A stretch of DNA of 64,000 nt from Chloroflexota bacterium. Lineage in GTDB: Bacteria > Vulcanimicrobiota > JAMCWD01. The notes beneath the pieces were generated by a model, which was given only the letters and a program-made list of their open reading frames with translations, was not told the origin of the DNA and searched no databases. The stretch spans positions 22,137 through 86,136 of the forward strand of contig JAMCWD010000040.1 of the NCBI GenBank assembly GCA_023475345.1. Reading direction: 5' to 3'. How positions within the stretch are numbered: position 1 is the first letter of the stretch; each line of letters begins with the position of its first letter. The position numbers and the translations under genes are program-made. Below are positions 1 through 64,000 of the stretch, in pieces.

Positions 1-77
1 GGGAAACCCAGGCCGGGATCCCCGATACGACACCCGTCGATATAGGCTACCATTACCAGTTTTACCTGACACCTTAA
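1..77 (+). CDS. 3' end of a CDS that begins upstream of the window; its tail is paralogous to the tail of the next gene
   Basis: Reading from nt 3 gives ETQAGIPDTTPVDIGYHYQFYLTP* (stop 75-77). This aligns with WETQVGIPDTGIVDMGFHYLYVAP* at the end of 118..2535. Confidence 0.6.
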   Translation, partial: ETQAGIPDTTPVDIGYHYQFYLTP

Positions 78-117
78 AACATAAATTTAAAATAAATTGA
101 AAGGGAGTTGGTCCCTG

Positions 118-2535
118 ATGAAAAAATACGGAATTTTGAGCATGGTTATAACCTTCCTCGTACTTGCTTTATTATCGGCCAGCTGCGGCGGGGGAGGAGG
201 CTCTTCAGGTTCGGCCCTTGACTCGAACTCTTTAACGCTTAACCTTGCTTCAAGGGACGGTGGCCGCAGTTTCCCGCCCGGTACTTATTATTTCATGGTC
301 CAGGTGCTCGATACTTCCGGTGCGGTAATTGACGAGAAGAGGGTTGACCTGCCCGATACCTCTACAACTTTTGACGACGTGCCTTCGGGAGATATTAACG
401 TCAAAGTCGGAGCCTATGACGAAAGCGGCTGCCAGGTAGGATACGGGATGGCGGCGGTCGTCGTTCATGACGGCTATAACTCCGCCGCTCAAATATTCAT
501 ATCGTCCCAGCCCCCGGTCTGGGCATTGCTCATGCCTTCCGCCTCTTATGACGGCACTTCGATTTATAACAGGCAGTCCGAATATTCCCTGTCGGTCGTC
601 TGTAATATTTTTTCGCCCAATACGCTGCAGGCAGATTCGTGTTCGGTTACCAGGGACGGGACCAATTACCCGATGGAAGACCTGGGGCCCGGCGGAGAAA
701 CAACCATTGTAAATTACTTTTACAGCTATCCGCCCGTCAACGCCGGATACCGCCAACTTGAGGGCAGGGGGACAGGCTCGTTCTTCGAAACGCGCCTTTC
801 GCTTTCGGAAAATCAGATCCCCGGAACGTACAACTTCATATATGGAGAATCGTCAACCGATATCACTTATAACGGCACTACGCCGAGGTTGCCGGTCATC
901 CAGTCCCCGTCGCCGGACGATACCGTCGATTTCGGCAGCGATGTAACCGTAACATGGGAGGACCTCGGCCCGGATTACGGCTATATGTGCGAAGCCAGTT
1001 GGTCCAGCTCTCCGGGTACAGACATAATAAGATGGAGTTCCGTGGATCAAATCGAAATGAGTTTTCAATATCCTGAAGACATGGTAAATTTTATACTGAA
1101 TCTCCCGGACAATAACAGCGCAGTCATCCCCGCCGGCATTTTCAACGGCGACTACAGCCATGATGTAATTATATCGGTAATTGCTTTTGATAAATCCCAG
1201 GTCAGCGCCCAATCGAGGCAATCGGCAATCGAAAACCCGTTCCTGGATGTAGGAAAGCTTGTCATACCTATCGGGCAATACATCATCAAAGTTAACCCGT
1301 CAACATCGTATCTCACGCCTTATATTTCGGGCGTAACGCCTGCAAGCGCAAAGATCGGCGACGAGATAACGTTAACCGGCGGCAGGTTCGGTTCCATTCA
1401 GGGATCGAATACCGTAACCGTCGGCGGCGTCGCTTCCGGCCCGGCTACTTCATGGTCGGATACAATGGTAAGCGTGATAATACCTGCAGGCGCCTATTAC
1501 AGCACGATAACTGCAAGCGCCGTTTTCGCTCATGTAAACAATATGACCAGCAATTTAAAAGGCGTGTACATACCCGTAACTTATTACGTAAACGCGGGGT
1601 CAGGCGATGATTCTAACGATGGTTCTTTCTCTTTACCGTTCAAGACAATTACCCATGCGATGACAGTTGCTCAAAACGGCCAGACCGTGATTGTTTCGGA
1701 AGGCATATATAACGCCGCTCTCGGTGAAACATTCCCGATACTCGTAACCGACGGCACCACCATGAGGGGCGGCTATAAAAACGACTATTCGGCCTGGAAT
1801 ATGACGGCATATTTATCGATACTTGACGCAGAATCCGCCGAAAGAGTTGTTAGATGTAACTCTTTAACTTACGTCACCGAGTTGAACGGCCTAACGATAA
1901 TCAATGGTAACACGACTTCCGGAGGAGGAGGGATATATTGTTACCGCTCCGACTATGTCAATATTTTAAATTGCCAGTTGTTCAATAATAACGGAAAAGG
2001 CGGCGGGGGTGTTTACCTGTACCAGTCGGACGCCGGTGTTGTAAACTGTCTATTTGCAAATAACACCGCCGGAACCGACGGGGGCGGGGCGATACGCGTT
2101 TATCAATCTACTCCGGCAATGTCCAATTGTACTGTCGCTTTCAATTCATCAACAAGCAACGGTGGAGGAATTCTATTCAGTTCATCTTCTCCCGGAGTGG
2201 ATAACTTTATTATAACCGATAATACCGCATCGGGGAGCGGCGGAGGTATTTATTCCACCGGGGGCACTCCCACAATTACCTTCTCTGATATTTTCAATAA
2301 CACCCCGGACAATTACTCGGGCATTACCCCTGGAGTCGGTTGTATCAGCGGCGACCCGTTATACGTCAATGCGGCAGCCGCCAATTTCCACTTGCTGTCG
2401 GGATCTCCGTGTATCGATACCGGTCATCCCAATTATCTCGGCCCGCTTAACAAGGGCAGGTGGGAAACCCAGGTGGGCATCCCCGATACCGGGATAGTGG
2501 ACATGGGTTTCCATTATCTCTATGTAGCTCCGTAA
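118..2535 (+). CDS. Surface lipoprotein with IPT/TIG domain and right-handed parallel beta-helix repeats
   Basis: ATG 118 lies 10 nt after AAGGGAG (the ORF track opens at TTG 97). Signal peptide plus lipobox-like LLSASC, followed by a Gly/Ser linker. IPT/TIG-like PYISGVTPASAKIGDEITLTGGRFG...VTVGG. The C-terminal half is serial GGGGIY / GGGGVY / GGGAIR / GGGILF / GGGIYS rungs with N-rich turns, ending SPCIDTG...VDMGFHY. Confidence 0.8.
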   Translation: MKKYGILSMVITFLVLALLSASCGGGGGSSGSALDSNSLTLNLASRDGGRSFPPGTYYFMVQVLDTSGAVIDEKRVDLPDTSTTFDDVPSGDINVKVGAYDESGCQVGYGMAAVVVHDGYNSAAQIFISSQPPVWALLMPSASYDGTSIYNRQSEYSLSVVCNIFSPNTLQADSCSVTRDGTNYPMEDLGPGGETTIVNYFYSYPPVNAGYRQLEGRGTGSFFETRLSLSENQIPGTYNFIYGESSTDITYNGTTPRLPVIQSPSPDDTVDFGSDVTVTWEDLGPDYGYMCEASWSSSPGTDIIRWSSVDQIEMSFQYPEDMVNFILNLPDNNSAVIPAGIFNGDYSHDVIISVIAFDKSQVSAQSRQSAIENPFLDVGKLVIPIGQYIIKVNPSTSYLTPYISGVTPASAKIGDEITLTGGRFGSIQGSNTVTVGGVASGPATSWSDTMVSVIIPAGAYYSTITASAVFAHVNNMTSNLKGVYIPVTYYVNAGSGDDSNDGSFSLPFKTITHAMTVAQNGQTVIVSEGIYNAALGETFPILVTDGTTMRGGYKNDYSAWNMTAYLSILDAESAERVVRCNSLTYVTELNGLTIINGNTTSGGGGIYCYRSDYVNILNCQLFNNNGKGGGGVYLYQSDAGVVNCLFANNTAGTDGGGAIRVYQSTPAMSNCTVAFNSSTSNGGGILFSSSSPGVDNFIITDNTASGSGGGIYSTGGTPTITFSDIFNNTPDNYSGITPGVGCISGDPLYVNAAAANFHLLSGSPCIDTGHPNYLGPLNKGRWETQVGIPDTGIVDMGFHYLYVAP

Positions 2536-2613
2536 GCGCGGCAAAACAATCTAAAAAACTATCACTGTATGTCGGGCGGTCCTGTGGCCGCACGCACTGT
2601 TTCGTAATAGCCG

Positions 2614-2676
2614 ACCCACCCCGCCTGCGGCACCCCTTGGAGGGAGAATTACATTTTGCAAAAATGGCGCAGGAAT
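2614..2676. repeat. Copy of a dispersed palindromic repeat module (acccaccccgcc...ggcacccc..gagggagaatt)
   Basis: acccaccccgcctgcggcaccccttggagggagaatt closely matches acccaccccgcctttcgactgcgctcaaggcaccccagaggaggggaattt at about 52262-52311. It is followed by ttgcaaaaatggc, related to the gccaaatttttgca core of the 13.5-kb and 25-kb elements. Confidence 0.5.
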
Positions 2677-2754
2677 TGAGGTTATAAAAAAATATGTACT
2701 AACTTTATATCTGTGTTTATAACTAAATCTTGTACAACTTGCGATACAAAACTT

Positions 2755-4239
2755 TTATTTAACGACCCTGATGGTGCCGAGCGTATCGTCAACAGGCCCC
2801 TGTATTTTCACGCCCGCCGCCAGTTCCAGCATCGCATATTCTATGATCTCATGGGTAATCTTTTCACCCGGACAGACGAGCGGAATACCCGGCGGATAAG
2901 GCGTTATCAATTCGGACGAGATCCGGCCTGCGGCATGCGGAAACGGTATGGTTTTATAATCTGCAAAGAACGCCTCGCGCGGGGTCATCACCTGGGGCGG
3001 CCAGTCCGGAAGCTGGATGCCCGACTTGCCCGAGCGGTGCTCTTCTTTCAGCCTGTTCAGATCCCCCTCCCCTTTGTGCTCAACGACAACTTTTTCCAGC
3101 GCGCGAACCAGACGGGCAACGTCTTCCCTGGTATGGGCTATGGTAATCAGGGCAAGCACATTGAACAGGTCTGACATCTCAACTTGTATGTTGTGGTCAT
3201 ACCTTAGGAACCTTTCCATCTGGTAACCTGTAAAGCCGGCTTCCACAGAACTTATAACAAGCCTTGTTTTATCCATGTTAAAAACTCCCGGCCTGCCGAG
3301 CAGTTCGTCTCCCCATGCATGAAGGCCGGGGATATTGTTTACCTGTTCCCTCGCCCATTCTGCGTTTTTAATTGCATTGTCGAGCATGGCCCGGCCGTCG
3401 AAAAACATCTGCATGCGGGCGACGTCAAGCGAGCTGACGATAATACAGGACGGGCTTGTAGAGAGGAACAGGCGAAGGATGGCATGGAGATGCCCCCTGT
3501 CAACCATGTTGCCTTTTATATGGATCATCGACCCCTGGCTCATACCGGCTATCAGCTTGTGAGTCGAATTGATGCACATATCCGCCCCGGCATCCATTGC
3601 GGATTCGGGAAGGTCGGGATGGAAGTGGAGGTGAGGTCCCCATGCTTCATCCACCATCACGACCAGGTTATTCTTATGCCCTATTTCAACAATGCTTCGA
3701 AGGTCTGCAGTGGCCCCGTAATAAGTCGGAGACAGCGCATAAATCGCCTTTGCTTCAGGATGCTCTTCTATGGCTTGTTCATATTTATCGGGAGTAACGG
3801 TATGATCGACTCTCATTTCGGGGTCGAATTCCGGCATGACATAAACAGGCATGACGCCGCTCAGGATCATCGCTCCTACGGCCGACCTGTGAGAATTCCG
3901 GGGGAGGATGATCTTGTCTCCGGGGCGGCAGGCCGCCAGGATCATGATATGGTTCCCGGACGACGAGCCGTTGATAAGGAAAAATGTGGCATCGGCACCG
4001 TAAGCTATTGCCGCCAGCTCCTGGGCGAACTTGACAGGTCCATGAGGCTGGTGCATATCGTCGAGGCCCAGTACCTGGGTACAATCGGCGGCCAACGCCT
4101 TTTCCCCGAGCAGCTCGATCATCCGCGGGTGTGCGCCGCGCCCCCTCTGGTGGCCGGGGACGTGAAACGTCAGGATATCGCTCCTTGTATAATCGAAAAG
4201 GGCGTCATAATAGGGAGTATCGCTCTGGTTGTATTTCAT
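2755..4239 (-). CDS. PLP-dependent Orn/Lys/Arg decarboxylase family protein (Bacillus SpeA/YaaO type)
   Basis: 494 aa. Motifs FHVPGHQRG, NGSSSGNH and the PLP-lysine motif INSTHKLIAGMSQGSMIH. Full-length architecture of the OKR decarboxylase major plus C-terminal domains. Confidence 0.9.
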   Translation of the reverse strand: MKYNQSDTPYYDALFDYTRSDILTFHVPGHQRGRGAHPRMIELLGEKALAADCTQVLGLDDMHQPHGPVKFAQELAAIAYGADATFFLINGSSSGNHIMILAACRPGDKIILPRNSHRSAVGAMILSGVMPVYVMPEFDPEMRVDHTVTPDKYEQAIEEHPEAKAIYALSPTYYGATADLRSIVEIGHKNNLVVMVDEAWGPHLHFHPDLPESAMDAGADMCINSTHKLIAGMSQGSMIHIKGNMVDRGHLHAILRLFLSTSPSCIIVSSLDVARMQMFFDGRAMLDNAIKNAEWAREQVNNIPGLHAWGDELLGRPGVFNMDKTRLVISSVEAGFTGYQMERFLRYDHNIQVEMSDLFNVLALITIAHTREDVARLVRALEKVVVEHKGEGDLNRLKEEHRSGKSGIQLPDWPPQVMTPREAFFADYKTIPFPHAAGRISSELITPYPPGIPLVCPGEKITHEIIEYAMLELAAGVKIQGPVDDTLGTIRVVK

Positions 4240-4274
4240 ATTATTACATCTGCCTGCTTATCTTTAATGGTTTT

Positions 4275-4793
4275 CTAATTGGAATTCGGGGGTTCCCCAT
4301 CCAGGTATTCTCTCCATTCCAGGGGATAATTTTCTTTTGTGAAAAGTCCGGGAGGCCTTATGGGAGGCTCTATGGGCTTCCGACTCAGCTTCAGACTTGC
4401 CTCGCCCGGCCTCCTGTTCTTTTTTATGTTATTACACTCCTTACAGGCGCAGGCTACGTTCTCCCATTCCGTCTTGCCCCCCAGGCTCCGGGGTATGACA
4501 TGGTCCACCGTCATACCTTTCATGGATCTCTTCCCGCAATACTGGCATGTGAAATCGTCTCTCAGAAGCACGTTCTTCCTGGTGAGCGGCACTTTCTTCC
4601 AGGGGATTTTTACATAATAACCCAGCCTGACGACCGAAGGTATCATGTAGGAAGTCGTCGGCGTATGCAGCGATTTCCCGTTCCCCTTTACCATCTCCGC
4701 TTTCCCGGAAAATAAAAGCTTCATGGCGCGACGAATCGAAGTGGCGTTCAAAACTTCGTATGTCTGATTCAGCACCAGGACAGGGGAAGACAT
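4275..4793 (-). CDS. HNH endonuclease family protein
   Basis: CQYCG...VDHVIPRSLGGKTEWENVACACKECNNIKKNR is a canonical HNH/zinc motif. The conserved N-terminal segment VLVLNQTYEVLN is typical of this stand-alone family. Confidence 0.85.
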   Translation of the reverse strand: MSSPVLVLNQTYEVLNATSIRRAMKLLFSGKAEMVKGNGKSLHTPTTSYMIPSVVRLGYYVKIPWKKVPLTRKNVLLRDDFTCQYCGKRSMKGMTVDHVIPRSLGGKTEWENVACACKECNNIKKNRRPGEASLKLSRKPIEPPIRPPGLFTKENYPLEWREYLDGEPPNSN

Positions 4794-4801
4794 CTGTTCC
4801 T

Positions 4802-5593
4802 TTAACCTCCCTCATGGCGGGACAATACCGAAACCGGGGTTCTTTTCCTTATGCCGGGCAGATCTCCTGCCCTCCCTTTATGGATGGATATTTCAAGATG
4901 GCCTGTGCTTCCCCACAGAGCAAGAGTTTCTCCCTCGCCGACTTCCGAATAGTTCTTGCTTATTCCCTTGATATTATGCCCCACGATGCTTATAAGCGGG
5001 TCGAAAGTCCCTTTCAGGTCTTCAGGGCGGAAATTGGTAACGAGGTTCCCGAAATGATCGATATGAATAACTTCTCCCTGGAGCTTATTTCCCTCCGGGA
5101 TAACCGACGGGATACCAAGCCTGACGGGGGACGGGTGTATTGAGCCTATCTCTTCCGGCGGCACGCCCTTTGCAAGCAGGGCCGCTGCAGGCGCAAAAAT
5201 ATCTCTCCCGTGAAATGTCCCGCTTACCGGTCCCGGCGAAGGAACATCATTAATAGTGAAAGTCTCGTACGGCGAATCTTCCTCTATGGCAAGAGAGAGG
5301 AGCCCGTTATCCGGCCCGACATAAAAATGTTTTTTGCCCCGAACCATTATTGGGAGCCTTCCACCGCCAACCCCGGGGTCCACCACGGCAAGAAATATCG
5401 TCCCTTCGGGAAAATATGGGACCGCCGACTGGAGATGAATGGCTCCTGCTATGATGTCATGGGCAGGGACTTCGTGCGTCAGGTCTATAATATCGACCTC
5501 CTGGCATAACGAGATAATAACCCCTTTCACGACCCCGCTATACGGGTCGGAAAGTCCGAAATCCGATAAGAATGCGATAACCGGCTTTTTCAT
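4802..5593 (-). CDS. SAM hydroxide adenosyltransferase family protein (DUF62; chlorinase/fluorinase-related SAM hydrolase)
   Basis: N-terminus IAFLSDFGLSDPYSGVVKGV, plus VVDPGVGG and HIDHFGNLVTN, characteristic of this family. 263 aa. Confidence 0.85.
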   Translation of the reverse strand: MKKPVIAFLSDFGLSDPYSGVVKGVIISLCQEVDIIDLTHEVPAHDIIAGAIHLQSAVPYFPEGTIFLAVVDPGVGGGRLPIMVRGKKHFYVGPDNGLLSLAIEEDSPYETFTINDVPSPGPVSGTFHGRDIFAPAAALLAKGVPPEEIGSIHPSPVRLGIPSVIPEGNKLQGEVIHIDHFGNLVTNFRPEDLKGTFDPLISIVGHNIKGISKNYSEVGEGETLALWGSTGHLEISIHKGRAGDLPGIRKRTPVSVLSRHEGG

Positions 5594-5597
5594 AATT

Positions 5598-6017
5598 TTA
5601 TTCCCCCATTATTTGAGCTATTATTTGCCTTTGCCTCGGGCGGTTGTCGAAATCGACGAAGATTATCTGCTGCCATGTACCGAGCGTCAGGGTTCCGTCC
5701 TTAAAAGGAACGGTAAGCGACGGGCCCAGAAGCGACGCCCTTACGTGAGAATGGCCGTTGCCGTCGTTCCATTTAAGGTTGTGCTTGTAGTCTTTATCTT
5801 CGGGTATGAGCCTGTCCCACAGGGCATGGAAATCCTCAAGCAGCCCTTCTTCGTATTCGATGGTCGTCAGCGCCCCCGTCGATCCCTGGACGAACAGGCA
5901 TAGAATGCCGTTCCTGAGCCCGCTCTCGCCTATAACGCGCCGGGCCTGCCCGGAGATATCGACCATCCGGCCGTTCCCTTCCGTAGAACAATTTATGTAA
6001 CTTGTCTTAACCATCAC
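5598..6017 (-). CDS. YjbQ/UPF0047 family protein (secondary thiamine-phosphate synthase-like)
   Basis: GILCLFVQGSTGALTTIEYEEGLLEDF and NGHSHVRASLLGPSLTVPFKDGTLTLGTWQQIIFVDFD. 139 aa. Confidence 0.85.
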   Translation of the reverse strand: MMVKTSYINCSTEGNGRMVDISGQARRVIGESGLRNGILCLFVQGSTGALTTIEYEEGLLEDFHALWDRLIPEDKDYKHNLKWNDGNGHSHVRASLLGPSLTVPFKDGTLTLGTWQQIIFVDFDNRPRQRQIIAQIMGE

Positions 6018-6582
6018 ACATCGATATGAAATACCGGTGGAACCTCATGTCATCCGTCAACTCGGGATGAAAAGCGGAAACCAGGAACTTCCCCTGCCTT
6101 GCCGCTGCTATCCCGTCCCCATAACGCCCCAGTATTTCAACCCCTTCCCCCGAATATATTATGAGCGGAGCCCGGATGAAGACGCCGGGAAAAGGCCTGT
6201 CCCCCAGCGCCGGGATATCTATATATTCCTCGAAACTCTCATTTTGCCTTCCGTAGGCGTTCCTTTTCGCCTTAATATCTATCAAGCCCAGCGATAGCTG
6301 GTCATCTGTCCCGTTGTCTATTTCTTTCGCCATCATGATAAGTCCCGCGCATGTCCCGTACAGGGAGAGCCCCGAATCCGCCTTCTCTTTTATGGCGGCG
6401 GCAAGGCCTGTCTTTTCCATGAGCTTCTGAATGGCGGTGCTTTCCCCGCCGGGAATTATCAAACCGGATATGCCGTCCATATCTTTCGGATACTTGACTA
6501 TAACCGGCTCTGCGCCTGATTTCGCGACGGCATTTACATGCTCTATTACGGACCCCTGGAGGCCCATTATCCCTATTTTCAT
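6007..6582 (-). CDS. pdxT: Pyridoxal 5'-phosphate synthase glutaminase subunit PdxT
   Basis: MKIGIMGLQGSVIEHV, GGESTA, catalytic YGTCAGLIMMA and FHPELT. Lies directly downstream of pdxS with a 2-nt gap. Confidence 0.95.
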   Translation of the reverse strand: MKIGIMGLQGSVIEHVNAVAKSGAEPVIVKYPKDMDGISGLIIPGGESTAIQKLMEKTGLAAAIKEKADSGLSLYGTCAGLIMMAKEIDNGTDDQLSLGLIDIKAKRNAYGRQNESFEEYIDIPALGDRPFPGVFIRAPLIIYSGEGVEILGRYGDGIAAARQGKFLVSAFHPELTDDMRFHRYFISMCDG

Positions 6583-6584
6583 AT

Positions 6585-7466
6585 TTACCAGCCTCTTGTC
6601 GCCAGCAATTCTTTTTCGGGGATCGTATTTATCTCGATTCCCTTCATGGCTTTGCCTAAATTCTCAGATATCTTCGCGAGATATTCGGGTTCATCGAAGT
6701 GTGCTGTGGCTTCGACTATCGCCCTCGCCAGGCGGGCAGGCTCCTGAGATTTAAAAATGCCCGACCCGACAAAAATGCCGTCACAACCGAGCTGCATCAT
6801 CAGGGCGGCATCGGCGGGCGTGGCTATACCGCCCGCGGCGAAGTTGACTACGGGAAGGCGTCCCAGTTCATAGATTTCCTTAACAAGTTCCAGGGGCGCC
6901 CGGAAAGCTTCGGCCTCAGCATTCAATAGATCTATTTCATTGGTCTGAAGGTTTAAAATCTCGGAAGTAATCGCCCTGATGTGCCTTACCGCTTCTACTA
7001 CATTTCCCGTCCCCGCTTCGCCCTTGGTCCTGATCATGGCCGCACCCTCTGAAATCCTTCGGAGCGCTTCTCCCAGGTCGCGTGCCCCGCAAACGAACGG
7101 GGTCTTGAAATTACGCTTATCGATATGAAATTGTTCGTCCGCAGGGGTTAAAACTTCGCTTTCGTCTATATAATCGACCCCCAGCGCCTGGAGGATCTGG
7201 GCCTCGACGAAATGGCCGATCCTGGCCTTTGCCATAACCGGGATGGTAACCGCTTCCATGATTGCCTTTATTATCGAGGAGTCCGCCATCCTGGCAACCC
7301 CGCCTTCGGCCCGGATATCGGCGGGCACGCGCTCCAGTGCCATAACCGCTACTGCGCCTGCTTCCTCGGCTATCTTCGCCTGCTCCACAGAAGTAACATC
7401 CATGATAACCCCGCCCTTCAGCATCCGGGCAAGGCCTCTCTTTACTTTATCTGTCCCGTGTTCCAT
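6585..7466 (-). CDS. pdxS: Pyridoxal 5'-phosphate synthase lyase subunit PdxS
   Basis: [42 protein letters not shown]... ATG 7466 ([11 protein letters not shown]) follows GGAGGG by 5 nt and matches usual PdxS N-termini. The ORF track extends to 7484. Confidence 0.95.
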
Positions 7467-7487
7467 TTTTCCCTCCGAAATCAATCC

Positions 7488-7643
7488 TTAATTAAGACTT
7501 AACCTGCCGTCCATCAAATCCATCAGGTTGATCCAGAACCTGGCCCCGCAATTAATACAATAAAATTCATGAAAATGACGGGGCAGATCAAACATCCGCT
7601 CCTCTATCAACCTGCCGTGACAATGAATACAACGATTCACCAT
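7488..7643 (-). CDS. Possible 51-aa zinc-ribbon micro-protein immediately upstream of pdxS
   Basis: My own translation (below the 60-aa track cut-off): MVNRCIHCHGRLIEERMFDLPRHFHEFYCINCGARFWINLMDLMDGRLSLN*. It has two CxxC pairs. The stop lies 4 nt before the 7484 codon. Confidence 0.35.
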   Translation of the reverse strand: MVNRCIHCHGRLIEERMFDLPRHFHEFYCINCGARFWINLMDLMDGRLSLN

Positions 7644-7803
7644 AAACCCCTTTTAGATAATCCAAACCTAAGTATAGACACTTTTTTGATGCTTGGCAAG
7701 ATTAAAATCCGGGAGAGATTTCAAGCCGCTTTCAATATAAATATAACAGCAGGATTTAATCTTTCGTCAGGCTTGTAGATGAAATCCGGCATCACGCCCG
7801 GTA

Positions 7804-7840
7804 ACAAAAATGCCGCGGCCTGTTACCGCGGCATTTAATT
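7804..7840 (-). terminator. Rho-independent terminator downstream of 7867..8355
   Basis: aatgccgcgg-cctgtta-ccgcggcatt hairpin (7809-7835). On the minus strand it is followed by TTTTTGTT. Confidence 0.6.
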
Positions 7841-7866
7841 TTAATCCGGAGTTTCCGGCTTACTGT

Positions 7867-8355
7867 TTAATAATCGCTGCCGGGACCGGGGAAAATATTA
7901 TAGTCGTCTCTTTCTTCCCATGCTTCATAGCTTAAGATCTCATTGGACTTTTTGTCAACGGTTACTGTTTGGATATACCTGGAAAGCGGAGCTTCCTGAT
8001 ACATATCGTCTCTCCAGTAAGAAGCGGTTTTATCATCCTGGTGGAAGGAATAGTTTATACCGGTACCGCCGTATTTCTCATGATTAATGGTTATGAACAT
8101 ATCTTTCTTTTCCCTGGTGGCGGGATCATATTCGATCTTGCCGGAAAAAACTTTGCCTTCTTCTTTCGGCAACTTCGTCTCCTTAAACTCAACCACGCCT
8201 TTGGAAGAATTCAAATCCACCTTATCTACATTGTCGAATTTCTCCACCTGTCCGGCAACTTCGTTGAACTCTTCGATAACTCTCCTGGCCGCAACAGCAT
8301 CTATTTTTTTCCCGTGATCAAAACCGCCTGCCTGATTTATCTGCACTAAACTCAT
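7867..8355 (-). CDS. Hypothetical protein with FlgM-like N-terminal module (alternative start GTG 8346)
   Basis: AAGGAG abuts ATG 8355 but lies 8 nt before GTG 8346. Starting at 8346 gives (M)QINQAGGFD...DNVDKVDLNSSKG. The remainder looks beta-rich and I recognise no family. Confidence 0.7.
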   Translation of the reverse strand: MSLVQINQAGGFDHGKKIDAVAARRVIEEFNEVAGQVEKFDNVDKVDLNSSKGVVEFKETKLPKEEGKVFSGKIEYDPATREKKDMFITINHEKYGGTGINYSFHQDDKTASYWRDDMYQEAPLSRYIQTVTVDKKSNEILSYEAWEERDDYNIFPGPGSDY

Positions 8356-8640
8356 CTCCTTTGAACTTGTTTAAGCCGATTATAACAAATTTGATTGGCC
8401 GTGTCATCAGTTTATACATTAAAAATCAATAGTGCCCGATAAAAACTCCGGGCGGGATACCGTCCTATGCCAAACCGTTTCGAGTACAACTTCAGCTGGG
8501 CGGACAGGCAGGTTAACAAATATTTAACTTCGAGTTAACCACTTAACAAATTATCAATTAAATTTTCGGTCTGCCATATTTACTTTAATACATGAGGAGT
8601 GATAATAATATTAAGAAAAAGAATTAGGAGGTGAAGTAAA

Positions 8641-8877
8641 ATGTTAGGTGCAACATCGGCAGCGTCAATGTATTCTTTGACCGTAAACGATCAGCAGAAT
8701 GCAATGACCATTTACACTCAGACCCTGGCCGAGACCCAGAAGCAGCAGATGCAGCGCTGGCAGATCCTGCAGGATACCCAGACAAAGATATTCGAAATTC
8801 AGCAGGATGTAACGGTCAACAAAGCCAAGACACAGGACAAAATGTTCCAGAAATGGGATGAATACATCCGCGGTTAA
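8641..8877 (+). CDS. 78-aa Gln-rich helical protein of unknown family, copy A
   Basis: AGGAGGTG SD 6 nt before the ATG, AT-rich upstream region and its own terminator. The protein is identical to copy B. Confidence 0.85.
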   Translation: MLGATSAASMYSLTVNDQQNAMTIYTQTLAETQKQQMQRWQILQDTQTKIFEIQQDVTVNKAKTQDKMFQKWDEYIRG

Positions 8878-8903
8878 CCGGTACGGTTACCTCCAGAACT
8901 ATT

Positions 8904-8936
8904 GAGGGGATACTTCCGTATCCCCTCTTTTTTTTG
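8904..8936 (+). terminator. Rho-independent terminator of copy A
   Basis: gaggggata-cttcc-gtatcccctc hairpin followed by TTTTTTTT. Confidence 0.8.
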
Positions 8937-17404: not shown

Positions 17405-17803
17405 ATGACGATTTTCTGGCTTATAATTGACAGACTGATCGGGGCCGGCCTTGTATGGTACGTCCTCCACTTAATGGGCCAGACGCATAATGCGGTTATT
17501 TGTATGGGCGCGATTATACTCGGTGCGTTGACGAGTTTTCTCAGAAGAGACACGGACCTGCCCATCATAAGAACTTTGATGTGGCTTGCTTATGTAGGCG
17601 TATCCGTCCTGTTTTTTTGGATTATGTATCATGATGTCTATGTTGCAGGCAACCCGACGGGATTTAAAAACCTGCTCGTTTACCTGTTAATCGCCTACAA
17701 GGTCATCCAGTCATTCGAGCTGCCCGAAACCAAGGATCTTTTCTTCTCAACGGCGCTTTCCCTGATCCTTGCAGTGCTTTATTTCTACTGGAATTTCTCC
17801 TGA
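17405..17803 (+). CDS. Hypothetical integral membrane protein
   Basis: 132 aa with four hydrophobic helices. No recognisable motif. Confidence 0.6.
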   Translation: MTIFWLIIDRLIGAGLVWYVLHLMGQTHNAVICMGAIILGALTSFLRRDTDLPIIRTLMWLAYVGVSVLFFWIMYHDVYVAGNPTGFKNLLVYLLIAYKVIQSFELPETKDLFFSTALSLILAVLYFYWNFS

Positions 17804-17874
17804 TAAAATAACGCCCGGTTTTTTGCCGGGCGCCATCAGAAGTCTTTATTCGATTACCTGTCCTTTTTAATACT

Positions 17875-18729
17875 TCATTTCCAGAGGGCGACTTTTTTCA
17901 AAGCACGCTCCATCAGCACTCCAGTCATTTTACAACGGTATCCTTCCGTCGAGCGGAGGTCGTCTATGGGACATGATTCGGTCTGGATCAGGGTTCCCGA
18001 TTCGGCGATAAGGCTGTCGTTCAATTCTTTGCCTGCCAGCATCTCCTCACAACGGGGTGCATGGATTACAGTCGGCGCAACGGCTCCGAGGGCGATCTTT
18101 ACGTCATGAAGCCTCCCTACTTCCAATGTGCAGGAAAGCGCGAGGGAAACCTTGCTTATGGCAAGCGTCTTGCGCTGTCCCAGCTTGAGGAAGCAGCCCC
18201 TTGCGCCTTCTTTTTTCGGAAAAGAAAAACCTGTAATTATTTCTTTTTCTTTACAGACCGTTTTGCCTGGGCCGGTGAAAAATTTTTCAAGCGGCAGTGA
18301 CCTGGGGCCCGCGGGGCACTCCAGGTGGATTGTAGTGTCAAGTGTATAAAGGGCCGTAACGCAATCTCCGGCGGGAGAGGCGTTGCCCGAATTTCCGCCG
18401 ATGGTTCCCCGGTTTCTTATCTGGGGGCTGCCCACCTGTGATGCCGCGTCGCTCAGCGCCGGGGCGTATTTCTTAATAAGCGGATGTTCCGAAAGTGCAG
18501 TATGAGTTACGAGCGATCCGATATGAATGCTGTCCCCTTCGTCTTTTATCCCGGTCAATTCTTCGATCCCCGAAATGTCCAGCCATAATGCCGGCGGGAG
18601 CAACCTGTCTTTGGCCTTACAGACGAGATCCGTCCCGCCTGCAAGATAATACAAAGGCCCGGAATGACCGGATGCTTTTTCAAACGCTTCGGGAATGCTT
18701 TTAACTCTTTTAACGACTGCCTGGATCAT
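17875..18729 (-). CDS. FAD-binding (medium) subunit of a xanthine dehydrogenase / CO dehydrogenase family molybdoenzyme
   Basis: LAGGTDL, RNRGTIGGN and C-terminal DDLRSTEGYRCKM are typical of CoxM/XdhB-type FAD-binding subunits. Confidence 0.85.
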   Translation of the reverse strand: MIQAVVKRVKSIPEAFEKASGHSGPLYYLAGGTDLVCKAKDRLLPPALWLDISGIEELTGIKDEGDSIHIGSLVTHTALSEHPLIKKYAPALSDAASQVGSPQIRNRGTIGGNSGNASPAGDCVTALYTLDTTIHLECPAGPRSLPLEKFFTGPGKTVCKEKEIITGFSFPKKEGARGCFLKLGQRKTLAISKVSLALSCTLEVGRLHDVKIALGAVAPTVIHAPRCEEMLAGKELNDSLIAESGTLIQTESCPIDDLRSTEGYRCKMTGVLMERALKKVALWK

Positions 18730-19206
18730 CTACTTCACCTCCCGGGCGGCGTTCATGACCGCTTCCTCAATTTTCATATAACCGGTACAACGGCATATAT
18801 TGCCGGACAGCGCTTCCTTTATTTGTTTTCTATCGGGGTTCGGATTTTTCATAAGGAGAGCATAAGCCGTCATGATAAACCCCGGGGTACAGAAGCCGCA
18901 TTGTATTGCCCCGTTTTCCATGAAGGCGCGCTGGATGGGGTGGGGGTTTTCAAGATCGCCCAGCCCTTCTATGGTAAGGATCTCGGCGCCTTCAACCTGT
19001 GTGATCATCAACATGCAAGAACATACAGGCTCACCGTTCATAAGCACGGTACAGGCTCCGCATTCCCCCTTGCCGCACCCTTCCTTCGTCCCTGTGAGGT
19101 TCAGGCGCTCCCTCAATACTTCAAGCAGCGTATGGTGTGACGGGACTTCGACTTCCACGGGCGACCCGTTCAATATGAATGAAACTTTAACTTTTTCTGA
19201 CAGCAT
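18730..19206 (-). CDS. [2Fe-2S]-binding (small) subunit of a xanthine dehydrogenase / CO dehydrogenase family molybdoenzyme
   Basis: GCGKGECGACTV and QCGFCTPGFIM...GNICRCTGY form the two canonical 2Fe-2S motifs. Confidence 0.9.
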   Translation of the reverse strand: MLSEKVKVSFILNGSPVEVEVPSHHTLLEVLRERLNLTGTKEGCGKGECGACTVLMNGEPVCSCMLMITQVEGAEILTIEGLGDLENPHPIQRAFMENGAIQCGFCTPGFIMTAYALLMKNPNPDRKQIKEALSGNICRCTGYMKIEEAVMNAAREVK

Positions 19207-19353
19207 TGCATTATCACCTCGGAGTGTTTTTTTCTTCCCCGGAGTGCGACTTTCCTCTCAAGTAAAAATAAAAGGGAGCCGAAATTGTTCAGAACATGAG
19301 CCCGAAGCTATCCTGCGGCCAGCCATGGATAAGAAGATGTCCCGGCTGCCCGG

Positions 19354-21093
19354 TTACTTCCTGCTCATCATCTTTCCGACTTTTTTCTTTGCGGCGTCGA
19401 GAGCCTGCCCGATCTCGTACTTGATCATCTGCTGCCAGTAATGGCCGGTAACCCCCATCGATTCAAATTTTTCGAACCGTTCGGACAGCAGTTTCGACGG
19501 CGTTTTTTTCAGAAGCTTCCCCAGGTGATACAGGAGGCATGATTTCAGGTCGCCTGCGGCTGTCCGGAAATCCTGGCCTGCTCCCCCGACCGGCTCGGGG
19601 ACTATCTGGTCTATGATGTTCAGGTTCAAAAGGTCGGGCGCGGTCAGTTTGAGGGAGCCTGCCACTTCTTCGGCCTTGTCGGCGTCGCCCCAGAGTATGC
19701 TTGCGGCTCCTTCGGGAGATATGACCGAATATATTGCGTTCTCCTGCATCAATACGGCGTCTCCCACCGCAAGCGCTATCGCCCCGCCGCTTCCGCCCTC
19801 CCCTATTACCGAGCAAATTACCGGTATGGGGATGCTGCTCATCGTCGCAAGGCATTGGGCAAGCGTCATGGCTATGCCCCGCTGTTCCGATTCGAAACCG
19901 GGATAAGCTCCCGGCGTATCGACGAAAGTTAAAAGCGGGATATTGAACTTTGTTGCAAGCTCCATCATGCGGAGAGCTTTGCGGTAGCCTTCGGGACGGG
20001 CCATGCCGTGCCTCCTGAACTCCCTTTCTTCATCGTTCCTGCCCCGCTCTTCGCCGATGACTGCAACGGGGATGCCTTCCAGCGTCCCGACGCCGATGAT
20101 TATTGCCGGGTCGTCTCCGAAGTTTCTGTCCCCGTGCAGCTCGACGAAATCATCTATAAGGTATTCGATATAAGAAAGGCTTGTCGGGCGGTCAGGACGT
20201 CTTGCAAGCAGGACGGTTTCCCATGCGTCCTTTTTCCCGATTTTTTTCTTTTTGGGAGCCGGGTATTTCTTTACCTTCGGCTTTCCACCCGTCCCCAGGT
20301 GGCTTACGAGACACGAAAGCGTGCCTTTCAATTTCTTCCTGTCTTCGATGATGTCAATCATGCCGTGCTTTTTGAGAAACTCCGCCGTATGCGATTCCGG
20401 GGGGAGCCTTTCGCCGAATACCTGTTCGATGACCCTGGGACCGACAAATCCCACAAGCGCTCCCGGCTCCGATATTATCACGTCGCCAAGGGACGAAAAG
20501 CTTGCCGATATCCCGCCCGTGGTCGGGTCGGCCTGGACTGAAAGATACAACAGGCCGGAGCGGTCATGCCTTGCCGCCGCCGATGCTGTTTTGGCCATCT
20601 GCATGAGGGAAAGCATGCCTTCCTGCATCCTGGCCCCGCCCGAATTTACAACGCTAATCACCGGCAGCTTCTTCTCCCTTGCGCGCGAAAAAGCATACGA
20701 CACCTTCTCCCCGACAACAGACCCCATAGTCCCGCCCATGAATTCGAAATCCAGGAAGCAGAATACGGAGCGCGTCCCGTTTATATTCCCCTCCCCGATA
20801 ATACAACCGTCATGGAGACCTGTCTTTTCCTGTGCCTGTCTTATCCTCTCCATGTAAGTCTTGCGGTCTTTGAAATTAAGGGGATCAACAGAGGTCAAAT
20901 CTTTTTCCCATTCGGAGAACGTGCCGGCATCTACAACGAGCTTCACGCGCTCTCTTGCTGGCATGTGGAGGTGATGGTTACACTCGGGGCATAACATTGC
21001 GTTTTTGGAAAGCTCTGTCCTGTTGAATTCGTTCTGACATTCCGGGCACGAGATGAAATCCCAGTCGCCTGCGGAATCTGTTCCTTTTTTCAT
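19354..21093 (-). CDS. accD/accA: Acetyl-CoA carboxylase carboxyltransferase, fused beta (AccD) and alpha (AccA) subunits
   Basis: N-terminal AccD zinc ribbon CPECQNEF...CPECNHH and GGSMG-type motif (FMGGTMGSVVGEK). The C-terminal half has AccA motifs (RPEGYRKALRMMELATKFNIPLLTFVDTPGAYPG, GEGGSGGA). Confidence 0.9.
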   Translation of the reverse strand: MKKGTDSAGDWDFISCPECQNEFNRTELSKNAMLCPECNHHLHMPARERVKLVVDAGTFSEWEKDLTSVDPLNFKDRKTYMERIRQAQEKTGLHDGCIIGEGNINGTRSVFCFLDFEFMGGTMGSVVGEKVSYAFSRAREKKLPVISVVNSGGARMQEGMLSLMQMAKTASAAARHDRSGLLYLSVQADPTTGGISASFSSLGDVIISEPGALVGFVGPRVIEQVFGERLPPESHTAEFLKKHGMIDIIEDRKKLKGTLSCLVSHLGTGGKPKVKKYPAPKKKKIGKKDAWETVLLARRPDRPTSLSYIEYLIDDFVELHGDRNFGDDPAIIIGVGTLEGIPVAVIGEERGRNDEEREFRRHGMARPEGYRKALRMMELATKFNIPLLTFVDTPGAYPGFESEQRGIAMTLAQCLATMSSIPIPVICSVIGEGGSGGAIALAVGDAVLMQENAIYSVISPEGAASILWGDADKAEEVAGSLKLTAPDLLNLNIIDQIVPEPVGGAGQDFRTAAGDLKSCLLYHLGKLLKKTPSKLLSERFEKFESMGVTGHYWQQMIKYEIGQALDAAKKKVGKMMSRK

Positions 21094-21131
21094 GAAGAAT
21101 CTGCCTCCTTAATTAAAGTGGCCGGTGAAAT

Positions 21132-21845
21132 TCATCGGAGATTTTTCGAATACAGGATGATGTTGTTCACATCGTCCCAGATATTATCGGTAAGCACCTG
21201 TATTTCTTCGGGGGTTTTTTTAGCGCCTTCTTCCGTGATCTGTTTCGTTATTTCGCTTATGAGGCGGATCTTGTTCCAGCCGTCGGCTTTGTTCCTTGTA
21301 GCGGAGTACCATATCGCCCATGCGGTAACGGTTTTCAGGTGCTTGCTCCCCAGGTCGTTATGGAGCTTGCCGTTATCGTAAAGCAGGCGGGCAGTCCTGA
21401 TGAGTGAGATGGGAATCGAATATTCTTTTTCGCTTGAGTAAAGCGGGAGAACCCCATAGCGCGCAAGTTCGCTTTTGTCCTTGATATTTTCAGGCAAAGG
21501 CGGCGGGCTTAAATACGGGTCGAGGCAGTAGCCGGTGATTGTAAATTTCCCTCCGGGCGGGACGAGGCTTGCCTTTTGATCCCGGTCTATGATTACTTTC
21601 TGGTATTTTTCATTCTGCGGGACGAAAACCGTGCCTTCGTTGACAATGATATCGACCGGTTCTTCAACGCTGTACTTCACGGTGAAAACATCGCCTGCGG
21701 ATTCTCCCTTCCCCTCCATGTAAATCTTGATCCTGTCGTCTGAAGCCGCCTGGTAAAAAGATACAGCTTCATCCGCCGTTAAAGGCAGGATTGAGAGAAA
21801 AACCAGCATCAATAAAAATAACGATATTTTACTTTTCATGATCAT
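21132..21845 (-). CDS. Secreted hypothetical protein, paralogue A (YCLDP motif)
   Basis: ATG 21845 overlaps the upstream stop as ATGA (translational coupling). Signal peptide MIMKSKISLFLLMLVFLSILPLTA. TGYCLDPYLSPPP then TAWAIW. Confidence 0.7.
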   Translation of the reverse strand: MIMKSKISLFLLMLVFLSILPLTADEAVSFYQAASDDRIKIYMEGKGESAGDVFTVKYSVEEPVDIIVNEGTVFVPQNEKYQKVIIDRDQKASLVPPGGKFTITGYCLDPYLSPPPLPENIKDKSELARYGVLPLYSSEKEYSIPISLIRTARLLYDNGKLHNDLGSKHLKTVTAWAIWYSATRNKADGWNKIRLISEITKQITEEGAKKTPEEIQVLTDNIWDDVNNIILYSKNLR

Positions 21846-22558
21846 CTTTTGCGCGTGAGATCCATGAAATCCCACGATGTCTTAAACAGCTCCCCTCCTG
21901 AAGACTTTGCTATGACCTCCCCTTCCTCTATGCCTATCTTCTCAAGCATCAGGGAACTTTTTCTCCAGTAAGTCCCGGCGGAATATTGAAGATCCTTCGG
22001 GTGTACGAACGGGGCGAAGAAGTCCTTCATCATCTGTAAATCCATAGGCGTTGTGAGCTTCCAGACCGCCGCCTGGGTCGGGTAGTCGAGAAAATCGGGG
22101 ACGTCCAACGAACTCGGCCTGTCTTTGCTTGAATTCTTGAGAAGCTCATCAATCTTGCCGCCGGACGGGGACATAAGTTCGATATTCATTACATTTCCCG
22201 AAGGGGGGGATTTTTTCCTGGGGTCGAGGCCGAAAGTAACAAGCCTGATTTTTTTCTCGTAATGCGGGGCGACTGAAAACGCTTCGGACCTGCCCACTAT
22301 GAGATCGGTATCGCCGGGCGCAGAGCTTTTGAGTCTCATGCCGACAGGGATGCTAAGATTGAGATATTCGTTGCTGTCGTTCCTTAATGACAACTCCGCT
22401 TCCATCGGGTATCCCATGCTCACGATTCTCCAGTTTATAGAGATGTTTTTAACAGCTTCGTAAAACGGGTTGTACACGAGTTTGTCGGCGTGAACCTTTG
22501 AGGCGGCAAAAGATAAAATGAGAACCGCCAGTATGGTGTATCCGTATATTTTGCGCAT
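21842..22558 (-). CDS. Secreted hypothetical protein, paralogue B (TQAAVW motif)
   Basis: Likely start at MRKIYGYTILAVLILSFAASKVHA (22558; the track opens at 22612). TFGLDPRKKSPP then PTQAAVWKL. Same domain order as paralogue A. Confidence 0.7.
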   Translation of the reverse strand: MRKIYGYTILAVLILSFAASKVHADKLVYNPFYEAVKNISINWRIVSMGYPMEAELSLRNDSNEYLNLSIPVGMRLKSSAPGDTDLIVGRSEAFSVAPHYEKKIRLVTFGLDPRKKSPPSGNVMNIELMSPSGGKIDELLKNSSKDRPSSLDVPDFLDYPTQAAVWKLTTPMDLQMMKDFFAPFVHPKDLQYSAGTYWRKSSLMLEKIGIEEGEVIAKSSGGELFKTSWDFMDLTRKR

Positions 22559-22794
22559 AAATGCCGTCCCCACCGAAAATATTTTGTATAAACACATCCG
22601 ACCTGAATACACTTATATTAACATAACCGAAAGCCGGGGTTCAACCTGGGGTCAATGAATTTGTCACCGGACAGGGAAAATGTCACCCCCAAGTAATCTG
22701 AGAAAATGTTACTCCTTAAACGGACAGCGCAGAATTAAAGACCTCAGTTCTTGCTCCGGATCTGTGCGATTTATTATGAGAGCTTGTGCCGACC

Positions 22795-22846
22795 CGACAT
22801 TCCCCAAACCCCGACTCGGCCGAGTCGGGGATCATGGGGGTTGTCG
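22795..22846. repeat. Long imperfect palindrome (structured intergenic repeat)
   Basis: Perfect 11+11 palindrome ccccgactcgg/ccgagtcgggg (22809-22830), flanked by cgacattcccc / gggggttgtcg. Confidence 0.5.
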
Positions 22847-22903
22847 CGTAAGTAAAACTTCCGCATTAAAGTGGACAGATCCGCACTCTTCGTCATTCCC
22901 TTG

Positions 22904-22955
22904 CAGGAGGCTGTCTAAAAAGTCGGGTATAAAGCTAATCTCCTCCCCGGAGAGC
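22904..22955. repeat. Partial copy (left end only) of the 13.5-kb MITE-like element
   Basis: caggaggctgtctaaaaagtc equals the left TIR of 13529..13632. It is followed by gggtataaagctaatctcctcccc, as in the 25-kb copy (ggagataaagctattcccctccc). Confidence 0.5.
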
Positions 22956-23008
22956 CTTGAGCGAAGTCGAAAGGAGAGAAGTCGAAAGGCAGGATGACAG
23001 GAAGAAGA

Positions 23009-23032
23009 GGGGTTAGGGGTTAGGGGTTAGGG
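23009..23032 (+). repeat. (GGGGTTA)3GGG tandem repeat; four G-runs (G-quadruplex-capable)
   Basis: The sequence reads ggggttaggggttaggggttaggg. It sits in a purine-rich tract about 85 nt upstream of the HEAT-repeat gene start. Confidence 0.8.
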
Positions 23033-23115
23033 ATGAGAGAAGAGGGAAAAGAGAAGGGTTTGGGACTTGTATGGATAATTTTATTTCGGGATGAATTTTT
23101 ACGGGGGATAAAATT

Positions 23116-25005
23116 ATGAGTTTGAAAAAGGAAAATAAATCCGTCAGCCTTCTTAAGATAATCATAATTTTGTTGCTCGTTTCTTTTTGCCTGCCCGCCG
23201 CAGGATGTTCCAAACAGGATCGGATTAAAAATTTAATTAAAATGTATGATTATCCAAATTCGCATGTTGCCGACTGTGCGAATTTGACCCTGGAAGAGAT
23301 GGGAAATGCTACTTTCCCTTTCCTGATCGATGCTATGAAGAATAAAAGCCCGAGAATTCGTCATTATGCAGCAATGAAACTGGGAAAAATGCGCGCTCCC
23401 GGCTCGGCTGAACTTTTGCTTGCCGCTTTGAAGGACAAAGATGAAATGGCCCAGTGTGGGGCGGCATGGGGGTTGGGTTACTTAAAAAATCCCCGGACGG
23501 TCGAACCTTTAATAGCTTTTTTAAAAGATGAAAATCCGAAAGTAAGGATGGGGGCGGCATTTGCCCTGGGTATGATTAGAGACCCGCGTGCGGTTGATCC
23601 CTTGATTGCCGTTTTAAATGATAAGGACGATTATGTCCGATCGTGTTCGGCAGATGCACTGGGGAGAATAAATGATCCCCGTGCTGCGGTGCCTTTGAGA
23701 GCCGCTTTGAAGGATAAAAATAAAGATGTGCGTGAGCGGGCTTTGGAAGCACTTAAAGAAATAGGAGATCCCCGTGTGGTTGACTCGTTGATAGCCGCTT
23801 TGAAAGATACAGACGATTATGTCCGGAGAAGTTCTGCGGATGATCTGTGGAGGATAAAAGACCCGCGCGCGGTTGAGCCTCTGCTCGCCGCTTTGAAGGA
23901 TAAAGATGATCATGTCCGAGCAAGCGCGGCTACGGCACCGGGGGAGATAAAAGACCCGCGTGCTGTTAAGCCTTTGCTTGCTGCTTTGAAGGATACAAGC
24001 GATCAAGTCCGATCGAGTTCGGCATATGCACTGGGAGGAATAAAAGACTCTCGCGCTGTTGAGCCTTTAATTGCCGCTTTGAAAGATGAAAGCCCATTTG
24101 CCCGCTCGGGGGTAGCCTGGGCACTGGGAGAATTAAAAGATCCCCGGGCTGTGAAGCCATTAATTACAACTTTGAAAGATAAAGACTATTATGTCCGATC
24201 GTGTTCGGCAGATGCATTGGGGAAGATAAAAGATCCCCGCGCGGTTGAGGCTCTGCTCGCCGCTTTGAAGGATAAAGATGAGCATGTCCGGGCAAGCGCG
24301 GCAGATGCGTTGAAATCAATAAAAGACTCTCGTACTGCTGTTTACCCCGCCAGAGAAAGAGGTGCCGCTCCAGGTAATGAATCGAGAGCAATTAAAGACT
24401 CTCGCGCTTTTGAGTCTTTTATTGCCTTATTGAAAGATAAAAGTATGACAATGACTATGCGAGAATCGGTGGCAAGATCACTGGGAGAGACAAAAGATCC
24501 ACGCGCGGTCGAGCCTTTGATCGAAGTATTAAATGGTGAAAATTCTCTAACGCAAAATAATATAGGGGATTTATTGGGATGGCTGGGTGATATAAGGACA
24601 AAGATATCTGCATCTATATACAATCCTCTAATTATGTCTTTATTTAGCTACCCAGATTTCAGATCCAGCATTGCAGGGGCACTCAGCAAAATAAACGATC
24701 CGCGCGCGGCTGAAGTATTGAATAAAGGGCTGAAGGATCTGGACATTGATATTATCCGCGGAGCTTATAAGTATTTTATTGCCAGAGGCGAGCCGGGTTC
24801 GGAAGATATTCTCATATATACCATGAACGTCTCAGAAGAGTATTCATATAAAGGCTTTGAAATGGCTGCATGCTTTTTAAGTTCCGGCAATGAAAAATTG
24901 GCAAATGCAGCGCTCGAATGGACAAAAAGAAACCGAGAATTGGACATCCCGCCCCCCGACGAAGACTCTCCCAAATGGGGCAGTGCGCCCATCAACACTA
25001 AATAA
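23116..25005 (+). CDS. HEAT (PBS-lyase type) repeat lipoprotein
   Basis: Signal plus lipobox LPAAGC. About 12 or more repeats of DPRAVEPLIAALKDKDxxVRxxAAxALGxIK. Confidence 0.85.
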   Translation: MSLKKENKSVSLLKIIIILLLVSFCLPAAGCSKQDRIKNLIKMYDYPNSHVADCANLTLEEMGNATFPFLIDAMKNKSPRIRHYAAMKLGKMRAPGSAELLLAALKDKDEMAQCGAAWGLGYLKNPRTVEPLIAFLKDENPKVRMGAAFALGMIRDPRAVDPLIAVLNDKDDYVRSCSADALGRINDPRAAVPLRAALKDKNKDVRERALEALKEIGDPRVVDSLIAALKDTDDYVRRSSADDLWRIKDPRAVEPLLAALKDKDDHVRASAATAPGEIKDPRAVKPLLAALKDTSDQVRSSSAYALGGIKDSRAVEPLIAALKDESPFARSGVAWALGELKDPRAVKPLITTLKDKDYYVRSCSADALGKIKDPRAVEALLAALKDKDEHVRASAADALKSIKDSRTAVYPARERGAAPGNESRAIKDSRAFESFIALLKDKSMTMTMRESVARSLGETKDPRAVEPLIEVLNGENSLTQNNIGDLLGWLGDIRTKISASIYNPLIMSLFSYPDFRSSIAGALSKINDPRAAEVLNKGLKDLDIDIIRGAYKYFIARGEPGSEDILIYTMNVSEEYSYKGFEMAACFLSSGNEKLANAALEWTKRNRELDIPPPDEDSPKWGSAPINTK

Positions 25006-25015
25006 CACTGGAGCC

Positions 25016-25090
25016 CGGAGATAAAGCTATTCCCCTCCCAGGAGGGGAATTATCTCATGCCAAATTTTTGCAGAAACTTTTTAGACAGCC
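25016..25090. repeat. Copy of the MITE-like element lacking the left TIR
   Basis: cggagataaagctattcccctcccaggaggggaattatctcatgccaaatttttgcagaaactttttagacagcc aligns almost base-for-base with 13551-13626. Confidence 0.7.
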
Positions 25091-25203
25091 GCGCAAGGCG
25101 GGAATCCGGCGTAGAAGTCATAAATTTCAGGCTGTATTTGATTACCTACAATGAGACGGATGCGGCCGGGGACGAAAGCAATCTTTTTATTGGATAATCT
25201 TAT

Positions 25204-26247
25204 TTAAACATTGAACCTGATATGTACTATGTCGCCGTTCTGGACTATATAATCCCTGCCTTCAAGGTGGAAACTGCCTTCTTCTTTGGCCCCGTTCCAG
25301 CTTCCCAGGCGGAGCAGAGCATCGGCGGGAACGACTTCAGCCCGTATGAATCCACGCATCAGGTCGGTATGGATTTTGCCCGCGGCCTCCAGGGCCGAAT
25401 CCCCCTCGCGTATTGTCCATGCCCGGACTTCGTCTTCCCCTACCGTATAAAACGACTGGAGCTTCATTATGCCATAGGCCCGCTCGATTAAGCGATCCCT
25501 GCCCAGAACTTTTATCCCCAGTTCTTCCATGAATTCTTCAATATCGCACGGATCCATCCGGCAGACCTCTATCTCAAGCGGAGCGGAGATGGAAAATACG
25601 GGGATCGGCCCTGCCTCAAGAGATCCCGATACCATCTTTTCAAGCTCCCCGGCATCTTTCATCTGTTCTTCCGAAATATTGAGTATGGCTATCCGGGGCC
25701 TCGATGTTATCAGGTTATATTCTTTCAGCTTTATCATTTCCGCATCCGTTGCCTGAAATTCGGAAGCGTCTTTCCCGCTCTCAAGGAGACCGGAGAGGCG
25801 GTCGAGCAGTTCCTGTTCCTCCAGTTTGGCGGCCCGGCCTTCTTTGAATGTCCGGGCGTCGTGGAGGACGCGCTCTTTCCTGGTTTCTATGAAAACAAGA
25901 TCCATCAACTGTAATTCCTGGCGGAGGGACTGGAACTCCGATAAAATGCTTTCTTTGTCGGGATGGCGGAATGCTCCGGTAACCGTAACGACGGCATCCA
26001 GCTTCTGGGCGGCCTGAGAAAATAAAACCTTCTTTTCCTTCTCTCCCGGCGCGGGAAGCTCGATACACTCAAGCGTCGCAAAAGTCAATTTTTTCGGGTT
26101 ATATATTTTGCTAAGTTCAACGAGCACAGGGTCGGGAACTTTTATCGTGCCTACCCCCGTGTTACTTTCAGATAAGCTGCGCCCGAGCAGGGCGCCGAGT
26201 ATGCTGCTTTTGCCTGAGCCTCGAAGGCCCACCAGTCCCAGTTTCAT
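25204..26247 (-). CDS. ychF: YchF/OLA1-like P-loop NTPase with TGS-like C-terminus (divergent)
   Basis: P-loop GLRGSGKSS. C-terminal FYTVGEDEVRAWTIREGDSALEAAGKIHTDLMRGFIRAEVV...GDIVHIRFNV matches the YchF C-terminal domain. Confidence 0.75.
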   Translation of the reverse strand: MKLGLVGLRGSGKSSILGALLGRSLSESNTGVGTIKVPDPVLVELSKIYNPKKLTFATLECIELPAPGEKEKKVLFSQAAQKLDAVVTVTGAFRHPDKESILSEFQSLRQELQLMDLVFIETRKERVLHDARTFKEGRAAKLEEQELLDRLSGLLESGKDASEFQATDAEMIKLKEYNLITSRPRIAILNISEEQMKDAGELEKMVSGSLEAGPIPVFSISAPLEIEVCRMDPCDIEEFMEELGIKVLGRDRLIERAYGIMKLQSFYTVGEDEVRAWTIREGDSALEAAGKIHTDLMRGFIRAEVVPADALLRLGSWNGAKEEGSFHLEGRDYIVQNGDIVHIRFNV

Positions 26248-26510
26248 TGCCGCATCTCCTGTTGTATTTATGCCTTGTGTTTATTTGCCGTGTGCTTATT
26301 GCCGCCTGAAGCCGCTGGCTGCTGTCGTTTGCTGCCGCCGCCGGTATTTTTGTGTTTCCTGAAGATTGAACGGCCCATTTATTTCAGGTTTGTGTCACGG
26401 ATTAAAAAGTATAAGTCCAAAAGCAAAAATTGTAAAGGCCGGGGGTGATAAGTACAATGTTATGCGGTTGCTCAAATAACACCGTGCATGGACTAAGATC
26501 CAATGCCCGA

Positions 26511-28151
26511 TTAATGTTTTTCTTTTTCGGGAATCTTTTTCAGGTTTTTTTGAATTTCTTTTGCCAGTTCGGAAAGTCCCTGTTTTTCAGCAAGAGCAAG
26601 GGCTTTTTTATATGCTTCAATTGCTTCCCCGGTCTTCCCCGTTTTTTCCAGTGCAATCCCCTTATTAAGCCATGCATCGGCATCTTCAGGATTTATTGAA
26701 ATTGCTTTGTCAAAACATTTTACAGCTTCTTCATATTTTCCCATCTCACGCAGGACTTTCCCCTTGTTATACCATGAAGCCGCATCCTCCTGATTTACGG
26801 CAATCAATTTATCAAAGCATTTCACTGCTTCCTCATATTTTCCCAGCCCATACAGGGCAACTCCCCTGACATGTCCGGCATCTGCATCTTCCTTTTGTAT
26901 CGACATAGTTTTATTAAAACATCTTACCGCCTCTTCTTGTTTTCCCATCTCGCGCAGAGCAAGCCCTTTGTTAAGCCATGCATGAGCATTTTCCTGATTT
27001 ATAGAAATTGCTTTGTCATAACATTTTATTGCTTCTTCGTATTTTCTCACTTTACGCAGGACAATCCCCCTGGCACACCATGCATCCGCATCTTCCTGAT
27101 TTATGGAAATTGCTTTGTCATAACATTTTATTGCTTCTTCGTAATATTTTCTCATTCCAAGCAGAGCACTACCCTTTTCGTACCATGCATCGGCATCTTC
27201 AGGATTTATTGAAATTGCCTTGTCAAAGCATTTTACTGCATCTTCAGGTTTTTTTAGCCATAATAATACTCGTCCTTTGTCGATCCAGCCATAACTGTTA
27301 TCCGGCTTAATTTCCAGCGCTTTATTGTAGCTTTCCAATGACTCTTTATGCTTCCCCAGCCGTGATAATGCCGCACCCCTGCCTTCCCAGGCATCAGCAT
27401 AATCAGGATCAATTTCCAGCGCTTTATTAAAACTTTTTAATGACTCTTTCGGCTTCTCCAGCCATGATAATGCCGAACCTCTGCCCGACCAAGCCCTGGC
27501 ATAATCAGGATCAATTTCCAATGCCCTATCGTAACTTTCTAAAGCCTCTTTTGACTTCCCCAGCCGCGATAATACCGAACCCCTGCCTGCCCAGGCCCTA
27601 ACAAAACCAGAATCAATTTCCAGCGCTTTATTGTAGCTTTCCAATGACTCTTTATACTTCCCCAACTGTGATAATGCCGCACCCCTGCCTTCCCAGGCGA
27701 CATCATAATTCGGATCAATTTCCAATGCCCTATCGTAACTTTCCAATGCCTCTTCCGGCTTTCCAAGCCATGTTAATGCAGAACCCCTGCATGTCCACGT
27801 ATCGGCAACAACCGGCTCAACTTCCAATATTTTATTATAATGTTTTATTCCATCTATAATAAATTTTTTTAAAGCGTTTCCCTTATAAGTCAATGCCCCG
27901 GCATCCTCTTTGTTTAAATCAAGCGACCTGTCCAAACACTCAAGAGCTTTTTGATATTTGCCTTTTTCAAAGAGGGTTTCTCCTTTATCATACCAGTATC
28001 TCGAAGAGTATAATCTGGCATATAAAAGAAAGAGCACAAGCATCAGGAAAACAACTACAAAGATAATCTCATAAGCACTTACATGCGATCTTTTATGAAG
28101 GCTTTCAGCGCCGGCGTCCCGCTTTTGAATTTTCATTCTTCTTTTAAACAT
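26511..28151 (-). CDS. TPR repeat protein with N-terminal membrane anchor
   Basis: TM helix IIFVVVFLMLVLFLLY, then about 14 34-aa units (Y..A...YDKAL.I.P..A.AW..KG.AL..LGK). Confidence 0.85.
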   Translation of the reverse strand: MFKRRMKIQKRDAGAESLHKRSHVSAYEIIFVVVFLMLVLFLLYARLYSSRYWYDKGETLFEKGKYQKALECLDRSLDLNKEDAGALTYKGNALKKFIIDGIKHYNKILEVEPVVADTWTCRGSALTWLGKPEEALESYDRALEIDPNYDVAWEGRGAALSQLGKYKESLESYNKALEIDSGFVRAWAGRGSVLSRLGKSKEALESYDRALEIDPDYARAWSGRGSALSWLEKPKESLKSFNKALEIDPDYADAWEGRGAALSRLGKHKESLESYNKALEIKPDNSYGWIDKGRVLLWLKKPEDAVKCFDKAISINPEDADAWYEKGSALLGMRKYYEEAIKCYDKAISINQEDADAWCARGIVLRKVRKYEEAIKCYDKAISINQENAHAWLNKGLALREMGKQEEAVRCFNKTMSIQKEDADAGHVRGVALYGLGKYEEAVKCFDKLIAVNQEDAASWYNKGKVLREMGKYEEAVKCFDKAISINPEDADAWLNKGIALEKTGKTGEAIEAYKKALALAEKQGLSELAKEIQKNLKKIPEKEKH

Positions 28152-28236
28152 TTTTATTGCCAGCCAGACTTCCTGAAATTATTATACTATAAACGAAATA
28201 GTATAATAACCTCTCTCTTTTTGCGGGCGGGGAAAT

Positions 28237-29382
28237 TCATAGCCTGTTATATTTTTTCATTATCTCCATGAGCCGGGGAACAGGCAGCGCATAAGCCGTA
28301 TTTCCGTCCCTGCCCGTAACGGTTTCCGCCATACAGAGAGTATTTATCACGGCTTCCTCCGTCGATTCGACCACCGCCTGGAAAAGAGAGTCCAGATGCG
28401 TATCGGCCATCCTTGTAACGGTGAAAGTCCGAGCTTCCGGGTAATGGGGGATGCGGTAAGCAGTCGAGAAGGCCACGAAGAAATCCCCGCTCCCGTGATG
28501 GCCGCAGGTTCCCGTCCGCCCTATCCCGATTACCGCCCGCTTACAAAGCCTTGTCAACTGCCTGGAATCCAGGGGGGCATCCGTTGCGATTACCACTATC
28601 ACCGACCCGGCATTCCCCCGGCCGCAGACAGGCACATCGAGCTCTTTCCCCACCGGAACCCCGTTTATGATCAGCTCTTCGCGGCTCCCGAAATTTGCAA
28701 GTACGAGAACCCCGACGGTGTATCCGCCTTCTTCATCGGGAAGTCTCCGGGATGCCGTCCCGATACCGCCCTTCAATTGATAGCAGATCATCCCGGCGCC
28801 CGCTCCGACCACACCTTCGGCCACTTCTCCCCCCATCGCGCCCTGGATACAACTAATCACATCATCTTCTGTAATATGTCTCCCCCTGATATCATTGAGG
28901 GCGCTGTCGTCACACTCCCCGACCACCGGGGTAACCACGTCATCGGTGATGCCTATTTCGGGATATTTCTTCATCATCCAGCCGACCACGCCATCGGACA
29001 CCCTGCCGACGCAATGAGTATTCGTGAGCAAAATCGGCACTTCCAGAGCGCCTCCCTCGTTTACCCAGTGGAGGCCGGTAAGCTCGCCGCAGCCGTTGAA
29101 AACAAATCCCCCGGCGGGCACTTTTTCCCTCCAGATGTCCCCGCCGTGCGGGAGTATGGCGGTTACGCCTGTCCTGACGGCTTTTTCCCCATCGCCTGAA
29201 TTCTTTGTAACGTGTCCCACCATGACCCCGGGGACATCGGTGATAGCGTTGTATTTGCCCGGCTCCATATCGCCGATGATTATGCCCAGGTCTCTTGCCC
29301 TCACCCGGTTATCCCCGAAAACTGCGGGCGATAAAGCGGTGATGATTATGAGAGTAAAAAGCACAAGCCTTGCTATCTTCAT
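28237..29382 (-). CDS. P1/S58 family peptidase (DmpA-like L-aminopeptidase/D-esterase), secreted
   Basis: Signal peptide LIIITALSPAVFG. RARDLGIIIG...NAITDVPGVMVGHVT and ...GSGDFFVAFST are typical of the DmpA/Ntn family. Confidence 0.85.
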   Translation of the reverse strand: MKIARLVLFTLIIITALSPAVFGDNRVRARDLGIIIGDMEPGKYNAITDVPGVMVGHVTKNSGDGEKAVRTGVTAILPHGGDIWREKVPAGGFVFNGCGELTGLHWVNEGGALEVPILLTNTHCVGRVSDGVVGWMMKKYPEIGITDDVVTPVVGECDDSALNDIRGRHITEDDVISCIQGAMGGEVAEGVVGAGAGMICYQLKGGIGTASRRLPDEEGGYTVGVLVLANFGSREELIINGVPVGKELDVPVCGRGNAGSVIVVIATDAPLDSRQLTRLCKRAVIGIGRTGTCGHHGSGDFFVAFSTAYRIPHYPEARTFTVTRMADTHLDSLFQAVVESTEEAVINTLCMAETVTGRDGNTAYALPVPRLMEIMKKYNRL

Positions 29383-29600
29383 TGCTGCCCCCCTTGTAAA
29401 GATAATTGCCGAATTCTTGATTTGCCGCCCGGAAACCTTTTAATTTCGGGCCGATTTTTCGGCCCCGCCGGATTGTTTTTTTACCGGGCGGAAGTGAGTT
29501 GTAGATCCGTATCGCCGCACCCATGCCTGTGATAAAAGGGAGCGGGCGACTGCCGGATATGCCTGCTCCCTATATTTTCAGGTATCGGGTTCGTTGTCCC

Positions 29601-29663
29601 TCTTCTCTCTTCTCTCTTCTCTCTTCTCTCTTCTCTCTTCTCTCTTCTCTCTTCTCTCTTCTC
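29601..29663. repeat. Perfect heptanucleotide microsatellite (TCTTCTC)x9
   Basis: My count is 63 nt, nine exact units. It ends 9 nt before the -35 box of the tRNA promoter. Confidence 0.95.
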
Positions 29664-29672
29664 CCGCGCGCA

Positions 29673-29702
29673 TTGACACCTGCGGGAGGGCTTTGATAGA
29701 AT
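29673..29702 (+). promoter_or_regulatory. Sigma70-type promoter for tRNA-Leu
   Basis: TTGACA (29673-29678), 18-nt spacer, TAGAAT (29697-29702). The tRNA 5' end lies 14 nt downstream. Confidence 0.65.
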
Positions 29703-29715
29703 GTTCATGCTTGGC

Positions 29716-29802
29716 GCCGAAGTGGCGGAATAGGCAGACGCGCTGGTCTCAAAAACCAGTGAGGGCGACCTCATGCCGGTTCGATCCCGGCCTTCGGCAC
29801 CA
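29716..29802 (+). tRNA. tRNA-Leu, anticodon CAA, with encoded CCA
   Basis: Acceptor stem GCCGAAG/CTTCGGC. Anticodon stem ctggt/accag with loop ctCAAaa. Long variable arm. T-arm gccgg-ttcgatc-ccggc. Discriminator A plus CCA. 87 nt. Confidence 0.9.
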
Positions 29803-30002
29803 TTTTTATTTTCCTGGAAACTTGAGATTAGAGACTAGAAACTGGAAACCGTGCCCCTACAAAAGCGAGCAAGTAACTTTTCATGAACGCTCTGCAAGAA
29901 CCCCCTGCAGGAAAAGAGCCGGGAATATAAAAGAGTACAGATAATGAGCCTGTATCAGGCAGTAAACCGGACGAGTTTCCGAAACCGAAAGGGGCATGAC
30001 TG

Positions 30003-30887
30003 ATGAGAACAATGATCGGGATTCTTGCCGGCAACGAGGAATATGCCAACAAGGTAATCGGCTTGGTAAACCGCCGCGGTGAAGGAAAATACGTAGCCGA
30101 GCACATAAAGCTGGGCGCCCAGATCGTGGGAGAGCCGATCCCCTACAAGGTCATCCTGGACAGGCTTTCTCACGTCCTGGTGTTCTTTTCCCCGTATTTA
30201 AAGAGGGCCGCCCTCCAGGGAGCAAAGGTGATAAACGACCCGTTCCGTTTCCCTGCAGACGATAAATTTTATGACGGTGAGCTTGCCGCAAGGCTGGGCG
30301 TAAGCGTTCCCCGCACGGTCCTTCTGCCTACAAATTCGCCTCCTGCAGAGCTTCCTCCCGATGACTTTACAAACCTCGGTTATCCCCTGGACTGGGAAGA
30401 GATAGCAGATTATGTAGGGTTCCCGGCGGTGCTGAAGCCTTATGACGGCTACGGCTGGCGGGAAGTCCACCGCCTGGAAAGCCTTGGAGACCTGATGTGG
30501 TTTTATAACTCCTCCGGCGACGATACCTGCATGGTCCAGCAATGGATAGAATTCGACCATTATATCCGCTGTTTCGTTATCGGCATGGAAGAAGTGATGC
30601 CGATAAGCTATAACCCCGTGAACCGCACTTATATACTCGATCACGAGCACCTGACCCCGCTCCTCGGAGAGCGGGTTGAAAATAACTGCAGGGACATCTG
30701 TAAGGGGCTGGGATACGATTTCAATACCGTGGAATTCGCAATCAAGGACGGCATCCCTTACGCCATAGATTTCATGAACCCGGTGCCCGATTGTAGCCGG
30801 GAATCTCTGGGCGATCACTATTTCGACTGGGTGGTGGAACAGACGGCCGATCTTTTATTGAAAGAGGCGGCAAAGAAATCGGTATAA
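30003..30887 (+). CDS. ATP-grasp fold protein, substrate unknown
   Basis: FPAVLKPYDGYGWREVHRLES, MVQQWIEFDHYIRCFVIG and FNTVEFAIKDGIPYAIDFMNP fit the ATP-grasp core pattern (RimK / glutathione-synthetase-like). Confidence 0.6.
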   Translation: MRTMIGILAGNEEYANKVIGLVNRRGEGKYVAEHIKLGAQIVGEPIPYKVILDRLSHVLVFFSPYLKRAALQGAKVINDPFRFPADDKFYDGELAARLGVSVPRTVLLPTNSPPAELPPDDFTNLGYPLDWEEIADYVGFPAVLKPYDGYGWREVHRLESLGDLMWFYNSSGDDTCMVQQWIEFDHYIRCFVIGMEEVMPISYNPVNRTYILDHEHLTPLLGERVENNCRDICKGLGYDFNTVEFAIKDGIPYAIDFMNPVPDCSRESLGDHYFDWVVEQTADLLLKEAAKKSV

Positions 30888-30975
30888 ATTACCGCTGATC
30901 GGAGCTACAGGCCTGTAAACAGACAGCTTTTAAATTTTATTTAACGGGCCGCCGGTCCGGGGGAGGTTGAAACGG

Positions 30976-32028
30976 ATGGCTCAATTTTTTGAATCTACCG
31001 GCATCGATCCGGAGAATTTATACCTGACTATAAGGGAAGCCCTCGTCGTGGGGATAATTTTTGTCATAGCCGTAATAATTATTCATATCTTGAAAATATT
31101 CTTCAGGAAAATAAGTGCCCGGTGTGATAAAACCGAAACTATGCTTGACAATTACATAGTTGAAGCCGTCGATGTCCCTGTTTACGCGGGCGTTTTCCTT
31201 CTGGCGTTGTATCTATCGAGCCGCGTAATGACTACGCTCATGCCGTATGAAGGATCGATAAACAAATTTTTTGTCGTGCTGGGGACACTCTGGGCTGTTT
31301 ACGCCGCTTTGAAGGTCTTTAACTCGCTTTTGCGGCGGTACCAGGAATTCCTGATGGAGCATAAACAGCAGAAAATAGAAAGCCACCTGGTAAAAACGGT
31401 CGGCCAGGTAATAAGCGCGATAGTGTGGGGCATAGCGATAATCCTCATACTTGACCAGATGGGATATAACGTAAACGCGCTTATCGCAAGCATGGGCATC
31501 GGGGGCATAGCGGTGGCGCTGGCCGCCCAGGACACGCTCTCCAATTTCCTGGCGGGCTTTTACCTGATGCTGGACAGGCCACTGCGCGTCGGCGACTATA
31601 TAAAGCTTTCATCGGGCGAAGAAGGGTTCGTCGAAGAGATCGGATGGCGGACGACCAAGATCCGGCAATGGGCGAACAACATTGTCGTTATCCCGAACGC
31701 GAGCCTTTCCAAAACGGTATTCACCAACTGTTACCAGCCCGAGCAGACCATGCCGGTACATGTTCAATGCGGGGTCGGGTACGATAGCGACCTTGAAAAA
31801 GTCGAAAAGGCGGCCGTCGAAGAAGCCGTAAAAGTCATGCAGTGCATAGAAGGCGCAGATACGTCAATGACCCCTGTCCTTAGATTCAAGGAATTCAGCG
31901 ATTCAAATATAAATTTCTTCGTTACCTTCCATGTGAAGGATTTTGCCGCCCAGTACCTTCTTTCACACGAATACATGAAAGCGCTTTACAAGAGGTTCAA
32001 GGAAGAAGGGATCCGGATCAATAGTTAG
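30976..32028 (+). CDS. mscS: Small-conductance mechanosensitive channel (MscS family)
   Basis: GIGGIAVALAAQDTLSNFLAGFYLMLDRPLRVGDYIKL pore-helix/beta-domain signature, preceded by about four TM helices. ATG 30976 lies 9 nt after GGGGGAGG. Confidence 0.85.
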   Translation: MAQFFESTGIDPENLYLTIREALVVGIIFVIAVIIIHILKIFFRKISARCDKTETMLDNYIVEAVDVPVYAGVFLLALYLSSRVMTTLMPYEGSINKFFVVLGTLWAVYAALKVFNSLLRRYQEFLMEHKQQKIESHLVKTVGQVISAIVWGIAIILILDQMGYNVNALIASMGIGGIAVALAAQDTLSNFLAGFYLMLDRPLRVGDYIKLSSGEEGFVEEIGWRTTKIRQWANNIVVIPNASLSKTVFTNCYQPEQTMPVHVQCGVGYDSDLEKVEKAAVEEAVKVMQCIEGADTSMTPVLRFKEFSDSNINFFVTFHVKDFAAQYLLSHEYMKALYKRFKEEGIRINS

Positions 32029-32094
32029 ATGAGATAGCAAAGAAACTCGGGGGCGTGCCCAGAGCGGAGAGCAAGCCTTCCGAATAAGCCGGTC

Positions 32095-33630
32095 TCAATT
32101 ATTGCCGGGGATATTCGTGCCTCGCGTCCCGTCTTCTTTCACCTTCTCAAAATTCATATCTTCAAGGTTAATGATATTTTCATCGGGAGGCGTGTCTGTT
32201 TTTTCATCCGAAGCGGCAGGTGCTGCAGGAGTTTCTTCTGCACCGGGGGCCGGCTCGTCTGTCTGAACTTCCGTAGTTTCTTCAACCAGGGGCTTTTCCG
32301 CCGGGGTTTCTTCATTCGTTTTTTGGGCGGAGGTAACTTCCGGGGCGGGCAGGCTCGACTCGCTCGGAGGCCCGTGCCAGTCCTTGCCTATTATAATAGT
32401 GAAATCCAGCGTCTCATTAATTCCCGAGTCGTCTCTCGAAAGCTGGGTCTTCCCTATGATATCCATAATTGACAGCGCCATATTGGGCCGGTTGTTGTAA
32501 TCGACTATTTCGGTGAATTCACAATCCTGTGTAGGGGCATTGCCGACATCCACCACGTTATAGCCTTTTTGTTTCAATATCTCGGCCGCCTGGGCCGCTG
32601 CGCCCTGTGTGCCGCTCCCGTTCAATACCTGGATCTTTATGTCGGCAGGATCAAGAACTTCCCTGCCTTCCAGGAGCCTCTGGACCAGCATTTTTTTCTT
32701 GTTATCATCCGGTATTATATAACTGGCTCCGCCAATATTCTCATCGTCGCCGTCAATTACGCCCTTTGTAATTCTGTCCATCTTGAAGTTCTTGTAAACT
32801 TTTGCAAGATCCATAAGATCCAGCACCGACATGTCGGTTTCCAACATTTTTTTGAAAGCGCGCGATATCTTGTCGGCATTTACAAGATTGGAAGGCTTCT
32901 TCAACTCCTTGATTAACGCCGCTATGAATTGCTGCTGTCTCCTGATCCTGCCCCTGTCGCCTTCGGGATCATGCCTGAACCTGCAATAGCCGACGGCCTG
33001 CTCGCCGTTAAGCCGTTGTATTCCTTTTTTAAGATGGACATGGAGATGCCCCCAGTTATCGTCATAGTCCATGTCCTTTTCCACGTCAACCGCCACCCCG
33101 CCTATGGCGTCCACCAGGTCTTTCATGGCATAACTTCTGATGATCACGTAATGATCTATGTCCGTCTCCAGGAAATTCCCGATAGTTTTTTTCGCAAGCT
33201 CCACCCCGCCCAGCGAATACGCCGCATTTACCTTATCATACCCATAGCCGTCGGCAAGCTCGACACGCGAATCCCTGGGGATGGAAAGCATGTTCAGTTC
33301 TTTGCCTTCCCTGTCCACCCTTACTACGAATATCGTATCGGAGCGGGCGTCCTTGGTATAGTGGATGCCCCTCTCGTTATAGTTATAGTCAAGGCCCATG
33401 ACCAGTATCTTTAGTGAATCCTTGTCCTTGAACGCTATCTGGCCGGGCTTGCTGATCATGATGCGGACGATATCCATTACCGGGGTGCCTTTTTCATGCT
33501 GCTTCGAAACAAGATACAGGAACGCCGCCCCGGAAACTATTATCCCGAAGATAAACACGATCACTAATACGATTAATATTCTTTTCCAGTTGACTTTCAT
33601 TTTCAATCCCTTATTTCTCATAATATACAT
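32095..33630 (-). CDS. LytR-CpsA-Psr (LCP) family protein with LytR_C-like domain and acidic/Pro-rich tail
   Basis: TM anchor, then ILVMGLDYN...RSDTIFVVRVD...MLSIPRDSRVEL...KVNAAYSLGG (LCP core). Later IKIQVLNGSGTQGAAAQAAEILKQKGYNV. Confidence 0.85.
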   Translation of the reverse strand: MYIMRNKGLKMKVNWKRILIVLVIVFIFGIIVSGAAFLYLVSKQHEKGTPVMDIVRIMISKPGQIAFKDKDSLKILVMGLDYNYNERGIHYTKDARSDTIFVVRVDREGKELNMLSIPRDSRVELADGYGYDKVNAAYSLGGVELAKKTIGNFLETDIDHYVIIRSYAMKDLVDAIGGVAVDVEKDMDYDDNWGHLHVHLKKGIQRLNGEQAVGYCRFRHDPEGDRGRIRRQQQFIAALIKELKKPSNLVNADKISRAFKKMLETDMSVLDLMDLAKVYKNFKMDRITKGVIDGDDENIGGASYIIPDDNKKKMLVQRLLEGREVLDPADIKIQVLNGSGTQGAAAQAAEILKQKGYNVVDVGNAPTQDCEFTEIVDYNNRPNMALSIMDIIGKTQLSRDDSGINETLDFTIIIGKDWHGPPSESSLPAPEVTSAQKTNEETPAEKPLVEETTEVQTDEPAPGAEETPAAPAASDEKTDTPPDENIINLEDMNFEKVKEDGTRGTNIPGNN

Positions 33631-33715
33631 TTCTCAATATGCATAGCCGGCAGGTATAAGCATACCCGGATGCCGAAACCTTATTTTATTCGAGAGATTG
33701 AAAAATCCTCCAGCA

Positions 33716-34534
33716 ATGCAAAATAAAAAAATAAAAAACACTTTAAAAAAATCACTGGGCCAGCACATCCTGAAGGACCGGGACTGCCTCGAGCGCATCG
33801 TGGGCTGTGCCGGTTTATCGGAAAACAGCAGGGTCCTGGAGATAGGAGCAGGTCCCGGCAACCTTACGACGATGCTCTGTGATGCCGCCGGGGAAGTAAT
33901 TGCGGTCGAGCTGGACAGGGATTTCATGGAACGGCTGCACCGTCTTGAAAATACGTATGATAACCTCCATGTCATACATGCGGATATACTCGGGCTTGAC
34001 CTGTTCGAAACCCTCAAGCCCCCGGGCGGCTGGGCGGTCGTTGCCAACCTGCCGTATCAGATAACGACGAAGATCCTTCTGAAGCTTTTATCCGCCGGGC
34101 GGGAATTGTTCACCGATCTTTTCCTGACGGTACAGAAAGAAGTCGGGGAGCGGCTTTGCTCACCTCCGGGCAGCAAGCGCTACGGCGCAATTTCAGTTTA
34201 TACATATTATAAGGCGGCGCCTGAGATACTGTTCGATATCCCGGCTGAAGCTTTCACGCCGCCTCCAAGGGTGGATTCATGTTTAATCCGGCTTGCCATA
34301 AGAGATAAGCCCCCGTTCGAAGTCGAAGACGAGAATTTTTTCAATTTCGTGCGCGCCTGTTTTTCCCAGCGGAGGAAGAAGCTGGCAAATGCTGCCGGAC
34401 ACGCATGGCCGAAAATAAAAACAGGCGAATTGAGAAGCATCCTCCCCGGATGGGGCTTCGACCCTTCAGCCCGCCCGGAAACTCTAAGCCCTGAAGACTT
34501 CGGCCGCCTGTACAACAATCTCCTGAAAAGCTGA
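33716..34534 (+). CDS. rsmA: 16S rRNA (adenine1518/1519-N6)-dimethyltransferase RsmA/KsgA
   Basis: KKSLGQHILKD, VLEIGAGPGNLT and VVANLPYQITT. ATG 33716 is in-frame with the TTG 33698 used by the track. Confidence 0.9.
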   Translation: MQNKKIKNTLKKSLGQHILKDRDCLERIVGCAGLSENSRVLEIGAGPGNLTTMLCDAAGEVIAVELDRDFMERLHRLENTYDNLHVIHADILGLDLFETLKPPGGWAVVANLPYQITTKILLKLLSAGRELFTDLFLTVQKEVGERLCSPPGSKRYGAISVYTYYKAAPEILFDIPAEAFTPPPRVDSCLIRLAIRDKPPFEVEDENFFNFVRACFSQRRKKLANAAGHAWPKIKTGELRSILPGWGFDPSARPETLSPEDFGRLYNNLLKS

Positions 34535-34536
34535 AA

Positions 34537-34558
34537 AAGCAAGCGGTGCTTGCTTTTC
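34537..34558 (+). terminator. Possible terminator after rsmA
   Basis: aagcaagc-ggt-gcttgctt hairpin directly after the stop, with only a short T tract (ttttc). Confidence 0.5.
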
Positions 34559-34861
34559 AATGTCTGAAATTCCGGCTGAAAATAAAAAACCCGGGCTACC
34601 GGGCCGGTTATCCTGAAATACTGCTTAAAATAAAATGGTGAAGGGAGGATTAAGAATGTTGCTATGATGAATGACTGTGATAAGTGCTCCTCCCTTCGAC
34701 CACTTGTATTATACTATGGAATCTAAACAGGCGAATCCCCCGCGGGAATGATTCGACGCTTAAAAGCAAGCCCCTGTGCTTAAGTCCGCGGTACCAATCT
34801 TTAAAACCGGCGATCTTGTCTGATATATAACACAGGGACTGAAGATCTACAGATCCGCATG

Positions 34862-35971
34862 TTATTCTCTTTTTTCTTCTCTCCTCAACCCCTCAATTAC
34901 TTGGAAAACCTTTACCGCTGCAAGGCCTTCAGAAAAGTCAGAAGCATCAACAAACCGGGGTTTGATTACAACCTCTCCTGTCTTATCTATATAGCCCCAC
35001 CTGCCTCTAATAAAGTTCCATCGTGTTCCAATTTCTACTGCTGCCATGCCTTTAGCAAAGGAGGAGGCACCATAAAACTGGGGCTTGATTATAACCTCTC
35101 CTGTCTTATCTATATAGCTCCACTTATCTCCAATTTTAAACATTACCTTTGCTATGCCTCCAGAAAATGATTCGGCCAAATCAAACCGCGGCTTAATTAC
35201 AAATTTTCCTGTTTTATCAATATAACCACATTTCCCCCTAATATTTACCGCTGCCAGGTCTTCAGAAAAGGAATGGGCTTCATCAAACTGCGGCTCAATT
35301 ACAATTATCCCTGTTTTATTGATATAGCCGTATTTATCTCCAATCTGTACTGGCGCCAGACCTTCAAAAAAGTCCCAAGCAATATTAAACCGCGGTTCAA
35401 TTACAATTTTCCCGGTGTTATCGATATAGCCACATTTCCTCCCAATATTTACTGCTGACAAACCTTCAGAAAACCGTAAAGCAAAATCATATTGCGGCTC
35501 AATTATAATCTTACCTGTTTTATCGGTATAGCCCCACTTGCTTCCAATTTCTACATCTGCAAGGCCTTCAGAAAAGTCCCAAATATCATCAAACTGGGGT
35601 TTGATTACAAAAATTCCTGTCTTATCAATATAGCCCCACTTGCCTCCAATTTCTACCGCTGCCAGACCTTCATAAAATGGATGGGCTTGATCAAACTGAG
35701 GCTTGATTACAACCTCTCCTGTCTTGTTGATATAGCCCCACTTGCCTCCAATAAAGCCCCACCGTGTTCCAATTTCTACTGCTGCCAGGCCTTCAGAAAA
35801 GTCCCAAGCATAATCAAACTGGGGCTTGATTACAAACTCTCCTGTTTTATCAATAAAGCCATATTTTATCCCAAAAATTGCCGTAACTGTCTTTTCCGCC
35901 TGGTTGCATGAAATCAAACAGAAGAAACTAAGAATGAATATTATAAGTAAAATGAGCTTGCTTATTTTCAC
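34862..35971 (-). CDS. WG-repeat (KWG-type) protein, secreted/lipoprotein
   Basis: Signal plus CNQ lipobox-like FFCLISC. About 10 tandem 33-aa units WGYIDKTGEVVIKPQFDxAxxFSEGLAAVxIGxK. Confidence 0.85.
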   Translation of the reverse strand: MKISKLILLIIFILSFFCLISCNQAEKTVTAIFGIKYGFIDKTGEFVIKPQFDYAWDFSEGLAAVEIGTRWGFIGGKWGYINKTGEVVIKPQFDQAHPFYEGLAAVEIGGKWGYIDKTGIFVIKPQFDDIWDFSEGLADVEIGSKWGYTDKTGKIIIEPQYDFALRFSEGLSAVNIGRKCGYIDNTGKIVIEPRFNIAWDFFEGLAPVQIGDKYGYINKTGIIVIEPQFDEAHSFSEDLAAVNIRGKCGYIDKTGKFVIKPRFDLAESFSGGIAKVMFKIGDKWSYIDKTGEVIIKPQFYGASSFAKGMAAVEIGTRWNFIRGRWGYIDKTGEVVIKPRFVDASDFSEGLAAVKVFQVIEGLRREEKRE

Positions 35972-36230
35972 GGTTCATCTCCTCCTTAATGATTCAGTTT
36001 CATCCTGAAAAGATATAACCGATCATAGATTGAGATTTTTGATTGTTTGATTTAAGGTTTTTGCACGATTCGACAAAAGCATATATTTCCCCTTTACTTC
36101 AAGAGGGATTTAGTTTCGTTGTATGTGAATTTTCAGGGCGCTTTAAACGGGAAGGGATTCCTACCGCCATGAAGAAAATCCAAATTTAACAATATCCGTA
36201 CCACAGGATTTTTTTAAAAAGGAGCAGGCG

Positions 36231-37415
36231 GTGTTTAAAAGAGTGATAATTGTCGTAATGGACAGCGTCGGCGTAGGGGCGCTGCCCGATGCCGCAGAAT
36301 ACGGAGACGAAGGCAGCAATACCATAGGCAACATAGCAAAGAAAGCGGGTCTTAACCTTCCCAATTTCCAGAAATGGGGCATTGGAAATATCATCCCGAT
36401 AGATGGGATACCTCCCGCCGCCCGTCCCCTGGCGTTCTGGGGCAAAATGGCGGAAGAATCTCACGCCAAAGACACTATCATCGGGCACTGGGAAATCGCA
36501 GGGGCGATAACCGAAAACCCGTTCCCCACCTATCCTCACGGCTTCCCGCCTGAAGTTATCGAAAAGTACGAGGCCGCCATCGGGAGAAAAACCCTCGGCA
36601 ACAAGGCCGCATCGGGGACTGAGATCCTCAAGGAACTTGGCGAAGAGCACATGAGGACCGGCAGTCCCATCGTTTATACCAGCGCCGACTCGGTATTCCA
36701 GGTGGCCGCGCATGAAGACATCATCCCCATTGAAGAGTTGTATCGGATATGCCAGGTAGCAAGGGATCAACTCATAGGCGAGCACAACGTCAGCAGGGTT
36801 ATCGCACGGCCGTTCGTGGGGGAGCCGGGCAATTTTAAAAGGACTGACCGCAGGCACGATTTTTCCGTGGCCCCGCTCAAAAAGACACTGCTGGACTATG
36901 TTGTAGGTTCGGGCATGAAGGTCCTGGGGGTCGGCAAGATAGAAGATATTTTCGCAGGACACGGCATAAGCGAGAACAAGAAGATTCACGATAACCCCGA
37001 CGGCATAAGGAAAACGCTCGACTATATCGGGGATACCGACGAGCCGGGGATTATATTCACAAACCTCGTGGATTTCGACATGCTTTACGGACACAGGAAC
37101 GACGCCGAAGGCTACAGAGACGCGCTGGAATACCTGGACGGCAAAATCCCGGATTTCATGTCCGCCGTCAGAGACGACGACGTGTTGTTCTTCACCGCCG
37201 ACCACGGCTGTGACCCCACGATGACCTCTTCCACCGACCATTCCAGGGAATATGTCCCGCTTTTCGTTTACGGCAAAAAGCTTGCCGAGCCGCACGACCT
37301 CGGAGTCCGCAGGAGCTTCGCCGATATCGCGGCTACTATAAGAGACCTCCTGGGAATAGAAGCGGACGTTGCCGGGGAAAGCTTTGCGCCCATATTGACA
37401 GGCGAAGAAAAATAA
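36231..37415 (+). CDS. deoB: Phosphopentomutase
   Basis: GTG start after [47 protein letters not shown] and TADHGCDP. Confidence 0.92.
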
Positions 37416-37443
37416 CTACTTGCTATCACGAAGGGAGAAAGAA

Positions 37444-38265
37444 ATGAAACTTGTCGAGAAGATAAAAGAAGCAGTCGATTTCATCAGGACGAAGTACGAC
37501 GGGGAAGTGGAACTGGGTCTTATACTGGGTTCCGGCCTGGGCCACCTTGCAGAAGAGATAAAAAACCCGGTTGCCATACCGTCTCACGAGATCCCGCATT
37601 TCCCCAGATCGACGGTGGAAGGGCATGAGGGCCTGTTTATCCTGGGGGAACTTGAAGGCAAAAAAGTGGCTACAATGAAAGGCCGCATCCACTATTACGA
37701 AGGTTACTCGATGAAAGACATCACCTTTCCGGTCAGGGTCTTCAGGGCGCTGGGCGCAAAAATCCTTGTAGTTACAAATGCATGCGGCGGGATCAATAAC
37801 AACTTCGATCCCGGGGATATAATGGTCATCCGGGACCACGTAAATTTCATGGGTGATAATCCCCTGATGGGCCCCAACGACCCGGAACTGGGGGTAAGGT
37901 TCCTCGACATGTCGGACGCTTATAATAAAGATCTTGCCGATATGGCGGTGAACATCGGCCTGGAGCTTGAGATCCCGCTCCGGGAGGGGGTATATCTTGC
38001 CATAAGCGGCCCGTGCTACGAAACAATGGCGGAAATCGAAATGATCAGGAAAATGGGGGCCGACGCTGTGGGCATGTCAACCGTTCCCGAAACCATCGTC
38101 GCCCGCCACGGCAAGATGAAAGTCCTGGGCATATCCTGCGTTACGGATGTCATCCATAAAAAAGGCGGCGGCATAAGCCACGAAGAAGTGCTGGCGGTCG
38201 CCGAGAAAACCAGGCCGAAATTCCAGGCGCTGGTTAAAGAGTGTATCCGCAGGATTAAACTTTAA
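37444..38265 (+). CDS. punA: Purine nucleoside phosphorylase (PunA / PNP family, trimeric type)
   Basis: ATG 37444 lies 6 nt after AAGGGAG. LGLILGSGLG, TVEGHEG..., GRIHYYEGY, TNACGGIN and GMSTVPE. Confidence 0.9.
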   Translation: MKLVEKIKEAVDFIRTKYDGEVELGLILGSGLGHLAEEIKNPVAIPSHEIPHFPRSTVEGHEGLFILGELEGKKVATMKGRIHYYEGYSMKDITFPVRVFRALGAKILVVTNACGGINNNFDPGDIMVIRDHVNFMGDNPLMGPNDPELGVRFLDMSDAYNKDLADMAVNIGLELEIPLREGVYLAISGPCYETMAEIEMIRKMGADAVGMSTVPETIVARHGKMKVLGISCVTDVIHKKGGGISHEEVLAVAEKTRPKFQALVKECIRRIKL

Positions 38266-38304
38266 AACCTAATTTCTCAACCGGGCCTCTGAAAGGAGAA
38301 AGAA

Positions 38305-39828
38305 ATGCTGGCATTCGACATCATCAAGAAAAAAAGAGACGGCAAAATATTGACAAAAGAAGAATACGGCTTCATGTTCGAAGGCTTCAAGAACGGCGAT
38401 ATACCGGCATACCAGCTTGCAGCATTTCTGACGGCGCTTGAGGCGCGGGGGATGACGCCCGAAGAAAAGGAAGCCCTCGGCGATACGGATCTCAATATCC
38501 TGGTTCCTCTTAAGGGAGGCATCGACGATACGGTTATAAAGAAAAAAATCGGGGGCGGGGAACTGACAAAAGCAGAGATAGAAAAAGTCGTTATGGGCTT
38601 TGTTGACGGGAAGATCCCGGATCACCTGATGGCTGAATTCCTTATGGCGGTGTATTTGAAAGGGATGACGCCGCGGGAGACCACAGACCTGACGATGGTC
38701 ATGGTGGACTCGGGAGACAAAATAGACCTTTCGGCTATCCCCGGCGTTAAAGTTGATAAGCATTCGACCGGAGGCGTCGGCGATACCACCACTTTGATAC
38801 TTGCGCCCCTTGTCGCGGCGGCGGGAGTCCCTGTCGCCAAGATCTCAGGACGCGGCCTGGGACATACCGGGGGGACACTCGATAAGCTGGAATCCATACC
38901 CGGCCTCACGACATCCATATCGCTGGAAGATTTCATAAAACAGGTACAGGATATCGGCGTCGCAGTCGTGGGACAGACACAGGACCTCTGCCCCGCAGAC
39001 AAAAAGATGTACGCGCTCAGAGACGTTACCGCAACAATCGACAGCATACCGCTTATCGCCGGTTCCATAATGAGCAAGAAAATAGCCGCAGGCTCCGATG
39101 CGATACTCCTTGACGTCAAGGTGGGGAGCGGCGCATTTATGAAAGACATCGAATCGGCGCGGGAGCTGGGCCGTGCGATGGTGGAGATCGGGAAGCTCGC
39201 CGGGAGGAAAGTCGGCGCGGTGATCTCAAACATGGACCAGCCTCTCGGCAACTATATCGGCAACTCGCTGGAAGTGCTGGAAGCAATCGAGATCCTTAAC
39301 GGCATGCACAGGGGAAGCCCGTTATCTGAAGTGTCGCTTTTCCTGGCCGGGCACCTCCTGGTCATGGGCGGTGTTGCTGAAAATTACGAAGAGGGCCGCA
39401 GGAAAGCTGAAGTGGCGCTCCTTTCAGGCAAGGGTGCAAAAAAGTTCAAAGAGATGATAAAGGCACAGGGCGGAGACCCCGAAGTGGTGGAGGACTCCTC
39501 AAGGCTCCCGTGGGCTCCCGTAGTACACGATGTCAATTCGCCTGTCCAGGGCTTCGTTTCCGAGATGGAAGCCGAAACGATCGGAAAGACCACCGCCTTA
39601 CTGGGCGCGGGCCGGAAGAAAAAAGATGACGTGATAGACCCGTCGGTAGGGCTTATTATCAGGAAGCGCGTCGGCGACATGGTCTATAAAGGCGAAACCA
39701 TCGTACAGATACACGCCGCCTCACAGGATGATGCCCGGAAAGCCGAAGATATGTACCTTTCCGCAATTAAAATATCGAAGGAGAAACCTGAAAAACAGGA
39801 TCTGATACTTGACTTCATCTCCTATTGA
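38305..39828 (+). CDS. pdp: Pyrimidine-nucleoside (thymidine) phosphorylase with an approximately 75-aa N-terminal partial duplication
   Basis: KVDKHSTGGVGDTTTLILAPLVAA, SGRGLGHTGGTLDKLE and LYALRDVTATIDSIPLIAGSIMSKK. 507 aa, versus about 430-440 for the family as I recall it. Confidence 0.9.
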   Translation: MLAFDIIKKKRDGKILTKEEYGFMFEGFKNGDIPAYQLAAFLTALEARGMTPEEKEALGDTDLNILVPLKGGIDDTVIKKKIGGGELTKAEIEKVVMGFVDGKIPDHLMAEFLMAVYLKGMTPRETTDLTMVMVDSGDKIDLSAIPGVKVDKHSTGGVGDTTTLILAPLVAAAGVPVAKISGRGLGHTGGTLDKLESIPGLTTSISLEDFIKQVQDIGVAVVGQTQDLCPADKKMYALRDVTATIDSIPLIAGSIMSKKIAAGSDAILLDVKVGSGAFMKDIESARELGRAMVEIGKLAGRKVGAVISNMDQPLGNYIGNSLEVLEAIEILNGMHRGSPLSEVSLFLAGHLLVMGGVAENYEEGRRKAEVALLSGKGAKKFKEMIKAQGGDPEVVEDSSRLPWAPVVHDVNSPVQGFVSEMEAETIGKTTALLGAGRKKKDDVIDPSVGLIIRKRVGDMVYKGETIVQIHAASQDDARKAEDMYLSAIKISKEKPEKQDLILDFISY

Positions 39829-39938
39829 TATGATATGCGGCCTGATAGGACGGCGCATGAAATATTGCCGCATTACCTTTTCAAGCCAGGTAAATTTTTA
39901 GTTGTATTAAAACCGGATGCCCCCCGGAAGGAGAACCG

Positions 39939-41345
39939 ATGGCTGAATACGGCAGGCTGACAGAGGAGATTAAAAACGAACTGAAGGAAATCGTAGGGGG
40001 AAAAAACTTCCACGAATCTCCCGAGGAGCTTGTGGCCTATGCTTATGATGCGAGCGCATTCCGATTCAAGCCTGATATAATCCTCCGTCCTGTCGAAACC
40101 GGCCAGGTCAGCCGCATCATGAAAATAGCGTACAGGGAAAAGATCCCTGTAGTTCCACGCGGTGCGGGCACCGGGCTGACAGGCGGCTCTATCTCGCTTA
40201 AAGGCGGGATAATCCTATCGATGACCGCCATGAACAGGATCCTGAGCGTAGAGCCTGCGAACCTTGTAGCGGTAGTCCAGCCCGGGGTGGTAACCGAAGA
40301 CCTCCACCGGGCGGTATCGAAGCACGGCCTCTTCTATCCTCCCGACCCCGCCAGCCTTAAATCATGCACCATCGGGGGCAATGCCGCCGAAAGCGCCGGA
40401 GGCCCCCACTGCCTGAAATACGGCGTTACCAGGGACTACATCCTGGGTCTTGAAGCGGTGCTGGCAGACGGCACGGTATTAAGATCCGGCGCGAAAGTCA
40501 TGAAAAACGTCGTCGGCTACGACCTTACCCGGCTTCTCGTCGGGAGCGAAGGGACGCTTGCCATAATCACCGAGATCACCGTCAAGCTAATCCCCATGCC
40601 GAAATCCACCGTGACGACACTTGCTTACTTCGGCGAAAGTAAATCGGCATCGGAAGCGGTGGCCGCGATAATTTCAAAAGGCTTCCTGCCTTCGACGCTT
40701 GAATTCATGGATGAAACCTCTATCCGGGTCGTGGAAAAATTTACCGGGCTCGGCATCCCCTCTGAAGTAAAGGGGATCCTTTTGATCGAAACTGACGGCG
40801 ACACCGAAGGCGCGGAGAAATCCGCCGCTGAAATAGAAGGCATCCTCAGAGATAAAGGCGCATTCTCTGTCGAAACCGCTGAAGACGAAAAGAAGCGTGA
40901 TAAACTGTGGCATTCCCGCCGGAGCATCGCCCCGGCCCTGGGACAGGCGGCACAGTTCAAACTTGACGAAGATGTCGTCCTCCCGGTTTCGCTCATTCCG
41001 GAAGGCGTATCAAAAATAAAGGAAATATCGGAAAAGCACGGCATACCCGTCGCGATATTCGGCCATGCAGGCGACGGCAACCTCCATGTAAACCTGCTCC
41101 TCCAGGGGATGGAGCAAAAACACATGGAAGCCGCCGAAGCGATGCTCAAAGACATCTGCGGCTATATATGCAGCAGGGGCGGCGTCATATCCGGCGAGCA
41201 CGGGATCGGCTTTTTGAAAATCCCCTACATCTCGATGGGCCTTGACCCGGCGGCGCTTTCCATGATGCGCAGGATCAAAAATATCTTCGACCCCTGTGAA
41301 ATATTGAACCCCGGAAAAATGTTCCCGCCGGAAATAAAGGCATAA
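39939..41345 (+). CDS. glcD: FAD-linked oxidase (GlcD / D-lactate dehydrogenase family)
   Basis: IPVVPRGAGTGLTGGS FAD-binding (PCMH type). C-terminal GVISGEHGIGFLK...IKNIFDPCEILNPGK. Confidence 0.85.
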   Translation: MAEYGRLTEEIKNELKEIVGGKNFHESPEELVAYAYDASAFRFKPDIILRPVETGQVSRIMKIAYREKIPVVPRGAGTGLTGGSISLKGGIILSMTAMNRILSVEPANLVAVVQPGVVTEDLHRAVSKHGLFYPPDPASLKSCTIGGNAAESAGGPHCLKYGVTRDYILGLEAVLADGTVLRSGAKVMKNVVGYDLTRLLVGSEGTLAIITEITVKLIPMPKSTVTTLAYFGESKSASEAVAAIISKGFLPSTLEFMDETSIRVVEKFTGLGIPSEVKGILLIETDGDTEGAEKSAAEIEGILRDKGAFSVETAEDEKKRDKLWHSRRSIAPALGQAAQFKLDEDVVLPVSLIPEGVSKIKEISEKHGIPVAIFGHAGDGNLHVNLLLQGMEQKHMEAAEAMLKDICGYICSRGGVISGEHGIGFLKIPYISMGLDPAALSMMRRIKNIFDPCEILNPGKMFPPEIKA

Positions 41346-41351
41346 GCGCCG

Positions 41352-42602
41352 ATGAGCAAAAGCGGCGAAAAGAAAGGCGATTACTCAGGGCTGGAGCAGG
41401 ATCTCCACCGGTGCCTGAAGTGCGGCACTTGCCTTTCCGTCTGCCCGATATACCGTGAAACAAGGCTTGAAACCGAAAGTCCCAGGGGGAAGCTGGCCCT
41501 CCTCCAGGCCGCCGCGGAAGGCGATCTCGATGCGGCCCGAAAATTCCGACAACTGATGCTCTTCTGCCTGGGCTGCGGCCGTTGTGCCGCCGCATGCCCC
41601 AACTGCGTGGACACGACATCCCTTTTCTACGATGCCCGCGCAGTCCTTTCGGGTTACATGGGGGTGCCGCCCGTCCAGAGGCTCCTCTTCTCGACATTCT
41701 TCCCGTCGCATAAGCTCATGAGCGCCGCCGCATTTTTCGGAAACATCGCAGGAAAGATCTCCGCAGGCGGGATCATCGATATGATCTTCGGAGAATCGAA
41801 GCCCGCACTGATGGCCGGCTTTTTCAAATCCTACTCCTGGCCGTCTTTCATGGCGTCTTATAAAGAAAAAAAATCCGGGGGCGAAAAAATCGGCTTTTTC
41901 GTCGGATGCCTGGACAATTATTTTTACCCGGAGACCGCCCGAAACATCGTCAGACTGCTTGAGGAAATGGGCTATGCGGCGGTTGTTCCGCAGGATCTGT
42001 CGTGCTGCGGCGCGCCTTTATTGTCGCTGGGCCTGAAAGACGAAGCAAAGGACCTGGCACGCCGGACGATTGCCGCATTCGAAGACCGGGGAGTAACTAA
42101 AATAGTTACCGGCTGCGCCACCTGCGCCGATATAATGAAACATGCGTACCCGCATCTCCTGGGGGAAACAGGCGAGGACTTCGCGGAAAACGTGTACGAC
42201 CTTGTCGGCTTCCTCACGCATTGCGGCAGGCCTCTTCCCGGGACAGGGAAAATCGAAGGGAAGGTTCTTTTCCATACCCCGTGCCACCTGGGACAGGGTC
42301 TGAAACTTGCCGACGAAGCAAAAGATATAATTAAATCCGTCCCCGGCGCAGAATACGTCGAGCCTGAAGATAACGATACCTGCTGCGGGTTCGGCGGGAT
42401 CTTTTCATTCGATAACCCGGAATTTTCCGCAGAACTGCGGGACAAACGCATAAAATCCATACTTGATGCGGCCCCGGACATGGTGGTAACCGCGTGCCCG
42501 GCCTGCCGACGGCAGATAGACACCGGTCTTCGAAAAGCAGGGAGCAGCCTTAAAACCCTCCATTTAGCGGATTTTATTACAAAAAATATTTCCGGAGGAT
42601 GA
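41352..42602 (+). CDS. glcF: Fe-S oxidoreductase subunit with two CCG domains (GlcF-like)
   Basis: CLKCGTCLSVCP and CLGCGRCAAACP ferredoxin motifs. FVGC...CCG and FHTPCH...CCGFGG cysteine-rich CCG domains. Starts 6 nt after glcD. Confidence 0.8.
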   Translation: MSKSGEKKGDYSGLEQDLHRCLKCGTCLSVCPIYRETRLETESPRGKLALLQAAAEGDLDAARKFRQLMLFCLGCGRCAAACPNCVDTTSLFYDARAVLSGYMGVPPVQRLLFSTFFPSHKLMSAAAFFGNIAGKISAGGIIDMIFGESKPALMAGFFKSYSWPSFMASYKEKKSGGEKIGFFVGCLDNYFYPETARNIVRLLEEMGYAAVVPQDLSCCGAPLLSLGLKDEAKDLARRTIAAFEDRGVTKIVTGCATCADIMKHAYPHLLGETGEDFAENVYDLVGFLTHCGRPLPGTGKIEGKVLFHTPCHLGQGLKLADEAKDIIKSVPGAEYVEPEDNDTCCGFGGIFSFDNPEFSAELRDKRIKSILDAAPDMVVTACPACRRQIDTGLRKAGSSLKTLHLADFITKNISGG

Positions 42603-42686
42603 AGGAAAAAACTTCACAGATGCGAAAGTAAGTTCTGCCAGCTTTGAATAAAAGGTGAGTTTTAAAATATAAAGCCGGGTGAAAAA

Positions 42687-43505
42687 TTGAATACAACAGT
42701 GCAGCCAATAGGGATTTTCGACTCAGGCGTAGGCGGTCTCACAGTCCTGAAGAGGATGCGTGAAGCCCTGCCGCGCGAAAATTATATTTATTTCGCCGAC
42801 CTTGCCAACGTGCCTTACGGCGACAAGTCCCCCGGGCATATCGTCAAGATAGTCTCCGGGATCCTCGATTTCATGCGGCACAAAAACGTTAAAGCTATCA
42901 TCATGGCGTGCAATACCTCGTCAGCCCTCGTCCTGCCCGGCCTTTTGGAAAACGGCTACCCCGTCCCGCTTTTCGGCATGATAGAACCTATCGCCGAGGC
43001 CGCAAAGAACGGCCTGGGATCAAAGCGGGTGGGGATACTCGCCAACCCCGTAACCGTAAACAGCGGCATCTACCAGAAAATGCTTGCGCCCCTGAATTCA
43101 GTTGCGGTGCCGTGCCCCCGCCTTGTTCCTTTCGTTGAAAAAGGAATTTTCGAAGGCGAAGAAGTGGAATCCGCTCTTGCCGAATACCTGGCGCCCGTCG
43201 AAGAATTGAACGCCGATACCCTGATACTCGGTTGTACCCACTACCCGTTCCTTGCCCCGGTCATCGAAAAGATGTTGAAGAACGGGACCAGGGTGCTTGA
43301 TCCGTCGCTTTATACCGTGAAGCAGGTGAAGCAGACACTGCACAAGTTGTGTCTTCTGAGGAAGATGAATAACGGGAACGGCGGAAAAGGCCGCGTAGAA
43401 TTTTATACCAGCAAATCCCCCGAAAACTTCAAATCCCTCGCAGGCCTGTTCCTGGGCGAGCAGGTGGAGGACGTTAAGGAAGTCAGCGAACTCGCGGCTG
43501 TGTGA
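42687..43505 (+). CDS. murI: Glutamate racemase
   Basis: IGIFDSGVGGLTV, IIMACNTSS and LILGCTHYPFL (both catalytic Cys motifs). Confidence 0.9.
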   Translation: MNTTVQPIGIFDSGVGGLTVLKRMREALPRENYIYFADLANVPYGDKSPGHIVKIVSGILDFMRHKNVKAIIMACNTSSALVLPGLLENGYPVPLFGMIEPIAEAAKNGLGSKRVGILANPVTVNSGIYQKMLAPLNSVAVPCPRLVPFVEKGIFEGEEVESALAEYLAPVEELNADTLILGCTHYPFLAPVIEKMLKNGTRVLDPSLYTVKQVKQTLHKLCLLRKMNNGNGGKGRVEFYTSKSPENFKSLAGLFLGEQVEDVKEVSELAAV

Positions 43506-43537
43506 GGGCAAGGACAATCAAGTAAGGAGGAGACAAA

Positions 43538-43885
43538 ATGGCCAAAAGAAATCCTCCTTGGACAAGAGATGAGCTTATTTTAGCGCTTGATCTCTATTTC
43601 AAAGTTAATCCAGCCCATATTTCATCTTCTCATCCTGATGTGATAAGGTTAAGCGAAGTATTAAACGAGTTGCCAATACATAAAGTTCGTCCCGATTCAG
43701 AGAAGTTTAGAAATCCGAATAGCGTTTATATGAAGCTGTGCAACTTCCTCCGCCTTGATCCTACCTATCATGGCGCTGGCCTCTCGCGCGGATCTAAGAT
43801 GGATATTGCGATCTGGGACGAATTTGGAAATGACCCCGAACAATTAAATGCCAGCGTAAAAGAAATACTTGATAAGACAAAATAA
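43538..43885 (+). CDS. Stand-alone domain resembling the N-terminal region of HNH-family restriction endonucleases (no nuclease domain present)
   Basis: PWTRDELILALDLYF...FRNPNSVYMKLCNFLRLDP...GLSRGSKMDIAIWDEF. AGGAGG SD. Visibly AT-richer than its neighbours. The family assignment is from memory only. Confidence 0.6.
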   Translation: MAKRNPPWTRDELILALDLYFKVNPAHISSSHPDVIRLSEVLNELPIHKVRPDSEKFRNPNSVYMKLCNFLRLDPTYHGAGLSRGSKMDIAIWDEFGNDPEQLNASVKEILDKTK

Positions 43886-44035
43886 TCTCCGCCGTAGATC
43901 AAGTGCAAAAAGCCTGATTCCGCCGTTTTTCAAGGGACAAATTTCTCAAAAAAGGCTTTGTTGACGCCTGTCAACAAGCCGGGGCCTCCGGCGGCAGTTA
44001 AGATCGGCTTAACAAGCCGAAGCTCCCGATTGGAG

Positions 44036-44302
44036 TTAAGATTTGCTTTTTTCAACCAGCTCGAGGTAATTTTTAGTAGCCTGAATAAGTCTCTTGCTGG
44101 AAATTTTATCGGGGCTGAAAATAATCGCCTGGCAGAATTCGACCCGGCGGTCCAGGGAAGGGTCCGCCTTCACAGCGGCGTCAATCTGGGATTGAAAAAC
44201 CTTCAGGGATTCCTTTTCTTCAGGGCTTACAGCATTTAAGGCTCTGCCGAATTCTTCCATCGCCAGTTTCAATTCGTCCGGCTGTTGTACTCCTTCTCCC
44301 AT
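44036..44302 (-). CDS. Hypothetical 88-aa helical protein
   Basis: GAGGAGGG SD 5 nt upstream. It occupies the slot after the PSP1 gene. No recognisable motif. Confidence 0.6.
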   Translation of the reverse strand: MGEGVQQPDELKLAMEEFGRALNAVSPEEKESLKVFQSQIDAAVKADPSLDRRVEFCQAIIFSPDKISSKRLIQATKNYLELVEKSKS

Positions 44303-44467
44303 CAGTACCCTCCTCGGCTGAACGTATCAGATATTACCGTAATATTATTCCCATTTTTCGGAATTTTACCTGCTTTATAAAAACAAACAATTTTTTATGA
44401 TAACAGGCTCACCGCCCAAAGCGGCATAAAAGTCCCGGCGTCATGCTGTTCCGGGGCATAGCCGGGG

Positions 44468-45316
44468 CTATTTTCCGCCCTGATGGTTCTTCTCCTTCGG
44501 TAGAATTGTAATGTCATTCACGTGATGTTCGGCCCTGACGTTGCTGTCGGGGAATTCGACGATAACCGTCTGTTTGGGGACATTCAAATCGACGACCCTC
44601 CCGATTTCGTTACCGGGCAGGCGGACTTCGGCGCCGAGGCGGGGGAGCGATTTCATCCCTTCTATGTAATCGTCGTATTCGTACTGGAGACAGCACATCA
44701 GGCGCCCGCAGCTACCGGAGATCTTGGCGGGGTTGAGCGTAAGGCTTTGAGTCTTGGCCATCTTGACGCTGACCGGGGCGAATTCTCTCAGGTTGCTGAT
44801 ACAGCACAACTCCCTGCCGCACGGGCCGAGTCCCCCGATCATCTTGGCTTCGTCCCTGACGCCTATCTGGTGAAGCTCTATCCTCTTCCTGAAAACCGAT
44901 GCCAGGTCCCTGACGAGGGCGCGGAAATCCACCCTGCCTTCAGCCGTGAAATAAAAAATTATCTTGGAGCCGTCCAGCGTATATTCCACATTGACAAGCT
45001 TCATCGGGAGGCCGTGCGATTTTATCTTTTCAAGCGCTATCCTGTAAGCGCGAGATGCTTTCAGGCGGTTCTCGTAATACCTGTCCAGATCGTCCGGCGT
45101 CGCCTTTCTTTGAACTGTCCTCAGCGAATCCGTTTCCCCTATGGGGACCGACGGCTTGACGACAACGCCCAGCTCCGGGCCTTTCGTCCCTTCAACAACA
45201 ACGTATTCCCCGGCTTCGAATTTCAATTCGCCGGGGAGGTAAAAGGCAATCCTGCCTGCTCTTCTGCAGGCGGGCGCAACGACTACTGCTTCGATATTAT
45301 TCATATTTTCACTCAT
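44468..45316 (-). CDS. ricT: PSP1 domain protein (RicT/YaaT-like)
   Basis: GLGPCGRELCCISNLREFAPVSVKMAKTQSLTLNPAKISGSCGRLMCCLQYE is the hallmark PSP1 Cys-rich core. Overlaps holB by 4 nt. Confidence 0.9.
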   Translation of the reverse strand: MSENMNNIEAVVVAPACRRAGRIAFYLPGELKFEAGEYVVVEGTKGPELGVVVKPSVPIGETDSLRTVQRKATPDDLDRYYENRLKASRAYRIALEKIKSHGLPMKLVNVEYTLDGSKIIFYFTAEGRVDFRALVRDLASVFRKRIELHQIGVRDEAKMIGGLGPCGRELCCISNLREFAPVSVKMAKTQSLTLNPAKISGSCGRLMCCLQYEYDDYIEGMKSLPRLGAEVRLPGNEIGRVVDLNVPKQTVIVEFPDSNVRAEHHVNDITILPKEKNHQGGK

Positions 45317-46392
45317 AATTTATCAGGGGTTTTTAACTCCTCCCGTATTTTTAGAAGCGTCCTCAGCGCCAGGATCTTGGGGTTGACAGGCACCAGGACA
45401 TCCCGGTGTGCTGTCTTCAACGTTTCCAGGACGTTTATTATCTGCCAGCGGGAATATATATTCTTCCTGCTTTCGATAAAGACCTCCATGTCCCGGTTTA
45501 AAAGCCAGCCGGTCCCGGTGTTTTCTCTTGAAACGAGCATGTCCCGGAAAATACTCGTAAGCTCGTCTATGATGAATTCCACATTATCCTTATTAATAGC
45601 CGATGCAAGATCCGTCGCCCGGAAATCCGACATTGCAGGGAACTCTTCTATCAATTCCGCCCATGCTTCCCGGAGTTCAAGCATTTCGGGATGTTCTGCG
45701 AACATACCGGCTCTCTGCGGCAGGCCGCGCGAAAGCTTGACCAACTGATCAACCCCGTCAGGCGCAATGTCTGCAAACCTTGAAAGATACCGCCTCATCT
45801 CATCATCGCCCAGCGGGTGGAACCTGAACTTCGTTACGCGCGAAAGGATCGTCGGCGGGATATTCCGCAATCCAGACGCTACAAGGATTATGAGGACTTT
45901 CACCGGCGGCTCTTCCAGCAGCTTTAAAAAGCAGTTGGCGGAAAAATCGTTCATCGTCTGGGCGTCCCTCAAAATATATACCTTGACCCTGCCTTCCAGG
46001 GGCGAGAGCGTGGCGTCTTTCTGGATAGCGCGGACCTGCTCTATGGTGATCTCTTTTTTTTCCGGCTCTATAACCGAAACGTCGGTGAACGAGATCGGCT
46101 TCAGGACGCCGTCCTGATAAACAGGGTAAACGATCCTTCTGCAAGCAATACAACGGCCGCATGGTTCTTCTCCCGGCTTATTATCGACGCAGTTGAGCAT
46201 CTTTGCAAGCCATACGGCGCATGAAGTTTTGCCTATGCCCGGCATCCCCCAGAAAAGCAATGAAGGCGGAAGCCTGTTCGATGCTGTAAGCGACTTCAGC
46301 CTTTCGCGGATATCTTCATGGCCGATCAGGGCCGTTTCCGTCACGCTCTCCCGACCGGCCGGGGGAAATTCTGATAAATTCATCGAATACAC
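45313..46392 (-). CDS. holB: DNA polymerase III delta' subunit
   Basis: LLFWGMPGIGKTSCAVWLAKMLNC, zinc module CGRCIACRRI, and ANCFLKLLEEPP. Confidence 0.85.
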   Translation of the reverse strand: MYSMNLSEFPPAGRESVTETALIGHEDIRERLKSLTASNRLPPSLLFWGMPGIGKTSCAVWLAKMLNCVDNKPGEEPCGRCIACRRIVYPVYQDGVLKPISFTDVSVIEPEKKEITIEQVRAIQKDATLSPLEGRVKVYILRDAQTMNDFSANCFLKLLEEPPVKVLIILVASGLRNIPPTILSRVTKFRFHPLGDDEMRRYLSRFADIAPDGVDQLVKLSRGLPQRAGMFAEHPEMLELREAWAELIEEFPAMSDFRATDLASAINKDNVEFIIDELTSIFRDMLVSRENTGTGWLLNRDMEVFIESRKNIYSRWQIINVLETLKTAHRDVLVPVNPKILALRTLLKIREELKTPDKL

Positions 46393-46410
46393 CGGTAAAA
46401 AAAATTGGAA

Positions 46411-47088
46411 TTACAGGTTGATTTTTTGAGGTCTGCCGTAAGCTCTCAGGTGTGGCCTGATAAGGTCGAGTATCCTCTGGTGAACTTCGTCCGGGTCCCC
46501 GGCGGCTTCAACTGTCTTGATCCTGGCGGGGTCGTCGGTGGCAAGCTGGAGATAGCCTTCCCGCACGTTGCGGAAGAATTCCACCGTTTCCTGCTCTATC
46601 CTGTCCAAGTCCTGGGAAGTTTGCTCAAGCCTTCCCCTCAGCCTCTCGAATGCAAGCACGGGGTCGATATCCAGGAGGACAGTCAAGTTGGGCCAAACTC
46701 CCCATGTCGCAACCTGGTTCAATTCGCGGATGAGATCCATCGGGACTTTCCTGCCGAACCCCTGGTAGGCAACGGTTGCATCGGCGAACCTGTCGGAAAT
46801 AATGATCATGCCTTCTTCCAGAGACGGGCGTATCACCTGGTTTACATGCTGGTACCTGGCGGCTGAAAACAGGAGCGTTTCGGTAATAGGGAGCATGTCC
46901 TTGTGTTTCGTATCCGCAAGGATTTTCCTGACCGCCTCCCCTACCGGGGTCCCGCCCGGCTCCCGGGTGAACATCGCGGGATAGCCCTGGCCGATCAGGT
47001 AGTTGTACAGCATATCGGATTGGGTAGTCTTGCCGCAGCCCTCGATGCCTTCGAATGTTATAAAAATGCCTGCCTGCGATGTTGCCAT
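46411..47088 (-). CDS. tmk: Thymidylate kinase
   Basis: FITFEGIEGCGKTTQ P-loop, TREPGGT, and ISDRFADATVAYQG (DRY-like motif). Confidence 0.92.
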   Translation of the reverse strand: MATSQAGIFITFEGIEGCGKTTQSDMLYNYLIGQGYPAMFTREPGGTPVGEAVRKILADTKHKDMLPITETLLFSAARYQHVNQVIRPSLEEGMIIISDRFADATVAYQGFGRKVPMDLIRELNQVATWGVWPNLTVLLDIDPVLAFERLRGRLEQTSQDLDRIEQETVEFFRNVREGYLQLATDDPARIKTVEAAGDPDEVHQRILDLIRPHLRAYGRPQKINL

Positions 47089-47249
47089 TATGATCCCTCC
47101 CGTAAAACCTGTTTCACATTATATCACGGAAGGCGTAATAATGAAAGTATTCATCGGCTCTCCACGCCTTCTGCGGCTCGAACCAATACCGGCGCGCAGA
47201 CCTTACACCGGCCTTTTACGAAAAAGGGCGATTAAAATTTCAGATTATG

Positions 47250-48725
47250 TCAGCTCATCCAGTTGCATTTTGCTTCAGCGTTCCATTTAACGGTCGTCTT
47301 TTTGGGCTTTGTCCAGAATTCGACCGAGCTTTTGCCGGTTATATCTCCGACGCCGAACTTGGACTCATTCCATCCGCCGAACGAGAAAGGCTCCCTGGGG
47401 ACAGGCACCCCTATATTTACGCCGATCATCCCTGCGCTTGCTCTTTTATATACCTCGCGGGCGATAAGGCCGCTCTGGGTGAAGACGGAGGCGGCATTGC
47501 CGTAATTCGACGCATTCTCTATGGCTATCGCTTCATCCAGATTCTTTGCCCGGATTATGGATATCACAGGCCCGAAAATCTCCTCGGTTGCCGCTTTCAT
47601 ATCGGGAGTAACATGGTCTATTACTGTAGCGCCTACATAGTACCCGTTTTCCTTCCCCGGTACGACTGCGCCTCTTCCGTCAACAAGGATTTTCGCCCCG
47701 GCTTTCTCCGCGCCGGTTATATAGCTTTCGATCCTTTCTTTTGCTTCCCGTGTAATTACCGCTCCGAGGTTTTTGCCGGGCACGATTTTTTCAGCTTCGG
47801 CGACGAGCTTTTTAATAATATGATCCACATCGCCGACTGCGATCATGACTGCGGCGGCCATACAACGTTGTCCGGCACAGCCCGACATGGAGGCGGCGAC
47901 ATTGCTTCCGGTCATATCCGGGTTTGCATCCGGGGTTACGATGAGATAATTTTTCGCCCCCCCCAAGCACAGCGCTCTTTTCAAGTTCGAGGTGGCCCTT
48001 ACATAAACTATCTTTGCTACTTTTGTCGAGCCGACGAAAGAGACGGCTTCTATCCCAGGGTGGTCGCAGATCCCCTCTACTATTTCTCTTGAGCCGTGGA
48101 TTATATTGAAGACGCCGTCGGGAAGCCCGGCCTGTTTCAGAAGAGCGGCTATTTTCATGGAGCTTACGGGCACAAGCTCCGAAGGCTTAAGTATCATGCA
48201 GTTTCCCAGGGCGACGGCGTTCGGCATCGTCCAGTGGGGCACCATGACGGGAAAATTGAACGGGGCTATTGAAGCAACGACCCCCAGCGGGTATTTATCG
48301 ATCCTGCATTCCACCCCGGAGCTTACTTCGAGTATCTCTCCCGCAATAATCTGGGGGAGCGAACATGCAAATTCAACAACCTCTATGGCCTTCTGGACGG
48401 AAGCGATTGATTCGCCAATCGTCTTGCCGCATTCTTCCGATGCTGTCTTTGCAAGGTCTTCGAGGTTCTCCTCCAGGAGGGCTTTGTACCTGTAAAATAC
48501 CTGGACTCTTTCTTTTATGGGGACTGCCGCCCATCCGGGGAAAGCCTCCCGTGCTTTCTTTACGGCGGAATCCAGTTCGTCGTAAGTCGAGAGGGGAGAT
48601 TTTGCGATAATGGAGCCGTCAACGGGGGAGTAAACATCGATGAAATCCCCCCGGTGCTCCGCATATTTTCCGTCGATGTAGTTTGTCAGTACGCCGTGCT
48701 TCAATTCTTGCATCATTTGCTTCAT
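47250..48725 (-). CDS. mmsA: Aldehyde dehydrogenase, methylmalonate-semialdehyde dehydrogenase (CoA-acylating) type
   Basis: PFNFPVMVPHWTMPNAVALGNCMILKPSE, FVGST, catalytic GQRCMA, and EEIFGPV. Confidence 0.85.
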   Translation of the reverse strand: MKQMMQELKHGVLTNYIDGKYAEHRGDFIDVYSPVDGSIIAKSPLSTYDELDSAVKKAREAFPGWAAVPIKERVQVFYRYKALLEENLEDLAKTASEECGKTIGESIASVQKAIEVVEFACSLPQIIAGEILEVSSGVECRIDKYPLGVVASIAPFNFPVMVPHWTMPNAVALGNCMILKPSELVPVSSMKIAALLKQAGLPDGVFNIIHGSREIVEGICDHPGIEAVSFVGSTKVAKIVYVRATSNLKRALCLGGAKNYLIVTPDANPDMTGSNVAASMSGCAGQRCMAAAVMIAVGDVDHIIKKLVAEAEKIVPGKNLGAVITREAKERIESYITGAEKAGAKILVDGRGAVVPGKENGYYVGATVIDHVTPDMKAATEEIFGPVISIIRAKNLDEAIAIENASNYGNAASVFTQSGLIAREVYKRASAGMIGVNIGVPVPREPFSFGGWNESKFGVGDITGKSSVEFWTKPKKTTVKWNAEAKCNWMS

Positions 48726-49041
48726 GTCTCCTTCTTCATGTTGTACTTGAATATATTTTTCCGTCCCGTAAAGGGTTTTTAATACAACCCTCCGGAACAG
48801 GCGCGTTGTGCCGCCAATTTTGCGAGACCTTTTCTCTGCGGGAGACGGAATCCCTATCGGACTGAAAGAAATTTAAAATTTTATTCTCCGGCGAAGATGA
48901 GCGAAGATGTTGAAATCGGGGCCTTCCCCGGCGGGGTTTTGTTTTTCTGCAGGGTTAGGTGAATTGGGGAAGAATTATTAGGAGGGAAAAAGGGGGGCAT
49001 TCCAGAAGCAAGGCTGGCCCTAAAAGGTGACTGATAATCTC

Positions 49042-49695
49042 ATGACTCCACCAAAGGTTTATATCGATACAACCGTCTTTAAATCTTCCGCTACGCAATT
49101 ACCAAGACTACTCCCGAGAGAAAAAACCATTAATTGGGGTGGAAAATATCAAAAAATAATTGTATATACCTTTTCCTACATCAATCCGAATGACGCTATT
49201 GCCAATAATAACTTAAAGAATGAGATTAGTTTATTAACGACATTGGCGGAAGCAGGGAAACACGGTGAAGTTAAATATGTAGTTCAAGATGAGACGATTT
49301 TCGAATGCTGGGGACTTCCCAAGATGGATAGTAGGACTGGTATCTTCTACGGTACGCCTATCGAACATGTTGAGGCACCAATAGAATATAGCCGCGTTCT
49401 GAATGGGCCTATTGGCGATGCGAAGTGTCTGCAATTCAGTTTCTTGTCCTCCATTAAAAATAGCCGTTTTCTCAAACTTCAAAAAATGACTGGCGCATAT
49501 CAAGGACCTGGAAAATTGAATAGAAATCAACTACTTGATGCATTTCACATATGGTGCGCCGAACACAATAAGTGCGACTTTTTTTTAACACTTGATTTAA
49601 AGTTAGTGAATATGCTTAGGGGAAAGAAACCTTATCCATTGGTTGAGGTTGTAAAACCTTCTGAACTCATAAACAAAATAGGTATCAGCACTTAA
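49042..49695 (+). CDS. Hypothetical protein with PIN-like termini; AT-rich orphan
   Basis: N-terminal KVYIDTTVF and C-terminal LLDAFHIWCAEHNKCDFFLTLDLKLV resemble the first and last acidic motifs of PIN domains. The track opens at GTG 49027. Confidence 0.6.
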   Translation: MTPPKVYIDTTVFKSSATQLPRLLPREKTINWGGKYQKIIVYTFSYINPNDAIANNNLKNEISLLTTLAEAGKHGEVKYVVQDETIFECWGLPKMDSRTGIFYGTPIEHVEAPIEYSRVLNGPIGDAKCLQFSFLSSIKNSRFLKLQKMTGAYQGPGKLNRNQLLDAFHIWCAEHNKCDFFLTLDLKLVNMLRGKKPYPLVEVVKPSELINKIGIST

Positions 49696-49759
49696 ATCAT
49701 TCCTTCAATCCCCGTTCCGATTTCCTTCCCGCATAATCCGATCCAATCCCAACCCGGCA

Positions 49760-50557
49760 TCAATTGGATAAACATATGCCGAAAAGGTATCTCCTGACAG
49801 GGGCGTCTTGATTCAAGCCGAATGCCAGACCGGCATCAAAACAGAGGTTCTCTCTCAGGTAATACGAGACTTTTATCGTCGTCTGTAACGGCGAACCGTA
49901 ATAATCGAGATTCGGGCTTTTTGACCCGTAAAATTCCAGGCTGTAAGACAAACGCTCCGAAGCATCGTAATCCATTTTGTATTTGTAATAAGGGGTCGAT
50001 GCGCGGGGTACTCCGGGGAGTCTGCCCCATAAGTTATATCCGTAATTCAAGTGATGCTTCCACTTGTTTTCAAGATAACTCAGGGCCAGGTGGAAAGAAT
50101 AATCCGTTGTGCCGGTGCCCAGCGCCTTGTCCACATTTCCCGTCTGAGGTTTGACGCCGAAGATCGCTGATGCCAGCAGATGGTTTTCTTCAGGCGGGGT
50201 ACATAAATACTTGATACCGAATTGAACATCTTCCGGGCCGGAGTATCCGCCGCTGTTTTTCAGTTGAAAGTTGTATGGGAGTTGAACTCCGAAATCCATC
50301 CGCTTCAATATGCCGTATTTGAAAGCAATCAAGCCGCTTGATGCTTTGGTGCCGTCCCCCAGTTCATCGGATTCGAAGTTCATGAAAGTCTCGCTATGAC
50401 GATAGGGCACTGTAAATACTTCATCGGTGGTATCAACCCCGGAGTTCGGATAAAACGAATCGGCAAAAGCCGGGCCTGACCCGGAAAATATCAGCATGAA
50501 AAAAAACGCCAGGAAAAAAGCCTGAAGATTATTGCTGAACGATTTGCTACAAATCAT
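49760..50557 (-). CDS. Probable outer-membrane beta-barrel protein (MetA-pathway/transporter-like OMP)
   Basis: Likely start MICSKSF... with signal ...FSGSGPAFA. Alternating-strand pattern (FGVQLPYNFQL, DYSFHLALSY, LSYSLEFYGS). The family assignment is tentative. Confidence 0.65.
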   Translation of the reverse strand: MICSKSFSNNLQAFFLAFFFMLIFSGSGPAFADSFYPNSGVDTTDEVFTVPYRHSETFMNFESDELGDGTKASSGLIAFKYGILKRMDFGVQLPYNFQLKNSGGYSGPEDVQFGIKYLCTPPEENHLLASAIFGVKPQTGNVDKALGTGTTDYSFHLALSYLENKWKHHLNYGYNLWGRLPGVPRASTPYYKYKMDYDASERLSYSLEFYGSKSPNLDYYGSPLQTTIKVSYYLRENLCFDAGLAFGLNQDAPVRRYLFGICLSN

Positions 50558-50696
50558 ATAATAGATTTTACCATAACCGGAAAGCCGGAACAAACAAGCC
50601 GCAGCACTAATTTTTTGGAACCTCTAAACCTCTGTGTCCTCTGCGCTAAAGCTCTGCATCCTCTGACCGGTGCCCGCACAACCCTTCGCAGGGAAG

Positions 50697-51101
50697 CTAA
50701 TGGTTCGGTCCCAGCCCGCTTGTGCTTCTATAATAAGGCTCGTCTTCACCATAATCCAGCAAGGCATGATAATGCCCTTTACAACATATCGTGAATACCG
50801 TCATCTGGCCGTTAACTTCATATCCTGCGGTATAGGTATCGGTGGCTGCTTCAGGGCACGCGGGTATTATTTTCAAATAATCGGGCTTCAAATCATCCAG
50901 AGATTCCGGGAAACTGTTGTTTTCAGTGGAATATATTTGTAATGCGGTAGCTATATTTTTCAGGTTGCTGATACATGCGGTGTACCTGCTTTTGGAATAA
51001 GCTCTCCAGAAATGGGGGAACATAATCGCGATAAGCAGGGCCATGACGGCGATAACAGTCATTATTTCAATGAGGGTAAAGCCTGAAATCTTTTTCTTCA
51101 T
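50697..51101 (-). CDS. Prepilin-type N-terminal cleavage/methylation domain protein (type II secretion pseudopilin-like)
   Basis: ATG 51101 follows GAGG. MKKKISGFTLIEIMTVIAVMALLIAIMFP is the canonical G/FTLIE prepilin signal. The track opens at 51155. Confidence 0.8.
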   Translation of the reverse strand: MKKKISGFTLIEIMTVIAVMALLIAIMFPHFWRAYSKSRYTACISNLKNIATALQIYSTENNSFPESLDDLKPDYLKIIPACPEAATDTYTAGYEVNGQMTVFTICCKGHYHALLDYGEDEPYYRSTSGLGPNH

Positions 51102-51194
51102 GATCTGTTCCTCAGTTCCCCCGGCCCAATGGAATTCCTTGCCTCTCAATAACAATTATACCCAAAATTCACTGATTCAGGCCATTTTCAGGAT

Positions 51195-51629
51195 TCAGGA
51201 TTCAATTTTTTTCTTCAGTGAGGAAAGCATCATTTTACAATTTTCTTCGAGCTTTTTTTTCAATGTCGGGCCCATGACTTCTTCAATGGCAGGAACGCCG
51301 AAGTCATAATCGACATTCAGAGTTACCCTGGTGCCGCCCTCAAAAGGCTCGAATTTCCATTTCCCCTCGAATTTTTCAAGGTCTCCCTCGAGCAATTTAT
51401 AATCGATAATGAAATTTACATCGTCGAAGATCTCTTTTTCCTTCCAGGTTATCGCAGTTCCCTCAACTTCCGTGACCCAGTTCGTTACCGTATAATTTTT
51501 GCATTTTTCAATTAAGGAAACTTCTTTTACATCAGGCATATAATTCGGGAAATCTTCCATTTTTTTTGCAAGGTTATATACTTTTTCAGGTATCTCTTTT
51601 ATTGCAATCGAGCTTTCTACAAAGGGCAT
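51195..51629 (-). CDS. SRPBCC (START/polyketide cyclase-dehydrase-like) family protein
   Basis: 144 aa. The pattern ...VYNLAKKMEDFPNYMPDVKEV...GKWKFEPFEGGTRVTLNVDYDF is typical of Polyketide_cyc2-like proteins. Confidence 0.75.
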   Translation of the reverse strand: MPFVESSIAIKEIPEKVYNLAKKMEDFPNYMPDVKEVSLIEKCKNYTVTNWVTEVEGTAITWKEKEIFDDVNFIIDYKLLEGDLEKFEGKWKFEPFEGGTRVTLNVDYDFGVPAIEEVMGPTLKKKLEENCKMMLSSLKKKIES

Positions 51630-51730
51630 GTCATCACTCCATCGATTTTTGCTGAAAAGTTCGGGCTTTCACGGCTGAAATCCTGCCGGTGAAGCAGAGG
51701 ATTTATTTTCCCGTGATAGAATGAATCCTC

Positions 51731-52120
51731 ATGGAACCGAAAATTCAAAGCTTTCTTTTTTGCGATTCGATAGTACCGCTTCCCCAGAATAAGATAGCCG
51801 CTTACGGAATTTTTACGGAAATCAGGCCGCCTTCGTTCCCGGTTACGATACCCCATTTCAGCATCCTTATATCGTGGAACAGGGGGGACGGCTTCCACAG
51901 GTTCCTGGTGAAAATGTTGAACCCCAAAAAATCACTGATAATGCTCAGCTCACCGGAGACTTTCTTCACCCTGCCGAATGTCGAAACGACGGCACATATC
52001 GAAATCAAGTTCAACCAGATCCATTTTCCGGAACCCGGCAATTACGTATTTCAGGTTATCCTGAACGATGAAGAAAAAGAAAGCATCCTGCTGAGGCTGG
52101 CCGACGGCGGATCAAAATAA
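51731..52120 (+). CDS. Hypothetical beta-rich protein
   Basis: 129-aa ORF with natural-looking composition (FLFCDSIVP...IAAYGIFTEI...HFPEPGNYVFQVILNDEE) but no clear SD. Confidence 0.45.
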   Translation: MEPKIQSFLFCDSIVPLPQNKIAAYGIFTEIRPPSFPVTIPHFSILISWNRGDGFHRFLVKMLNPKKSLIMLSSPETFFTLPNVETTAHIEIKFNQIHFPEPGNYVFQVILNDEEKESILLRLADGGSK

Positions 52121-52132
52121 GCATCCACCGTT

Positions 52133-52341
52133 GAGGCCGTCTGAAAAAGTCCCTGCAAAATATCATTTACTTCCTTGATAGCTTCATACGCCACATGTCA
52201 TTCCCCTCTTGGGAGGGGATTAAGGGGTGGGTTAGTTATATTATAAATATTCGCATAATACACCCACCCCGCCTTTCGACTGCGCTCAAGGCACCCCAGA
52301 GGAGGGGAATTTCTTTTTTTCGGACTTTTTAGACAGTCTCC
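52133..52341. mobile_element. About 210-bp composite MITE-like element of the same family as 13529..13632
   Basis: Ends gaggccgtctgaaaaagtc (52133-52151) and gactttttagacagtctcc (52323-52341) are inverted repeats related to the 13.5-kb TIRs. The interior carries nested palindromes tcccctcttgggaggggattaaggggtgggt / acccaccccgcc...gaggaggggaattt. Confidence 0.65.
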
Positions 52342-52403
52342 GTTGTAAAGATTTGCTTTGACCTTTGATCCTATAAAGATTTGATGCCGGGGGCGCCTCC
52401 GAT

Positions 52404-53213
52404 TCAGCTTACAACGGCTTCGTCCAGGGAGTGGGGACACTTACAGGTTCTTTTTTTACCAATCAGGGGGATAACTGTCTTGATAAGTTTTTTCATGTTA
52501 TCGACGCCTTTCCCGAAAGCGCGTATCACTTCTGCAGCGCTTACAGGCTGGACTCCCTCGGCGCCTATGAGGCCTGCATCATAATCGGTTATCAGCGAAA
52601 TATTCATGTAGCAGAGGGCAAGCTCCGCGGCCAGGATGCATTCGGGATAAGCGGTCATATTGACCACGTCCCAGCCCATACTGGTAAACCAGCGGCTTTC
52701 GGCCTTGCTTGAAAACCTGGGCCCCTGGATAATCACGGCGGTTCCTCCCCGGTGTATTTGGAGGTCCATCTCTTTTGCCCTGTCGTAAGTTAACTGCATC
52801 ATGTGGCTGCAGAACATATCGGCGGAACTGACATGGACTGCACGGGGACCGTCGTAGTAAGTGTCTTTGCGTCCGCGGGTACGATCAACGAACTGGTCGC
52901 AAATAACCAGGTCGCCGATCTTATAACGGGACTGGAGTGCCCCGACGGCGCACGGGGCGATGATCCGTTTCACCCCGAGCGAATTGAGCGCCCATATATT
53001 GGCCCTGTAATTTATCATGTGGGGCGGTAAGGTGTGAAGCTTTCCATGCCTGGGTAAAAACGCCACTTTCCTGCCTTCGATTTCGCCCGTCGCAACAAGG
53101 TCGCTTGGCGCCCCATAAGGGGTCTCAACTTTCATTTCTTTCATGTTTTCAAGGAACGAGTAAAATCCCGATCCGCCTATTATCCCTATTTCCGCTATAT
53201 TTTCCATTTTCAA
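52404..53213 (-). CDS. mtnP: S-methyl-5'-thioadenosine phosphorylase
   Basis: IGIIGGSGFY, VAFLPRHG..H..PPHMINYRANIWALNSLGVKRIIAPCAVGAL, and NMTAYPE. Confidence 0.88.
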   Translation of the reverse strand: MKMENIAEIGIIGGSGFYSFLENMKEMKVETPYGAPSDLVATGEIEGRKVAFLPRHGKLHTLPPHMINYRANIWALNSLGVKRIIAPCAVGALQSRYKIGDLVICDQFVDRTRGRKDTYYDGPRAVHVSSADMFCSHMMQLTYDRAKEMDLQIHRGGTAVIIQGPRFSSKAESRWFTSMGWDVVNMTAYPECILAAELALCYMNISLITDYDAGLIGAEGVQPVSAAEVIRAFGKGVDNMKKLIKTVIPLIGKKRTCKCPHSLDEAVVS

Positions 53214-53285
53214 ACCTCCTGAAAATAATGCCGTTCAAATTTAATACAACTGAAATTTACTATAACTGTTTTTTTTCCTGCAACA

Positions 53286-53316
53286 ACAAAAAAAGCCGGT
53301 CAAAAAATAGACCGGC
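53286..53316 (-). terminator. Rho-independent terminator after the bifunctional nuclease gene
   Basis: On the minus strand: gccggtc-tatttttt-gaccggc followed by TTTTTTT. Confidence 0.7.
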
Positions 53317-53342
53317 GGAAGTATCGAGTTGACGGAGGGGCT

Positions 53343-53933
53343 TCAGGACTCCTGATCGTCGCCTTCTTCTTTTTCTTCTTCGAAATCTTCCATGGTGAAT
53401 TCGGGTAGAATAGGCTCTTCCGGCATGGTCCCGGTCAATTTTCCGATGTCTTTAGCGAAGTCGCCCGGCTTCATATTTTCCACGAACTGGCGGAATTTCT
53501 TGAGTTCCGTATCTTCGGGAGCGTCCTTATCGATAACCGTTTCTTCCAGGATAATTTTTTCGGATACAAAAATAGGCGCATCTGTCCTGAGCGCAAGCGC
53601 GATGCTGTCGCTGGGCCTTGCATCCACTTCCACCGTCTTGCCGTCGTCTTCGAGAATCACCTTGGCATAAAAAGTATTGTCTTTTATGTCATGGATTATT
53701 ATCCTGAGAACCCTGGCGTTCAGTGAATTTATAATGCCTTTCATGAGGTCATGCGATAGGGGTCTGGGCACTTTTGTGCCTTCCAGGGCAAGCGCTATGG
53801 CCGTCGCCTCAAACGGGCCTATTAAAATCGGAAGGTATCTTTTGCCTTCCATATCTTTCAGGATCACAACAGGGTCGTGAGTCAGCAAATCTATCCCCAG
53901 CTTATCTACTGTCATTCGTCTCAAATCCAACAC
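53343..53933 (-). CDS. Bifunctional nuclease family protein (DUF151/BFN) with acidic C-terminal tail
   Basis: PVVILKDMEGKRYLPILIGPFEATAIALALEG...RPLSHDLM...DARPSDSIALALR. Confidence 0.85.
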   Translation of the reverse strand: MLDLRRMTVDKLGIDLLTHDPVVILKDMEGKRYLPILIGPFEATAIALALEGTKVPRPLSHDLMKGIINSLNARVLRIIIHDIKDNTFYAKVILEDDGKTVEVDARPSDSIALALRTDAPIFVSEKIILEETVIDKDAPEDTELKKFRQFVENMKPGDFAKDIGKLTGTMPEEPILPEFTMEDFEEEKEEGDDQES

Positions 53934-54078
53934 CCCTCATTTAACTGTAAAACTCTAATCATTATATCAACTGCAAAAAATGTTGTCCAGCACGAGTATA
54001 AGTCCGTAACACAACTCTCTGCGGTTAATATTTTTTCAAGGAGGAACCCGGCTGTTTTATTCAAACGGCTATGCCGTC

Positions 54079-54489
54079 CTATTCGAAAACGGCCTGGTAT
54101 AGCGATTTGTGATATGTTATCCGCATCATGATATAAGCCGCAAGGCCCATCAAGCCGTCGAATATGCCGATTAAAATTATGATGATGTCTTTTGCCACGA
54201 AGATGCCGCTTATCACCAGGAAAGTTACGGCGATGGTCTTGGCGATGATAAGGAAGGCCAGGCATCTCAGGTTGACAGTTTTTCCCGGAAGCGCCAGGAG
54301 GTAGCCCATTGCGAGGACCACGTGGAATATCCCGCTCTGGTTTGGGAAGAAAAGCATTTCGGGGCAGGGTATGCCGAACGCCGTCAATAACTGCCTGGGT
54401 ATGAAAAGCAGCATGAAGCCGATACAGAAGCTGTGTATTGCGATTAAAATTACCAGGAGGCGTAAAAGTTTTTCTTTCGTTTGTTGCAT
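54079..54489 (-). CDS. Hypothetical 4-TM membrane protein
   Basis: 136 aa with four hydrophobic helices. Lies 60 nt downstream of the large fusion gene on the same strand. Confidence 0.6.
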   Translation of the reverse strand: MQQTKEKLLRLLVILIAIHSFCIGFMLLFIPRQLLTAFGIPCPEMLFFPNQSGIFHVVLAMGYLLALPGKTVNLRCLAFLIIAKTIAVTFLVISGIFVAKDIIIILIGIFDGLMGLAAYIMMRITYHKSLYQAVFE

Positions 54490-54549
54490 CGAAGCCGTAC
54501 CCTTTCCTGAGATTTTCGGGAGAATTCGGCTTCGATGTGCCTTTACCTT

Positions 54550-64000: not shown

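What the first reader, a model, noticed from the sequence alone, without database searches (positions are those of the whole stretch)
21132..22612. Translationally coupled secreted paralogues that each retain only one half of a thioester-domain-like Cys/Gln motif pair
The two genes overlap as ATGA (stop of 21842..22558 and start at 21845). Both encode signal-peptide proteins with the same layout. In the downstream protein the conserved segments read TGYCLDPYLSPPP and, about 65 residues later, TAWAIW. In the upstream protein the aligned segments read TFGLDPRKKSPP and, about 50 residues later, TQAAVW. In Gram-positive adhesin thioester domains the established signatures are [YFL]-C-hydrophobic-[DENQ] (often followed by a Pro a few residues on) and T-Q-x-A-[IV]-W, and the Cys and Gln form an internal thioester. 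Here one paralogue has the Cys motif but Ala in place of Gln. The other has a perfect TQAAVW but Gly in place of Cys. Complementary loss in a coupled gene pair could mean an intermolecular Cys-Gln thioester or crosslink between the two proteins. It could also mean two decayed, non-reactive relatives. The Cys-Gln spacing is much shorter than in canonical TEDs, so any relationship is distant at best.
Basis: inference. Interest (0 to 1): 0.65.

Follow-up and report, generated by a model that had tools for sequence, protein, structure and literature searches.

The report
Permuted thioester-domain-like secreted gene pair
Two overlapping genes encode secreted paralogues of a rare, unannotated family distantly related to the covalent-adhesion "thioester domains" of Gram-positive bacteria; one copy keeps both likely bond-forming residues and the other has lost both, so the proposed "split" Cys/Gln pair is not what the sequences show.

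Summary
There are two minus-strand genes, A (22558..21842) and B (21845..21132). They share an ATGA overlap, both have signal-peptide-like N-termini, and the quoted motifs are present. An exhaustive HMMER search found a rare family of about 46 metagenomic representatives with a ~205-aa domain. A profile built without A or B hits both of them. Several members reach Pfam's thioester-domain model (PF08341; 26.8 and 23.0 bits, cut-off 22). Their Cys sits at the same profile position as the essential Cys of the pLS20 TIE adhesin.

The interpretation rests on a wrong premise. In real TEDs the TQxxΦW glutamine is a dispensable helper, and the bond-forming Gln lies in a separate ΦQζΦΦ motif. The family has such a motif (P-x5-[YV]-Q-[RE]-M), but 25 residues before the Cys rather than after it. 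This Q–C–T order, against the canonical C–T–Q, suggests a circular permutation. That Gln is lost only where the Cys is lost (A and P0038). B therefore keeps Cys and Gln and lacks only the helper Gln, while A lacks both reactive residues.

The best reading is one putatively thioester-competent protein plus an inert paralogue. Caveats: Foldseek found no TED fold, no orthologous pairs exist, and the Cys–Gln distance could not be measured.

The parts
21842..22558 (-). Gene A: 238-aa secreted paralogue with no Cys in the mature protein. It has lost both putative reactive residues.
   Evidence: ORF and translation. Family HMM 35.6 bits, E 2.4e-10 among 684 ORFs. AF2 model pLDDT 69, with the β-sandwich at 77-94 and the same element order as B.
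22487..22558 (-). Signal-peptide-like N-terminus of A (MRKIYGYTILAVLILSFAASKVHA).
   Evidence: Read from the sequence. Inference only, no predictor was run.
22307..22309 (-). A Thr84 (full-length numbering), in the family column of the candidate bond-forming Gln (GDTDLIV against vQrMmv).
   Evidence: hmmalign and MAFFT columns.
22202..22237 (-). A TFGLDPRKKSPP. This is a Cys-motif remnant with Gly110 (22231..22229) in place of the Cys.
22061..22078 (-). A TQAAVW, an intact TQxxΦW helper motif on a predicted helix.
   Evidence: The role of the motif is taken from PMC6194298 and PMC4450167.
21842..21845 (-). ATGA overlap of the A stop and the B start.
   Evidence: Translational coupling is inferred from the overlap and from the lack of an obvious Shine-Dalgarno sequence before B.
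21132..21845 (-). Gene B: 237-aa secreted stand-alone member of the family, with a single Cys in the mature protein.
   Evidence: Family HMM 161 bits. 48 relatives in the exhaustive search. AF2 pLDDT 95.3, pTM 0.90.
21774..21845 (-). Signal-peptide-like N-terminus of B (MIMKSKISLFLLMLVFLSILPLTA).
   Evidence: Read from the sequence. Inference only.
21588..21623 (-). B VPQNEKYQKVII, a P-x5-ΦQζΦΦ motif. Gln82 (mature Gln58, 21602..21600) is the candidate thioester Gln.
   Evidence: Gln in 43 of 44 informative representatives, and lost only where the Cys is lost. hhalign aligns it with the Gln that the pLS20 study modelled as bond-forming.
21498..21533 (-). B GYCLDPYLSPPP, a [YF]CΦ[DE] thioester-Cys motif. 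Cys107 (mature Cys83, 21527..21525) lies at the end of the last β-strand of the model.
   Evidence: Homologues place this Cys at Pfam TED profile position 4.
21309..21326 (-). B TAWAIW, a TQxxΦW helper motif with Gln replaced by Ala (Ala175, 21323..21321) and the invariant Trp kept.

Best explanation
A and B are tandem, probably co-translated, Sec-exported paralogues. They belong to a rare, unannotated domain family that is a divergent and apparently circularly permuted relative of the bacterial thioester domain (TED).

In this family the three TED signature motifs occur in the order Q (P-x5-ΦQζΦΦ, on the N-terminal seven-stranded β-sandwich), then C (G[YF]C[LI]DPxxxPP, at the end of the last strand), then T (T[VI][IT]Q[RW]A[LI]W, on a helix). 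The canonical order is C, T, Q.

B retains the Cys (mature Cys83) and the β-strand Gln (mature Gln58). It is therefore the copy that could form an internal Cys–Gln thioester by itself and use it to attach covalently to a nucleophile on some extracellular target. Its only deviation is Gln to Ala in the helper TQ motif, which is dispensable in Cpa.

A has lost both reactive residues (Gly and Thr) but keeps the fold and the TQ motif. It is a non-reactive paralogue, perhaps a structural partner or regulator of B.

Shown here: paralogy, family membership, motif conservation and co-loss, and profile similarity to TED. Inferred: the permutation, Gln58 as the bond partner, the thioester chemistry, any adhesion role, and any A–B interaction.
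For: (1) Family. The exhaustive HMMER search gave 48 hits, of which 46 are real members, and most carry the domain at the C-terminus of 400-700-aa proteins.

(2) Near-invariant columns among the 46 representatives: Cys 44/45, Gln58 43/44, Trp155 46/46, and the TQ position Gln 42 with Glu 4.

(3) Co-loss. The only two Cys-less sequences (A, and P0038 with C to L) are the only two that lack Gln58 (Thr and Ser). Both keep the TQ motif. Fisher p = 9e-4.

(4) Pfam TED (PF08341). 13 of 42 domains hit at E<=1. P0021 scores 26.8 bits and P0004 scores 23.0 bits over profile 2-100/102, against a cut-off of 22. The experimentally supported pLS20 TIE scores only 24.4 bits. The Cys is at profile position 4 in 5 of 5 family matches and in pLS20.

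(5) Literature. The thioester Gln lies in ΦQζΦΦ on a β-strand, and the TQxxΦW Gln and Trp are not essential.

(6) hhalign of the family against 11 plasmid class II TEDs. The Cys/helix block scores 27.5, against column shuffles of 11.2±2.1 (0 of 100 reach it). The N-terminal β-sandwich block scores 19.5-21, against 10.6±2.2 (0 of 100). That block aligns family 'vl.P.d..yQ.Mmv' to 'Llf.P..sn.QrL', which contains pLS20 Gln256. The order of the two blocks is swapped relative to the canonical TED.

(7) The AF2 model of B is very confident: a seven-stranded sandwich with the Cys at the end of the last strand, followed by helices. A has the same layout.

(8) Mature B has exactly one Cys and mature A has none, so the Cys does not form a disulfide. 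No His is conserved in the family, so a Cys-His catalytic dyad is unlikely.
Against: Foldseek of the confident B model against the PDB gave no match with E<0.001 and no TED among the top 50. BFVD likewise gave nothing. A permuted topology would weaken Foldseek but should not erase the similarity.

A and B themselves do not hit PF08341, even at E<=10. A family profile finds no solved TED by sequence, although pLS20 TIE does not either.

The hhalign and HMM similarities to class II TEDs are motif-sized and individually weak (probability 12%; P 0.0025 and 0.027). The shuffle null is lenient.

The Cys83–Gln58 distance in the model could not be read, because no coordinates are returned.

The co-loss rests on only two events. 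B's Gln to Ala in the TQ motif is unique in the family, so B could also be impaired. No orthologues exist to test purifying selection on either gene.
Confidence: 0.5

Rival explanations
1. First reader's model. B supplies the Cys and A supplies the Gln of TQAAVW, and the two form an intermolecular thioester or cross-link, so the pair is a split thioester domain.
For: The gene pair is coupled and the substitutions at the Cys and TQ positions are reciprocal. B's Gln to Ala at the TQ position is unique among the 46 representatives, all of which have Gln or Glu there.
Against: The TQxxΦW Gln is not the bond-forming residue in any characterised TED, and it is dispensable in Cpa. B has its own ΦQζΦΦ Gln58. 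Four Cys-containing members have Glu at the TQ position. A has also lost Gln58, as has the other Cys-less member P0038, which looks like whole-site decay rather than division of labour. No other family locus examined has such a pair.
Confidence: 0.05
2. The family is not a thioester former. The invariant Cys has another role, for example a catalytic nucleophile of an unrecognised hydrolase or transferase, metal or cofactor ligation, or redox sensing. The TED-like motifs would then reflect only remote ancestry or convergence.
For: No structural match to TEDs. A and B are below all Pfam and NCBIfam thresholds. 20 of 46 relatives are fused to an HExxH domain, an architecture never described for TEDs. 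The Gln motif lies on the 'wrong' side of the Cys.
Against: No conserved His, Asp or second Cys accompanies the Cys. Three independent TED motifs are all present. Two members exceed the Pfam TED cut-off across the whole profile. Cys and Gln58 are lost together.
Confidence: 0.25
3. Both genes are decayed, non-reactive relics of the family. B is disabled by the TQ to TA change and A by loss of Cys and Gln. They have a purely structural role or none.
For: B's Ala at the TQ position is unique in the family. A is highly divergent, at 35.6 bits against 161 for B. The helical half of A's model has low confidence. The pair is seen only in this organism.
Against: Both ORFs are intact with signal peptides. 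B matches the family profile strongly and folds at pLDDT 95. Mutating the TQ Gln did not abolish the thioester in Cpa.
Confidence: 0.15

Closest known systems
Class II bacterial thioester domains (BaTIE, SaTIE, EfmTIE86; pLS20 TIE adhesin)
   Same: The [YF]C[ILV][DE][PH]xxxxP Cys motif is nearly identical (YCIDPDKPAP against GYCLDPxxxPP). Both have a P-x5-ΦQ[RK][LM] Gln motif carried by a seven-stranded β-sandwich. Both have a helical bundle after the Cys. Pfam PF08341 scores are similar (24.4 bits for pLS20, 23-27 for the best family members).
   Different: The motif order is Q-C-T instead of C-T-Q, as if the chain were cut between helix α3 and the β-sandwich and the termini rejoined. There is no isopeptide stalk, LPXTG or sortase context. 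The proteins are either stand-alone (A and B here) or fused to HExxH, coiled-coil or other N-terminal regions. They occur on metagenomic contigs with LPS heptosyltransferase, DUF481 and pseudopilin neighbours rather than in Bacillota. Foldseek detects no similarity. No thioester has been demonstrated.
Class I TEDs (SfbI, Cpa, FbaB, CpTIE, PnTIE)
   Same: Both have the Cys motif and a helical TQxxΦW motif about 60 residues after the Cys. The family consensus TV[IT]Q[RW]A[LI]W and A's TQAAVW fit it, and the Trp is invariant.
   Different: Class I TEDs have no β-sandwich, and their Gln strand follows the helices. They are cell-wall-anchored adhesins of Gram-positive pathogens.
α2-macroglobulin / complement C3-type thioester (CGEQ)
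   Same: The chemistry is the same concept, an internal Cys–Gln thioester used for covalent capture.
   Different: A and B have no CGEQ motif. That fold is an unrelated α/α-toroid, and its Cys and Gln are three residues apart.

Membership tests
Bacterial thioester domain (TED, Pfam PF08341; TIE proteins) | [YFL]-C-Φ-ζ motif with the Cys in a β-strand | tested here: met
   B has G-Y-C-L-D, with the Cys at the end of strand 75-83 of the AF2 model. The column is Cys in 44 of 45 representatives. A does not meet this feature: it has Gly at the position.
Bacterial thioester domain (TED, Pfam PF08341; TIE proteins) | Bond-forming Gln in a ΦQζΦΦ β-strand motif, C-terminal to the helices | tested here: inconclusive
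   B has Y-Q-K-V-I (mature Gln58). The column is Gln in 43 of 44 representatives, is lost together with the Cys, and aligns to the pLS20 Gln256 region. However, it lies 25 residues N-terminal to the Cys, so the order is not canonical. A has Thr at this position.
Bacterial thioester domain (TED, Pfam PF08341; TIE proteins) | Helical TQxxΦW motif about 60 residues after the Cys (common, not universal, not essential) | tested here: met
   A has TQAAVW. B has TAWAIW, with the Gln lost and the Trp kept. The family column is Gln 42, Glu 4, and the Trp is 46/46. The motif sits on a predicted helix, and the spacing matches Pfam profile positions 4 to about 63, the latter extrapolated ungapped.
Bacterial thioester domain (TED, Pfam PF08341; TIE proteins) | Score at or above Pfam's gathering threshold (22 bits) on PF08341 | tested here: not met
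   A and B give no PF08341 hit at E<=10. Among relatives, 13 of 42 hit at E<=1. Two domain sequences pass (26.8 and 23.0 bits) and one is just below (21.5 bits).
Bacterial thioester domain (TED, Pfam PF08341; TIE proteins) | TED fold (six-stranded β-barrel plus three-helix bundle) recognisable against solved TEDs | tested here: not met
   Foldseek of the pLDDT-95 model of B against the PDB gave no hit with E<0.001 and no TED in the top 50. A permutation-aware structural comparison was not available.
Bacterial thioester domain (TED, Pfam PF08341; TIE proteins) | Physical Cys–Gln thioester (-17 Da, continuous density, amine reactivity) | not testable with these tools
   This needs MS or crystallography. 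Even the modelled Cys–Gln distance could not be read, because model coordinates are not returned.
TIE-type surface adhesin architecture | N-terminal TED, then an isopeptide or ester stalk, then an LPXTG sortase signal | tested here: not met
   A and B are single-domain proteins of about 213 aa after signal-peptide removal and contain no LPxTG. In relatives the domain is at the extreme C-terminus.
α2-macroglobulin / C3 thioester | CGEQ motif | tested here: not met
   The motif is absent from both translations.

The most novel reading that the evidence does not exclude
The family is a functional, circularly permuted thioester domain operating outside Gram-positive cell-wall adhesins. It would occur in uncultivated, apparently diderm bacteria, often fused to a zincin-like HExxH domain. 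In this window, B would form an internal Cys83–Gln58 thioester, and its inert, co-translated paralogue A would act as its dedicated partner, possibly as the covalent acceptor of B's thioester.
Probability: 0.3. Interest if true: 0.75.

Novelty: new variant of a known kind. Interest (0 to 1): 0.55.

Why it matters
Thioester domains are described only in Gram-positive, sortase-anchored adhesins. They are the basis of covalent host binding and of protein-ligation tools. A permuted version would be new in several respects: a Q-C-T motif order, no slipknot-type Gln hairpin at the C-terminus, occurrence as a free secreted protein or fused to a putative metallopeptidase, and presence in other lineages. 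It would widen the known distribution and architecture of covalent-adhesion chemistry, and it offers a compact 210-residue scaffold to test.

The pair also gives a natural contrast for experiments, since B retains both reactive residues and A has lost both. Finally, the result corrects an easy mistake: the TQxA[IV]W glutamine is not the thioester partner.

Tried and rejected
- Direct scans of A and B against Pfam, NCBIfam, PHROGs and PDB sequences gave nothing meaningful.
- The word-indexed 5.8-billion-protein search returned only the window's own proteins, even when queried with the family alignment.
- Pairwise BLASTP and a two-sequence MAFFT alignment did not establish paralogy or align the TQ motifs.
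- Synteny through the accD-accA neighbour failed. The closest genome (60% identity) has an unrelated gene upstream.
- The metagenome locus scan found only two fragmentary loci.
- The family profile against PDB sequences gave only a spurious designed armadillo-repeat hit, through 'ViQeAvW'. pLS20 TIE finds no solved TED by phmmer either, so this test is uninformative.
- Foldseek against the PDB and BFVD gave no significant hits.
- P0048 from the homologue list was discarded as a repeat-protein artefact.
- The two small genes after P0030 looked like a possible A/B-type pair, but they do not match the family HMM.
- Gln178 was considered as an alternative thioester partner. I rejected it because three Cys-containing members lack it and the Cys-less P0038 keeps it.
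- A papain-like or transglutaminase-like Cys-His mechanism was considered and set aside, because no His is conserved.
- A literature search for permuted or Gram-negative TEDs found nothing relevant in the held library.
Full report
**What is in the sequence**

Two genes lie on the minus strand. Gene A runs 22558..21842 and encodes 238 aa. Gene B runs 21845..21132 and encodes 237 aa. A's TGA stop and B's ATG start overlap as ATGA. A second ATG lies two codons further on, and no Shine-Dalgarno sequence is visible before B. Translational coupling is therefore a reasonable inference, but it is not shown.

Both products begin with a basic n-region, a hydrophobic core and an AxA-like site (…SKVHA|DK and …PLTA|DE). 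I read these as Sec signal peptides by eye. Mature B has exactly one Cys and mature A has none.

B's stop is followed 38 nt later by a strong AAGGAGG ribosome-binding site and an accD-accA fusion gene. No terminator-like site lies between them on that strand.

**Are they paralogues, and of what?**

Direct comparison is not convincing: BLASTP gives E = 0.096. Neither protein hits Pfam, NCBIfam, PHROGs or PDB sequences. The word-indexed search of 5.8 billion proteins returned only the window's own proteins.

The exhaustive HMMER scan of 1.84 billion cluster representatives with mature B gave 48 hits at E ≤ 1e-3, of which 22 were at E ≤ 1e-10. After I removed one repeat artefact, 46 representatives remained. 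They share a domain of about 205 aa, mostly at the extreme C-terminus of 400-700-aa proteins. All come from metagenome assemblies and are unnamed or called 'hypothetical protein'.

A profile built from these 46 sequences, without A or B, scores B at 161 bits. It scores A at 35.6 bits, E = 2.4e-10 among 684 ORFs from the window and fetched loci. With family members as guides, MAFFT aligns A along the whole domain. AF2 gives B a very confident model (pLDDT 95.3, pTM 0.90). The model has a short helix, seven β-strands with the Cys at the end of the last strand, and then five helices. A's model is weaker (pLDDT 69; β-sandwich 77-94) but has the same order of elements. So A and B are real paralogues, and A is much the more diverged.

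**Relation to thioester domains**

The family shows near-invariant G[YF]C[LI]DPxxxPP and T[VI][IT]Q[RW]A[LI]W motifs. When each domain was scanned against Pfam on its own, PF08341 (TED) was by far the most frequent hit, in 13 of 42 members at E ≤ 1.

- The P0021 domain scores 26.8 bits (E 7.1e-6) and the P0004 domain scores 23.0 bits. Both cover profile positions 2-100 of 102 and exceed the 22-bit gathering score. P0025 scores 21.5 bits.
- As a calibration, the pLS20 TIE adhesin, whose Cys68 is experimentally essential (PMC8092201), scores only 24.4 bits.
- In all five family matches that reach the profile's N-terminus, the family Cys sits at profile position 4, the same position as the pLS20 Cys.
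- By ungapped extrapolation from the matched stretches, the TQ-motif Gln maps to about profile position 63.

The Cys-to-TQ spacing of 52-75 residues is therefore the canonical one, not an unusually short one. A distant TED relationship is supported at the sequence-profile level.

Walden et al. 2015 (PMC4450167) and Miller et al. 2018 (PMC6194298) define three TED motifs in the order C, T, Q. The bond-forming Cys lies in [YFL]CΦζ. [quoted passage not shown] The bond-forming Gln lies in a weak ΦQζΦΦ motif on a β-strand after the helices.

So the Gln that A retains and B lacks is the helper Gln, not the thioester partner. Consistent with this, four Cys-containing family members have Glu at that position.

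**A second conserved Gln, on the other side of the Cys**

The family alignment contains another near-invariant Gln, at mature position 58 in B. It lies in P-x5-[YVF]-Q-[REKT]-[MV]-[MIL], 25 residues before the Cys, in the β-sandwich. It is Gln in 43 of 44 informative representatives. This fits ΦQζΦΦ.

I extracted eleven class II TEDs from Bacillota plasmids. At their bond-forming Gln they read LPNTSSYQRLM, MPTNSNLQRLS, NPSSSNVQRLV and similar. This is the same pattern as the family's tPSDtgYQrMi, with Pro six residues (five in one sequence) before the Gln.

The family HMM's two best local matches on pLS20 TIE are YCIDPDKPAP and LLYLPNTSSYQRLMSS. The second contains Gln256, which the pLS20 study modelled as the bond partner.

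I then ran hhalign of the family against the 11-sequence TED alignment.

- The Cys/helix block scores 27.5, while 100 column shuffles give 11.2±2.1 with a maximum of 18.0.
- The N-terminal sandwich block scores 19.5-21, while shuffles give 10.6±2.2 with a maximum of 19.1.
- The sandwich block aligns with the C-terminal β-sandwich and Gln strand of the class II TED, Gln on Gln.
- If the family alignment is permuted to put residues 64-213 before residues 1-63, a single alignment runs from the Cys motif to the Gln motif.
- The reciprocal search with the TED HMM puts family members in 17 of the top 18 ranks among 815 sequences. At least eight of them show the swapped two-part match.

Each of these scores is weak on its own. 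hhalign gives a probability of 12%, and the family members are not independent of one another. Together they point to a circular permutant of the class II architecture, cut between helix α3 and the β-sandwich.

**Genetic support for Cys–Gln58 as a functional pair**

Only two sequences in the set lack the Cys: A (Gly) and P0038 (Leu). These are also the only two that lack Gln58 (Thr and Ser). Both retain the TQ motif. The table is 45/0/0/2, Fisher p = 9e-4.

A third conserved Gln, at position 178, is a poorer candidate. Three Cys-containing members lack it, and P0038 keeps it.

**What this means for the pair**

B has the Cys, Gln58, Trp155 and the rest of the signature. Its only deviation is Ala for the helper Gln, which is unique among the representatives. 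A has lost both candidate reactive residues (and Gln178 as well) but keeps the fold, LDP..PP, TQAAVW and the C-terminal helix motif.

So the pattern is not two complementary halves. One copy retains both reactive residues and the other has lost both. My preferred mechanism is that B forms an internal Cys83–Gln58 thioester and uses it for covalent attachment to an extracellular nucleophile, while A is an inert paralogue made with it, whose role as partner, regulator or acceptor is unknown. The thioester chemistry and any A–B interaction are inferences.

**Evidence against, and limits**

- Foldseek of B's model found no PDB match with E < 0.001 and no TED among the top 50. It found nothing in BFVD either. 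Permutation and the two-lobe shape would hurt a sequential aligner, but this remains a failed test.
- No orthologous pair exists. A and B occur only as identical copies on two short Logan contigs. The nearest genome by the accD-accA neighbour lacks them. The metagenome scan added only two fragments. Conservation of the pattern cannot be tested.
- Other family loci that I examined do not contain tandem paralogues.

**Family context**

- 20 of 46 representatives carry an HExxHxx[QD] motif 150-230 residues upstream of the Cys. In one of these (P0015) it lies downstream instead. This looks like a zincin-type domain, but it has no Pfam match.
- Other members have coiled-coil, TIG or repeat N-terminal regions.
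- One stand-alone member overlaps the stop codon of a repeat protein of more than 1060 aa that looks like a β-helix.
- Neighbouring genes on longer contigs include an LPS-type heptosyltransferase family (Glyco_transf_9), DUF481 and N-methyl pseudopilins. I take this to suggest diderm hosts; this reading rests on my own knowledge of those families.
- None of the members has LPXTG or an isopeptide stalk.
- The window's own organism is unidentified. Its genes include DUF1565/TIG, LytR_cpsA_psr, and TPR and HEAT proteins.
- A full-text search found no description of permuted or non-Gram-positive TEDs in the held library.

**Verdict**

The TED relationship is supported by profiles but not by fold search. 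The 'split Cys/Gln' reading is not supported.

What is there is a new variant of a known kind: a rare, probably permuted TED-like family, represented here by one copy that retains both reactive residues and one that has lost both. Interest is moderate to high for specialists, conditional on a direct test of the thioester.

Noticed in passing
window 19354..21093 (-): A 579-aa accD-accA fusion (acetyl-CoA carboxylase carboxyltransferase β+α) starts 38 nt after gene B behind a strong AAGGAGG site, so it may be co-transcribed with the secreted pair. Its closest genome relative (60% identity, a 'Bacillota bacterium' MAG) has a different gene upstream.
   Followed up: partly
window 23116..25005 (+): A 629-aa protein with a lipobox-like N-terminus (…LPAAGC) is built from about 14 HEAT-like 'DPRAVEPLIAALKD…' repeats. 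It is transcribed divergently from the pair across a ~500-bp intergenic region.
   Followed up: no
family representatives P0003-P0043 (e.g. P0004 residues 143-150, P0012 residues 208-215): 20 of 46 relatives carry an HExxHxx[QD] motif in an N-terminal region that has no Pfam match. This looks like an undescribed zincin-like domain fused to the TED-like domain. In P0015 the HExxH motif lies C-terminal of the TED-like domain, and P0029 also carries the TED-like domain near its N-terminus.
   Followed up: partly
P0034 (694 aa), residues ~188-632: The TED-like domain is split by an insertion of about 400 residues of coiled-coil-like repeats between the Cys motif and the TQ motif (spacing 444 against the usual 57-75).
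   Followed up: no
L022 2..3184 and 3181..3975: The stand-alone family member P0047 overlaps by 4 nt the end of a protein of more than 1060 aa. That protein is Gly/Ala/Thr/Asn-rich and resembles filamentous-haemagglutinin-type β-helix adhesins. This is another coupled arrangement, but with an unrelated partner.
   Followed up: partly
L010 9141..9848 and 9852..10544: Two adjacent unannotated genes of 235 and 230 aa directly follow family member P0030. They looked like a possible A/B-type pair but do not match the family HMM.
   Followed up: yes
P0038 (399 aa, JGI contig of 1292 nt): This is the only other family member without the Cys (Leu instead). It has also lost the β-strand Gln (Ser) and keeps VVQRAIW. 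It is an independent example of the same co-loss seen in gene A.
   Followed up: partly
window 17875..19206 (-): Two adjacent genes look, from their sequences alone, like the FAD-binding (284 aa) and [2Fe-2S] (158 aa, CGxCxV…CxxC and GFCTPG/CRCTGY motifs) subunits of a xanthine-dehydrogenase/CO-dehydrogenase-type molybdoenzyme. This is from my own knowledge of the family; no tool was run.
   Followed up: no
window 97..2535 (+), 32095..33630 (-), 54550..57066 (-): Pfam hits in these ORFs are a DUF1565 plus TIG protein, a LytR_cpsA_psr plus LytR_C protein, and an 838-aa protein combining cNMP-binding, a sigma-54-interaction AAA+ domain and a 4Fe-4S domain. They give no clear indication of the host phylum.
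   Followed up: partly
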